A DNA stretch of 53,611 nt, counting the filler, from Asterionella formosa (Eukaryota): the NCBI GenBank assembly GCA_002256025.1. It is 4 parts of 4 records of this genome, joined end to end, with 100 filler letters (N's around TTAATTAATTAA, not from the genome) between each part and the next. Parts side by side here need not be neighbours in the genome. Positions count along the whole stretch, not along the records: positions 40,290 to 53,611 come from NKIB01006791.1; 3 more parts are not named here. One strand, given 5' to 3'. Below are positions 1-53,611 of the stretch, piece after piece. Under the pieces are notes generated by a model. It made no database searches, was not told the DNA's origin, and saw only the letters and a list, made by a program, of their open reading frames with translations. Within the stretch, counting starts at the first letter, position 1. The number at the start of each line of letters is the position of its first letter. The position numbers were made by a program, and so were the translations under genes.

Positions 1-889
1 ATTATGCTGCTCCGCTGCAATATTATGCTGCTTTCACCATATTATAAACTAAAGAGTCGCCAATTCCGATTCACTTATTATTTTTTCTGCTCCGACATAT
101 TTCTTTGATCTCAACTGGCAAATAACAACACATGCAAGAGGAAGATTCACACAGTAGAATTCAGTACACGTAGTAGTAGTTGATGTTGTAGACACATTGT
201 TTAGTCATTGTTGATTGTAGAGATTACAATACTAGCCTACCAGATTAGAAATGAAGCACCGTTGGTCCTCGTTGAGCATCATTGAGCATTGCATGTCTCC
301 GTAGTGAGTCGAAATTGAGATGTGCCACAATGGCCTTCTCCGTTTCGGGGCAGCTACAAAAATCTACAGCGATAACTCTAGCAAGTACAATGTAGAAAAA
401 GAAGGAAAGGATGAGTAGCTGACAACAATTTAATTCGTAAAATTGTTCAGAAACAGCTGTTGCATATTTTAACATTCAATGCATGTCGCCGTCGTGAATA
501 AAAATTGAGATGTGCTGCAATGGCCGTCTCCTTTCCAATTGGCTAGATTACATATATATTCTTAACTGTAGCAATAAAAAATTGGTCGTAAAGGCAAGGG
601 CCAAGGAGATGAGGACTAACTTCATTGAATTCAACCAATCCATAGCTAACCTGTATTTTTCGCAATATTTTGCACTTTTTCTGCACACCACCAGTCAATG
701 CACTCCGAAAATACTTGCTGATGTCTGATTTGACCAATAAAACTCTTAGCAGTTTAGTAGATTGATGCAATGTGGTAGAAAATAATAGCTTTGAGTTTTG
801 GTGCGCCCCTGCTGATGAAATAACTATCATCACGGCATACTAGCACATCCTATGGTAGTAAATCAAAAATGAGAAGTGCCACAATCGCC

Positions 890-3230
890 ATCTGCACATC
901 CTGATGTCTCCTCTGATCAATATATGTTCATTATGAGTATATCGACATTCGCCTGGAAGGCATTGATCTTTTGTACATCGAATACTATGCTGGATAGAAA
1001 TCAGCCTTAAATTGGTGGAGAAAGATGGTTTTGAACACTGGTCATGCAGTAGTCCACAAGAACCGAAATTATACACATCCTGATGACTAATTTGATCAAT
1101 ATATGTTCGTTTTGAGAATTTCGATATTCGGAATGACGGCAATGATCTCGTGTACATTGAATACTTTGCTGGATATAAATCGGCCATATATTGGTGGAGA
1201 AAGATTGTTTGGAATTTTTTAACGACAGCACTGATGTTCAGTCCACAGCAAGCACCGAAATTTTACAAACCTTCCTGATGACCAATTTGATCAATATATG
1301 TTCATTCTGAAAATATCGACATTCACCACGAAGGCATTGATCTCGTGGACATCTAATGCTAAGTTGGATAAAAGTCGGCTTTAAATTGGTGGAGAAAGGT
1401 GGTTTGGAATTTTTGTTGCCACAGCACTGAGCTAGTATGATCAGTGCACGACAGCAAGCACCGAAAATTTACACACCCTCTTGGCTGATGACCAACTCGA
1501 TTTATATATGTTCGTTCTGAGAATATCGATATTCTAAATGAAGGCAATGATCTTGTGTACATCGAATACTATGCTGGATAGAAATCGGCCTTAAATTGGT
1601 GGAGAAAGATGGTTTGGAATTTTTGTTTCAACAGCACTGGCTAATGATGAGTCCACAAGCACAGTAAATTTACACATCCTGATGTCTCCTTTGATCAATA
1701 TATGTCTGTTCTGAGAGTATCGACATTCGAAATGACAGCAGTGATCTCTTGTACATTGAATACTATGTTTGATAAAAATCGGCTTTCAATTGGTGGAAAA
1801 AGGAGGTTTGGAATTCTTGTTGCCACAGCACTTACAATCAGTCCACAAGCACCAAAAATTCACTTCACACCATCCTGATGGCCAATTTAATCAATATGTG
1901 TTTGTTCTGAGAATCTCGACATTTTCCATGAAGACTCTGATCTCTTGTACATCGATAACTTTGCTTGATAGAAATCTGTCTTAAATTGGTGGAGAAAGAT
2001 TTGGAATACTGGTCATGCAGCAGCTCACAAGAACCGAAATTTTACACATCTTGATGAACAATTTGATCAATATATGTTCATTCTGAGAATATCATTATTC
2101 GAAATGACGGCGCTGATCTCGTGTACATCGAATACTATGCTGGATAAAAATTGGTCTTACATTAGTGGAGAAAGATGGTTTGGAATTTTGGCAACCACAG
2201 CACTGATGTTCAGTTCACAGCAAGCACCGAAATTTTGCACACCATCCTGAGGACCAATTTGATCAATATATGGTCATTCTCAGAATATCGCCATTTGCCA
2301 TGACGGCATTGATCTCGCATACATCGAATACTATGCTAGATAGAAATCAGGCTCAAAATGGTGGAGCATGATGGTTTGGAATTTCCGTTGCAACAGCACT
2401 GGTCATGCAGCAGTCCACAGCAAGCTCCGAAATTTTACACACCATCCTGATGACCAATTTGATCAATATATGTTCGTTCTGAGAATATCGATATTCGGAA
2501 TGATGGCACTGATCTCGAGAACCACGAATACTATGCTGGATAAAAATCGGCCTTAAATTGGTGGAGAAGGACGATGGTTTGGAATTTTTGCAACCACAAC
2601 ACTGATGTTCAGTTCACAGCAAGCACCGAAAATTTACACACCATCCTGATGACCAATTTGATCAATATATGTTCATTCTGAGAATGTCAACAATCGCCAT
2701 GACGGCATTGATATCGCGTATGTCTAATACCATGCTAGATAGAAATCAGCCTTAAATGGTGGAGCAAGATGGTTTGGAATTTCCGTTGCGACAGCACTGG
2801 TCATGCAACGGTCCACAGCAAGCACCGAAAATTTACACACCATCCTGATGACCAATTTGATCAATATATGTTTGTTCTGAGAATAACGACATTCGACATG
2901 ATGGCATGGATCTCGTGTACATCCAATACTATTCTAGATAGAAATCAGCCTTGAAATGTCGGAGCAAGATGGTTTGGAATTTTTGTTGCCACAGCACTTA
3001 CAATCAGTCCACAAGCACCGAAAATTTATTTCACATCCTGATGAATAATTTTGAATATTTGTTCTTAGTATATCGACATTCATTATGATGGCATTGATGT
3101 CGTGTACCTCGAATACTATGATTGATAAAAATTAGAATTACATTGGTGGAGAAAGATGGATTGGAATTTTTGTTGCCACAGCACTGATGATAAGTCCACA
3201 AGCATCCGAAAATTTACACATCCGGATGCC
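890..3230. repeat. Tandem satellite array, about 12-13 units of ~177-212 bp
   Basis: Anchor CATCCTGATG(A/T) recurs at ~897, 1076, 1272, 1485, 1675, 1871, 2047, 2243, 2443, 2642, 2841, 3034 and 3218. Shared blocks are TTTGATCAATATATGTTC, CATCGAATACTATGCTGGATA and TTAAATTGGTGGAGAAAGATGGTTTGGAAT. No reading frame stays open across units. Confidence 0.95.
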
Positions 3231-4017
3231 TCGCCTGCTTGTTGATTGGCGTCAGGAGCAGACGAGGGAATGGGAAAACACCAGAACCAACTGGAGTCGC
3301 CATTGTGCAACAAGAAGCAAGGCCCAAGATAAATGGAAAGCAGAGAGCAAACAGGCAATCGGTGTTGCACAGTGGCATGAAAAACAGTGCTGCTTTGCAC
3401 TGCCAACAAGAACTGCAATGTTACAGCTGTGGACAAGGGTAGTAGAGAGAACAGATATTGTAGTTCGGTTGAGGGGAACCTTATTGGGAATAAAGGTTAA
3501 CTACAATATTTTGTACTGTATGGACGAATAAAACCGGTACTAATTGTGTCCATTTATTCATTTATTTAGGCACGAGTGCGATTATTGGACAGCTTTAACG
3601 TACTATAAGATTTGATTGATAATTTTTTTACTATTCTATTGTCGTTTCGAGTACATGGACGTTAGCACTCACGCATGTACCTAATCTGGTGGCTACGCCG
3701 GCATGGTTCGTACGGCGCATGTACGGAGTGCCATACTCAGTTATTAACACAGGTACCTGGTACATATCATGTAGGGAGTGTGTTGAGAACGGACACAAGG
3801 ACAGGTGGCTGATGTGGCTCGTCAGTTTGTCGGATGGTTGGCTCATCCGTCGCTCGTGTAGAAATACAAGCACATCGTGATCTTCCTTGTCCTCCTTGTT
3901 GACACCAATACACTTTTAAGGTCGGCACGTCGCACCCTTGTTTCAATTCATTCCTCAATTTGCATTCTTTCTTTTCTTGTTCATCTGACTCTGTACCCAG
4001 CATCTCGGACGCTGAAG

Positions 4018-4974
4018 ATGACGCAGCGGCCGATGCTACGGAAGCTGACTCTGCTTATGGTAATCTGGAGGCATCAGGGAACAGACGCCTTCAGCCCATT
4101 TGCAGGAAGAACTGCCCAAGTGCATGCAAGATTTTCTATTCGGCCAACACTTGATTCGGTTGATTACAGATCAAAAGCATCATCCTTGCAGCTTAAGCCG
4201 ATAGGAGATGACAATGAATCCGGCGATGATGATCAATGGGAGGATAAGAAGAAAGTAGACGAACTTGGTTTCTTTGACTCTATCAGAACGTGGTTCGGGT
4301 CAGATGAGGGAAGAGATGATATCCAAACCTACACATGGAGTCTGGCATTTGCTCTTCTTCTTCGATTTTTGATTATTGAACCTCGATACATTCCAAGTCT
4401 CTCCATGTATCCAACCTTTGATGTTGGCGACCAGCTGGCAGTGGAAAAAGTTACAAAAAGGATTCGCCCCTTCAGTCGAAAGGAAGTAGTGGTTTTCAAT
4501 CCTCCACAATCCTTCAGAGAGATAATGGAAGGTCAATTTGGAGGTGATCCGACCGGTAAAAGTAGGGAAGCTTTGATCAAGCGCATCGTTGCTATTGAGG
4601 TAAGATACTTTTTGTGTGCTTTTTCGGTTACATGCCGTTGCTTTTTTTTACCACCTTTTCAATTCAAGGAGGTACTGCTGCTCTTGACTCACTTTTCGAT
4701 TGAAACCTTCCAACAGGGTGACACTGTAAGAGTGACCAAGGGGAGCCTTTATATCAATGGAGAAAGGCAAGATGAACCCTTCACAGCTGAGAAGCCCGAG
4801 TACGAGTTTGGCCCGGTGACAGTACCATTGGGAAGTGTACTTGTGCTGGGCGATAACCGAAACCATAGTCTTGATGGACACATTTGGGGTTTTTTGCCAA
4901 AGGAAAATGTTATTGGACGAGCTGTCTTTATCTACTGGCCTCCATGGCGAATGGGTAACAGCGACTTATTCTAG
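4018..4974 (+). CDS. Plastid (thylakoidal) signal peptidase I, S26A family; exons 4018-4599 and 4717-4974
   Basis: Motifs IPSLSMYPTF (catalytic Ser), LIKRIVA (catalytic Lys) and LGDNRNHSLDGH. Signal peptide followed by TDAF-SPF, an ASAFAP-like cleavage site. GT..AG intron 4600-4716 (117 bp) restores VAIE|GDTV. Confidence 0.92.
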   Translation: MTQRPMLRKLTLLMVIWRHQGTDAFSPFAGRTAQVHARFSIRPTLDSVDYRSKASSLQLKPIGDDNESGDDDQWEDKKKVDELGFFDSIRTWFGSDEGRDDIQTYTWSLAFALLLRFLIIEPRYIPSLSMYPTFDVGDQLAVEKVTKRIRPFSRKEVVVFNPPQSFREIMEGQFGGDPTGKSREALIKRIVAIEVRYFLCAFSVTCRCFFLPPFQFKEVLLLLTHFSIETFQQGDTVRVTKGSLYINGERQDEPFTAEKPEYEFGPVTVPLGSVLVLGDNRNHSLDGHIWGFLPKENVIGRAVFIYWPPWRMGNSDLF

Positions 4975-5222
4975 CCAATATAAATTATGCAACACATAAT
5001 GGAGAAACGCTAGACTAATCACTTCACTGTATCGCTGGACCTGACTACGTATAGATATACTTTTCGATTGTTGCAATCATTCCCTTCAACAGCACAAAAA
5101 CAAGTTATCATTTTTAAGTGGACAAATAGCACGTGACTACCGTTCGTCCCCCAAGTCCAGCTACCGGTATGCAGATCGAGTTGGTCTATAATGTATGTTA
5201 CACTTCTGCTGCAATAATGTGC

Positions 5223-5849
5223 TTAGAAGACACCAAGTCCATCACCGAAAGGGGAAACATGTCCTGCAGCGTATTGCTCGTACATTGTCTGTCCGGTCAT
5301 GCATTCAACAACCATATTTCCGAGAATTCCCATCATAGCAGCACGACCGTTGTTGAGCTCAACATTGAGCTTGCGGGCCTTCTCCTCAGGGTTCTTGACA
5401 TTGTCACCAAACCATCCGACTCCATAGTCTCCGTCGTACTTGGAAGCAGGCATCCATGCGAGCTCAACAAGGGCGAAGAAGAAAAGGATCTGGAGGAGTC
5501 CGGCGGTAGGGACAGCACGAATTCCGTCAACTCCAGTGGGAAGATCAGAAAACTTCAGGTTCTCAGATGGAGACAGGTATCCATCGAAAGTGATGTGGTT
5601 GTTGTGGACAATGCATCCGACAATGGCCATCATGGCAATACGTCCGTGCTTGCGCTCGACAGCGCGACGACGCTCGAACGATTCTGGCTCGTTGTCCAAC
5701 CATCCGAGAGGATCGAAGACACCAAGTGGGGCAGTAGCTCCGAGCTCAAGCTCGTTGACCATATTCAAGGCGGTGGCAGCCTTGCTGGTCTGGACAGGGG
5801 CGAAAGCGGCGGCAGAGCCGACGAAAAGAGCAGCGATGGCGAGCTTCAT
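5223..5849 (-). CDS. Lhcf: Fucoxanthin-chlorophyll a/c binding protein (Lhcf family), 208 aa
   Basis: SAAAFAP presequence, LGVFDPLG, ERKHGRIAMMA (helix 1) and ELNNGRAAMMG (helix 3). Start at MKLAIAAL (ATG 5849). Intronless. Confidence 0.97.
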   Translation of the reverse strand: MKLAIAALFVGSAAAFAPVQTSKAATALNMVNELELGATAPLGVFDPLGWLDNEPESFERRRAVERKHGRIAMMAIVGCIVHNNHITFDGYLSPSENLKFSDLPTGVDGIRAVPTAGLLQILFFFALVELAWMPASKYDGDYGVGWFGDNVKNPEEKARKLNVELNNGRAAMMGILGNMVVECMTGQTMYEQYAAGHVSPFGDGLGVF

Positions 5850-6333
5850 GGTGAGGAATATATTTGATGGACAAAAGTGATCCAAAGAAGCACTGGCGTC
5901 AGTTTGGGCAGGCAGGGATCCTATACATAGTAGGGGTAAACGATTAGTATTCCAACGAGCAAGATTATACCGAAGTAAAGATACACCTCAAGTTGTAAAC
6001 CCTAGCCTTGTGGCTCCGGGCAAGTATTTTTTAGAAAAAACTTGGGTGAAATAACGAAATGCACACCCACTGTTTCGGAGAAAACACACCGAAAAGCGCG
6101 CCAAAAACCGAAAATCAGCCAGCCAAAGAAACGTTTTCAATTCTTGGTTAGCAATTTGTGTCATGTTCTCAACGCTGAAAAGGAATATCAAATAATCTCG
6201 ATTTCACGATGAGGTGGTCCTGAATCTGGACTCTGCCATTAGACATTGGCTTTTATCGACAACGTAATTTGAAGCAGGTATCTGGTAATTATTACAACTA
6301 CCTTTCAGATGCAAGGAAGGTAAGATCAATGGA
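5850..6333. promoter_or_regulatory. Putative bidirectional promoter between Lhcf (minus) and the RTEL1-like gene (plus)
   Basis: 484 bp between divergent start codons. Initiator-like TCACTT on the minus strand at ~5875-5880, just upstream of the Lhcf ATG. Positional inference only. Confidence 0.45.
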
Positions 6334-9300
6334 ATGAAGGCAATCAGACGAACAAAAGATCACGATGGAAAACCAACAGGCAACTCGAGATCTGCTGCAG
6401 CGTCGAGAATACCGACTGGTTCATCACAAGCGACCGCCGTTGATATCAAAGGCACGACAATTCACTTCCCCTTTCAGCCGTACAAATGCCAAGTGGATTA
6501 CATGGAGAAGGTATTGGACGCCTTGAACAATTCGGAAAACGCCTTGCTAGAATCCCCCACTGGAACAGGGAAGACCCTATGCCTCCTCTGTTCTACTTTG
6601 GCATGGCAACGAGAACAAGGACGAGCAATACTTCAAGCGACGCAAGTGACTCAGCATACTTCTGGTGAATCCAACAAAGCTCCCACAGTTCCTACAATAA
6701 TCTATGCTTCCAGAACCCATTCTCAATTATCTCAAGTAGTACGAGAGCTTCGCAATACTCGCTATCGGCCAAAGCATGCGGTGCTTGGTTCCCGCCAGCA
6801 AATGTGTGTTCATCCAAAAGTTAAAACCGCAACAGCCACTGCTGCAGATATTAATCATGATTGCAACCGCCTTGGGAAGGACCGGAAATGCAGATTCAGG
6901 AACAACCTAGATGGATTTAAGGCACCAAGCAATGAGCATGGAGCAAGTCATGATACGCAGCCAGTTTTGGACATGGAAGATTTGGTTTCCATGGGAGAAT
7001 CCTCAAAAGTTTGCCCTTTCTACTACACACGATCCTTGGTAGAGGATGCTGAATTGATTCTGGTGCCGTACAACTATCTCTTTGATAAGGATGCAAGAGA
7101 GTCCACAATGGCTGAGGTGGAATGGGATAATGCAATCGTCATTTTTGATGAAGCTCACAACTTGGAGAGTTTCGCTAGTGAATCTGCATCCTTTGATCTA
7201 TCGAGCGTCGATATTGGTGTCTGTATAATGGAATGCACAAAGGTGGGAAATTACTTACAAGCTCAACCAGAATTGCAAGATCGGGTAAGTTTAGACAATC
7301 TCATCCGTTTAAAGGCTCTGTTTCTCAATTTCGAGGAGTACATTCTACAAAAGATAAGGAGTGACAGAAATGTCTTCAGTGGTGACTTTATGATAGAAAT
7401 ATTCAAGGAAGGAGCATCCATTAATCATGCAAATCACTCTATCTTTGTTAACGAGGTCTGCAAAGTCTCTGACTTACTTATGGACATGCGTTCAAGTAGT
7501 AGCAAAGGCCCAACAAAATTGGAGTTTTTTGTTGGCTGTGTCAAAAGAGTCTTCGGGGAAATCTCAGAAGGTCGATGCATGGCAAAATCTCGAGCATATC
7601 GAGTACACATAACCTCCAAACCCCCTGGCAATAACGGAATGGGCCGTGTCATATCCTATTGGTGCTTTGCGCCGTCGTTGGCCATGCAAGAGCTTTCCAA
7701 TTTGAATATTCGATCCATTATAGTAACGTCAGGTACGCTGTCGCCATTGCAGAGCTATGGCATGGAACTTGGTTTGAACTTCAAGGAGCAATTAGAGAAC
7801 CCGCATATTATTTCTGATAATCAGATACACGTTCGCGTGGTGGGGCAAGGAGTCAGCGGGAAGAATTTGTCGAGTTCCTATGAGCGACGAAGTGATAGCG
7901 AATATGTCACCGAGCTTGGCAACACCTTGGTCGCCCTTGCTCGAATCGTCCCTGCTGGAATGCTTGTCTTCTTTCCAAGTTACAGTGTCATGGACTCGTG
8001 CGTTGAAGGATGGGGAGGACCAGCTTCGCAACGAAAGAATTTCGATAAGAACAAGAAAGAACAAAACAAGTTTTTTGCGGCGAGACAGAGTAAGAAAGGA
8101 AGCAGTGGTCAGTTTTCTTTTCCGTTCGCTCCGAACTACTATAATTCGTCCGATCCCAACGGGAGTATGACACCGTGGAAGCGGTTGCTCTGCCAAAAGT
8201 CTATAATCCTCGAACCCAAATCCACCACAGACCTTCCTGAGGCCATCGCAGACTTTCATCGCTACCTTAATCAATCGAAGTCGACTGGCTGTATTTTGAT
8301 GGGTGTATGTCGAGGAAAGATCAGTGAAGGAATTGATTTTGCTCACGATATGTGTCGTGCCGTTATCGTCACCGGCCTGCCATTTGCTCCATTCTTGGAT
8401 CCAAAGGTAAAGCTGAAACGCGAATACCTTGATGGCATCAGGGCTTTTCAGAGTCTCAAGGCTTCGAATGATGGTGGATTCGGAGGAGGCGACGGTAGTG
8501 CGCTCAGTGCGTCTATTTCAATGTCTGGAGCGGAATGGTATTCGCAGCAAGCACATCGTGCCGTCAACCAAGCGATCGGTCGAGTCATCCGTAATAAGCT
8601 CGATTATGGCGCTGTACTATTGCTCGATTCAAGATTCGGAGATCCAAAAAACACTGATGGGCTAAGTTTGTGGGTAAGAACGCGCGTACAACATGACCAT
8701 GGGTTTGGAAAAGCTATCGGGGGTCTTGTAAAGTTCTACAAAGACGCGAAGTGTACCGTTGATGAGAGAGAAAAGCTCGCCAACGCCGCATCTCGAGCGC
8801 CAAGCGGCATCCGCTTGGCATACGAAGACGATCTGTTTCCCACCACGGTGAAGAATCCTACTGAAGCATTTGAAGCATCAGTGACCAAGATTACCGTAGT
8901 CCAAATGGCTGCGGTCAGCAACAAGGAGATCAACCGAACGGACGACCGTGTCGCATCCAAACGAGGAGTCACAACCGATGACGTCGTTGAAAACGGGTAT
9001 GTTCCCTCAAATCGAGTAATTGTTAGCTATGATCTCCGCGACGCGGATGGTCGTGAACAATCCACGGAAGATCTGCCGCACTCGACCGTGTCAAGGGCGG
9101 AACCGTTGAATCCGGTAGGGTTAGGTGCTCTCTACTCGGCAAAAGCACCATCGTCAACCCGAAATTTATCTTCAGGTAGAAGAAAACAGGATGCAAGAGG
9201 GGGTGGAACCAGTGCTTGGGAGTCGCTCCAATCATCGGCTGCATCATTCGACTCTCAGCGGGATTGCAATACAGCTGAAAAGGGTTCGATAAGGGAACTG

Positions 9301-10765
9301 GATCCATATACGAATGCCCAGGAGTTAGCTCCTCAGCGAACTGTAACAAACGCCAAAGCTTTTTTCGACTTGGTGAAAGGCGCATTATCGTCGGAAGACT
9401 TCGGATCGATTCGCAAAGCCATTGTCGAAATGAAGGCACATGGTGATAAGAAAGATGTTAGATCTTATCTAAGATCAGCAAGTGAAATTATTTCACTGAT
9501 TGTTAAGCAGGATAATTTCGAGACAAGGCAGGGTTCCTCGGAAGCAGGAATGCTCTCTCTTTTTTTTTCATTGCTCCCGAAAGCCTACCGCGAAGATGCT
9601 CAGAAAATTGGCGTCAAGAAGCAACTGGTAATGTCAAATTTCGGTCAAAGTTGCACCTCATTCATCAGAAACATCGAAGAAAGAAAGAAACTGGTCATCG
9701 AAGTCCGTTTGCTGTTGAATGCCATCTATTGCAGCACCGAAGACACACCTGGGGTAATGGCCAGATCGTCGTTTGCTCAAATATGCAAACCTGTAGTTGC
9801 ACTGATCCTTGAGGTGGAAATCGATGCCAACGTCAAAGTAGCGTCCACGAAACAGTTGGTCGAATCCTTCCGGTGGCTACTCCCCTTGTCACTCCATGGA
9901 ACACTAGATGGCATCCTTCGAGATGTTCAGGCGGCCAAGAACATGAAACGAATGAAGGCGGCCGACAAAGCTAGAACTGGTGAAGGTGTAGTCAACACTG
10001 CTAGATTCGTGGTTCCATCAGCGAAGAAACCTCGGCAAGAGGACAAGAAGAATGAAATGCCCGAGGAAATTGAAAATCGACATATGCTAGTAGCTGGATT
10101 AAAGATGGCTCAAGATATTCAGCGGCAGAAACGCGAGCAACTTGAAGCAAGTAAACTTGCAACCAAGAGTCAATATGGGCAGTTGAAGCGAAAGGTAGAT
10201 CTAGCTTTGGCGTCAGTCTCCACGAGCAGTCTCCCAAGCCTAAACCGAGATAAGCTTGCGAATAGTCTCAAGGTCGCTGGCACTGACCATTTTGTGAAAA
10301 ATGTCAGACCTATACCGTCAGAGTCAAAATTAGTTGGCTACAACGCCCCGGAAGGACTAACTTGTCTTGTTTGTGACAGCACGATACGTTTGGTAAGCTA
10401 GTTTAGGGTTATTGAGAAGTCAACAGGAGCCCATGATGTTGTTGTCACGTACAATGTTTTGATATACTTGCGCTTTGACCTAACACTATGTGTTCTCCCG
10501 GTTTCGCAAGCCTTTCATGGCAGATTGCAGACATCTGGCTTGCGCAAGCTGCTGGTCACAATGGCTACAGAAATCATCTACGTGCCCAAAATGCAGATCA
10601 ACTGTAACATCAGGACAGTTAACAAGAGTGGTCTTCAATACACAATTAGACGGATCAAAAGTCCCTACTCTTTCGCAGCTCTGCAAAACGACTCCATCAA
10701 CGAACGACGACGAGCAATCAAGTGATGACGAGCTCGAAGTTATCGGAAGTCAGTATCTAGAATAG
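6334..10765 (+). CDS. RTEL1: RTEL1-like Fe-S DEAH helicase (XPD/RAD3 family) with harmonin-N-like region and C-terminal C3HC4 RING; exons 6334-10392 and 10511-10765
   Basis: Q motif FPFQPYKCQ, Walker A ESPTGTGKT, YASRTHSQLSQ, Fe-S cysteines (MCVHP..DC..KC..CPFY), FDEAHN, CRGKISEGIDF and QAIGRVIR. Intron 10393-10510 joins CLVC..|PFMADCRHLACASC..CPKC into one RING. RTEL1 is preferred over FANCJ from the helical C-terminal region (AKAFFDLVKGALSSEDF). Confidence 0.85.
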
Positions 10766-10997
10766 CAGTACATGACTCCTTTTTATTGCTAGGAACAGCG
10801 AAATAGGTGAGGAGTAACAGTACAAAAACTTGAAACATCAAAAACCTATTTTGAGTTTATAAACATCTTAGCTGGGGATTTGAACCGTATTTTAACATGT
10901 GCTGGTGGGTGGTTCAAGCCTGTTTGTAGCAATAATGTGGTAATGGTAGCGAAGAATACAATGTGCAGGGGAGTATGTTGGAAAGAGGCGCATTTCT

Positions 10998-11890
10998 CTA
11001 AGCGTTTGCTTGCGCAGTCTGCATGACAGGTCCTGTAGCCTCGAATCGAGACTCTCTTTCAGCAATCGAAGTCATGGCCATTGCAAGGAGGTTCAAGCGA
11101 CTGGTCCCCCCAGTTTCTACTTTAATCGCGGGTTTCGCGATAGGAAGTCTCACCGAAACAGGAGAATGACTCATGGGGACAATATGCGTTGCATGAGTCC
11201 ACACACTGGGCATGAAGTAATGTGCGTTCGTGTTGGTTCCCGACGTCAAAGTGACGATGGTGGGATAGGCCGGAGCTTGAATAAGCATTCGCGGGGGCGA
11301 TTGTGACGGCGAGACAGCACGAGACTGCTGCGTATATTCCGTTTGCTGAGGGAGAACGACCTTCAATGATGCATGCTCAGTGTGCACCCCATTGTCGTTG
11401 CGCTTTCGAGCAGCAGCTGAATTACACTTTCGGAGGTCAGAGAGTGTGTCTACTCGACCTCTAGCAAAAGAGGGATGTGCAAACATATCAGTATCGGGGC
11501 CTCTGCGAACTTTCGAGAAGCCGTACTGTGAATATAAACAGTGTTTGGTTAGAATGAAAAAATGTGAACACTTAACAAAACAAAGAACTCAACATTAAAA
11601 GGGGCACTTACTAGGTTCAAATTTCTTTGAAAAGAGCTAAACTTGGATGTTCGAAAGTACTTGGGAAGGATATGGGACGAAAAGAGGGCGACATCAAGGA
11701 TGCGGAAAGCATTGCCAGTGTCTGACCATACGATGATATTCAAGTGGTTGGCATCTGTCGACATCAGCTTGCTTTCACTCTCGAGCATTTCGAATAGTCG
11801 ACGAGGAAACTGTTGGGGCACTCCCCGCTTCCCAGTGCGCGGGTAAGACAAGGAGGTCAATGTCTCGGGAGATTCGGGCATTACAGTCAT
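10998..11890 (-). CDS. HSF: Heat-shock-factor (HSF) family transcription factor, ~268 aa; exons 11890-11612 and 11525-10998
   Basis: HSF DNA-binding domain FPRRLFEML..IVWSDTGNAF..LPKYFRTSKFSSFQRNLNL|YGFSK..FAHPSFARG. An 86-bp GT-AG intron (11526-11611) lies at the conserved LNL/YGF position. Confidence 0.93.
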
Positions 11891-13173
11891 GATTGCTGAT
11901 TGACTTCGAAAGGTATGTTGAGGAATTTATGTGCGTAAGCGAAACAATCGATAAGAAAGGCTTCTATAATAAATAATTCCATATAGTGGTTGGTATGCTG
12001 CAATGTGTATGATATACTCGAGTGGTACCAGGTATGATGCCAAAAAAGGAAGCAACGGGTGTACAAAACGGGAGGGTGCACATGGTACCTGCTACTCACC
12101 AATGGCACCAAATGACGAGAAAGTCCCATCAACGAGGTATGTACCACTTCCTACCAGGTCCTGGAAGTACAATCGAATCCTTTCATCCTACAAACGTCAA
12201 TACGTCATGTAATGCGGGTACCTGGTCCCTGGTACCAGGTACCTGGTATTTTGTGTGATAGTACCTGGTACCTGGTACCAGTTACTCTCAAGGTCCCTTG
12301 ACATGACACCAGTTGGGTGTCAAATGGTGTCTCTGCCTTGTGAGGTGATGTGGCTGTTTGTCAAACAATACGAGTACAAAACAATTAGCTGACTATTTTA
12401 GAAGTGACACACAGCAGAAGAATCCGAAAGCCGCCTCGACAGATTTTGAAAATACAAATCAGTAAATTCCAATATTTTTATTGGCTGGTAACCGTATCAG
12501 TCAGAACGCAATCCGATTTGCGACACATATGTGCGTATTTCACATGATTGCATGACGCCTGATCGACTTCAGAGAAACGCTTGGTTAACGGCATCAATCA
12601 GCGTTCAGCAAATCAGATTTGGAATCCGAGCTGACATGAATGATGTAATTTGTGCATGTGAACAACTCAGAATTCGAATGGGTTCCGAAGCCTTGACGCC
12701 CATTTCTCACGTCTCAGCGAATAGAATGCAGCATCTGTTTCCAAAGAAGTGCGTAGCTTGGTTTGTCTTTAGGGGTACATTTTGCGACGATGACCACCAT
12801 ATCCAATCATTTCCAATTTGGCATTCTCATCACTGGATTACTATTCCGATCTGCACGAGAGTGACATATGGCACCTCTTGCATACGACATCGCAGTTTCT
12901 CATTTGAAAAATTGTTACTTATTAAGTTTCCTGCATTTCAACCCTAGATGAGAGGAAGGGTTAAAAAGGTAATATTGAGTGATGGTTTGGTAAATATAGT
13001 ACTCCCACTTGTATACAGACCTTTTCTAAATAAAAATCAAAGGGTGAATTAAATTATCCTGTGGCATTGATAAGTTCGAACAGATTGAGTCATGTGCATA
13101 GAGACATACCCGCTATCTAATTACAGGTACCTGGTACCCTGGTACCGTACCTGGTCCGGGAATTCATGACAAG

Positions 13174-13326
13174 GTACTAGGCAATAGAATACGAAAATGA
13201 TCACGTGACTACGACATATACTAGCTGTGCAAATACTTTGGCTTTGGCTGTCACTACCGGTACATTCTACTATCACTCGTCCAGCACGTACTAGGCAATA
13301 GAATACGAAAATGATCACGTGACTAC
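13174..13326. repeat. Direct repeat (39-bp identical core, 114-bp period) at the contig end
   Basis: GTACTAGGCAATAGAATACGAAAATGATCACGTGACTAC occurs at 13174 and 13288. The contig ends ~10 bp later. Confidence 0.85.
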
Positions 13327-13336
13327 AACAAATACA

Positions 13337-13436
13337 NNNNNNNNNNNNNNNNNNNNNNNNNNNNNNNNNNNNNNNNNNNNTTAATTAATTAANNNNNNNN
13401 NNNNNNNNNNNNNNNNNNNNNNNNNNNNNNNNNNNN
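13337..13436. other. Artificial assembly spacer
   Basis: N44-TTAATTAATTAA-N44, 100 nt, stops in all six frames. Confidence 0.98.
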
Positions 13437-13660
13437 TGTCTGTTCAGTATACACAGTATATACGGTAATCTCCTACATACACAAGCAGGCAGGCCCAGGA
13501 AACCAAGTGCAGGTATATATAGAAAATATTGGGATATGCATGGCTGTGATACAACTTCTATGTAGCGGTAGTAAATGCATTATTTTTGCAAGGCTCACAA
13601 ATATCTTTCATCCCTGACTCTGTGCTCAGCTTCAATTGATCTCAATTCATCCTCTCTACG

Positions 13661-14368
13661 ATGACTCCTAATCGTTGCAACATCTATGATACGTTCTGCA
13701 TCATGTTTGCAATGGTCGCTTTGGGATTCTCCGTGTCTTCTGTTGTCCAGTCGCACCAAATGGACAGGTCAGCTCCAGAAGCCGCTGACGCTGGCTTGCA
13801 TCTCCTCTCTTGTCCGAACCTCTTTGATCAGGTTGAATATGGCACCGATGAGAGATACAGGAATATTCGTCTAAGTCTCGAAGGTTCTGAGCTTCTCATG
13901 GGTGCACTGAAGGACAGCATGGCGCATGCTCGTGTCGTTCATACTGGAAACACAAACAAGAGGAATCAAGGTCCCTTCGTAGCTCTCTCGAAAGTCATCG
14001 CGGAACAATTTGGACTCGATGCCGATCAATCCGTTGATGTAAATGTTCCTCGCAGATCGGACAGTTTGCACCTCTGTGGAGTGCTCAAAAATATTGTTGA
14101 TAACGACAATACCGGGGAACTGGACTCGAAGGTGACCATCAGTATCCTGAAGCTTGAGCGCGAAGAAGAACCCTCGTTTCTACTTCGGGGCGCCAGGATG
14201 GTGGTGGATCATCCCCTTGTCGACAATATCATCGTAAAGCTGTCGGACTTAGACCAGGCTCTGAAGCATGCCTTGACCGCTTTTCATCAAAAAGCTCAGG
14301 CTAGCATCCCTTCTGGATCATCGCCGCAGTTAGAGGGCGAGATTTCAGCTGGTTCCTTGCAATCCTAA
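13661..14368 (+). CDS. Hypothetical membrane-anchored protein, 235 aa, with a degenerate FkbM/Methyltransf_21-like C-terminal motif
   Basis: Intact ORF with coding-like composition and N-terminal hydrophobic helix (FCIMFAMVALGFSVSSVV). ISILKLEREEEPSFLLRGARMVV..VDNIIVKL resembles the FkbM motif IxLLKIDVEGxExxVLxGA. Confidence 0.55.
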   Translation: MTPNRCNIYDTFCIMFAMVALGFSVSSVVQSHQMDRSAPEAADAGLHLLSCPNLFDQVEYGTDERYRNIRLSLEGSELLMGALKDSMAHARVVHTGNTNKRNQGPFVALSKVIAEQFGLDADQSVDVNVPRRSDSLHLCGVLKNIVDNDNTGELDSKVTISILKLEREEEPSFLLRGARMVVDHPLVDNIIVKLSDLDQALKHALTAFHQKAQASIPSGSSPQLEGEISAGSLQS

Positions 14369-14972
14369 ATTTCTGGATAGTTTTCTATCTACTTTTCGAC
14401 GCTGTAAATTTATTCTCGCGCTCACTACTATAACCAAACCACCTTTCAACAACAATTTCGTAGTGGATAATATCACATCAAATGAAATTTGGCCCACCTG
14501 TAACCGACGATATACCCTTTCTTTTATATTTTGGGTAGCCTAGATTTCCAATATATTTTCATTCATTGGCAGTTGGACTCAAACACTGAAATTATGATTC
14601 AAAACTAAATCTTGACGGCTGCTAAATAAGTTTTGAATGGAATACCAAGGAATTGTGAAGTAATAGTGGCACGAGACAAAGTGATGAGTAGCACTCATCA
14701 GGAGAAACAGGGTCCTACCGCCTTTCACTACTTCCTGTAGCTAGCATATCACATTCTTTTCTTGTTTTTATGTATTACCCTTTTACACGTAGGAAGGATA
14801 AGGCTTCTGCCTAGATAGTATTGATTCTTAATTTCGAATAAAAACTATAAATGTCCTCAATATTCAACCATTGCGAAATCCCTATGACTCCCAAGGGCTA
14901 AGGAGCCATAACTCAAGCACCGATACCACTCATCATAAAAAGCCCACCACTTCAGCAGAAGTGAGAGCCAAA

Positions 14973-16968
14973 TTAGCCGCTGAGTTGAGTAGTACTGCTG
15001 CTAATACTACCATACAGGTTGTTGCCCCCTGGTTGGATAGGATCACCCCAAATTGGAGTGAGACACTGGCTATTTCCAGATGTAGTCAAAGTGCTCAACT
15101 CGGATGCAATTGAGGACACGAGGGGAACATGAATCCCCAATTCGTCCTCGGGCATCAACGGATAACGACTTTCCTTCCACCCGCCTCCACGAGATGGCGT
15201 GAACTTTATAACTGTGTGCATTGGGACTTCAATAGACATGCACTTCTCGACTGGCGAGGCACGAAAATAAGCGATTAGGGTTTGCAAGACGCTCACATGG
15301 CTCACAACCAAGACGGGTGAGACTTGCTGCTCCACATCAATAATAACAGTTTCTAACCGATTGATTACATCACGATAGCACTCTCCACCGGGAAATCTGC
15401 AATGACATGTGGTCAGCAACACAGCAATACTAAAATGAACAACATATGCACTCAACAATTGCATTACCATACCTTGTAAAAAAAGGATCTTGTTCTAGCT
15501 TGGCGTACCAGTTTGAGTCCACTTCCTTGATTTCACCGAGCTCCATTCCTGCATAATCACCCTTATCGAGGGGATTGAGATTTGAAAGAGTGTCGATCGG
15601 AAACCTATGATAGTCCCAGTCCACGGTCTCGACAGCTCTTGGCATGGTACTGGTGAAAATCCTGCAAGGAAAAGGTAACTCTTTTCCGTCAATACCAACT
15701 TCGTTCTTGAAGGATGACAGTCCTGTTCTGGAAGTTCCTGTATGGAGGCTGCGATGGTACATCGATTCTACAGCTGCCCGCTCCATCATAAATTCATTGC
15801 CCTCCATCGCGATGAAGTTCCAAAGTTCATTTCGAAACGACTGGCCAGTTGGACCAAGGCTATTGTTCCTGTTCGAAAGCTTTCTTGTGTGCACTGTCAA
15901 ATCCATGTCTCCAACTTTAGCAACATAGTCTTCTTCATCTGTTTTCACATTACTTGGCACCTTGCCGGGTCTACAAAGGAATACAGGCCTGGTACCTACA
16001 TTCCAAGCCATTAATGCAGGCACAATGAGTTTGGCCATTCGACCGTAGATATGATTGACCATGAGTTTCGTCGAAAGGTTGAAGATTTTGATGTACGACT
16101 GACTTTCGTCAGTTATTGTTTCATACTGCTCTTCGTACTTTTGAACGCGAACCATGAGATCTGCCATTGCGTCGTCTATGTTCATATCTTTGTAATCCGG
16201 ACTACTTTCCACTTTGAATTTGTAGTTTTCGCGCAGCAAATCGATATCATCACAAATAGACTCAACAAAAACCACACCTGTTGGCTTTCCCGCACGTTTC
16301 GAGGGATGCGTACACTGATCTAAGATCCAAGCTCGTCTCTTCGCCGTAGAATTGGTTGCATCAAAAATTGCAATCCGGTCCGAATTATGCTGCCCTTCCC
16401 TGGACCAATCCGCATTCGAGGCAGATGTCGAAACGCTTTCAGCGTCTTCGTCTTCTCCATCCAGCCATTTCAGCATATCTATAAGTGCCATTTCTGCAAC
16501 TTTCTCCCTCAAAGTCGCTGCACTTACGTTGTTTGCGTCGAAAAAGTCGGCGTTGCAGGCTCCACTTTCGGCTCGCCCATCATCTGGAGACTTTGTGGCT
16601 AGCTCCGCTGCTGCTTCTCTTCGATATTTTCCCACATTAAAGACCTTGGTTTGTATTGTTCTCCATGTTAGAAAGGACAGAAGTTTGCGGGCAACAAAGC
16701 TTTTCCCCCTGGCTGGCAGACCAACCAAGGCAATAACCAGTCTTTTGGAATTACCAGTCAGGTTGTTCCTCTGAATCAAAAGGGCAGAGGATCAGATTCG
16801 AATACAGGGCAACATGCTTCATTGAGCATTAGCAACGTATCTTGTGACCAAATCTGATGGGGAGCCCAAACTCACCTTGGTTAGCTTTCGAAGCGTCAAC
16901 GGTGTCACTTGTGCTGCTTCTTCGTTTCCCGCTGTGTAGTAGGAGCTATTGGCGTCTCCGGTTGCCAT
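14973..16968 (-). CDS. 6-phosphofructo-2-kinase/fructose-2,6-bisphosphatase family protein; exons 16968-16876, 16770-15473, 15396-14973
   Basis: Kinase P-loop LVGLPARGKS, FNVGKYRR, IFDATNST, VFVESICDD. Phosphatase-like half TSTMPRAVET, R|FPGGECYRD, LVVSH. Introns 16771-16875 and 15397-15472 have GT-AG ends and preserve the frame. Confidence 0.92.
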
Positions 16969-18484
16969 GGAGAAGTGTTAAGGATGAGAATGCCTGGTGT
17001 GTGCTGACGTGATGAAAACGCTCAATGTTGCGGCGAGGATAAAATGATTCTTCAAATATGTGCCAGAAAAAAAGGTTCTTTCCTGGTTGGAAGTATGTTG
17101 TTGTTTCGGTAGTACGTACTGTTGTCCTTTCGTCATATCATCCAATGTATCGGTCTATCGTACTGTACTTTCATGTAAACCAAGTACCGGTGGCACCTTG
17201 TACAAACTATAGTAGATATCAAATGTGTGGTTTACATACCGGGATTTGTATGACGTTGTGGACCCTGTTACATACCTGTATCATGTTGGAGCAATAAAAG
17301 CTCAAACTGAAAGGTCGGAAGTTGGAGATTCAAATTCTTCAATCTTTTGGGTGTTTTCGATTCTATGATATATTACCGGTACCAGGTAGTATGGATGTGC
17401 TAATGTATGTATTCCGTTATGGAGTACAGAATGATTGTTCTACATAAATTGTATGTGTAAATCGTCATTCCGGTATATAAACCATATACCGCGATTTAAT
17501 TTTGTAGATGTATGTATGGCTATAGGCTGAATTGAACAGCTTCGTACTCCTTCCCACATGAGGCTATCTTATCTCCTTACGTAAAACGTACCTGTTGTAG
17601 TGCTAGTATTTATACCTATTGTTGCTAGCCTTTTCGTAGTTTTCGCTATTGACCTCTCTCTGTCAATTCTCACTGTTTCTTAAAATAATAAGCGTACAGT
17701 ACTCTAATAACATAGTTTCAATCCCATTCATCACAATTTGAGAACCTGTTGTTCGTGTTCCCTTTTCGCTGCTGTGGAAACCTTATTCTGATTGATCTGA
17801 AACATCAATCTCGTTAGCTACTGGTGGTTTCTTGACATTGGAATGCTCTTTTAGATTCATTGGACTATAATCGAGTCCACAATTCTCGTGACTCATATTA
17901 GCCATTGATACTACGGTACTTGTATATTCTTGACATGCTTGCACAATATTCAAAATAATGATAAATGTACAGTAGTAAGCTAAATGTAACAAATGTATGC
18001 CTGTACCGGGTGGTCTCCATGAGGACAAACATACAAGAAGCAATGTACCGACTGGTTCATAGGTTTGTCACGAGTAGCATCTCGAGATAGAGTCGGCTCC
18101 AGAGATCTCTGTCTTATCTTTTCGGTATAGCTATCAGCTCTCAAATAGTCTGGGTCAAAGGCCTACGGCGTCACTCGATCTAGCCATAGGCTGAAATAAA
18201 CATTCAGAGCTAGAATAAAGAGCATAACTGTATTTTTCTCGAGCACATCGCAAGCCCATTGCCAAAGCATCTTTCCCGCAGCTAGTGAGATGGGGACTAT
18301 ACAAACAGGACAACAAATCAACACTATCAATGAATTAAATTGCTACAGTGCAGAATAGACCTATCAATCTCTCCAATAGGATACTTTGTCAAACTATGTC
18401 ATAAGTAAGTTGCATTCACAACAACTCTACTAAATGCTTATTACACTAGATCGATCGCCTGATTGTAAGACATCTGCTTGGTGT

Positions 18485-20046
18485 TCACTTCTTGGCAGAG
18501 TTCATAGCAAGAGAATATAGGAGCGTTCCAAAGATGGCAATAGACGATCCAACAATGCTTCCTGTGCTCATTGGAGTTTTGAAGGCAATGACGGAAGCAA
18601 CGATGATGACAACACGCTTAATGGTGTTTCCAACAGCATGGGTGACGGGATTGACCTATGGAAGGAAAGTGATTGGATGTGTTAGAAATAGACACAAACA
18701 ATTTCAAAGAAATTTGAAGTATTTATGGCAAAACACATACCTTTCCGAGGGCAAGGAAGGCAACCTCGTTGTACGCATAGTAAGAAGCACCACCAAGTGC
18801 AAGAAGTGTTGAAAGGGACTTGGTAGTGTACTGGCCTGCCTTAACAAGGTCACCAAAAGCCTTGAACATGCCGGTACCCTCAATTGCAAGAGCTGTAGGG
18901 ATGAGCATCAAGGCGGACATTGCAGTCAAGACAGCGTAAAGGTTCTGGGCATCAAGGTTTTCGCCGATCTTCTTTCCAGACATCGTTTTCTTGGAAAGAA
19001 CGCCGCGGGCCGCAGAGGAAACATTAGAGAGCATTGCAGCTGCGAGAGCTAGAACCGTAAATGAGAGTTCCTTCATGGAGGCGATAGCAACTCCTCCAAT
19101 AATTGGGAGAAGAGTCAAGTAAACTTTAGTGGGGAGGATCTGTCCAAGGAGAAGGGCATTAAGTCCACAGGTAACGACAGGCTCCGAAGCCTTGACAATG
19201 TGAGCAAACGACACGGCTCCTGCACCGAGAGCAATGACAGCTCCGACGTGGACACCAGTATGGCAAAGGGCAATAGGGATAAGGGTTTTGATGTCATCCA
19301 TACTGAGCTTGGGTGCCTTGCGAAGGCCAGTGAGCCACAAGGGGACAAAGTAAAAAACTCCAGCAACCATCTGAATGGTCGCGACAGTCCAAGGGAAGGC
19401 AAGCGCGTTCAAGGATTGCTTGTTATAAATATTGTAGGCAATGTTGAACAGGTACCAAAGGGCGAAATACATGCCGACTTGAAGAGTCTCGCCCAAACCG
19501 CCCTTTGGTTCATCAGCTTTTGCAGCAACTGCACCTCCAGCAGAAGAAAGGGCAAGAGAAGTAGAACTCTTCACGTCACTCCTAAGAAAATGGAAGAGCA
19601 AGGTTAAGAAAGCATGAGAAAACTTATATTCTTTGTTTAATACTGAGATAATATGAATAGAATCTAGGAAGTTGTTGGTCGGATCTTCTGTTCGAGAATC
19701 GAGAACACAAAACCATCTTCCGGTCAGGTCTCGCTTGCACTTGTTATAGACGGTACTGAACAAAGAAAAATTGCAATTCAGAGGCGTTGAAACAAATGCT
19801 AAGGCATTCATGTTTTACTTTTGCTCCTCAGTTTGTACAACAACGCTACACGTCAACAGATTCGCCCAATACGCGCCGATGGACTGACATCTCCGAAGGA
19901 ACTCACTTTGAAAAAGGAAGGCGAGGTCCGTTCTTGACGACATTCGTGCTGACAATACTCTTGACAGCAGGACCAGGAATGAAGGCACTGGCGGTAACAC
20001 CAGTGGCGGCCAAGGCCAAGACGAGTAAAGCTTTCTTCATCATCAT
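18485..20046 (-). CDS. TPT: Plastid triose-phosphate/phosphate translocator (TPT family); exons 20046-19907, 19581-18741, 18655-18485, possible micro-exon 19755-19741
   Basis: Presequence MMMKKALLVLALAATGVTASAFIP. Motifs YFALWYLFNIAYNIYNK, AVSFAHIVKASEP and GK|VNPVTHAVGNTIKRVVII. GT-AG introns keep the frame. Confidence 0.93.
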
Positions 20047-20596
20047 GGCTTTTGGGTGCAAGGTTCAAAGTCTGAAGTTGGGTATCATTACACTTCAGCG
20101 GACAACACGACGTCAACATGTGAATGCCGTGCGTGGCGAAATTGCCGCCGAGACAAACGTACGTGAAACATAAACCGATCCATTCGACTTCGACTTTTAC
20201 GCAAAACGGGGGTACCAAGTACGAGGTACCGCCTGGTACCTGGTACCAGTTACTCTGTGTGGTCATCATGTACTCACAATGTGTTAGTAGAACCTACGAG
20301 AGATCCCATAATGTATCAGGACAGCAGTCTTGACATATATACCAGAACATAAATACTTAAACATGTATTCCTACATACTGAACAGTAGACTACCTGGTAC
20401 CGGTACCGGTATGTACATGGAAGACCTCACATACTGATGGTACCAGGTACCTCGTACCAAGAACCTCCGGTATACTATACTACAATACTACTACGAATGG
20501 GTACCCGAGAAAGAATCGACTACCGGTAGAAGCGGAATCCTTTAAGGCCATACGTGTTGTCGTAGTCTTGTGCTGCATTGGTGTAGGTTTACTATA

Positions 20597-20822
20597 GCAC
20601 CTTCGACAAAGCTCGCTATATGTACGTGTATCGACTGGGTACCTGGAAGTCTACTGGTACCTGGTACATGTAGAGTCGAAGCTATGTAGTGCAGTGGTAC
20701 CATAGTTAAGTAAGCACTTTCGACAAAACTCGTGATATATGATAATTGTATATAATATCTAGCCGTAGCTATGTAGAGCACTAGTAAACTAGCACCTTTG
20801 ACAAATCTCGCTATATCTACTG
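20597..20822. repeat. Three imperfect ~28-bp direct repeats upstream of TPT
   Basis: GCACCTTCGACAAAGCTCGCTATAT (~20598), GCACTTTCGACAAAACTCGTGATAT (~20714) and GCACCTTTGACAAATCTCGCTATAT (~20791). Confidence 0.7.
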
Positions 20823-22594
20823 CCTTGTATAGAGTGGGTAATACCATCACCTCTAATAGTTTTGTCATGGAATGAAATCCCTTTGTTGTACCTCAGTTAT
20901 CTAGTAATATGCATGTTAACATGCAAACCATGGAACTACTAGTAGATAAAATAGAAAATAACAATTGAAGTAGTAAACATGCAATGTAAATACTAAAGTG
21001 ATTGCAAATTTTAAGATTTAAATGAAATTATCTAAACACACAGCAGTGAGTGCCCACCAGTGCAACAATCTTGTATCAGATGCATGAGTATGTATGACAC
21101 TATTTGGTCTTGGCCATATGGCTCATAAATTCGGTCTATTGCTGTGTTTGCAGGAGTATAGCCAGCATGAAATAGCATTGCCACTGTCTCCCACAGAACT
21201 TTGCACCAGCAGTAAATGAATTTCACTCTACTACTCCTTTCAACCCTTGTAAATAGCCTTGCTGGCTTTTCCCCTCCAATCCCAACCTCCCATTCCTGTG
21301 AAAGAACAACTAGAGTCGTTTTGGTGTCTTACTACTATTGTAGTCTGGATCAACAGCCATTTGGCTCTCCAAATCGTTTCGTTTTGGATTAAAGTACTGA
21401 AAGACTATTTAGTTTTAAGCAAATGATGGACTCAACTTTAAGCAAGACATTTTTAAGCAATATTTTGCTTAAACTTTGCAGACATGCATGGCTGCACAGT
21501 CCTTAATTCATATGTATATGGCTGTATGTGTCGCTACAGAAGGAAAGAGATTTACCAGCATTGGTCTACCAGTATATCAACAATACTATGATGGTAATAA
21601 CAGTGGATCGCAACGTGTAGCAATATTTCATAATGGTTTTCTGCACTCCTGTGAGCACTCCCATCTATGCTGCATAAAGGGGCTGCCAAACATTCACGAT
21701 ACGGTATTACTAGTAGTTTTGACAGCATGTTTGACATTTGTCAGCTTTCACCACTATACAACTTGCCAATTCATAATCAATCAGTTCTCAGTCGATAAAT
21801 GACTTTTTTAACATCTGTTGCTCCAATTATTCATGTTATTGACGTAGTCGTAGTCTTATTTGTTGTGTAATTACTGTAAAAGTGCCAAAGCTCCTCGTAA
21901 CATGTCATTTTAAAAATTGTGCATCACTGGTTTACTTGAAAAATGTGCCATCAGCGACTTCAATTTAGGTTGTCAATATCAGTGTAATTAGCATAATTGT
22001 TTTGATTGTATTGTCGATGGTGTCGTTATTGTACATGTCAAAAATAGTCGTTCTGATTTTTCATTAAGTTATTTGTTATCTTTGTCGTGGTCAAAACTGA
22101 GACAACAGTAGGCAATATTCTCTCACCAGCCGTTCAGAATGACTACACTGTAGTGTTTAAAATAGAGAAAAAGCATAATCTAAGCTAAATAAATACATTC
22201 TAGTGCCTATGTGGGCTGCCTCGGGGACCCTGTACATGAATTCATCACAAGGCAAGGTGTATGATATACTACATGTTTCATGGGAAATGCATTGGTTACT
22301 TCACCTTATGTTTACCGGTATGTTGTATCATTAACTACAGTGTTATGTATTTATGTGGCTGTGATGGTATTTGGTTTGACATGATGACATCACACATGAA
22401 GGGAAATTGATACTTTAAGCAAATGCACTTCAAGCAAACCGGTCAAACGTTAAGCAAATCCTACTAGCTAGCTATGGTACCAACTGGCAGAATAAGTAAA
22501 AGATAGCGTCTGTGAATATATTTTCCATAAGATCTAACGTTTTACTCAGCATAAGTTTAAAAAAACTGATTGATTATTCAAATATTTTGATAGG

Positions 22595-22950
22595 TTGATG
22601 ATAATTTTGATATATCAACGGCCATATCTGTATGATCAATCAAATTTGTTCATTAGGTTACTAGCATACACATGTTAGGTTATGCGTATATAAGAACTCG
22701 TATATATTAGTTACCAAATCTAATCGGTTATTCCAAATTGTTGATGTATTGATCAAATGTTGCTGTGTAAAGTTGATGATGTTATGTTGATGACAATTTT
22801 GATATATCAATGACCGTGTCAGTGTGGTCAATCAAATTTGTTTGTCAGATTACTTTCTTACACACGTCAGGTTACGCATAGATAGAAGGCATATATATTG
22901 GTTATCAAATTTAATCTGCTAACCAAATGCTTTGATATATTGATACGTTG
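22595..22950. repeat. Diverged ~192-bp dimer inside the transposon's AT-rich arm, also at ~46345-46690 in reverse
   Basis: TTGATGA(T/C)AATTTTGATATATCAA...TCAATCAAATTTGTT...ATATATT(A/G)GTTA occurs at ~22595 and ~22787. Confidence 0.8.
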
Positions 22951-23958
22951 TTTGTGTGATCAATAGCTGTTGCTCTTTGATCAATTATTGTTTTTGCGAA
23001 GGTTATGACTTAACACAGATCACCTTATGTGTATGTAAACCTTGTACCCAACGATGCTATCAGAATGAATTCTGTGCAACAACGGTGCGTTCCTTGTTGC
23101 CATTCCGATTTGAATGCTCTACCGGTACATGCTTTGATCCAATTCTTGTACCGGTAGTATTCGTCATTATCTCTCCATTCGCATATCAGTAATCGAATTT
23201 CTTATAAGCCATGTGCGTTCGTCAAATCCCTTACGAGCTACCTTCTTGCGGGGACGACGATGATCTCAGTCTTATGACGAATGATATGGTCTCGATATTG
23301 GTGGGGAATTATGCTGGCGGAGTTTGATTGCTTGTTTGTTACTCGAAATCAAAAGCTTTGGTCAATTTATACGACAGAATTGGAGAACGATGCATTGAAG
23401 GCCATACCCGATTCCAATTCCAACCGAAATCAAGAAGATAGTACCTTTTGATCATAATTCGCCCATTGCGAACATTGATCCGTATTTCGAATCTGTTCTT
23501 CAAGATGAGATGTGGATCAAAGTGAAGATGGAACAGATGGCGGCGCAGTTTGTTGCTCATGGCCTTAATCATGGGTCTTTCATTCTCGTTGACTAGCTAT
23601 TGTTGAGCACATTTTTATGCTGCAGAATTAGAGCTGCAACATCACTAATCAGAGAGTAGTAGCATCACATGAACCTTGAATAGCAGGGGGTTCGAAATAA
23701 CAATCGTACATTTGCTTAATAACATTGTACTATCCCATTGTTTTAAGAAATCTCTTTATCGGCAACATCAGAGGCACTACATAGGACAGCCTAACCACAT
23801 TGCCACACACATAGTTTCCACAAAGTGACCGCTATATTTATATAGCTTATATATATAAGTAGTGTAGCTTGTCCCACACATATGTTCTTGCCACTTCAAA
23901 GAAGTGTAAAATATTTATGAGGGTACGAGAACCTTTATTCAATTAATAGCTGATTCCA

Positions 23959-25266
23959 ATGTCGTACAGCAACAATGGTTGTCGAAATGAGTCCAATGAT
24001 GTTGATAAACTTCTTCGTTATTGGGGCGTTTCAAATGATCCCTGTATTTTTACTAATATTGTTGGTGCTGGTATTGATACAGAAGAAAAAAGGAACAAGC
24101 TTCTGTGCACCATTAAGGCCGTATTTGAGAAGCATCGCCAAAATTGGGAAACTTTTTTCCTGACAAGCCGATGGAATTATTCATTCCTGTCAAACCAAAT
24201 AAAGATCATCGACGTCGTGTATTCTCCATTTATGCATTGACACAGGCGAGTGAAAACGAAATGTTGACGCCAGTTCATCTTCTCCCAATACCATTCCAAG
24301 AAGTAAAGATTATGTTGCTTGTATGCCCATGGTAGATCTTGTTTCTACTTCCTCAGAGCGTCTAATTGAGTCTATTGAATCTGATAGACTTGATATGATA
24401 AAATCTCCCCCTTCCAAAGCAAAAGCAAAATTTAAATAATAGGCAACTCCAGACATGGTTGCCAATCCGGAAGAAGAAGTCCATGACTTGTCACCAACGA
24501 GTTCCGAAATTGTATGAGTGATTGGGAAAGTAAATAAAAAAACAGGTCCAGGAGGAAAGTGATTTGTCCCATTTATCTAGTAAAGAGTTAGAAATATTGA
24601 AACAGGACATGGTCGTCAGTCTGGATGTAATTCATGACTTCTTACCAAAGATTTCCGAAACTGTTGCAGTCACTGGGACAGTAATTGAGCAGGTCAAGGA
24701 GATAAGTGATTGATCCTATAATGATAAATCATTATTGAAATTATTTGATGAAGGAATTCATAAATATTTATGCGAAAGAGCGAGGAGAAGTGAAGAAACA
24801 CATCAATTACTTGTATCGAAAAAATCGATAAAGGGAAAGATTGCAGCTGCTGTTTCGGGATATGGCAACAAATTGGAATGTTTCAACAATCACCTTTATA
24901 GTGTTTCACCCTCTTTTTTGTGGAAAGCGTGTCCCGCCCATTCTGCGTGAATTGCCAAGTATTTGATATACCTTTTCGGTTCCCACTTCCGTTGGTGGGT
25001 CCGGAGTCTCATAAGCTTTACTACAATACATACTCTCGCTCCCCCTCAGAAGTACGTCAATATTGCAGGAATGAGTATTCCCTTAAATTTTCAGAGAAGC
25101 AGTAAAGGGACAATCTTATTGAACTGGACAATTGTGCATATTGGTATATTGAAAATGTGACCGCCATTGTGAAGGTCATTGTTCATGAACTGCATCCCTC
25201 AAACATTCATGTAATTGTTGAATCTCAAGACAGAAATGATTGGAATACTGAACATCCTTATCCATC
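23959..25266 (+). pseudogene. 5' half of the transposon-borne Ulp1-like protease gene (stops, frameshifts, truncated)
   Basis: Fragments KLFDEGIHKYLCERARRSEE and TAIVKVIVHELHPSNIHVIVESQDRNDWNTE match ORFs 44098-45087 and 43487-44263. Confidence 0.8.
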
Positions 25267-26276
25267 TTCTAGATGTGCATTGGTGAATCTCGCTAATGGA
25301 TGTTCAGAATGTTTCTGCATTTTGTCAATTGTGGATTCATCACTGAAAAGTCCAATTCCTACAAACAGGTGGCCGGCTTTTAGTTACCCATCCTCTGAAG
25401 CGTGGGATTCATTAAAAGCTGAGTGAAACCATTCTGCAGAAGTAGTTTCATCGAAAATGCGTTTTCCGCAAGTTGTGAATTTCTCTTGCGGGCAGTACAA
25501 AAAATGTTTCATCACGTCAGGATCTTGTAGCATGGAACCCAGTAACCCAACAGGATCGAAATAATGCAGAGTGCAGGGTAGTTGAAATCCTAAATTAGGT
25601 TCACTTTGCCATTGTTTTACCAAAAACTTCCCCCCTGTAAGAGACGGAGGAAATGATGTATTCAAATTTTTTTAAATGTCTGATGGGAATAGCCATCATC
25701 ACAAGCCTTGAAAGCCCAATTCATAATATGATCAAAGTAGGATGGTGGCAAGAAATGTTCGTTGATAAATAATGTTAGCTCTAACTCGATTGGGTCCATT
25801 GCTAATGTTTCTCTACTGGGAATAGACAAGTTGTATTGCAGAGGAATATGCTTTGATTGATGCAATAAAAGTCCTTCTTTTTTCCTTGTTTTCAAAATAC
25901 TGTATGTTTTTCCGGATATCGATTCAAACTGTATAGTCTCTTCTCGGTCCTCTGTCGAGATAATATCATCATCATCTTGGAAGCTATTATTTGCTTCGGG
26001 GAAAGAAACATCACCGGCTGGTTGCTGAATGCCTTCCAATGTTTGTCTGCTCGTGAAAAGGTGTTCAGAGGGAGTTTTGAAACAGAATTCCGACGATGCA
26101 ACGATCGACGGATCTAGCTGGTGTTCTTGATAACTAACACGACACCAACCAATTGGTACAAAATAACGATTCGAGCAAATATTGTGATGCAATCTCGGTG
26201 GTTTCCGATTTTTTCTCACTTTGTAGCCACATAGTGGACACCAGTTATAGATCCTTCGTGTAGGACCTGATAACAT
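25267..26276 (-). pseudogene. N-terminal half of a Plavaka/CACTA(EnSpm)-like transposase
   Basis: N-terminal WCPLCGY..HH Zn-finger-like motif; LPPSYFDHIMNWA; YFDPVGLLGSMLQDP..RIFDETTSAEWF. After an in-frame TAA comes FVGIGLFSDESTIDKMQKHSEHP, matching the Plavaka pattern 'E-x-x-T/S-G/A-x-W ... hhLxSDxTxh' around the first catalytic Asp. Confidence 0.7.
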
Positions 26277-26761
26277 TTGTCAACCAATACCATCAGTCAT
26301 CGAATGAAATGACTTTGTCTTCACTTGTAACTAAGTTTCATGATGATACGCATTGGTACCAACTAAACATTCATGTTAGAATACTGTATAATTTGTCGGT
26401 ACTCTCGAACAGTAGGTTTGCCCAACCAGTATTGCGGTATTCCTCAAGCCATTGATGAATTTCTTACGTTTTTGACGGTTACTTTACGGCCACTACTAAC
26501 CGTGGACACAAACCAAAACACAAAAACTTATTTTTGGATTGGTTTTTATGAAATTAGATCTTAAGTTAGACCACACTGTTCCGTCATGTTGCAATAAGAA
26601 TGATGAGAATTTCTGGTTACGACCACATTTTGATCCATCAGTGTGTATGTTGTCATCCTGTCGTTTCAGTTCGGCGACGTAGTGTCCATTTCTTTGCTTT
26701 ATGCTGGCGACAAATAGAAATGAATCCATAGAGCACCATTTTTTAAACTATTATCCAAATC

Positions 26762-26861
26762 NNNNNNNNNNNNNNNNNNNNNNNNNNNNNNNNNNNNNNN
26801 NNNNNTTAATTAATTAANNNNNNNNNNNNNNNNNNNNNNNNNNNNNNNNNNNNNNNNNNNN
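26762..26861. other. Artificial assembly spacer
   Basis: N44-TTAATTAATTAA-N44. Confidence 0.98.
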
Positions 26862-28954
26862 ACTCGAAGATACGTGATTGTTCATATTGGCTGAGAAGAA
26901 GCCTAGAATCCTCGCCAAAACGACGAGGTGAAGAAATGAGAGCGATTGGCGGACATAGCCGCGCAGGGTCGCTCATTTATTCATGTATATATCATGCTGT
27001 GTACAGGTATAATCATACTTTGGTCGACCTGTACGATAATTATGTATACGTACATATGTAGAAATGCATTGTCGTATGCATAACTGAGGGCTCGTTCGGG
27101 TACCGGTACCGGTACCTGGTACCCTGGTACCTGGTAGTCTAAGTCTAGCGGCGTCCGGTTGACCGGTCCTAAATAACGGTAGACCCCAGATATTCCTAAA
27201 TCCACATTTACCATCTTTACGTAGACTTCGTATGCATACCGTTGGAATGTATTGTTTATTAAATTGTGTGCATGCTCTGTACCCGCTTCACGGTATAGTA
27301 CCATTTGGAAGGTCAGGTATTTAAAACACGTATTTTACTTAAGAAAGGGTTAAGCTAAATATCTCGATTACGGGCCTTCGCTCTGGAAACCACTGTTTGA
27401 CACACAAGTGTGCTTTACAGGAGGAATCCGGAACCTGGTAGCAACAGTTCTTCACGCAAAGTAACTTCGACACAATCAGCGTCTCGTCCGATTTGTCTTT
27501 CTCCATCTGTAGCTATGTACCTGGTAGTGGTTATGTAGTTGTTTATGTCACTCCATGTGTGCTTCGCTAGAATTGGCTAAATCGCGCAATCGAATACGAG
27601 AATAGCGAGCCAAGAATAAGGCTAAATTATCGTAAGCAGTCGAGATGAGCTTTGCCATGGGAGTGACTTAGGGTGGGTGATTTATACTATCAATTGCGAA
27701 AGGCTTTGCGATGTTTAGACTGCTTCTTTGAACTGCCTGGCTTCAAAGAATTGTGTGCTTCACCCCTGTACCAATCTTACAAATGAAAACCTCGCATGGT
27801 TGTCATGATCTTTCTCCCTTACTTTAGCTGGCGACTCCTTGGTTGTTCGATTCAACTCATTGTTACATCACAATAGATACTAGCTAACAATAGATGGTGT
27901 GCGTAATACTACATGGCGGTAATTAAAAACATACAATAGACAGCATGCATAATATACCAATATATCGCAAGCAAATACCTGGTACTATATGTCACTGCTG
28001 AGATTGCTATTGCCTTCTCATCATGGATAGTAATGGAACTTCGTTTTGCTGCAATTTTTCTAATTTAGCCAAACCACATAGCATCCTGATGTCAACACAG
28101 AGAGAGTTTGAATTGAACATAGCAACAACAATCGTTCTGACATAGAGAATCGTCTATTTGGGCTTACATTTAAAGATGTTCTAATACTGAGGAAGAATTT
28201 GAAACGACTCATAGAATCGGTTTAATTTACCAAATGCATTTATCAGAACAGTCATCTTTAAAAGTGAAACCAAAATAATTGAATCATTTCTTTTCCAATC
28301 AAAAGCTACTGGTCCATCATATTGATCATTCGCTGAATCTCCAAGAAGCCAGTCGATTTTTGATGATAATGCACGATATGACATTTTACGATGCATCTTC
28401 ATGATACCTCGACATTTAGATTCCAAGGTTTCTACATCAGTATATTGCTCAAAGAACAAGGTGTTTTGCTTAGCGTGGAGCCCATTTGCTTAAACTAAAA
28501 TAGTCCTTCAGTACTTTAACCCGAAAAAATTCATCGAAATCCGATTTTTCCGAATTTTATCTGAAAATATCAAATTTTGTTGACTATGGAAATCTAATTA
28601 TTATATGCATTGTTTCTTTTATGTTCCTTTATTTAAATTTCTTGGTAGGATAATGTAACAATCATTCGAACTCGTAATGTTTCCGCACAAAGCGCACATT
28701 GTAAATCCGTTTCGTCGATCACCAGCATTACAATCTCGCCAATCAACCCGTAAACAAACACACTCTACTTGTTCTCGTTGACATTTTCAATTTTCGCATG
28801 ATACTACATCTACTATGGAGATTCAGCATAGAAGGAGATACGAAAATGTAACAGACTACTGTGCACATAGCTATAGTTACAGAATGATTCTGATTACAAT
28901 TTCTTTTTCATATCGCTCGTTTCTGCATTTGGCATGCTGTACTTGTTTTTACTA

Positions 28955-29350
28955 TTGAATTTGTCCGCATCTTTGATACCATCAAGAGAGCGAAAGCAAG
29001 TGCCTCTCTTCATTGTTGTTTGTTTGTAGGAAATATTTGATATCCGTTTCGTAATTTGCTTGTTGGAACTGTCTGTTGCCTCAAACCTGCTTGGCGTGTG
29101 CGTACACACACTGCCGACTCTTTTTCATTGGTATGTTTTGTTGTTCTTGTATTCACTGTTGAACTTGTCCGCATCTTTGTTACCGTCAATAGAGCGACAA
29201 GTTGGTGTCCGTGTCATCCTCGTCAATAGAGGGACAAGTGTCCTTCATCATTGCGGTTTGCCGCTGGAAAAATCGGTACCTGAGGTATGGCCATTTGCTT
29301 GTTGGAACTGTCCATTGCCTCAAACCTGCTTAGCGTGTGTGTACGTACAC
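28955..29350. repeat. Diverged direct duplication (~200-240 bp period)
   Basis: TTGAA(T/C)TTGTCCGCATCTTTG at ~28956 and ~29159; ATTTGCTTGTTGGAACTGTC..TTGCCTCAAACCTGCTT.GCGTGTG at ~29054 and ~29293. Confidence 0.8.
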
Positions 29351-30144
29351 TGTCGACTTGTGTACATTACAGGAGTGACTTAGCTACTAAGAAAGTGCGT
29401 GTTATAGTATCATACTCCGTAGTACGATGCAGAATACAGTTCCCAATCATCTTATCATGATTGATAAGATGATAATGTGATATCAAGATAGGGTTACATC
29501 GATGCATACATCACCAAAGTATGATACGTAATATTGAATAAAGTATATCACATGGCTATGATGCATTGATCATAGAACTTTGATGATCCTTTGAATGTTT
29601 ATGATATAATTATGATATAATTTTGATCAAAATATGATCATGTTAAAATAATACATTGATAAAAAAATACGATAAAATATGAACGCAAGTGTTATCGATA
29701 CATCACAGAAAATAAATAAATAAATCATAGTTATGTTACTTAATATATAAATTAGACTTTTAATGTAGACAGTAAAAGCCAACAGTTAATATGATAGTAT
29801 TATATGGTGGATAGGATCTAAGTATACGGATGCGTTGATTTGAACATCACTATAATATGATTTGTGATATGGATGGATGCATATCACATACCGGTATCCT
29901 CAACAACCGGCCATCACGTTCATTGAGGTGTCGTTTTTCCTTGTTATAGCTGTATTTATGCCGGCATGTGTATTGTGTAAACACTACGCTGGCGGAACAT
30001 GCATATTACACTGCTGTGCTCTGTTCAACAATTACTACACTCGGTTACCATCACACCAGCTGCACCTCCACAAGCGCCGCAAAAAGCTAGCTCAGCGTTT
30101 CCCTTCCACTGTTTTACATCATAGTCTTCTGGCCCTTTGACAAC

Positions 30145-32261
30145 TTGCTTTCCAAATGGCATTTCATGGATTTCATGCAAAGGATCAGTCAAACAAGAAA
30201 CAAACATGACTTACTTCCATTGTTTACACTACACGACTTTATGTTTTCGGCAAAGAAGATGAAGAGACGTATGAAATCAATCGAAGATTCCTTTGAATAC
30301 ACTCAAAGATCAGATGAATTTGAACAGATTCATAATACTCCAGAAAAAATAATGAAGTATGCCGATACAATAGTGGCAGAGACTGAAAAGAAGGAAAGAT
30401 TGCTTTCGAAGAGGAAACCCAAACAGTTGTTCTTCGCGGATGAAAACTCTATTCCTACAGAGTCACAGTTCCATCCAGTGTCGAATTTTGCTCATTCTCC
30501 TGAAATTGCTGATAATGAAGAAGAACTCAGTGATTCTCATTCATTTGATGAACAAATTCATGCGATGGATAAAAATACCTGCGGAAATGTGGGAGACATC
30601 ACTTCTGAAGTAGAAATGGTTGAAAAGTTGCAAAACCAAGAAATATGTCTCACTATTCGTCCAGAACATCAAGATGAACATCATGAAAGCAGATAAACTA
30701 TTGCATTTCTAAAAGGAAAGGAATATATTCAAGAAAACGTCCGAGCTAGATCAAGACCTCGAATTCAAGAAGATCAATGCAGACAGAGATGTGATGACTA
30801 TGCTGGGTAAGGCAGTTGATGCACTGAGTCGGGAACGAAGTTTGAAGAAAAAATTGAATCTTTTTCAAAATCATACATGGAAGAAAAAGATTAGGATTTC
30901 TTTGTAAAATCATCGAGAACAATCCCGAAGGCAGCTAGCTACTTTTGTGAAGAGTCAGCATGTGAAATGTGTAGAGTTATTATGCCAAAGCAAACGGCAT
31001 TTTCCTTGAGTTTGCCGAAATCGCATGGACATTTTAAATTGTGGAAAGATTTGTACACACATACCCCATAAGAAATATGCAATTACGCCTCTGTATTTTA
31101 TGGAGTCAAAGGTATCAAAAAAACATCTTCAGATTTTATATATCTTGCATATTGGGACCTTGAAACAATTACCTCTATGATCCATTATATAATTCATGAA
31201 CTTCATCCAATTGATGTAAAGGTTATATTTGATCTGGATGAGAACCCAGAAAAGGGTAATGACAAACCGCATATATACCAGGGTGATTGTCATCCACTTC
31301 ATCATGACAGTAACTATGTGCTAATTGTTTATTGCAAAAGATCAGATGAGGAGGAAAACAATCATTTTGTGCATTATCTTTTTGCTATAAATGATGGATT
31401 ATGTCAAGTCCGTGATCCAGGAAAAGATATAAGTTTGGATGAACATTATGATCAAGTATTTCACCTTGCCCGTAAGTACTGCATCATTCCTGGATGCTGC
31501 AGACAAATAGAATTGTTTCGCACTGAAACAGGATATCTTCCACAAGAATAACATACACCTGAAGCAATTGGTTTTATCGGAATCTTTCTATACTGGCACC
31601 AAAGCACCATTGCAGATCATAATGGCCACTGAACATGATTCCATGTTATTTCAACCAGAATATGATAGTGGATGGTCATGTGGACCATTTACAATTGTAA
31701 AAGTATTGGAAACTCTATTGCAATTAGAAAGGAATGGCAAAATCAAATTTCTTGGCAACCGGGCACAATTCCAATTGGACGCAGAGTCCTGGAATATTTT
31801 CAAAACGTCACGTAGCAACAGACGATTTGTTACTATCTGTTACATCTGAACCACCAACCAAGTCAACATACTTTCATCTTGGAACAGTTTGGCCTCAAGT
31901 GAAAACGACAAACATTCGTGAAGATATGTTTCAGTTGGAAATAACTGTTCTTCAATTTTTTATCGACAAAATTTTGAGCTCCTATTTAGATTTCAAAATG
32001 TTAAACGAAGTATTTGGACGACTTCCTTGCAACTCATCTTTCAACAGGGATGATGTTGTCAACGTGAAATCCAAGATCCAACAAATGAATGAAAAAGTTG
32101 TTCCCTTCAAATGGTATAATCATGTACCTCTTGGCCGAATTTCTGAATGCATCAAAATTGACCAAAAGTTTAAAAAATATTTTGTAACTGATGATAGCCC
32201 TTCTTCTGGAATCAAATTGAAAAAAGTTACTGACTCATATCGAACTGTAGTTGAGAAGTAG
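30145..32261 (+). pseudogene. Ulp1/C48-like cysteine protease gene, frameshifted
   Basis: YWD..IIHELHP, NHFVHYLFAINDGLCQVRDPG (His, Asp), LARKYCIIPG and FQPEYDSGWSCGPF (Gln, Cys) parallel HYVLYCFDLNEGNVEVGDP, IARKYRICPG and QPKNGGWSCGPF in contig 4. Confidence 0.65.
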
Positions 32262-32482
32262 AGAAGAAAAATTTCGGACGAAACAAGAATGACCATCTTA
32301 GGTTCTTTGGGAGTGAAAAAGAACAAATAATAGACCATTGGGATCATCCAATCTCATCATTCCTCAGGATATTTTAGCTTGTGAAAACCTTCTATTAACT
32401 TCACTAGTATGTGAAACAATTTTATCACTATTATTATATTATTCTTGTGTATTTAGCAACGTTCGCTTATTAGTTTTTGGTC

Positions 32483-34276
32483 CTACCCGGTTGATTTCCA
32501 TAAATGACGTCGAGGCATGGCAACATAAAAATTATCTTTTCGTCTCTGTTCCGAAACTTCTTGCGGTTTCAGAGATTTCCTTGATTCCTGTGGTTTCAAA
32601 GCAGGATTAACAAATGCTGCCGAAAGTATGTTATGAAATTCAAAAACGCTTGTTTCAGTTGTATCATTGCATAAGGTGTCTCCTCTTGCAAAAAACATAC
32701 GTTTATGAATTTTCATTTCAGTTGAACTTTTCAAGGAACGAAGTCCAATACACGCTAAGAGAATGGTTGTTTTGTTGGACAAAAAACATTTCCCCAAAGA
32801 AGTAGTTTTGCCGGAACTGTGTAGGAACTTGATCCATTTGAATCATTATTTCATTTCGGATGGCATCTGAAAATAGTAGTTTGGCCGGGAACATTATAAT
32901 CGATTTTAGCATGATAATAAAAGTCAATCCTTACAATGGAACCAGCTCATGCCCAACCCCATCTTCAAGATTTTTGATTCTTGCTATTTCTATTGCTGAA
33001 TTCGCAATTCTCTTTACATAGTTGGCCCCCCTTGGTAAATCAGGATGAACCAATTGAGACCACAAGGATGCATCCTTACTCCGTGATACATGCCCAATCT
33101 TATTAGGGACACCTGCTATAGTCCATAGACCATTTGATGATGAAGCAGATATTTGAACTTTAACAAGAAGGGATAGAGAATGGGTCTTGGTAGGCGATAT
33201 TCCCAAATTATCAGGCGACGTACTGGGCAACATCCTTGTATCAGGAATCATTCCTTCGAAATTAATTTCTGTTGAAATACCCTCAGTTACATTCATATGT
33301 ACTAATTTAATCATCTTCTTTTGTTTGTTTTCTGTATGTAATGTATCACTTGAAAAAACAATTTTTCGTGCCAAGGAAAACTGCCTTGTTTCATATGACC
33401 TTGTTAAAATGTCATGCTTAAATTGATGTAATTGTCCATTGACACAATTACTGCGTCGTTTCAATTTGTCTTTCAAAAAAGATTCCAAATATCCACCAAA
33501 GAAATTAAGAGGAGATCCGAACTTCCTAATCAGATGAGGGGAATGTTTTGAAATTTTGCCATTCGTAAGCCAATTTGAGATATCATTTCCCATTGGGGAC
33601 CAATCATAATCTTAGTAACTGACATAAATCTCTTAACCCTTTCCTCTAAAATATCAATACATGTTGATGTATACTGCGGTATGAATAAAAGTGTCATTGA
33701 TGGATATACATAACCATAAAAACAATGTGAAATCCTTTTCTAGGTGCATGTTCTCTGAACCCATCATTCCACCCATTGAAAAAATAGTTAACCGACATAA
33801 TCCGGGAATTTCTTGCCCTGACATTTTCGACAAAGCTGTCATCCGCCCCAGATATGTATGACAATTTTGGAATATCACGATCGCTTTGCCTTTCCAAAAG
33901 ACTATTGATTTGACATATCTAGCTCTTTGTTTGAAGTAAAGTTTCGAAAATACATTTCTGGTGCTGGTACAAGTGTTGGGTCTTGATTTTTGCCAGTGTA
34001 GATATTTTTGGTAACTGGTGCTTGTGTCCTTTTTGGTCTTTTCCCGTTTCTTCGGTTGCTCTTGATCAAGAAAAGCAGTGTCTGTTGTTTCAGTGATACG
34101 TTTCTGATCAGAGATGTTCTCTGGAATATCTGGAGATTTTCTTTCTTTAAAAAAACATGTCCATTCTTCAGGGATAGCCCGATAATGTGAGACTCAGATG
34201 GGGATTTGTTCTTCCGAAATTTGTAGTTACACAGATAACACCATTGCAATGTCCGCAAAGACATTGCAAATTTCAA
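32483..34276 (-). pseudogene. Plavaka/CACTA-like transposase remnant with internal deletions
   Basis: N-terminal WCYLCNYKFRKNK (cf. WCPLCGYKVRKNR). C-terminal HSPHLIRKFGSPLNFFGGYLESFLKDKLKR, MFFARGD and YVAMPRRHLW all match 41730-42845. Confidence 0.72.
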
Positions 34277-34559
34277 ATGATGACAAATTCAGGATGTGAA
34301 CAGGATAGAATGAAAATGAACTATTATTTATAAATTTAGCATCACTCCGATCATGCTCTGCTGGACAATACAGAGTCGTGAAATTATCACTCCACCATAG
34401 TAGTAAAAATGGAGGTATACCGCTACATACAGTACAGGCGCCACTACTAGTAGTATAGAGCAACATCAATGTTTTCCTAACATCTATGATATGGGCTGTG
34501 CATTGTAGAAGTCTCACTTTACTTTATTTATTATGTAACTAAGTATGCTATTAGATCCA

Positions 34560-36380
34560 TTCAAAATCAATGTCGTCATCAATGTCCCGTTGATTAATGC
34601 GGCCATTGTAATCAATATTCTTCTCAGGAACATTTGGTTGAAGTGGTTCAACATATTGATGCATATCCTCTTCACTTACGTTGGGAAATGAGAAGTATGA
34701 GTGTGGGTAGATGATATTTGTTGTGAAAGTAGCAATTCCACTAGGATTCCTTCAATATTCAGATCGATTCTTTTGTGAAATTCCAGTGTAGATTTCCTTA
34801 TAATAACCGAGTAAATCATCAATCCATTGATCAGTGAGACCATTTGAAACTGAACTTTCTTCCCTCACACTTTTTTTGATGAGTGGTTTCCCACCAATGT
34901 CGACAAAAAATCAGTAGAATGACGAATATCGTGCTCTGAAATTTCCTGCGTATCTGGATTGAAACCCAAATATTCTTGTTTCAATTGGAATTTTCCTTTC
35001 AGCACCAAGAAGCAAAAGGCTTCTGTACTGGCATTGATCAGGCAGCGAACCAACAAAACGTGATTGCAATTCACATTGTGCCCGAAAACTGAGTTGAAAT
35101 TTGGTCACACTAGATTTGTTTCCTGTTAAAAATGGTTCTTCACGGCTTGTCCTGCCTATAAAATACACTGGAGCAAGAACATCACGCCAGACTTGGTATC
35201 CTTGGCTTCCCCTGTCAATATCCTTTGACTGCGCAAAACGATAAAGCGTGAACGCCCACCTAATAAAGTCATCAATATCCATAGTCTGGAAGTTAGCTAA
35301 GTTCTGTTAGACCAGCTGGTGTGTCATGAATTATGCTAGCATTTTTAATTCAACCATATTTGATAAGAATATAATCACCGACTCAAAACATCGTGCTTTC
35401 AGAGCATCTCCCACCCTGCAAGAACTTACCTAAGATTCCTTTAAATTGATTATTCAATACATTCTGACATTCTCTCAACTTTTTAATGCACATGCCACCA
35501 AACGTTGATTTAATATAATCTAAACGTGCCTTGTTTGTACGTTCAATGGTCTGATTAATCGGAAGTAGTGCATCAGAACCATTCCATATGAAATCTGCAA
35601 GCTCTGGGTCACTCTCCAATTCTTTGCCTAACTCCGGTTTCACTGTGTATAGCCCAGCTAGTCAGGTCAACATTGGGCAAACCAATCCTGTTTGTGATTG
35701 GAAATGCCTTTCATACTACTTGGACCAGATAGGCAGGGCGGGATGTTTGATTCTCTTTTGGGACCAGAATAAAGCACATAAGATTGATATTCTTTTTTAC
35801 AGTACCTGCAATTCGCGAACTATAACCTCAAACTTACATGTTCACAGCAAAACTTCTTGGTCTTGAAAATAAAAATCACAACCTTTGTTACAATTGATGG
35901 TTCAATTTTAGCTAAGCGAGAACGACGTTCTGATAAGGCTGCTGAAATTGAAGATTCTTGACAACCTCGTATGGACGAGTTTTGAACCGAATTACGACCT
36001 TTGTAGTGATTGAGTTCATTGACCAATTGATGATATCCTTTGGCAAGTGCAAAATGTTTTTTCCTCAGTTTGTCATGTATTTGTTGGTCCATGCGATTAG
36101 AAAATTTATGATATGGTACCATGTTGTCCATCTGCATCCGGGAGTTATTAATGTTATCATCGACAGGAGTCATTTTTCTTGTATCAACAACTGAAAAAGA
36201 AACGTCATCATCGCTTTCAGTATCAATTACGGGAGCCTTTGTACTAGTAGCTGATGGTGTCCCCATCGACAATGGGGTAGTACCACCACTAACCCCCTGT
36301 CGCCGATTGGGTTGCTTTGGATAATCGCCTATTCGCTTTTTCTTTGTAAACTCATTTTGGTACTTGCCTCTTTGTTCCAT
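34560..36380 (-). pseudogene. Accessory ORF of the transposon (disrupted, probably intron-containing)
   Basis: Chain of minus-strand fragments (35820-36380, 35383-35643, 34911-35282, 34865-35074) upstream of the transposase. STEAFCFLVL resembles, from recollection, an 'SDEAFxLLxxEN' motif of diatom repeat-associated hypothetical proteins. Confidence 0.45.
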
Positions 36381-36638
36381 ACCGGCAGTGTTGCCATATG
36401 TCGCTTGTTTCCATGAACCTCTTTATGGTTTTTTCAAGACATTGCTTGTACTATTGTCGTTCTCTTCCTTAAAGTTCGATGATCTTAAAATCAGGTGTTG
36501 CTACCTAAAAATGAAATGAATCATCAGCCACTACATATTTTTTTTACGCTGTCTAGATATGATACCATAAAACCAACAGTGCTATTTACATTATCATATA
36601 CAAAATCAGAACCGAGTTTGAGTAATAGCATATCTTGT

Positions 36639-37198
36639 TTTCAATTATACGATTATACAATCCTAATAATATGATGATTTACTGTCCCGCTGCAGTAGCA
36701 GCAGTCATGAACATATGGTGTTCTGTTGCTCGCTTACTCCCCCAACTACTCCCTTTCAATTTTAGAATCATACAATCCTAAAACAGTAGCAGCAGTCATG
36801 AACATATGGTGCTCTGTTGCTTGCCTACTACTCTGACTATCTTTTTTCAATTTTTATGATTATATGATCCTGAAACTAACTATGATGATTTACTGTCCCG
36901 CTGCAGTAGCAACATTCATGAACAGATGGTGTTCTGTTGCTTGCATACTACTCCAACTATTCTTTTTCAATTTTATGATCATGTGATCCTAAAACTATGA
37001 TGATTTAATGCCTCGCTGCAGTAGCAGCAGTCATGAACATATGCTGCTCTGTTGCTTGCTTACCACTCGTCCGACCATCCTTTTTCAATTTTATGATCAT
37101 ACGATCCTAAAAAACGATCCTAAAACTATGATGATTTACTGTCCCACTGCAGTAGCAGCAGTCATGAACATATGGTGTTCTGTTGCTCGCTTACTACC
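36639..37198. repeat. Tandem repeat, 5 units of ~92-131 bp
   Basis: CAGTAGCAGCAGTCATGAACATATGGTG.TCTGTTGCT at ~36693, 36784, 36904, 37019 and 37150, with TTTCAATTTTATGATCAT..ATCCTAAAACTATGATGATTTACTGTCCC between. Confidence 0.93.
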
Positions 37199-40189
37199 TG
37201 GCACTCTGACTACCCGGTACCCCCAGTATATCACTTCCTACCTGCTACTGGTACTCTGTATATATATGATAAAATGTTATTGTCATATGATGTACCGGGG
37301 TACACATGAAGAACTCCTGCCCAAAAAATGGGCTTAAACAATTTGCTACCAAAATCCTTGCGTATAAATAATGATACAAATGGGTTATGACTTACACCAA
37401 TTGAATGGTCTAAATAATTAGTACCAACGAACGTAGAAAATATTGATGCAAACGAATTTCAAAAAAAACAGTACCGGTACACGAAGTCGTGGAAAACAAT
37501 GGACATATGGTGCCATGAATATTTTCGAATTATCTATATGCAAATATGATCATCTCAACAATACCAGACGTTCCATATTGAGAGTGCCTTTGATTTTTAT
37601 AAATGTATGACACTTGATTTATTTATATATTTACAATTTTTATAACTATATACATGGCAAATATATTTGAAATCGTTTTGTCATGTTAACAAACAATGCC
37701 TGCTTCATGAAAAGAAATATCGTAGTAAAGCACATGACAAGAAAGGAAAGTTTACGCAATAACGAAAAACATTGTGGCTTCGACACATTGCGCCTTCGAA
37801 GGATGGATTATGTTTAAGGTAATGAAGCCATCAATGTGGTACTTGGATGACAATCTTTGGGAGGCAGCAGGACAACAACAAATTGTAAACTAAACGCACT
37901 TTTCCTTTTTTCTCAGTTAATTCAACAGCTCGTTTCACTTGTTGGGGAGCACCAATGTAAAACAAAACAAAATTGGTAAGTGCTCTTGTCGTTGGACTTA
38001 TTCACTTCTGATGGAACATAGCTGACGGACACGCCATGTTTACCTTCTCTCAAAGTTAAGCTAACGAAAATGAATCGGTAAGTTTTATTCGGCAACATTG
38101 GAAACCTGAAACTTACTTATTCAAGAATTTACTGACAATTTACTATTACAGACTTATACATCACTTGCTTTGATTTGGCTGTGGTAAGTGAAGCAAGTGA
38201 GAGGATACAATGGAATGGCGTGATGTTGTGTCAGTGTAACATGTCTATCTAACAAGTCATTCCTTCTCATTGTTACTGTAACTGCATAGGACAATAAAAC
38301 CGATCAAACAACGGAATAGTCGGCTAGTTCAGAATGACACTAACAGCAGGGAGAGAGACGCAAAATTAGTAAGGCATTGCTTGGCACAATATTCAGAAAA
38401 GAGGGAAAAAAGGACGAGACAGGAACAATATACATTGACCCGAGTAGAGAGAGAAACATTGGGTCGCTAGCATGTAGAATAATATTTAGCATTGCTTAAT
38501 TGGATAGTTGAATTACGATCCATTTCAATCTTTTTTTACAATGCTTGTGATTAGAATTATGATCATGTTTACGATATATTTACGATGAAACAATTGAAAT
38601 GATAGCATAGAATTGAGCTGATTTTAGGATGCGTTGTAGTAATAATTTACATCGGGCAATCACGAGATTTGAAAATAATATGAGAAGGCTTATGATATTG
38701 ATGAGAAATGTTGTTGATCAGTTGATATACATTGTGTGATGATAATGTTCTTATTATCATTATACTTTAAGGTCGGTAAAATATTACAAAATCATCATAG
38801 TTATAGGATACCTTGATCAGAGATCCTATACGCAAGATAATTTTTATTTGCAGACGATAGCAGGCGATATGTACAAAGAAGAAGCATGAGACTGTCTATT
38901 TATAGTAACAGAGTGGCTGATTCTGGTTTCGTAATTTTCATGTCTCATCAGATTTTCTTTGTCATCATACTAGTTCCTTACCTTTGATGACAGGAGCGTA
39001 TTCTTTGATGTATCTGGAATATTTCAATGGATGGCAGCAGTTGGATTTAGACACAAACCTCGACAAAAGCACAAGTACTTTGTAGATTTTCATGAAAAGC
39101 GAGACACTTTGGCCTATCAAACACCAGCCAGTCTATACTGCAAAAATGCAAGAAGCAAGCACAAGTTGAATGACCATTTATGGATTCAAGTTTCAGTAGT
39201 GCAACAATGTAAAATGTTAGAAAGCGGCAGTCACATTTCATCTTATTACGGTTTTCATTAGCTATTCTAGCTAGTATTGATTGAGAGGAAGCAATGGTAG
39301 AATGGCTGCCAAACGGGCGGGGGCAAACACAGAGAATCCTACTAATTTTTCTTCCCAATGAGCCCAGCCCCTTCTTGAATGTCACTTGTTACAGAAAACG
39401 GAGAGCAGCCGCCATGATCTGTTGATTGTTGCTGTATGATGCCACTGACCAAAACCTCCAGAAATCTCAATGAGTTGGTGCTTGTTTCTTGACTTGAGTG
39501 CAAAAGGGATCGAAACCATTGGAAAAATCGGCAGGGAAATAAAAATGCTCTGCAAACATCAGGACAATTGTGAAAGAGAAATGAAGGTTCTTGGGAGGAG
39601 AAGTAAAGGGATAATTGCTTCTGGTCTTGTGGGAACAAGAATGGATTGACCCAAACAATGTTGACAAATAGGTACCTACGGGAAGAGGAAGCAATGCATT
39701 CGGCATCATCAATCTATACACAAGCCTGTGCCACCTGACGTCGTCAATATAGCTACCTCGACTTCATTAATGAAGAAGTCAATGGGTGAAGCATGTGAGG
39801 AAAATCGGGGCTGAGGTTTTCTTGACGCCAACGTGGGCCTGATTGGCTGAACTTGCAGATGAACGCATTGAGTAACCTGGGCCTGTGAAGCCAAAGGATA
39901 CGGAAAAATCTATGACAAGGGAGGAAGGAGCAAAAGTTATCATAGCTGAACGCATTCAAAACTCGTATAGACAATAAATGGGCTGATGGCATACCATGGC
40001 TGCTCTTGGCTGACAGTTGCCAAGTCAAGTACAAACACAACGAGGAGGGTGCACAAAAGACAGTCCAATTTTGATCGACTGGCTGATACTTAGTTGTGAG
40101 ACTCACCATTCTGCAATGGGGTGGACTTTGATCATTGCTTCGTTCAAAGCGCAATCAATTCGAATGCTGTCCAGTGAAACAGGAGCCAA

Positions 40190-40289
40190 NNNNNNNNNNN
40201 NNNNNNNNNNNNNNNNNNNNNNNNNNNNNNNNNTTAATTAATTAANNNNNNNNNNNNNNNNNNNNNNNNNNNNNNNNNNNNNNNNNNNN
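40190..40289. other. Artificial assembly spacer
   Basis: N44-TTAATTAATTAA-N44. Confidence 0.98.
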
Positions 40290-41340
40290 AACATTAACTA
40301 ATTCAGTCTCGCGTTCAAAATTCATTGTGAAAACTTCACATGAAACAGTTAAAACTTCACATGAAACCGTTAAAAGTAATCTTTTTTACGTGAAGAGTGG
40401 CATTAATGCATGTGAAGTACCACATAATTAACACTCATACGTAGACGAAATTTCGAAAAATGGCGTATTTCGCGGCTTAGATGAGGCTCAGCAAGCAAGG
40501 AAAGTGTCTTCTTGATGGCACCCATGTTGGTGATTCCATTCATCCCAGCACAGAGGACTATACTTTCCTGAGTGTTTGCGGTAAATTTCTAGTTAACAGC
40601 ACCCTGAAAATTTTTCAGTATCTGGATGAAGATACTGATATTCCTGAACAATTCATTAACACAACTACCTATGAAGAAAATTTTTGATTGGCGGATCAGC
40701 AAAGGGACGCAATACCCTTAATGGAAACAGTTCATGCCAAGTCAATGGGTTGACGTTTTGCCGGAATGATGAAACACTGAAGTACTGCAGAGAGCTTATT
40801 GTTGATATTGAACAACAGAACGCAATCGAAAAGGAACAAGTATCAAAAAGTGAGGGTAAGCCCGACATTGAAGGTAGGCAAGAAGTTGACAACACATGAC
40901 TGGGATAATTACAATCAAGAACATAACAAGTTTGTAAGGAATGATCTCATACCTTCGGATACATCCAAGATCGTAAGTTCTACCAACCTCCTTGACTTTG
41001 AAGAAGAGGATAAGGAACTTGGCGATAGTAGTTGGCGGCCATTCAAACATTTCACAAAATAAAAAGATGTTATCTTATAAATAGTAATTAATAGACATTC
41101 CTTATCTGAACCTTCAATCACAAATTTCACAAATTAGTCCATCCTGTTCCATCATGTTGCACTAAGAACGACAAAAACTTTTGACTACGACCACAACAGT
41201 GCCTCCAACCAAAAACCCAGAAACTGAACAAGAACTTGGATGGTCTGAATGGCCGGAGTCACTTAGAAAAGATGTGGAAAGTAGTATGAGCATAAACTAA
41301 GTTAGATTACTAGCACCAACATCTATGAATAAAATTTCCG

Positions 41341-41664
41341 CATTCCCATCTTTCCCTTGTTTCAATACCTGGTCGTAACATGACATGGCTGCAGTAAAAC
41401 TGTACCTATTACTACGCTGGTACTGTGAAACTGCAGTTTTGCCATACCAGCATTCCCTTCTTCCCCTTGTCTCAAAACCCGGTCAGAACATGACGTGGCT
41501 ACAGTGAAACTATACCTATTACTACGCTGGTACTGTGAAACTGTAGGTTTGCCCTACCAGCATTCCCTTCTCTCAATACCTGGTCCGGAACATGACGTGT
41601 GTGGCTACAGTGAAACTGTACCTATTACTACGCTGGTACTATGAAACTGTAGCTTTGCGCTACC
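41341..41664. repeat. Tandem repeat, 3 units of ~110 bp
   Basis: CATTCCC..AACATGAC.TGGCT.CAGT.AAACT.TACCTATTACTACGCTGGTACT.TGAAACTG starts at 41341, 41451 and 41561. Confidence 0.93.
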
Positions 41665-41729
41665 AATCTAATGTCTATTACTGAGTATGTTGGTGCTGCG
41701 TGACGAAAGCTATAACTGGTGAACAACGT

Positions 41730-42845
41730 GAATTGGTTTCTTCTGTTGTCTACCATATACCCAAGTTCCATGGAATGACTCATTATCCTCATTTGATTAA
41801 ATAAATTTGGAACACCTATCAACTTCTTTGGTGGTTTCCTGGAATCATTCTTGAAAGAGAAATTAAAACGGCCAAGTAAACGAGTCAATGGTCATACACA
41901 TCGTCTCCTACATGATATATTATTGAGGAGTTATGAAGGAAGACAATATTCACTCGCCAGGAAAGTTCTCTTCCCCAGTGTTTACGCCATGTCACTTTTG
42001 GTGAGGGACGGAGGTACTGATACAGTTCAATCAGATGAATCTGAATTTGAAGATACAAATTCGATAAATACTAGAAGGGAAGCAGAGGCATCCATTGTTG
42101 TGAAACCCAAACAATTACCTTTCTCAGCGGAGAAAGACCAACGTGGAATTTGTTACATTTCCGGCGGTATTAAACAACTGTGTACACAACGAAAACGCTC
42201 AGATGGGACAGTATACTACCGCTTGTTTCACCCAGACAACGAACATGGTTAACCTGCCGTTCAGAACTTTGTAAATTCTGCGGTACAGCGGTGCAAGGAC
42301 AAAAATTCTACTGGAACTACGTCTGTAGAGATAGATCGGATCAATTTCTTTTATCCAAAGATGACGGTACGAAAAGAATTTTAAGATGTAATCCAAAATG
42401 GAACAAACAGGACAAGAGTCTTCATCAATCAAATTCTTGGTTTGATTGGGTTGAAGTGAATTGGGAAAGTCGAAATGGGAAAAATTACAGTGTACCAGCA
42501 AAATTGCTTTTATAGGGTAACGTCGTTTATTCAGATGGAACTGAAACACTTGTTGCATCTATATGTTCTTTGAGGAGTACCACCGTCATGCCAGCCCATC
42601 ATCACATGTTTTTTGCTACAGGTGATTACATTTGTGATGATTAGACTGGATTAAGCGTTGTTGAGCATAACAACATTCTTTCCACAGAATCTGTAGTCCC
42701 AGCTTCAGCACCAGCTACAATCAGTAAATGTATGAGTACACGAGAAACCGTTGAAGCCATGGAAAATACAGATTATTATATTGCATTACCACCACGAAAT
42801 CAATGGGAATGGATTGGTTGAGATATTCCTTTAAGTACAGAGAAG
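41730..42845 (+). pseudogene. C-terminal half of a Plavaka/CACTA-like transposase
   Basis: HIPKFHGMTHYPHLI..KFGTPINFFGGFLESFLKEKLKRPSKRVN matches the Plavaka 'PKxH..HY..IxxFG...E' block. ILRCNPKW..SWFDWVEVNW..VPAKLL follows. Several stops and frameshifts. Confidence 0.75.
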
Positions 42846-42918
42846 TAGCACTAATCGTCACAATACAAATTATTACGAATATACTTCAACATTTAATAAC
42901 TGCCTCCGAATTCATAGT

Positions 42919-45305
42919 TTACTTATCTTTATGATTTTCCTTTTTTGGAGAACCTGAAGATGAAAATGAACTGTCATCATCCAATGATTCTTCCGAAGAT
43001 TTCAAGAAACTCTTGAAATATTTGTATAGCATATCATGCTGGCTGTCATTCAGGAGAACAGCATACCTGCTCACTTTCTGCATGCCCTCAGCAACAACGA
43101 CAGCACGTTTGTATTCTTTTTCAAAATTCAAGGCTTCTTTATTACCATGCCAATGGTAAGATTCTACGGGATGATGAACCATTTTACTAAGATACGTCAG
43201 TTCAGTTGTACTTAACATCGGAGATAACTCGATTTCAGGATTGAACTCCATTGCTGCAACTTTGTCACAACATGAACCCACAATGATGTTGAGAACATAT
43301 ACCATAACTGCATCTTCAACATCATTTTCTGGCTTACCAGGAAATGACCATCCATTTGATTTTCACCCTTAAATTTCATTTTCAGAAATGTATCCCAACC
43401 ATCCTTTGTTAAACGTGACTCACTTCGTTTCCCCATAAAATCAGTTTCTCCCCTGTATCCTAGTTGTAGTAGTAATTCCATAAACTTCACAATTGTAAAG
43501 GGACCACATGACCATCCACCATTCTTTGGTTGGTTGGCTGGAAAATCTTTGAATCTGAATGTTTTGCTATAAAACATTTCAGAGGGCCTTTCCCACGGAA
43601 ACCACCGCCCACCTTAAATTGAGGTTCACCGTCGGTGTAACCTCGGATTTTTGGTATCTCACTGAATGTTTTCAGAAAACTCTCTCGACATTCTGATCGA
43701 GCCTTCTTCGTGCCAGATTTCCATTTTTCGAACTTGGTTTTGAATTTGACCATAGCTTTGGAGGGAATAATTTCTTTGTTAATATCTACACCAGGGCAAA
43801 TACGATATTTGCGTGCAATCTCGTGAATGCATTTCAAATGACTTTTCAAACTAATTCCATGTTCAGGATCACCTACTTCAACGTTGCCTTCATTTAGATC
43901 AAAACAATATAGAACATAATGTTGATGATGTCGTGTTTGTAAATAAATCACAATAAGGAATTCAATGGAGGGTTGGAGATAAAAACTGTTAGATGGATAA
44001 GGACGTTCAGTATTCCAGTCATTTCTGTCTTGAGATTCAACAATTACATGAATGTTTGAGGGATGCAGTTCATGAACAATGACCTTGACAATGGCGGTCA
44101 CAATTTCATTATCCCAATATGCACAATTGTCCAGTTCAATACGATTGTCCCTGTACTGCTTCTCTGACAATTTAAGGGAATACTCATTCCTGCAATATTG
44201 ACGTACTTCTGAGGTTGGCCGAGAGTATGTATTGTAGTAAAGCTTATGTGCCTCCGGACCCAATGGAAGTGGGAACCGGAAAGGTGAATCAAATACTTGG
44301 CAATTAGCGCAGAATGGTCAGGACATGCTTTCCACAAAAAACAAGAGGGTGAAACACTGTTAAGGTGAACGTTGAAACATTCCAATTTGTCACCATATCC
44401 TGAAAAAGCAGCTGCTACCTTCCCCTTTATCGATTTTTTCGATACAAGTAATTGATGTATTTCTTCACTTCTCCTCGCTCTTTCGCATGGGTATTTATGC
44501 ATTCCTTCATCAAATAATTTCAATAATGATTTATCCTTACAGGATAAATCATTTATCTCCTTGACCTGCTCAATTACTGTCCCAGTGACTGCAACAGTTT
44601 CGGAAATCTTTGGTAAGTAGTCATGAATTACATCCAGACTGGCGACCATGTCCTGTTTCAATATTTCCAACTCCTTACTGGATAAATGGGACAAATCACT
44701 TTCCTCCTCGACCTGTTTTTTAAAATTTACTTTCCCAATCACTCCTACAGTTTCGGAACTCTTTGGTGACAAGTCATGGACTGCTTCTTCCGGATTGGCA
44801 ACCATGTCTGGAGTTGCCTTTAATTTACATTTTGCATTTGCTTTGGAAGGGGGAGATTTTATATCAATTCTATCAGATTCGATTCTCTCAATTAGACGCT
44901 CTGAGGAAGTAGAAACAAGATCTCCCATGGGCATACAAGCAACACGATCTTTACTTCTTGGAATGGTATTGGGAGAAGATGAACTGGCATCAATTATTTC
45001 GTTTTCACTCGTCTGTGTCAATGCATAAACGGAGAATACACATCGTCGGTGATCTTTATTTGGAACGACAGATATGACTAATTCCATCGGCTCATCAGGA
45101 AAAATAGTTTCTCAATTTAGGCGATGCTTCTCAAATGTGGTCGTAATGGTGCACAGAAGCTTGTTCCTTTTTTCTTCTGTATCAATACCAGCACCAACAA
45201 TATTAGTAAAAATACAGGGATCATTTGAAACGCCCCAATAACAACAGAGAAGTTTATCAACATCATTGGACTCATTTCGACAACCATTGTTGCTGCACGA
45301 AATTG
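42919..45305 (-). pseudogene. Near full-length Ulp1/C48-like cysteine protease gene, split by about three frameshifts
   Basis: Overlapping ORFs 44098-45087, 43487-44263, 43212-43577 and 42919-43305. Catalytic-type motifs occur in order: HYVL, GDP, QPKNGGWSCGPF. Confidence 0.7.
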
Positions 45306-46821
45306 GAATCAGCTATTGATTGAATAATGGTTCTGGTACCCTCATAAATATTTTAGACTTCTTCGGAGTGGCGAGAACATATGGGTGGGACAAGCTACAC
45401 TACGTATATATGAGCTATATAAATGAAGCAGTCACTTTGTGGAAAGTATGTGTGTGGCAATGGGGTTAGGCTGTCCTATGTTGTGCCTCTGATGTTGCCG
45501 ATAAAGAGATTTCTTAAAACAATGGGATAGTGCAATGTTATTAAGCAAAGTTTCGATTGTTATTTCGAACTTCCTGCTATTCAAGGTTCATGTGATGCTA
45601 CTATTTCCTGAATGAAATGAAGCTGCTTCCTGGTTAGTGATGTCGCGGCTCTAATTCTGCAGCATACAAACGTGCTCGCCAATAGCTAGGCAATGAGAAT
45701 GGAAGACCCATGATTAAGGCCATGAGCAACAAACTGCACCGCCATCTGGTCCATCTTCACTTTAATCCACATCTCATCTTGAAGAATAGATTCGACATAC
45801 GGATCAATGTTCGCAATGGGCGAATTATAATCAAAAGGTACTATCTTCTTGATTTCGGTTGGAATTGGAATCGGGTATGGCCTTCAATGCATTGTTCTCC
45901 AATTCTGTCGTATAAATTGACCAAAGCTTTTGATTTCGATTAACAAACAAACAATCAAACTTCGCCAGCATAAGCAATTCCCCATCAATATCGAGACCTC
46001 ATCATTCGTTGTAAGACTGAGATCATCGTCGTCCCCGCAAGAGGAAGGTAGCTTGCAAGGGATTGTTCAACAAACATACATGGCTTGCTTGTAAGAAATT
46101 CGATTACTGATATGCAAATGGAGAGATAATGACGAATACTACTGGTACAAGAATTGGATCAAAGCATGAACCGGTAGAGCATTCAAATCGGAATGGCAAC
46201 AAGGAACGCACCGTTGTTGCACAGAATTCATTCTGATAGCATCGTCGGGTACAAGGTTTACATACACGTAAGGTGATCTGTGTAAAGTCATAACCTTCGC
46301 TAAAACAAAAATTGATCAAAGAGCAACAGCTATTGATCAATCAAACAACGTATCAATATATCAAAACATGTGGTTAGCAGATAAGTTTTGATAACTAATA
46401 TATATTACTTCTATCTATGCGTAACCTGACTTGTGTAAGCAAATAATCTGACAAACAAATTTGATTGACCACACCAACACGGTCATTGATATATCAAAAT
46501 TATCATCAACATAACACAACATTTGATCTATATATCAGCAATTTGGATTAACCGATTAGATTTGGTAACTAATATATATGAGTTCATATATACGCATAAC
46601 CTAACGTGTGTATGCTAGTAACCTAAAGTACAAATTTGATTGATCATACAGACATGGCCGTTGATATATCAAAATTATCATCAACATATAAAAATATTTG
46701 AATAATCAATCAGTTTTTAACCTATGCTGAGTAAAACGTTAGATCTAATGGAACATCTATTCACAGACGCTGTCCACTACTAACCAATCATAAATGCCAG
46801 TCTATTCATCCAAAACAATCA

Positions 46822-47452
46822 ATGGCAGAGCATATTAGACAGAGTATAAAACCTCCCAAATATAAAGAATACCTTACTGCTAAATACGGCAGGGAAAGGG
46901 TGTGCACTACTAGTGAGACATTTGTTAGCAGCGCAGACGCGCAGACAATGATCACCATATATATACATACACAGATGGTTAGCAAAAGGAGTCCGGCAAC
47001 ACATGATATATCAGGGCATTGGAACTTGTCTGATATGTGGAGACAAGAGACAAACGAACACACATGATGGTATGTAAGCACCCCAAATATCAATGTTATC
47101 GAGAACTACGCCTCACAGAAATGACAACGAAGGTACAGAACTCAAAGGAAAGCAAATGCATATCACCAGTATGCATAGAAAGGAGGAGTTCCAACTGTGT
47201 TTTGCGTCATGCACTTCAGCGAAAACAAAATGTCGAATACAACAGGCAATACAACAACAAAATAAAATGGGAGAAATTCTGACACCAAGAGGGTATCTTA
47301 GTATCCAACAGAAAAAGTTGAGAGGATCAACCGTGTGGGATGAAGATTGGAGGAGGAAAAAAGACAAGACTCCCATGCAAGTGACAGGTGGACGAATCGC
47401 CAAAGTTCTGCACATGCTGCTGCTTTGCACCGTCCCAGAAACCAAAGCGTGA
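46822..47452 (+). mobile_element. 3' fragment of a non-LTR retrotransposon (LINE) ORF with CCHC zinc knuckle
   Basis: Across frameshifts it reads YKEYLTAKYG, IHRWLAKG..CLICGD.ET..HMMVC and IQQAIQQQNKMG..RGYLS. This fits the W-L-x-x-G...C-x2-C...E-T-x-x-H-x3-C pattern of LINE C-termini. Confidence 0.55.
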
Positions 47453-48639
47453 TGTTTGTCGCCATTTTAATTTGGAGGATTGTTGTGTGTGAATGTGTCT
47501 GCATTTTAGGGCGTTGCGAGAGTCTGGGTTGGTGGTATCAAATTCTTTGTTTGCTGACTATTATGTTCGTTTTATTGGTCGAAATAACGAGAAAAAATTG
47601 AGCAAAAACTCCAAAATAATCTTGCAGCACAAACTAGTAGTAGTTTTCTGTTAAAGGATTGGTGAACCTTACTAACAAAAGATCGACCCAATTATAAATG
47701 GTTCTGGACTAGAAAAACCCGTGTCCTCAGGATCTAGCTCATCTACATTAAAGGCATTCTCTCATTGGATAGCGACAAAGAATAATACTCTTAGGAGGTT
47801 TCTCTAGCTGAAATGGTTGAAAGTAATCTTTTTCACGTGACTGGGCCATCAATGCTGCGCTCGTGTATGGTATGATTTGGACCAGAGTTACCACATTTGG
47901 TCAACACGAACACAAATATTTGGGTTATGAGTGCAATTTTTTTGTTATAATACACATGACAGAGAGCGCACCCATTATCTCCTACAGGAAGATTGGAGGA
48001 TGTGAATTCTTGCTGTCATTCTTAATGAAAGAATTTTGAATGTAGCATCAACAATTCTTCTCACTTTTTCATTTCATTTTGAAGAAAGCATGTGAAAGCA
48101 AATGATCTAGTCAAGAATTCTTGTTGCTACCGGAAGTGAAGTGAAGGTATCGAAGACAATAAAGTGCTCATTTTAGGATGCACAATGGAAAGAATGTGTG
48201 ACTAGAAGCATGAACATATATTATGAAATTGTAATCCATGTTATTAGATTTGTATTTACTATGATTGTTCGAACATGATAATTTTTGGACCAATGGCAGG
48301 AGTTTCTTAGATCAGTAGAAATAAACATTAGGTCGGAAGCGAAAATATGATTTGAACAAAGCATTCTAAGAGCATAATTGATTTGATAGAACCAATTCTA
48401 TTTTAGATAATAGATTGGAAAATCATTTGATAATAAAGGAAGAGACCTGTGTTAACAACAAAGCCATTGTTTGATCAAATAGTTTGCAAATGAACTGATA
48501 TATACATATATAATCAATTATAATAAAGGCAGCAGTTCACTCCTTTTTGGAACATGAAAGATCTAAAACATATTTTAACTATATGGGTATAATCATTTAC
48601 ATCCATAAATTATTGATCAATATTTTTTATGTATGCTGA

Positions 48640-49900
48640 TCAATAACAAAAAGATACATCATACTGTGATAATTTTGGGGCAGTCGATAATATAGAAAAA
48701 GTGATAGGCCTAAAACTTCTTTCATTTATAGAAGTTTGTATCTCCATCAATGGGACTGGCACTAGAAGACACACCGTTTCCCACGGGATTGCTTTGTTGG
48801 TTCCTCTTATCCGTAATAAGCAACCATAGGACTCAACCCCTTCTTGTAGAGAGCCATCTGTTCCGGCCCAAAAAGAAAGAGGGCCTAAGAAATGACTCTC
48901 CATCCAGATTAAGCCTGACATGGTACAATAACCTTTGCAGATTTATGGGGAGCAAAGTTATATATGTTGGAAATGTCGAGGCAGATCTCGCAGGATCCGC
49001 AACCTTTGGGACTAATTTGTTTCGAAATCATGTCATCCTCCAGGCTAATTTAGTTCTAACGTTTCTCGGACGAGCATTCTTTGGCGGACAAGGGTGTCAA
49101 GTAACAGACCCCTCAGGCTGTGGATTGGTAGCTAGCCTGGAAGTGGCCACATGATCATGAAGTACCCATCTCCCAAAGGAGCTCTGCTACAAAATTATTT
49201 GTTCTGAGGAGGAAAACAAAATGTCCAATGCTGCAGGGGTGTACCTGTATATTTTCCAAGTTCTTTGGTGTAGAAAAAGCATGTCAGTAGAGTGTGATTT
49301 TAATACACCTTTCAGAAGAACCAGGCCAGGAGAATGGCGATTTTCGATCCTTCATCTTGATTCAATGAAAATCTCAGGTCATAGCCTAGTTGCTTCTGCT
49401 GAGACAATATCTGCAAGGTACATACTGCAACAGCCAGTTTTCATGGAACATCTTGTATTCACTGATTTTCGTTTCCATGAAGACCTCCATGATGAGGCAA
49501 TCGTGTTGACATTGAAGCTGAAGTGTCCAGGAATCAATTGTTAACATACTAACATCTTTCTTTGCTAGGAAGTGACAAACATTTGTGATCCATGCTTGCG
49601 TCACAAACAAGAGCGCTGTGGCCAGGCAGAGTAGAGCAATATGTCCTCGGACCGCCCAGATTCTAATTGAGTTGCTCGAACAGAGATTTTTATCAGAGAT
49701 ACTGTCATCCACAGCATACAGATGATGAATTAGATGAGTGATGCCCCTAAAGCCCTGTTCTACTATGGTATTATCACCCATGTTGAGGCCAACTATAGGT
49801 GTTGGGAGATAGTAGTACCCTGCCATTGTTTTTCTTTATTTTGGCATTTCAATTGCTGGGTTTGACCTGCATGCGACATGGAAAGCCAAGCTTCCATTGT
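48640..49900 (-). mobile_element. Degraded LINE ORF fragment (post-RT region plus RNase H-like start)
   Basis: VEQG..ITHLIHHL, AWITNVCHFL, LQLQCQHDCLIMEVF, MYLADIVSAEA, then AGTDGSLQEG.ESYG..PIDGD (RNase H-like). Many stops. Confidence 0.55.
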
Positions 49901-50221
49901 GGGCTGGGATAAAAGAATTGTTCTTTGAGTTCTTGAAACTTCAACAAGGTTAATTTTAAAAATGAGTTGCAAATTAAAAGTGTTGATTTACAAGTATATA
50001 TTGTGTTTGGAATGAAAAAATCATGTGATGTAATTTGAATTTTGCTCCTATTAATGTTTCCTGCTTCTCAAGTCAAAAAAATAATAAATTCAAAGTGTTA
50101 CTAATATTTTTCCAAAACCAATAAATATTGTGTTGGGAACAAATGGGATTAAGTAATAGCCTTGGAAATTCTCTTCCCATGAGAAATGACATTCAAAATG
50201 CAGAAAGGAATCAAATAGCAT

Positions 50222-53200
50222 TCACACATATTCACCTGCAAACTCATTCTTCACCCATTTGATAATACCAGCATGGTCACAAACAAGGACCAGATGTTTC
50301 TTCCATTCAGAATGCTTGTCTTTCTGAGCCTTTTTAGCAATTAATTCATATGATGCTCCAACAATTTCAGTTAGCTTTTCCCTATCCAATTCAAGAATAG
50401 GAGTATGTTGAGTTGCACTTCTCCCTAAAAGGAGTTCATCAGTCCTTGCGATGAGCTCTTTTGTAAGTGGATCACTTATCATATCCATGACAAACTTCTC
50501 AATTGATTCGATTGGACCATGCAGACCAGTGGTAACTTTACTAGCAGCAGCTGCAACTTTAAGGAGGAATATAGCACATTTTATGGCAGGTGCAACACTT
50601 GTCACCCATTGCTTGGTAACCTTGGTAGTAATACATGCTTCTGTTACAACATTAAATGAATGCTGACAAACAAAGAATATCTGCACTTCAGTTTTCACCA
50701 TGCTTCTTGGCCACATCCAGATTGGGGCCCCTTTATTACTGGATGGTACTATGTAGACAATTCTGGGACACACTTCCTTTACTCCAGCAGCAAAAATCGC
50801 AAGGGCCTTTGTCATTCGTGACTCTTGATGAGAGATCTTCTTCAGAATCTCTTGTTGATACCGATAAAGTTTTGACCATTTGTCATGTTCGATTTGTTCC
50901 TTCAGGTGAAGTTTATACAGATTGCTGGTCAAGATTTGGCTCTTGTATATGTCCTCATTAGAAAATAGCCTGTCACAACCAAGGACTGGGCACTGAATGG
51001 TCATCTCACCAAGAAGCTTATGAACATGATTCTCAAAACAATGTTTGCATGTGAAATGATCTTTGCAAATGGAAACAGAAGAAGAAAATTTGGCGCACAA
51101 GACACACTGTTCAGTGCTTTCATTCAAGCTTGCTGTTCCGGTTTTTCCACAGGATGCTGTGGGGCTTCCAGCAATATGATATGTTTGACTTACAAGTCGA
51201 CCCATTTCTTCAACCAATTCAATAGTCTTTGGCCTCTTCGTGCGCTTAGTCTGAATGCAACGAATGGCTAATGAGCACACAGAGGACAAAATTCCATCAT
51301 CCCATTCATCTGCAAGAGGATCAGCATCCTCTTCCAATGAGGACCCTTCGCACTCTTCAATGTAGCGATCATAGAAATCTCCCATCTGCCCATTTTGGAG
51401 GCAGCCTGTCACAAGCTCAATCATGACAATGCCAAACGAGTAAACATCACAGCATGCTTCAAATGTCTTTTTCCCATGCGAATACCATGGACATATGTAG
51501 CCAAGCGTCCCAAAGACTCCACCATTTGATGCATTCTGAAGTGACATCGGAATCGCACTGGTTGAAATTGAGTCATCCACAGGCACAAACTTGCCTAGGC
51601 CACAATCAATCAGTTTGGCAGTATAGTTCTGTTGAAGGCAGATATTAGCCGACTTGATGTCGCGATGAAACAGAATGAAGTTGTCACTTTTCTCAGTATG
51701 GAGGCAGTGGATGGCACGAATAATGTCAAACATGATTCGAAGTCGGATCTCACTCGAGAGGCTTGCTCTGCTTCGTTCACTTGCATAAAATTTATCAAGA
51801 GAACCCTTGGATGTAAACTCATACACCAGGTATTGAGCAGGCGTATCAGAGGACAAATAATAGCCATACAAAGATACGATATGGGGGTGTCGGAACCTCT
51901 TTAATGCCTGAAACAGTAAAAGAGAAGAATGAGAAACATAAAGTCTTGTCAAGACATGATGCACTATTTGATACTACACATGAGCTCACCTCCAATTCAA
52001 TTTTAAAACTCTTGCTGATTTCCTGTAACGTATCTTTCTCAACAGCAACATTGAAAAGAAGACATTTAACAGCAAAATACCGATTGTCAAACTTGCCTTT
52101 GTAGACAGCACCAAAAGCTCCTTCACCTAGTTTCAAGGCTTCATCAAAGTTGTTTGTACAACTATTAATGAATTCTACAGGAAGCTCAATTGGTATAGAA
52201 TTCACATTGTCCATAACTGCCTTCATTTTCGACCGGCCTATGGAAATGGGATCAGTGGAACTGCTACCGCTTGGTGTTGGAGTTGTTGGGTAAGAGAGAC
52301 CCATTGTATTTGTATTTGATGCTGTTGCTGTTGCTGTTACTTTTATTGTTGTTTTTGTTGTTGAGTTTGGCTGACTTGTGATGGCTGATTGTTCATGGGC
52401 CTTCTTTGCATCAACAAGTCTTTGAATTTCATTTATTAGATTGGCACCAATTGAGTTATCCTTGGATGAATGAGTCTTCATCGCAGAAATAATCGTTGTG
52501 ATACCTCCTGCTTCAGCAATCGTCACCTTGTTGTTGTCATTATTTTCAGCCAAGTTCTGAAGTGCTCCACAACCAAAGTATTGAACATTAGCATTGGCTG
52601 AATGAGTCTTCATCGCAGACAGAATCGTAGTGATACCACCTGCTTCAACAATCATCTCCTTGTTGTTTTCATTCATAGCCAAGTTCTGAAGTGCTCCACA
52701 ACCATAGTCTTGCACATCCGCATTAGATGAATGATTCTTCATCGCAGACAGAATCATAGTGATCCCACCTCCTTCAGAAATCATCACCTTGTTGTTGTCA
52801 TTATTCTCAGCCAAATTCTGAAGTGCTCCACAACCGTTTTGTTGAACATTTGCAATGAATGAATGAGTCTTCATCGCAAAGAGAATCGTAGTGATACCTC
52901 CTGCTTCAGCAATCGTCACCTGGTTGTTTTCATTCACAGCCAAGATATTAAGTGCTGCACAACAAACATCTTGAACATAAGCAATGGATGAATGATTCTT
53001 CATTGAAGACAGAATCGTAGTGATGCCTCCAGCTTCGGCAATCGTCACCTTGTTGTTGTCGTTGTTCTCAGCCAAGTTCTGAAGTACTCCACAACCACAG
53101 TCTTGCAAATTAGCATTGGATGAATGATTCTTCATCGCAGAAAGAATCGTAGTGATGCCTCCTGCTTAAGCAATCGTCACCTTGTTGTTGTCATTATTCC

Positions 53201-53611
53201 CAGCCAAGTTCTGAAGTGCTCCACAACCATTTTGTTGAACATTTGCAATGGATGAATGATTCTTCATTGCAGACAAAATCGTAGTGATACCTCCTGCTTC
53301 AGCAATCGCAACCTTGTCGTTGTCATTATTCCCAGCCAAGTTCCGAAGTACTCCACAACCAAAGTGCTGAACCTTGGCATTTGATGAATGAGTCTTCATC
53401 GCAGACAGAATCGTAGTTATACCTCCTGCTTCAGAAATCGTCACCTGGTTGTTGTCATTATTCCCAACCAAGTTTTTAAGTGCCCCACAACCAAAGTCTT
53501 GCACATCTACATTGGATAAGTGAGTGTTCATGGCAGACAGAATCGTAGTTATACCTCCTGCTTCAGCAATGGTCACCCTGTTGTTTTCATTCAAAGCCAA
53601 GTTCTGAAGTG
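50222..53611 (-). CDS. ARM-repeat / IRAK-Pelle-like kinase / RING-like / Roco-COR-like multidomain protein; 5' end missing; one in-frame TAA at 53166-53168; exons >53611-51990 and 51907-50222
   Basis: At least 9 ARM-like repeats of 43-44 aa. Kinase motifs CTNNFDEALKLGEGAFGAVYKG, FAVK, FKIELE|ALKRFRHPHIVSLYG, HRDIKSAN, DCGLGK, GTLGY, DVYSFGIVMIELVTG. Zn finger CVLC..C.DH..CKHC..CPVLGC. Tail CPRIVYIVP..FFVCQHS..WVTSVAP..WV. The 82-bp GT-AG intron 51908-51989 is frame-consistent. Confidence 0.85.
52470..53611 (-). repeat. Coding tandem repeat, 129/132-bp units (ARM repeats), at least 9 copies
   Basis: AATCGTAGTGATACCTCCTGCTTCAGCAATCG recurs at 129-132 bp spacing (e.g. ~52888, 53017, 53149, 53281). 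The contig ends inside the array. Confidence 0.97.

Follow-up and report, generated by a model that had tools for sequence, protein, structure and literature searches.

By inspection of its sequence, the minus strand of the window (the whole stretch of Asterionella formosa DNA analyzed here, 53,611 nucleotides in length) carries the gene that an earlier sequence-only reading had described: a real two-exon gene for a cytosolic ARM-repeat kinase of the IRAK/plant-receptor-like type, followed by a zinc finger and a conserved domain. We assign it, with a probability of about 60%, to a fast-evolving family of soluble modular proteins that would couple phosphorylation to ubiquitin signaling. The domain order is a variable solenoid, a flexible linker, an RD kinase, a RING1-type finger, a long helix, and an alpha/beta module.

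Exon 1 (51990..53611, minus strand) holds the ARM array, the linker, and the kinase N-lobe in a single frame; the 5' end of the gene lies outside the window, beyond 53611, and the protein's own N-terminus past that point is unseen. Exon 2 (50222..51907, minus strand) supplies the remaining kinase, the finger, the helix, and the module, and closes with a stop codon at 50222-50224 (minus strand). The intron (51908..51989, minus strand) is 82 nt long, GT..AG and phase 0, and separates helix C of the kinase from its strand 4. All the parts listed in the sequence-only reading are present on this strand, but the “one spliced reading frame” that was to link them is interrupted by an in-frame TAA.

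Domains from the solenoid to the long helix

The ARM array (52462..53611, minus strand) consists of 132-nt (43-44 aa) tandem units, 8.8 copies of which lie in the window with 82% matches, in keeping with the tandem ~42-residue units of armadillo proteins. Profile searches matched Pfam Arm (2.1e-13) and ARM_LRRK2 (6.1e-19, the best ARM profile) on 51990-53165, and Arm again (2.6e-07) on 53169-53609, which bears out the repeat domain noticed earlier. The linker that follows (52173..52463, minus strand) is 97 aa long and, as had been read, rich in Thr (14%) and Ser (13%). A Kyte-Doolittle scan found no hydrophobic 19-residue window within it, and the six top windows all lie within folded domains (maximum 1.72). 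The protein thus lacks the membrane helix between ligand-binding domain and kinase that marks a receptor-like kinase, just as the earlier reading had it, and a cytosolic location is supported by these features of the sequence.

The protein kinase domain (51191..52172, minus strand) is interrupted by the intron. Its N-lobe is in exon 1, where residues 344-383 correspond to Pkinase profile positions 5-49, and residues 2-233 of exon 2 cover positions 52-259 (3.6e-23). The window's protein has a complete catalytic core, with Gly loop, Lys, helix-C Glu, HRD, Asn, and DFG Asp, so the retention of catalytic K, HRD, N, and D proposed earlier is confirmed here and extends to the family: among 86 family kinases the HRD His is kept in 86/86, the HRD Asp in 84/86, and the Asn in 85/86, with the DFG Asp in 83/85 and the Lys in 18/22. 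DFG reads DCG, as in 72/86 family members, and APE reads CPW. The comparison across relatives indicates that DCG and CPx are family-wide signatures and not decay, a point absent from the sequence-only reading.

The class of the kinase is taken from best hits, not from a tree, and on that footing an IRAK/RLK-like assignment is supported. Among the 60 PDB rows shown for exon 2, the names are those of IRAK or plant RLK/RLCK kinases, or unspecific ones (generic kinase, hypothetical protein); two CTR1 rows are the only ones from another named kinase family, and the relative P0290 gives the same picture. Closest among the rows shown are Pto (2.8e-20), IRAK1 (1.7e-16), and IRAK4 (~2.5e-16), and two relatives are named IRAK4 by JGI. 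The IRAK/RLK/Pelle-like kinase of the earlier reading is in line with these matches. By sequence, then, the closest solved kinases are IRAK/Pelle and plant RLK/RLCK proteins (Pto, PBL2, BIK1, SYMRK, CERK1, FERONIA, and BRI1), with which the diatom kinase shares an RD catalytic loop and a subdomain IX motif. It differs from them in having no death domain, membrane helix, or ectodomain, in the change of DFG to DCG and APE to CPx in most family members, and in the fusion of a RING1 finger and an unnamed module C-terminal to the kinase. The death domain, which would mark IRAK/Pelle proper, was not found in the in-window protein at E<=0.1 or in the open reading frame of a related locus, L001, at E<=0.05. 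For Thalassiosira pseudonana, a 2010 kinome study reports no IRAK-like kinase (PMC3019232); the present family shows IRAK/RLK-like kinases in other diatoms, as soluble modular proteins.

Behind the kinase lies a C3HC4 zinc finger (50927..51121, minus strand; tail residues 24-88, with ligand codons spanning 50975-51106). Its predicted structure resembles an RBR RING1 fold: of the 12 best VIA rows, 10 align RBR proteins with the finger, including HOIL-1L (Z 8.2), RNF144A (Z 7.8, rmsd 3.5, 85 aligned), ARIH2 (Z 7.7), HOIP RING1 (Z 7.1), and parkin (Z 5.9-6.5), with 80-111 residues aligned overall and with the caution that a VIA Z of 6-8 is a range the tool calls common. The ligand pattern is also that of RING1, its final pair standing four residues apart, and a Cys/His finger of this kind had been proposed from the sequence. 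Across 74-81 sequences, conservation is 84-99% at seven of the eight zinc-ligand positions but only 50-80% at the third, C42; among 95 relatives that have the module and enough sequence upstream of it, 38 have no finger or a degenerate one.

In RBR ligases, RING1 works together with IBR and RING2. Both are absent here, and so ligase activity is not implied. No IBR was found in the window's protein (Pfam, E<=0.1), and in the model the place of IBR and RING2/Rcat, with its catalytic Cys, is taken by the long helix and the non-zinc alpha/beta module behind it. The helix (50789..50926, minus strand; tail residues 89-134), which corresponds to the “coiled segment” of the sequence-only reading, is predicted as a single helix of 46 residues.

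Proposed mechanism and the state of this copy

We propose that the solenoid binds a protein or ligand, that this binding would control autophosphorylation of the long activation segment, and that the RING1 finger may recruit a ubiquitin-charged E2. The C-terminal module might dock partners, or accept or position ubiquitin; no other element of the family is as constant, and elsewhere the module stands beside a U-box or a RING-Deltex pair. One polypeptide would in this way couple phosphorylation to ubiquitin signaling. If the predicted fold holds, the family provides a natural example of a kinase fused to an E2-binding finger.

A parallel is plant KEG, whose domains are a RING E3, a kinase, ankyrin repeats, and HERC2-like repeats. 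Like KEG, the diatom protein is cytosolic and combines solenoid repeats with a kinase and a RING-type finger. The two are set apart by domain description rather than by sequence: the RING comes first in KEG, the finger here is of the RBR-RING1 type, and the C-terminal module has no counterpart in KEG. That KEG is a RING-type E3 is stated in PMC3697954.

Whether this particular copy works as proposed depends on the in-frame TAA (53166..53168, minus strand), which the sequence-only reading did not mention. It occupies the first codon of an ARM unit, where all 7/7 other complete units listed open with GAA (Glu), and is thus a single-base change from GAA to TAA inside a regular repeat. With this stop in its ARM array, the copy may have become a pseudogene, may represent a null allele, or may owe the stop to an assembly error. 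Taken as assembled, it is decaying or null, unless its expression begins at an internal start.

That this member of the family no longer functions, being a pseudogene or null allele whose remaining frame was inactivated only recently, is the strongest competitor to our reading, and we take it seriously while rating it below even odds. The single-base nature of the change points that way, as does the related locus L001, in which an ARM array and kinase recur with no internal stop and the array is open; the gene also adjoins ~30 kb of AT-rich sequence in which none of 20 open frames scanned had a Pfam match. Against it, 953 codons are open downstream of the TAA, the catalytic and zinc-binding residues are all intact, and a shorter protein could start at an internal Met 11 codons after the stop. 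Several parts of the gene are, moreover, matched by contigs from RNA libraries: metatranscriptome contigs from two samples, which derive from poly-A or cDNA libraries, cover 50666-51211 as well as stretches of the linker and of the ARM array, although RNA libraries can also contain DNA. Finally, because none of the listed contigs spans the TAA with 31 letters to either side, the stop may itself be a sequencing or assembly error.

Two features of the coverage should be read with care. The bin 51870-51987 is uncovered in RNA run X8, which carries no evidential weight, and copy number should not be read from the very large summed depths over the ARM array and kinase core.

A diatom family with exchangeable sensor domains

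Searched with the 322-aa tail, 50%-identity clusters yielded 167 representatives at E<=1e-3, of which 57 reached <=1e-10 and 5 reached <=1e-30. Members are so far on record from diatoms and from metagenomes of fresh and marine waters; the full-length relatives that bear a name all come from Fragilaria crotonensis and Epithemia clementina, which agrees with the earlier label “diatom”. An architecture scan covered the 78 relatives of >=400 aa out of 150 listed. Fifty-eight of the 78 have the kinase, 6 of these with ANK as well and 1 with LRR_6; ANK alone occurs in 5, no Pfam family in 11, and C2, U-box+Sel1, Ras+ANK, and RING+Deltex-C in one each.

Ahead of the same kinase and tail, the N-termini of relatives may be ANK, LRR (RI-type), Kelch, ARM, or unnamed. 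Among full-length relatives, ANK is found in P0002, P0004, P0010, and P0040, LRR_6 in P0007 and P0030, and Kelch in P0026. P0290 and L001 have kinases that are 81-90% identical, yet their N-termini are unrelated. As far as sequence comparison goes, this is a large, fast-evolving multigene family in which the front repeats are swapped. With 167 tail relatives and sensor domains exchanged among them, the gene is, on the support of those comparisons, not a single-copy housekeeping gene, which the sequence-only reading had named as the finding that would count against it. No description of this architecture was found in the literature searched.

That reading had gone further and proposed an intracellular immune receptor, with variable repeats that sense modified self or molecules of pathogens and a kinase/RING1/tail core that triggers defense. 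Such a role is plausible, but we hold it only tentatively, with less confidence than the pseudogene reading. Several observations would suit it: the core stays conserved while N-terminal domains are exchanged, even where the kinases are 81-90% identical; the family is large and divergent; near-identical tandem ARM units are able to expand and contract; a nonsense copy fits birth-and-death evolution; and both animals and plants employ kinases of this type in immunity. Likewise, LRR/TPR and ROCO families of brown algae, whose repeats are shuffled, have been proposed as immune receptors (PMC3341825; PMC11378527). However, the mean pN/pS in a comparison among 8 ARM units is 0.54, which gives no sign of diversifying selection between units; profile searches found no NB-ARC, TIR, death, or other known immune signaling domains; and modular repeat-kinases are also used in non-immune signaling.

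The brown-alga LRR/TPR-ROCO and NB-ARC candidates (PMC3341825; PMC11378527) resemble the present family in being stramenopile proteins with repeats shuffled on a conserved signaling core. In the diatom family, by contrast, the core is a kinase, a RING1 finger, and a new module, not Roc-COR or NB-ARC, and whole domain types are swapped, not LRR exons alone. Diatoms are major primary producers whose sensing of viruses, chytrids, oomycetes, and bacteria is poorly known, and the family offers testable candidates for intracellular sensing.

The C-terminal module and the exon junction

The tail noticed earlier is present as a conserved alpha/beta module of 188 aa (50225..50788, minus strand), predicted confidently (pLDDT 85) and with no Pfam family or convincing PDB fold match. 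In other proteins it lies beside a U-box, RING-Deltex, C2, a Ras-like GTPase, or ankyrin repeats. One Cys (50666..50668, minus strand) is near-invariant, being found in 148/149 family sequences; the His two residues past it is kept in only 100/149, which weakens a Cys-His catalytic reading. UBC/E2-like, PTP-loop, and caspase-like readings of this Cys were dropped, as their motif spacing misfits and there was no fold match.

The module matched nothing convincingly: Foldseek against the PDB gave a best E of 0.54 (probability 0.07), a VIA-wide search a best Z of 7.1 on a helical hairpin only, a second VIA search a best Z of 5.3, and a BFVD search a best E of 0.11. PADLOC and NCBIfam had no match to it, nor did a word-index search with the tail at the “longer” lengths; in the PDB search by sequence, the best stretches shown all lie in the kinase part (query residues 2-238), none in the tail. 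A complex prediction for two copies of tail residues 85-322, for which the fold itself was uncertain and no alignment was used, scored 0.00 and carries no weight in either direction. This ~190-residue unnamed domain is a direct target for structural and biochemical work. Since a near-invariant Cys follows domains that recruit E2s (RING1 in this protein, elsewhere a U-box or RING paired with Deltex), one could imagine an undescribed signaling domain, perhaps a Cys-relay ubiquitin acceptor or a homotypic adaptor, in a family that forms a diatom innate-immune receptor repertoire on an IRAK-like kinase; we regard this as speculative and improbable.

The sequence-only reading had seen a Roco/COR-like tail, which the tests did not bear out: there is no COR profile match and no Roco/LRRK chain among 50 VIA-wide rows, and the Foldseek search of the PDB above gave nothing convincing, although fold searches of this sort leave room for a distant likeness. 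It is very doubtful, and already disfavored, that the protein derives from a Roco protein by loss of the Roc GTPase with a COR-like dimerization tail kept. Such an origin would explain ARM_LRRK2 as the best ARM profile, and a small GTPase stands at the N-terminus of P0243, a distant relative. That GTPase, however, scores Ras at 112 bits against Roc at 48 bits, is more than 900 residues away from the modules, and is accompanied by no COR match. At E<=0.1, Pfam finds neither Roc nor COR in the window's protein (the lack of a Roc GTPase had been read correctly), neither Roc nor Ras was found in it or in the L001 N-terminus, and COR is outside the 25 most frequent of 53 families in 91 members (E<=0.05). 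The order is also wrong, since the tail follows the kinase here and COR precedes it in Roco proteins (PMC11378527). What LRRK2 and other Roco proteins do share with the diatom protein is an ARM, ANK, or LRR solenoid before a TKL kinase; the diatom protein differs from them in its missing Roc and COR matches and in a kinase that is, by best hits, nearer IRAK/RLK than other TKLs.

It is hardly credible that an ARM-repeat gene and a separate kinase gene have been read as one, for although no contig listed from RNA libraries joins across the intron (no evidence either way), exon 1 keeps array, linker, and kinase N-lobe in one uninterrupted frame, and the intron lies inside the kinase domain, where the splice joins Pkinase profile position 49 to 52. 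The spliced product aligns unbroken over the junction in 14/14 full-length relatives, and likewise against the continuous open reading frame of P0290. The same structure is repeated in contig L001, with an 80-nt intron at the identical codon.

Gene structure and an in-frame stop

This gene carries an apparently undescribed domain. In its general plan, which combines a solenoid, a kinase, and an E2-binding finger, it is reminiscent of plant KEG and the LRRK-type proteins, and our literature search found no published description of this domain architecture.

The gene is encoded on the minus strand. Exon 1 extends from 51990 past the window end; its 540 in-window codons supply the ARM array, the linker, and the opening portion of the kinase. 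An intron of 82 nt follows (51908–51989, phase 0, with a GT start and an AG end), and then exon 2 (50222–51907), which encodes 561 residues and closes with the stop codon at 50222–50224. The repeats are joined to the kinase without splicing, because exon 1 holds the ARM units in the same frame as the Gly loop, Lys, and helix C of the kinase. It is the kinase that the intron interrupts, with Pfam Pkinase positions 5–49 on exon 1 and 52–259 on exon 2.

The sequence-only reading proposed a single spliced frame, and the splicing is supported: the in-silico spliced product aligns across the junction without a break in 14/14 full-length relatives. One relative, P0290, is a continuous 759-aa ORF, 67% identical, that matches residue for residue over the junction. 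Metagenome contig L001, which carries a related ARM-kinase locus, has an 80-nt intron at the same codon, its first eight bases being those of the window intron. No RNA contig bridging the intron was seen among the metatranscriptome contigs.

The frame is not open throughout. An in-frame TAA at 53166–53168 (minus strand), overlooked in that reading, occupies codon 1 of an ARM unit. All seven of the other complete ARM units listed have GAA there, so the TAA amounts to a nonsense change of a single base. The 953 codons downstream are open and all key residues are intact; the seven-unit array of L001, a 60% identical locus, is likewise open. None of the read contigs listed spans the TAA with 31 letters on each side. 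For the copy as assembled, the alternatives are pseudogene, null allele, error, and translation from an internal Met 11 codons downstream of the TAA.

The gene stretch is present in DNA runs and in poly-A or cDNA metatranscriptomes from lake water. RNA-library contigs lie over 50666–51211 in two samples and also cover the 3' end, the linker, and the array in part, which is weak evidence of transcription.

Repeats, linker, and kinase

Pfam places both Arm (2.1e-13) and ARM_LRRK2 (6.1e-19) on the repeat region, the DNA of which is a 132-nt tandem repeat of 8.8 copies with 82% matches; pN/pS among eight ARM units averages 0.54. At 97 aa, with Thr at 14% and Ser at 13%, the linker holds no hydrophobic window, in agreement with the earlier view that no transmembrane helix separates repeats from kinase. 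A 6-nt in-frame insertion at 52319, in the linker's Thr/Ala-coding microsatellite, occurs in contigs of one lake DNA run and one RNA run and is absent from the run that has the highest word share.

The kinase (51191–52172, minus strand) had been called IRAK/Pelle/RLK-type, and its nearest PDB matches are indeed IRAK and plant RLK/RLCK, a class assigned from best hits. For exon 2, compared by sequence, the 60 PDB rows shown comprise Pto, SYMRK, RIPK, PBL2, RKS1, BIK1, IRAK1, IRAK4, FERONIA, CERK1, LysM kinases, SOBIR1, BRI1, BAK1, and a handful of unnamed kinases; among them CTR1 alone is named for another family, with two rows (7.1e-13 and 3.5e-12, versus 2.8e-20 for Pto). The result is the same for the P0290 kinase at full length, plant receptor-like kinases are the top database matches beyond the family, and two relatives bear the JGI automatic name "interleukin-1 receptor-associated kinase 4." The working of the kinase is like that of IRAK/RLCK kinases, although here it comes without a death domain and without a membrane anchor.

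Retention of the catalytic K, HRD, N, and D was seen as described, as were DCG for DFG and CPW for APE. Across the family kinases (n = 86), the HRD His is kept in 86/86, the HRD Asp in 84/86, and the catalytic Asn in 85/86, together with the DFG Asp (83/85) and the Lys (18/22). DCG replaces DFG in 72/86 and Cys replaces the Ala of APE in 72/86; these odd motifs are therefore family signatures. The Glu of APE is variable (Glu 21, Trp 18, Asp 10). Two cysteines stand at opposite ends of the long activation segment of roughly 40 residues, and could conceivably form a redox or disulfide switch.

Finger, helix, and C-terminal module

The 322-residue tail was modelled by AlphaFold2 with an 80-sequence alignment (mean pLDDT 86.1). 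The proposed likeness of its Cys/His finger to RBR RING1 is borne out by the predicted fold: tail residues 24–110 match RBR RING1 domains in the VIA-wide library (HOIL-1L, Z 8.2; RNF144A, Z 7.8, rmsd 3.5, 85 aligned; ARIH2, Z 7.7; HOIP RING1, Z 7.1; parkin, Z 5.9–6.5). RBR entries make up 10 of the top 12 VIA-wide rows, beside one other RING and one designed helical protein, and the same entries rank first, weakly, by Foldseek (E 0.15–1.4). Of the eight zinc-ligand positions, seven are retained in 84–99% of 74–81 family sequences, and the third, C42, in only 50–80%. Pfam found no IBR or RING2 behind the finger; in the model, a single 46-residue helix stands where they would follow. The finger corresponds to the RING1 of RBR ligases, and the rest of an RBR is absent. 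A RING1 without RING2 can at most recruit an E2 and does not imply ligase activity.

When the final 188 residues were modelled by themselves with 91 sequences (pLDDT 85.2, pTM 0.78), the predicted fold was a small sheet, a helical bundle, and a terminal hairpin. No convincing match to this module emerged from any library searched (Foldseek/PDB, VIA-wide, BFVD, Pfam, PADLOC, NCBIfam), and the precomputed lists for relatives with the whole tail show no Pfam family on it. The suggestion of a Roco/COR-like tail was supported by no test, Roc and COR matches being absent. Conservation, in counts to which certain 90% clusters contribute more than one member, is high for Pro (148/148), Cys (148/149), Phe (140/149), Trp (137/148), Pro (145/149), and a second Trp (138/142); a His two residues behind the Cys is kept in only 100/149. 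Among 95 proteins that bear the module behind 135 or more residues, 57 have at least 6/8 RING1 ligands.

The module also occurs in relatives without the kinase: beside a U-box and Sel1 repeats (P0220), a RING and two Deltex-C domains (P0269), C2 (P0147), or, in two copies, a Ras-like GTPase and ANK (P0243). The P0243 GTPase scores as Ras, far from the modules and without COR, and lends the Roco idea no support.

Family and surroundings

Searching with the tail retrieved 167 cluster representatives at E ≤ 1e-3. A kinase is found in 58 of the 78 matches scanned (at least 400 aa), many of which start within the kinase, as expected of exon-level ORF calls. The others have ANK only (5), no Pfam family (11), or, one each, C2, U-box with Sel1, Ras-like GTPase with ANK, and RING with two Deltex-C. 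N-terminal domains are ANK, LRR_6, or Kelch in full-length relatives. The kinases of L001 (263–1957) and P0290 are 81–90% identical and their N-termini unrelated, seven ARM units in the one and a 390-residue region without a Pfam match in the other, a pairing that suggests domains were swapped recently. The only named members are from Fragilaria crotonensis and Epithemia clementina, and one member is an MMETSP transcript. Judged from how the family evolves, the immune-receptor reading is plausible as a hypothesis.

Elsewhere in the window, six blocks of exactly 44 N (13337–13380, 13393–13436, 26762–26805, 26818–26861, 40190–40233, and 40246–40289) form three pairs 13,425 bases apart, a regularity that suggests masking rather than assembly gaps. 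Ordinary nuclear genes are an S26 signal peptidase (3862–4971, plus), an RTEL1-like DEAD_2 helicase with a 1370-aa open frame (6289–10398, plus), a 6-phosphofructo-2-kinase (15433–16791, minus), and a triose-phosphate transporter (18726–19814, minus). From about 20000 to 50200, none of 20 scanned open frames (at least 120 aa) has a Pfam match, and the GC content is 0.36–0.40 versus 0.41–0.48 in the first 20 kb. This gene-poor, AT-rich region adjoins the kinase gene.

What the first reader, a model, noticed from the sequence alone, without database searches (positions are those of the whole stretch)
52470..53611. Near-identical ARM repeats with a hypervariable residue pair
Seen: the scaffold GGITTILSAMKxHS...(V/L)Q-xx-GCGALxNLA is nearly constant, even at DNA level. 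The two residues after Q read DF, HF, QN, DC, DV, QN, DY, YF, with secondary variation at L-x-N-L (K,R,Q,Q,N,Q,Q,Q) and just before VQ. The block IANVQQNGCGALQNLA occurs twice, suggesting unit shuffling. Established: ARM helix 3 forms the ligand groove, and high internal conservation with a few diversified sites marks fungal NLR repeats (HET-E WD40) and TALE RVDs. Inference: a recombination-diversified, modular recognition code.
Basis: partly seen in the sequence, partly recalled or inferred. Interest (0 to 1): 0.8.

Follow-up and report, generated by a model that had tools for sequence, protein, structure and literature searches.

The report
Diversifying armadillo-repeat sensor kinase in alga
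This is a cut-off, stop-interrupted copy of a large gene family in a freshwater alga (probably a diatom) whose armadillo repeats keep their scaffold but diversify the surface that binds partners, the pattern of fast-evolving recognition proteins; what they recognise is untested.

Summary
The array is one of at least 87 in this genome (602 units, 59 contigs). Across 471 unique units the 'pair' (helix-3 positions 29/30) is not the hot spot: positions 36 and 40 are (about 2-3 times the synonymous rate in three tests). Positions 26, 29, 30 and 33 are modestly raised; core positions are purified. Five of these sites are those that engineers randomise in designed armadillo peptide binders. Recombination is evident: near-free reassortment within units, out-of-register matches to a paralogue, and a junction where this ARM array sits on the cap of an LRR-kinase. 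Best reading: an intracellular, recombination-diversified sensor-kinase family, working like fungal high-conservation NLR repeats but without a NOD domain. A TALE-like two-residue code is not supported. No ligand or immune role is shown. The scan noted this family before on other DNA of the same genome.

The parts
52464..53611 (-). ARM array: partial unit at the contig end, 8 full 43/44-aa units (53558-52509) and a half unit; the 5' part of the gene lies off the contig
53166..53168 (-). In-frame TAA near the end of unit 3; the paralogue C9846 has a sense codon at the aligned place
52390..52463 (-). Junction and cap helix of the type that ends the LRR arrays of paralogous LRR-kinases: the ARM array stops in mid-unit and LRR-cap sequence begins near 52460
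   Evidence: before the junction the DNA matches ARM loci, after it LRR-kinase loci; identity to LRR-kinase C5148 is 20/54 before and 47/66 after
52215..52389 (-). Thr/Ser/Pro-rich linker (boundaries approximate)
51990..52214 (-). Kinase N-lobe exon: Gly-rich loop, catalytic Lys motif, alphaC Glu
51908..51989 (-). 82-nt GT-AG intron; its removal joins the two kinase frames without a stop
   Evidence: depth dips over this bin in RNA run X8 but not in three DNA runs (weak, depths include paralogues)
51209..51907 (-). Kinase C-lobe of IRAK/Pelle/RLK type (HRD motif intact, DCG in place of DFG)
   Evidence: Pfam Pkinase E 5.5e-23; homologue list
50968..51106 (-). Cys/His-rich segment, RING-like by motif only (no Pfam hit)
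   Evidence: sequence; Cys pattern shared with a Fragilaria crotonensis kinase; no Pfam match
50222..50905 (-). Long helix plus unnamed alpha/beta C-terminal domain, then the stop codon
   Evidence: 140 relatives at E<=0.001; model pLDDT 80; no clear solved-structure match

Best explanation
The locus is one member of a large, fast-turning family of cytosolic sensor kinases of a freshwater alga, probably a diatom. SHOWN: a solenoid of homogenised ARM units is fused to an IRAK/Pelle-type kinase, a Cys-rich segment and an unnamed C-terminal domain. The repeat module is exchangeable (ARM or LRR in this genome, ankyrin or LRR in relatives). Units recombine within and between arrays. Core residues are under purifying selection while one face of helix 3 (positions 36 and 40 strongly; 26, 29, 30, 33 weakly) changes faster than synonymous sites. 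FROM ESTABLISHED KNOWLEDGE: that face is the ARM peptide-binding groove. INFERRED: each array presents a different groove that binds a foreign or foreign-modified polypeptide; binding clusters or releases the kinase, which signals, possibly to defence or cell death; new specificities arise over evolutionary time by point mutation plus gene conversion and unequal crossing-over, with many dead copies as a by-product. This copy is itself interrupted by a stop, so it is either a dead allele or makes at most a five-unit protein from an internal Met.
For: 602 units, 59 contigs, 87 arrays in the loci fetched (lower bounds). Entropy is highest at 36 (3.62 bits) and 40 (3.28), then 26 and 29. piN/piS 2.31 [2.13-2.53] at 36 and 2.12 [1.88-2.41] at 40, bootstrap over contigs; independent close pairs give 2.2 and 2.5, P 2e-11 and 4e-14. 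Against fourfold sites 3.0 and 3.0, unchanged in sign when CpG-type changes are dropped. Codon model omega about 3 at both, core sites 0.06-0.3. The signal holds in arrays with no stop or frameshift (3.3 and 3.1, 323 units). Designed-armadillo pocket positions 26, 29, 30, 33, 36 (residue numbers in PMC12202725 converted with PMC4756613) all fall among the top 7 of 33 sites (P 9e-5; 0.003 against an assumed 17 surface sites). Recombination: 97% of 543 site pairs show all four gametes, and linkage decays with distance (rho -0.16, permutation P 0.0004); window units 3 and 8 are closest to out-of-register units of paralogue C9846 (4 and 6 differences, against 12 and 12 for the colinear units); ARM-on-LRR-cap junction. 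24 of 87 arrays carry a stop or frameshift. A lake polyA run holds near-identical pieces of the gene.
Against: No ligand, no infection-linked expression and no phenotype. Recombination breaks the tree assumption and can inflate omega; with site-specific synonymous rates the support falls (36: P 0.02; 40: P 0.0009; 29: 0.10; 30: 0.11). By the more conservative Nei-Gojobori pair test only 36 and 40 are clear, and 26, 29, 30, 33 lie at 1.0-1.4. Off-groove sites 6, 15 and one loop residue also reach 1.4-1.7; for 6 and 15 the local synonymous rate is raised too. Four-gamete failure can also come from repeated mutation. Global omega is 0.78 and position 37, the Asn that grips the peptide backbone in canonical ARM proteins (recalled), is only 66% conserved. 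There is no NOD/STAND or known death domain in this gene. The copy in the window is broken.
Confidence: 0.55

Rival explanations
1. Relaxed expansion: the family spreads by duplication and conversion with little function; exposed residues drift, and the excess at 36 and 40 is an artefact of recombination or of multi-nucleotide changes.
For: Global omega 0.78; many surface sites near 1; 24 of 87 arrays broken; with free synonymous rates the fit assigns a doubled dS to 36 and 40.
Against: The pair tests do not use a tree and treat background and focal sites alike, yet 36 and 40 stay at 2-3. Neighbouring codons 35, 38, 39 and 41 show no raised synonymous rate. The excess sits on the groove face rather than on loop and helix-2 surface sites such as 21-23 (0.6-1.0 in open arrays). 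The core is strongly purified.
Confidence: 0.2
2. Diversifying recognition of another kind: self/non-self or mating recognition, or substrate-selecting adaptors for endogenous proteins with the Cys-rich segment acting as a ubiquitin ligase.
For: The same molecular signature is expected; fungal repeats of this kind serve allorecognition (PMC4986451, passages); a RING-like motif follows the kinase.
Against: High gene death and an open-ended vocabulary fit an external, changing target better than endogenous substrates (inference). The RING-like segment has no Pfam support.
Confidence: 0.15
3. TALE-like cipher: the two residues after Q form a small code, one unit reading one residue or base, and unit order spells the target.
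For: In the window the pair is among the most variable sites (7 different pairs in 8 units); 29 and 30 are pocket positions in designed binders; 29 and 30 are weakly associated (excess mutual information 0.25 bits).
Against: Family-wide HY, EY, YY and EN make up 353 of 602 pairs; position 30 or 29 is the most variable site in only 3 and 3 of 41 arrays, against 14 and 11 for 36 and 40 (ties counted); omega at 30 is not above 1; in designed binders one pocket is built from two neighbouring repeats (PMC11228518, passages), so units are not independent.
Confidence: 0.06
4. Assembly artefact: short-read chimeras create the mosaic arrays.
For: Fragmented assembly (15,436 contigs); exact tracts of 95-120 nt shared with C9846; the array ends at a contig end.
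Against: Unitigs from other studies match window stretches across unit borders: 52905-53187 with 2 differences and 52104-52520 (across the ARM/LRR-cap junction) with no substitution in RNA run X8; 52146-52520 in DNA runs X2 and X6. Codon-level diversity at 36 and 40 does not depend on unit order.
Confidence: 0.04

Closest known systems
Fungal NLRs with high-internal-conservation repeats (HET-D/HET-E WD40; ANK and TPR types; PMC4986451, passages seen)
   Same: Homogenised repeats, repeat shuffling within and between genes, a few positively selected positions per unit on the binding face.
   Different: ARM repeats (that survey reports WD, ANK and TPR types); no NACHT or NB-ARC domain; the output is a kinase; units here are 77-91% alike, around or below that paper's 85% cut-off.
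Ectocarpus LRR-ROCO, LRR-kinase and NB-ARC-TPR candidate receptors (PMC3341825, passages seen)
   Same: Stramenopile; shuffled repeats, positive selection on the concave face, frequent pseudogenes; function also untested.
   Different: There each repeat is one exon; here the array is intron-free. ARM scaffold (the word armadillo has 0 occurrences in that paper); no ROC-COR GTPase.
Designed armadillo repeat proteins (dArmRP; PMC11228518, PMC12202725, PMC4756613, passages seen)
   Same: Near-identical ARM units (model TM-score 0.84-0.88 to 5mfi and 4rv1); the randomised pocket positions 26, 29, 30, 33, 36 are naturally variable here.
   Different: Natural; two extra residues in the H2-H3 loop; small residue at 33 and large at 36, the reverse of dArmRP; position 40 is as variable as 36; no ligand known.
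IRAK/Pelle/RLK-type kinases of diatoms, e.g. Fragilaria crotonensis 'serine/threonine kinase' (P0077, P0096)
   Same: Kinase, Cys-rich segment and C-terminal domain align over the whole length (31% identity, E 6e-91); some carry N-terminal repeats (ankyrin).
   Different: Those are annotation only; the ARM-array form and its selection pattern were not found described in searches.
TALE repeats (RVD code; recalled)
   Same: Near-constant scaffold with a few variable residues per unit.
   Different: Different fold; at least six variable positions over three helical turns; no small vocabulary.

Membership tests
Armadillo repeat | Three-helix unit of about 42 residues forming a superhelix | tested here: met
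   Pfam Arm E 2e-13; model with regular H1-H2-H3, pLDDT 98.2; Foldseek TM 0.84-0.88 to designed ARM structures
Armadillo repeat | Peptide bound in the helix-3 groove through Asn37 | not testable with these tools
   Asn37 is present in 66% of 602 units; no ligand known
IRAK/Pelle/RLK kinase | Kinase domain whose nearest named relatives are RLK/IRAK-type, catalytic residues intact | tested here: met
   (Gly loop, Lys, alphaC Glu, HRD; DCG for DFG); no tree was built, so the clade rests on the hit list
IRAK/Pelle/RLK kinase | Catalytic activity | not testable with these tools
   needs an assay
NLR / STAND receptor | Central NACHT or NB-ARC domain | tested here: not met
   No such Pfam hit in the three frames of the gene that lie in the window; the near-identical paralogue C9846 shows only a short Cys/His cassette before the array
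High-internal-conservation diversifying repeats (HET-E type) | Repeat exchange within and between loci | tested here: met
High-internal-conservation diversifying repeats (HET-E type) | Positive selection at a few binding-face positions | tested here: met
   36 and 40; no recombination-aware model was available
High-internal-conservation diversifying repeats (HET-E type) | Repeat-number polymorphism among strains at one locus | tested here: inconclusive
   Only short unitigs; pieces laid from other studies were near-identical, none spans the array
High-internal-conservation diversifying repeats (HET-E type) | Allele-specific recognition leading to cell death | not testable with these tools
   needs experiments
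TALE-like code | Variation confined to two adjacent residues with a small vocabulary | tested here: not met
ROCO (LRRK2, Ectocarpus) | ROC-COR GTPase tandem | tested here: not met
   No Roc or COR Pfam hit; similarity to LRRK2 is confined to its ARM region
RING ubiquitin ligase | Canonical RING zinc-ligand pattern | tested here: inconclusive
   Cys/His-rich motif present, no Pfam hit at E<=0.01

The most novel reading that the evidence does not exclude
A natural armadillo 'binder library': a unicellular alga keeps hundreds of interchangeable ARM modules whose groove residues act as semi-independent pockets, so that re-ordering modules re-programs which extended peptide (for example a parasite or virus protein) is read and fires a kinase. 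It would be the natural counterpart of designed modular armadillo binders and a molecular basis for strain-specific parasite resistance in diatoms.
Probability: 0.15. Interest if true: 0.9.

Novelty: new variant of a known kind. Interest (0 to 1): 0.6.

Why it matters
Strain-specific susceptibility and a hypersensitive response to chytrids are reported for freshwater diatoms, and the review that collects them names no receptor in the passages I saw (PMC10643281). This family gives concrete candidate genes and named residues to test. It extends the 'conserved scaffold plus diversified face' strategy to the armadillo fold and to a kinase output without a NOD domain. For protein engineers, 471 distinct natural units that vary at the designed-binder pocket positions are a ready pool of pocket chemistry.

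Tried and rejected
Two-residue code: rejected as the main variable element. CpG hypermutability as the cause at 36 and 40: the excess stays in transversions alone (3.5 and 4.4). End-of-alignment or regional hot spot: flanking codons are not raised. C9846 as the allele of this locus: the 3' flanks do not match beyond the gene, so it is treated as a paralogue; its 1.3% divergence over about 910 columns against 13% in the array and 11-14% or more in the distal kinase can be read as array turnover or as one recent conversion tract, and I cannot tell which. Fold of the C-terminal domain: Foldseek gave no match at E<=0.001, VIA-align matched only the first helix (best Z 5.7), the Atlas gave no usable hit; this does not show a new fold, and the globular part was not modelled alone. 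Solvent exposure could not be computed because model coordinates are not returned; groove assignment rests on the alignment register and the papers. Whether the stop codon is present in wild populations could not be read: RNA unitig 30 of X8 spans it with 2 differences whose places were not among the rows shown. The sequence look-up of earlier findings returned nothing. Literature searches (listings only) showed no description of such a diatom ARM family; one search returned nothing; the library lacks most subscription papers, and no supplements were read.

Full report
1. Observation. The last 1.15 kb of the window is a minus-strand array of period 129/132 nt. Translation gives eight full units, a partial unit at the window end and a half unit. 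Units differ by 9-23 of 99 core bases and 13 of 33 core residues are invariant, so 'near-identical' means 77-91%. An in-frame TAA lies at 53168-53166, and the window end is the end of contig C6791, so the 5' part of the gene is missing.

2. The gene. Downstream the frame continues through a Thr/Pro linker into a kinase N-lobe, an 82-nt GT-AG intron (51989-51908) and a long exon with the kinase C-lobe, a Cys/His-rich segment and a C-terminal domain; after splicing the frame from 53165 is open for 953 residues. Pfam finds ARM and kinase families only. The best named full-length relatives are Fragilaria crotonensis kinases, followed by plant RLK and IRAK-type kinase domains. Runs that hold the stretch are labelled algal, lake or freshwater. 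A freshwater diatom is therefore inferred, not shown. The C-terminal 227 residues have 140 relatives; of 28 longer ones scanned, 18 carry a kinase domain, 11 ankyrin repeats, 1 LRRs and 1 Kelch repeats, some in combination. Its model (pLDDT 80) has no clear solved match.

3. The family. A DNA search of the own genome gave 96 matches from 40 of 220 candidates scored; a kinase search gave 84. In the 89 loci fetched I found 602 units on 59 contigs, in 87 arrays of 1-21 units, 24 of them with a stop or frameshift. Pattern searches list further contigs that I did not fetch, so these are lower bounds. Of 30 kinase N-lobe hits, the 900 bases upstream were classed by motif count as ARM in 8, LRR in 7, both in 5 and neither or too short in 10. 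In other organisms similar ARM arrays are joined to kinase plus MLKL-N, ADP-ribosyltransferase, DUF4062 or U-box domains (13 of 53 hits scanned).

4. Which sites vary. I number by the designed-armadillo scheme; helix 3 aligns without gaps to the designed repeat OR497, and the model places H3 at positions 25-39 with pLDDT 98. Over all 602 units entropy is 3.62 bits at 36, 3.28 at 40, 2.81 at 26, 2.60 at 29, 2.56 at a loop residue, 2.43 at 15, 2.19 at 30 and 2.16 at 33. In 41 arrays of six or more units, 36 or 40 is the most variable site 25 times and 29 or 30 six times (ties counted).

5. Selection. After dropping 1 unit with N or short length, 115 low-scoring or stop-bearing units and 15 exact duplicates, 471 units remained. 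(a) All-pairs piN over pooled piS: 36 = 2.31, 40 = 2.12, 29 = 1.72, 26 = 1.48, 33 = 1.44, 30 = 1.02, core 0.05-0.2, with bootstrap over contigs. (b) Independent close pairs chosen without the focal codon: 36 = 2.2, 40 = 2.5 (P below 1e-10); 15, 26, 33, 29 = 1.4-1.5 (P 0.004-0.02, uncorrected); 30 = 1.2, not significant; at the tighter distance only 36 and 40 are significant. (c) First and second codon positions against fourfold sites: 36 and 40 = 3.0, 26 = 1.9, 33, 15, 29 = 1.7, 30 = 1.6; transversions alone give 3.5 and 4.4; this background is slightly low because it needs identical first two bases. (d) A grid codon model on a FastTree tree of 462 units: omega 3.0 at 36 and 40, 1.7 at 26, 33, 6 and 15, 1.4 at 29, 1.2 at 30; with site-specific dS, P = 0.0009 (40), 0.02 (36), 3e-7 (33), 0.025 (26), 0.10 (29), 0.11 (30). 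The tree is unreliable under recombination. (e) The pattern holds in stop-free arrays. Conclusion: diversifying selection at 36 and 40 is well supported, at 26/29/33 moderately, at 30 weakly.

6. Structural meaning. PMC12202725 (passages) lists the seven library residues of 5AEI as 155, 159, 162, 194, 197, 198, 201; PMC4756613 (passages) gives Glu156/Glu198 as position 30 and Trp159/Trp201 as 33 for the same design, which converts them to 29, 33, 36 and 26, 29, 30, 33; this agrees with the X5=X1, X7=X2 equivalences in PMC11228518 (passages). I assume both papers share the numbering. All five positions are among the top seven in test (c). One caution: PMC4756613 lists position 36 (Gly in that design) among inter-repeat contact residues, so large residues there may also tune curvature. 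PMC10684580 (passages) places peptide-induced shifts mostly on helix 3.

7. Recombination. Linkage among 34 variable bases is low and falls with distance (r2 0.031 within 10 nt, 0.008 beyond 50 nt; P 0.0004); 97% of pairs show four gametes; a unit's nearest neighbour is in its own array 19% of the time against 1.5% expected. Paralogue C9846 differs from the window by 12 of about 910 columns from the last unit through the intron, but by 123 of 914 in the array interior, and two window units match out-of-register units best. Paralogues such as C8875 and C14003 share first and last units but differ in number and order. The array in the window ends in mid-unit and passes into the cap helix of the LRR-kinase paralogues near 52460: an ARM array sits where an LRR array stands in its relatives. 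The direction of that swap is inferred from the truncated ARM unit.

8. Other samples. Of 24 runs listed I laid 4. All are unitigs. A lake polyA run (X8) holds 52104-52520, 52905-53187 and 53281-53412 with 0, 2 and 1 substitutions, and two DNA runs of other studies hold 52146-52520. The junction and parts of the unit order are therefore real and shared between populations, which argues against an assembly chimera and against rapid somatic change. Transcription is likely but not proven, since RNA libraries can hold DNA.

9. Mechanism and verdict. Shown: architecture, family size, recombination, groove-face diversification. Inferred: ligand binding, kinase activation, defence role. The system works like fungal high-conservation NLR repeats (PMC4986451, passages) and Ectocarpus shuffled LRR/TPR receptors (PMC3341825, passages), but it is not an NLR, ROCO or TALE. 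Hypersensitive death and genotype-specific chytrid susceptibility in freshwater diatoms (PMC10643281, passages) offer a plausible target, not evidence. Earlier notes of this scan describe the same family on other pieces of this genome; I read them after reaching my reading and do not count them as support. I rate it a new variant of a known kind, interest 0.6.

Noticed in passing
window 51660-51160 against L031 (C9846): Differences between the two near-identical paralogues jump from about 1% to 11% or more right at the kinase activation segment, mostly changing residues; possibly a conversion border or diversification of substrate specificity.
   Followed up: partly
L031:400-560 (approx.), also P0011, P0012, L006, L042: A short N-terminal cassette with a C-x2-H ... 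C-x2-C pattern and basic residues precedes many arrays; no Pfam hit in P0012; possibly a zinc-binding targeting module.
   Followed up: no
L046, L047, L050, L053, L061: Mixed genes in which ARM arrays with their own cap run into LRR arrays and kinases in varying order.
   Followed up: partly
G000:C14434 (L069, L070); C9292 (L048); C3835 (L007, L009); C1217 (L053): Tandem duplication of whole multi-array blocks; C14434 holds 50 units, one array of 20.
   Followed up: no
window 1051-3220: A separate tandem array of period about 199-210 nt (9 copies) on another contig of the window.
   Followed up: no
window 52303-52319: 6-nt in-frame length variants of the Thr/Ala-rich linker in three runs from other studies.
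   Followed up: no
P0002, P0005, P0007, P0013, P0015: Very similar ARM arrays in other eukaryotes (including Salpingoeca rosetta) are fused to MLKL-N plus kinase, ADP-ribosyltransferase or DUF4062 domains, hinting that this ARM subtype is reused in defence-type architectures.
   Followed up: partly
whole window: The window is a concatenation of several small contigs (1-13336 is C6774; the last 13.3 kb is C6791), so neighbours across those borders are not true neighbours.
   Followed up: yes
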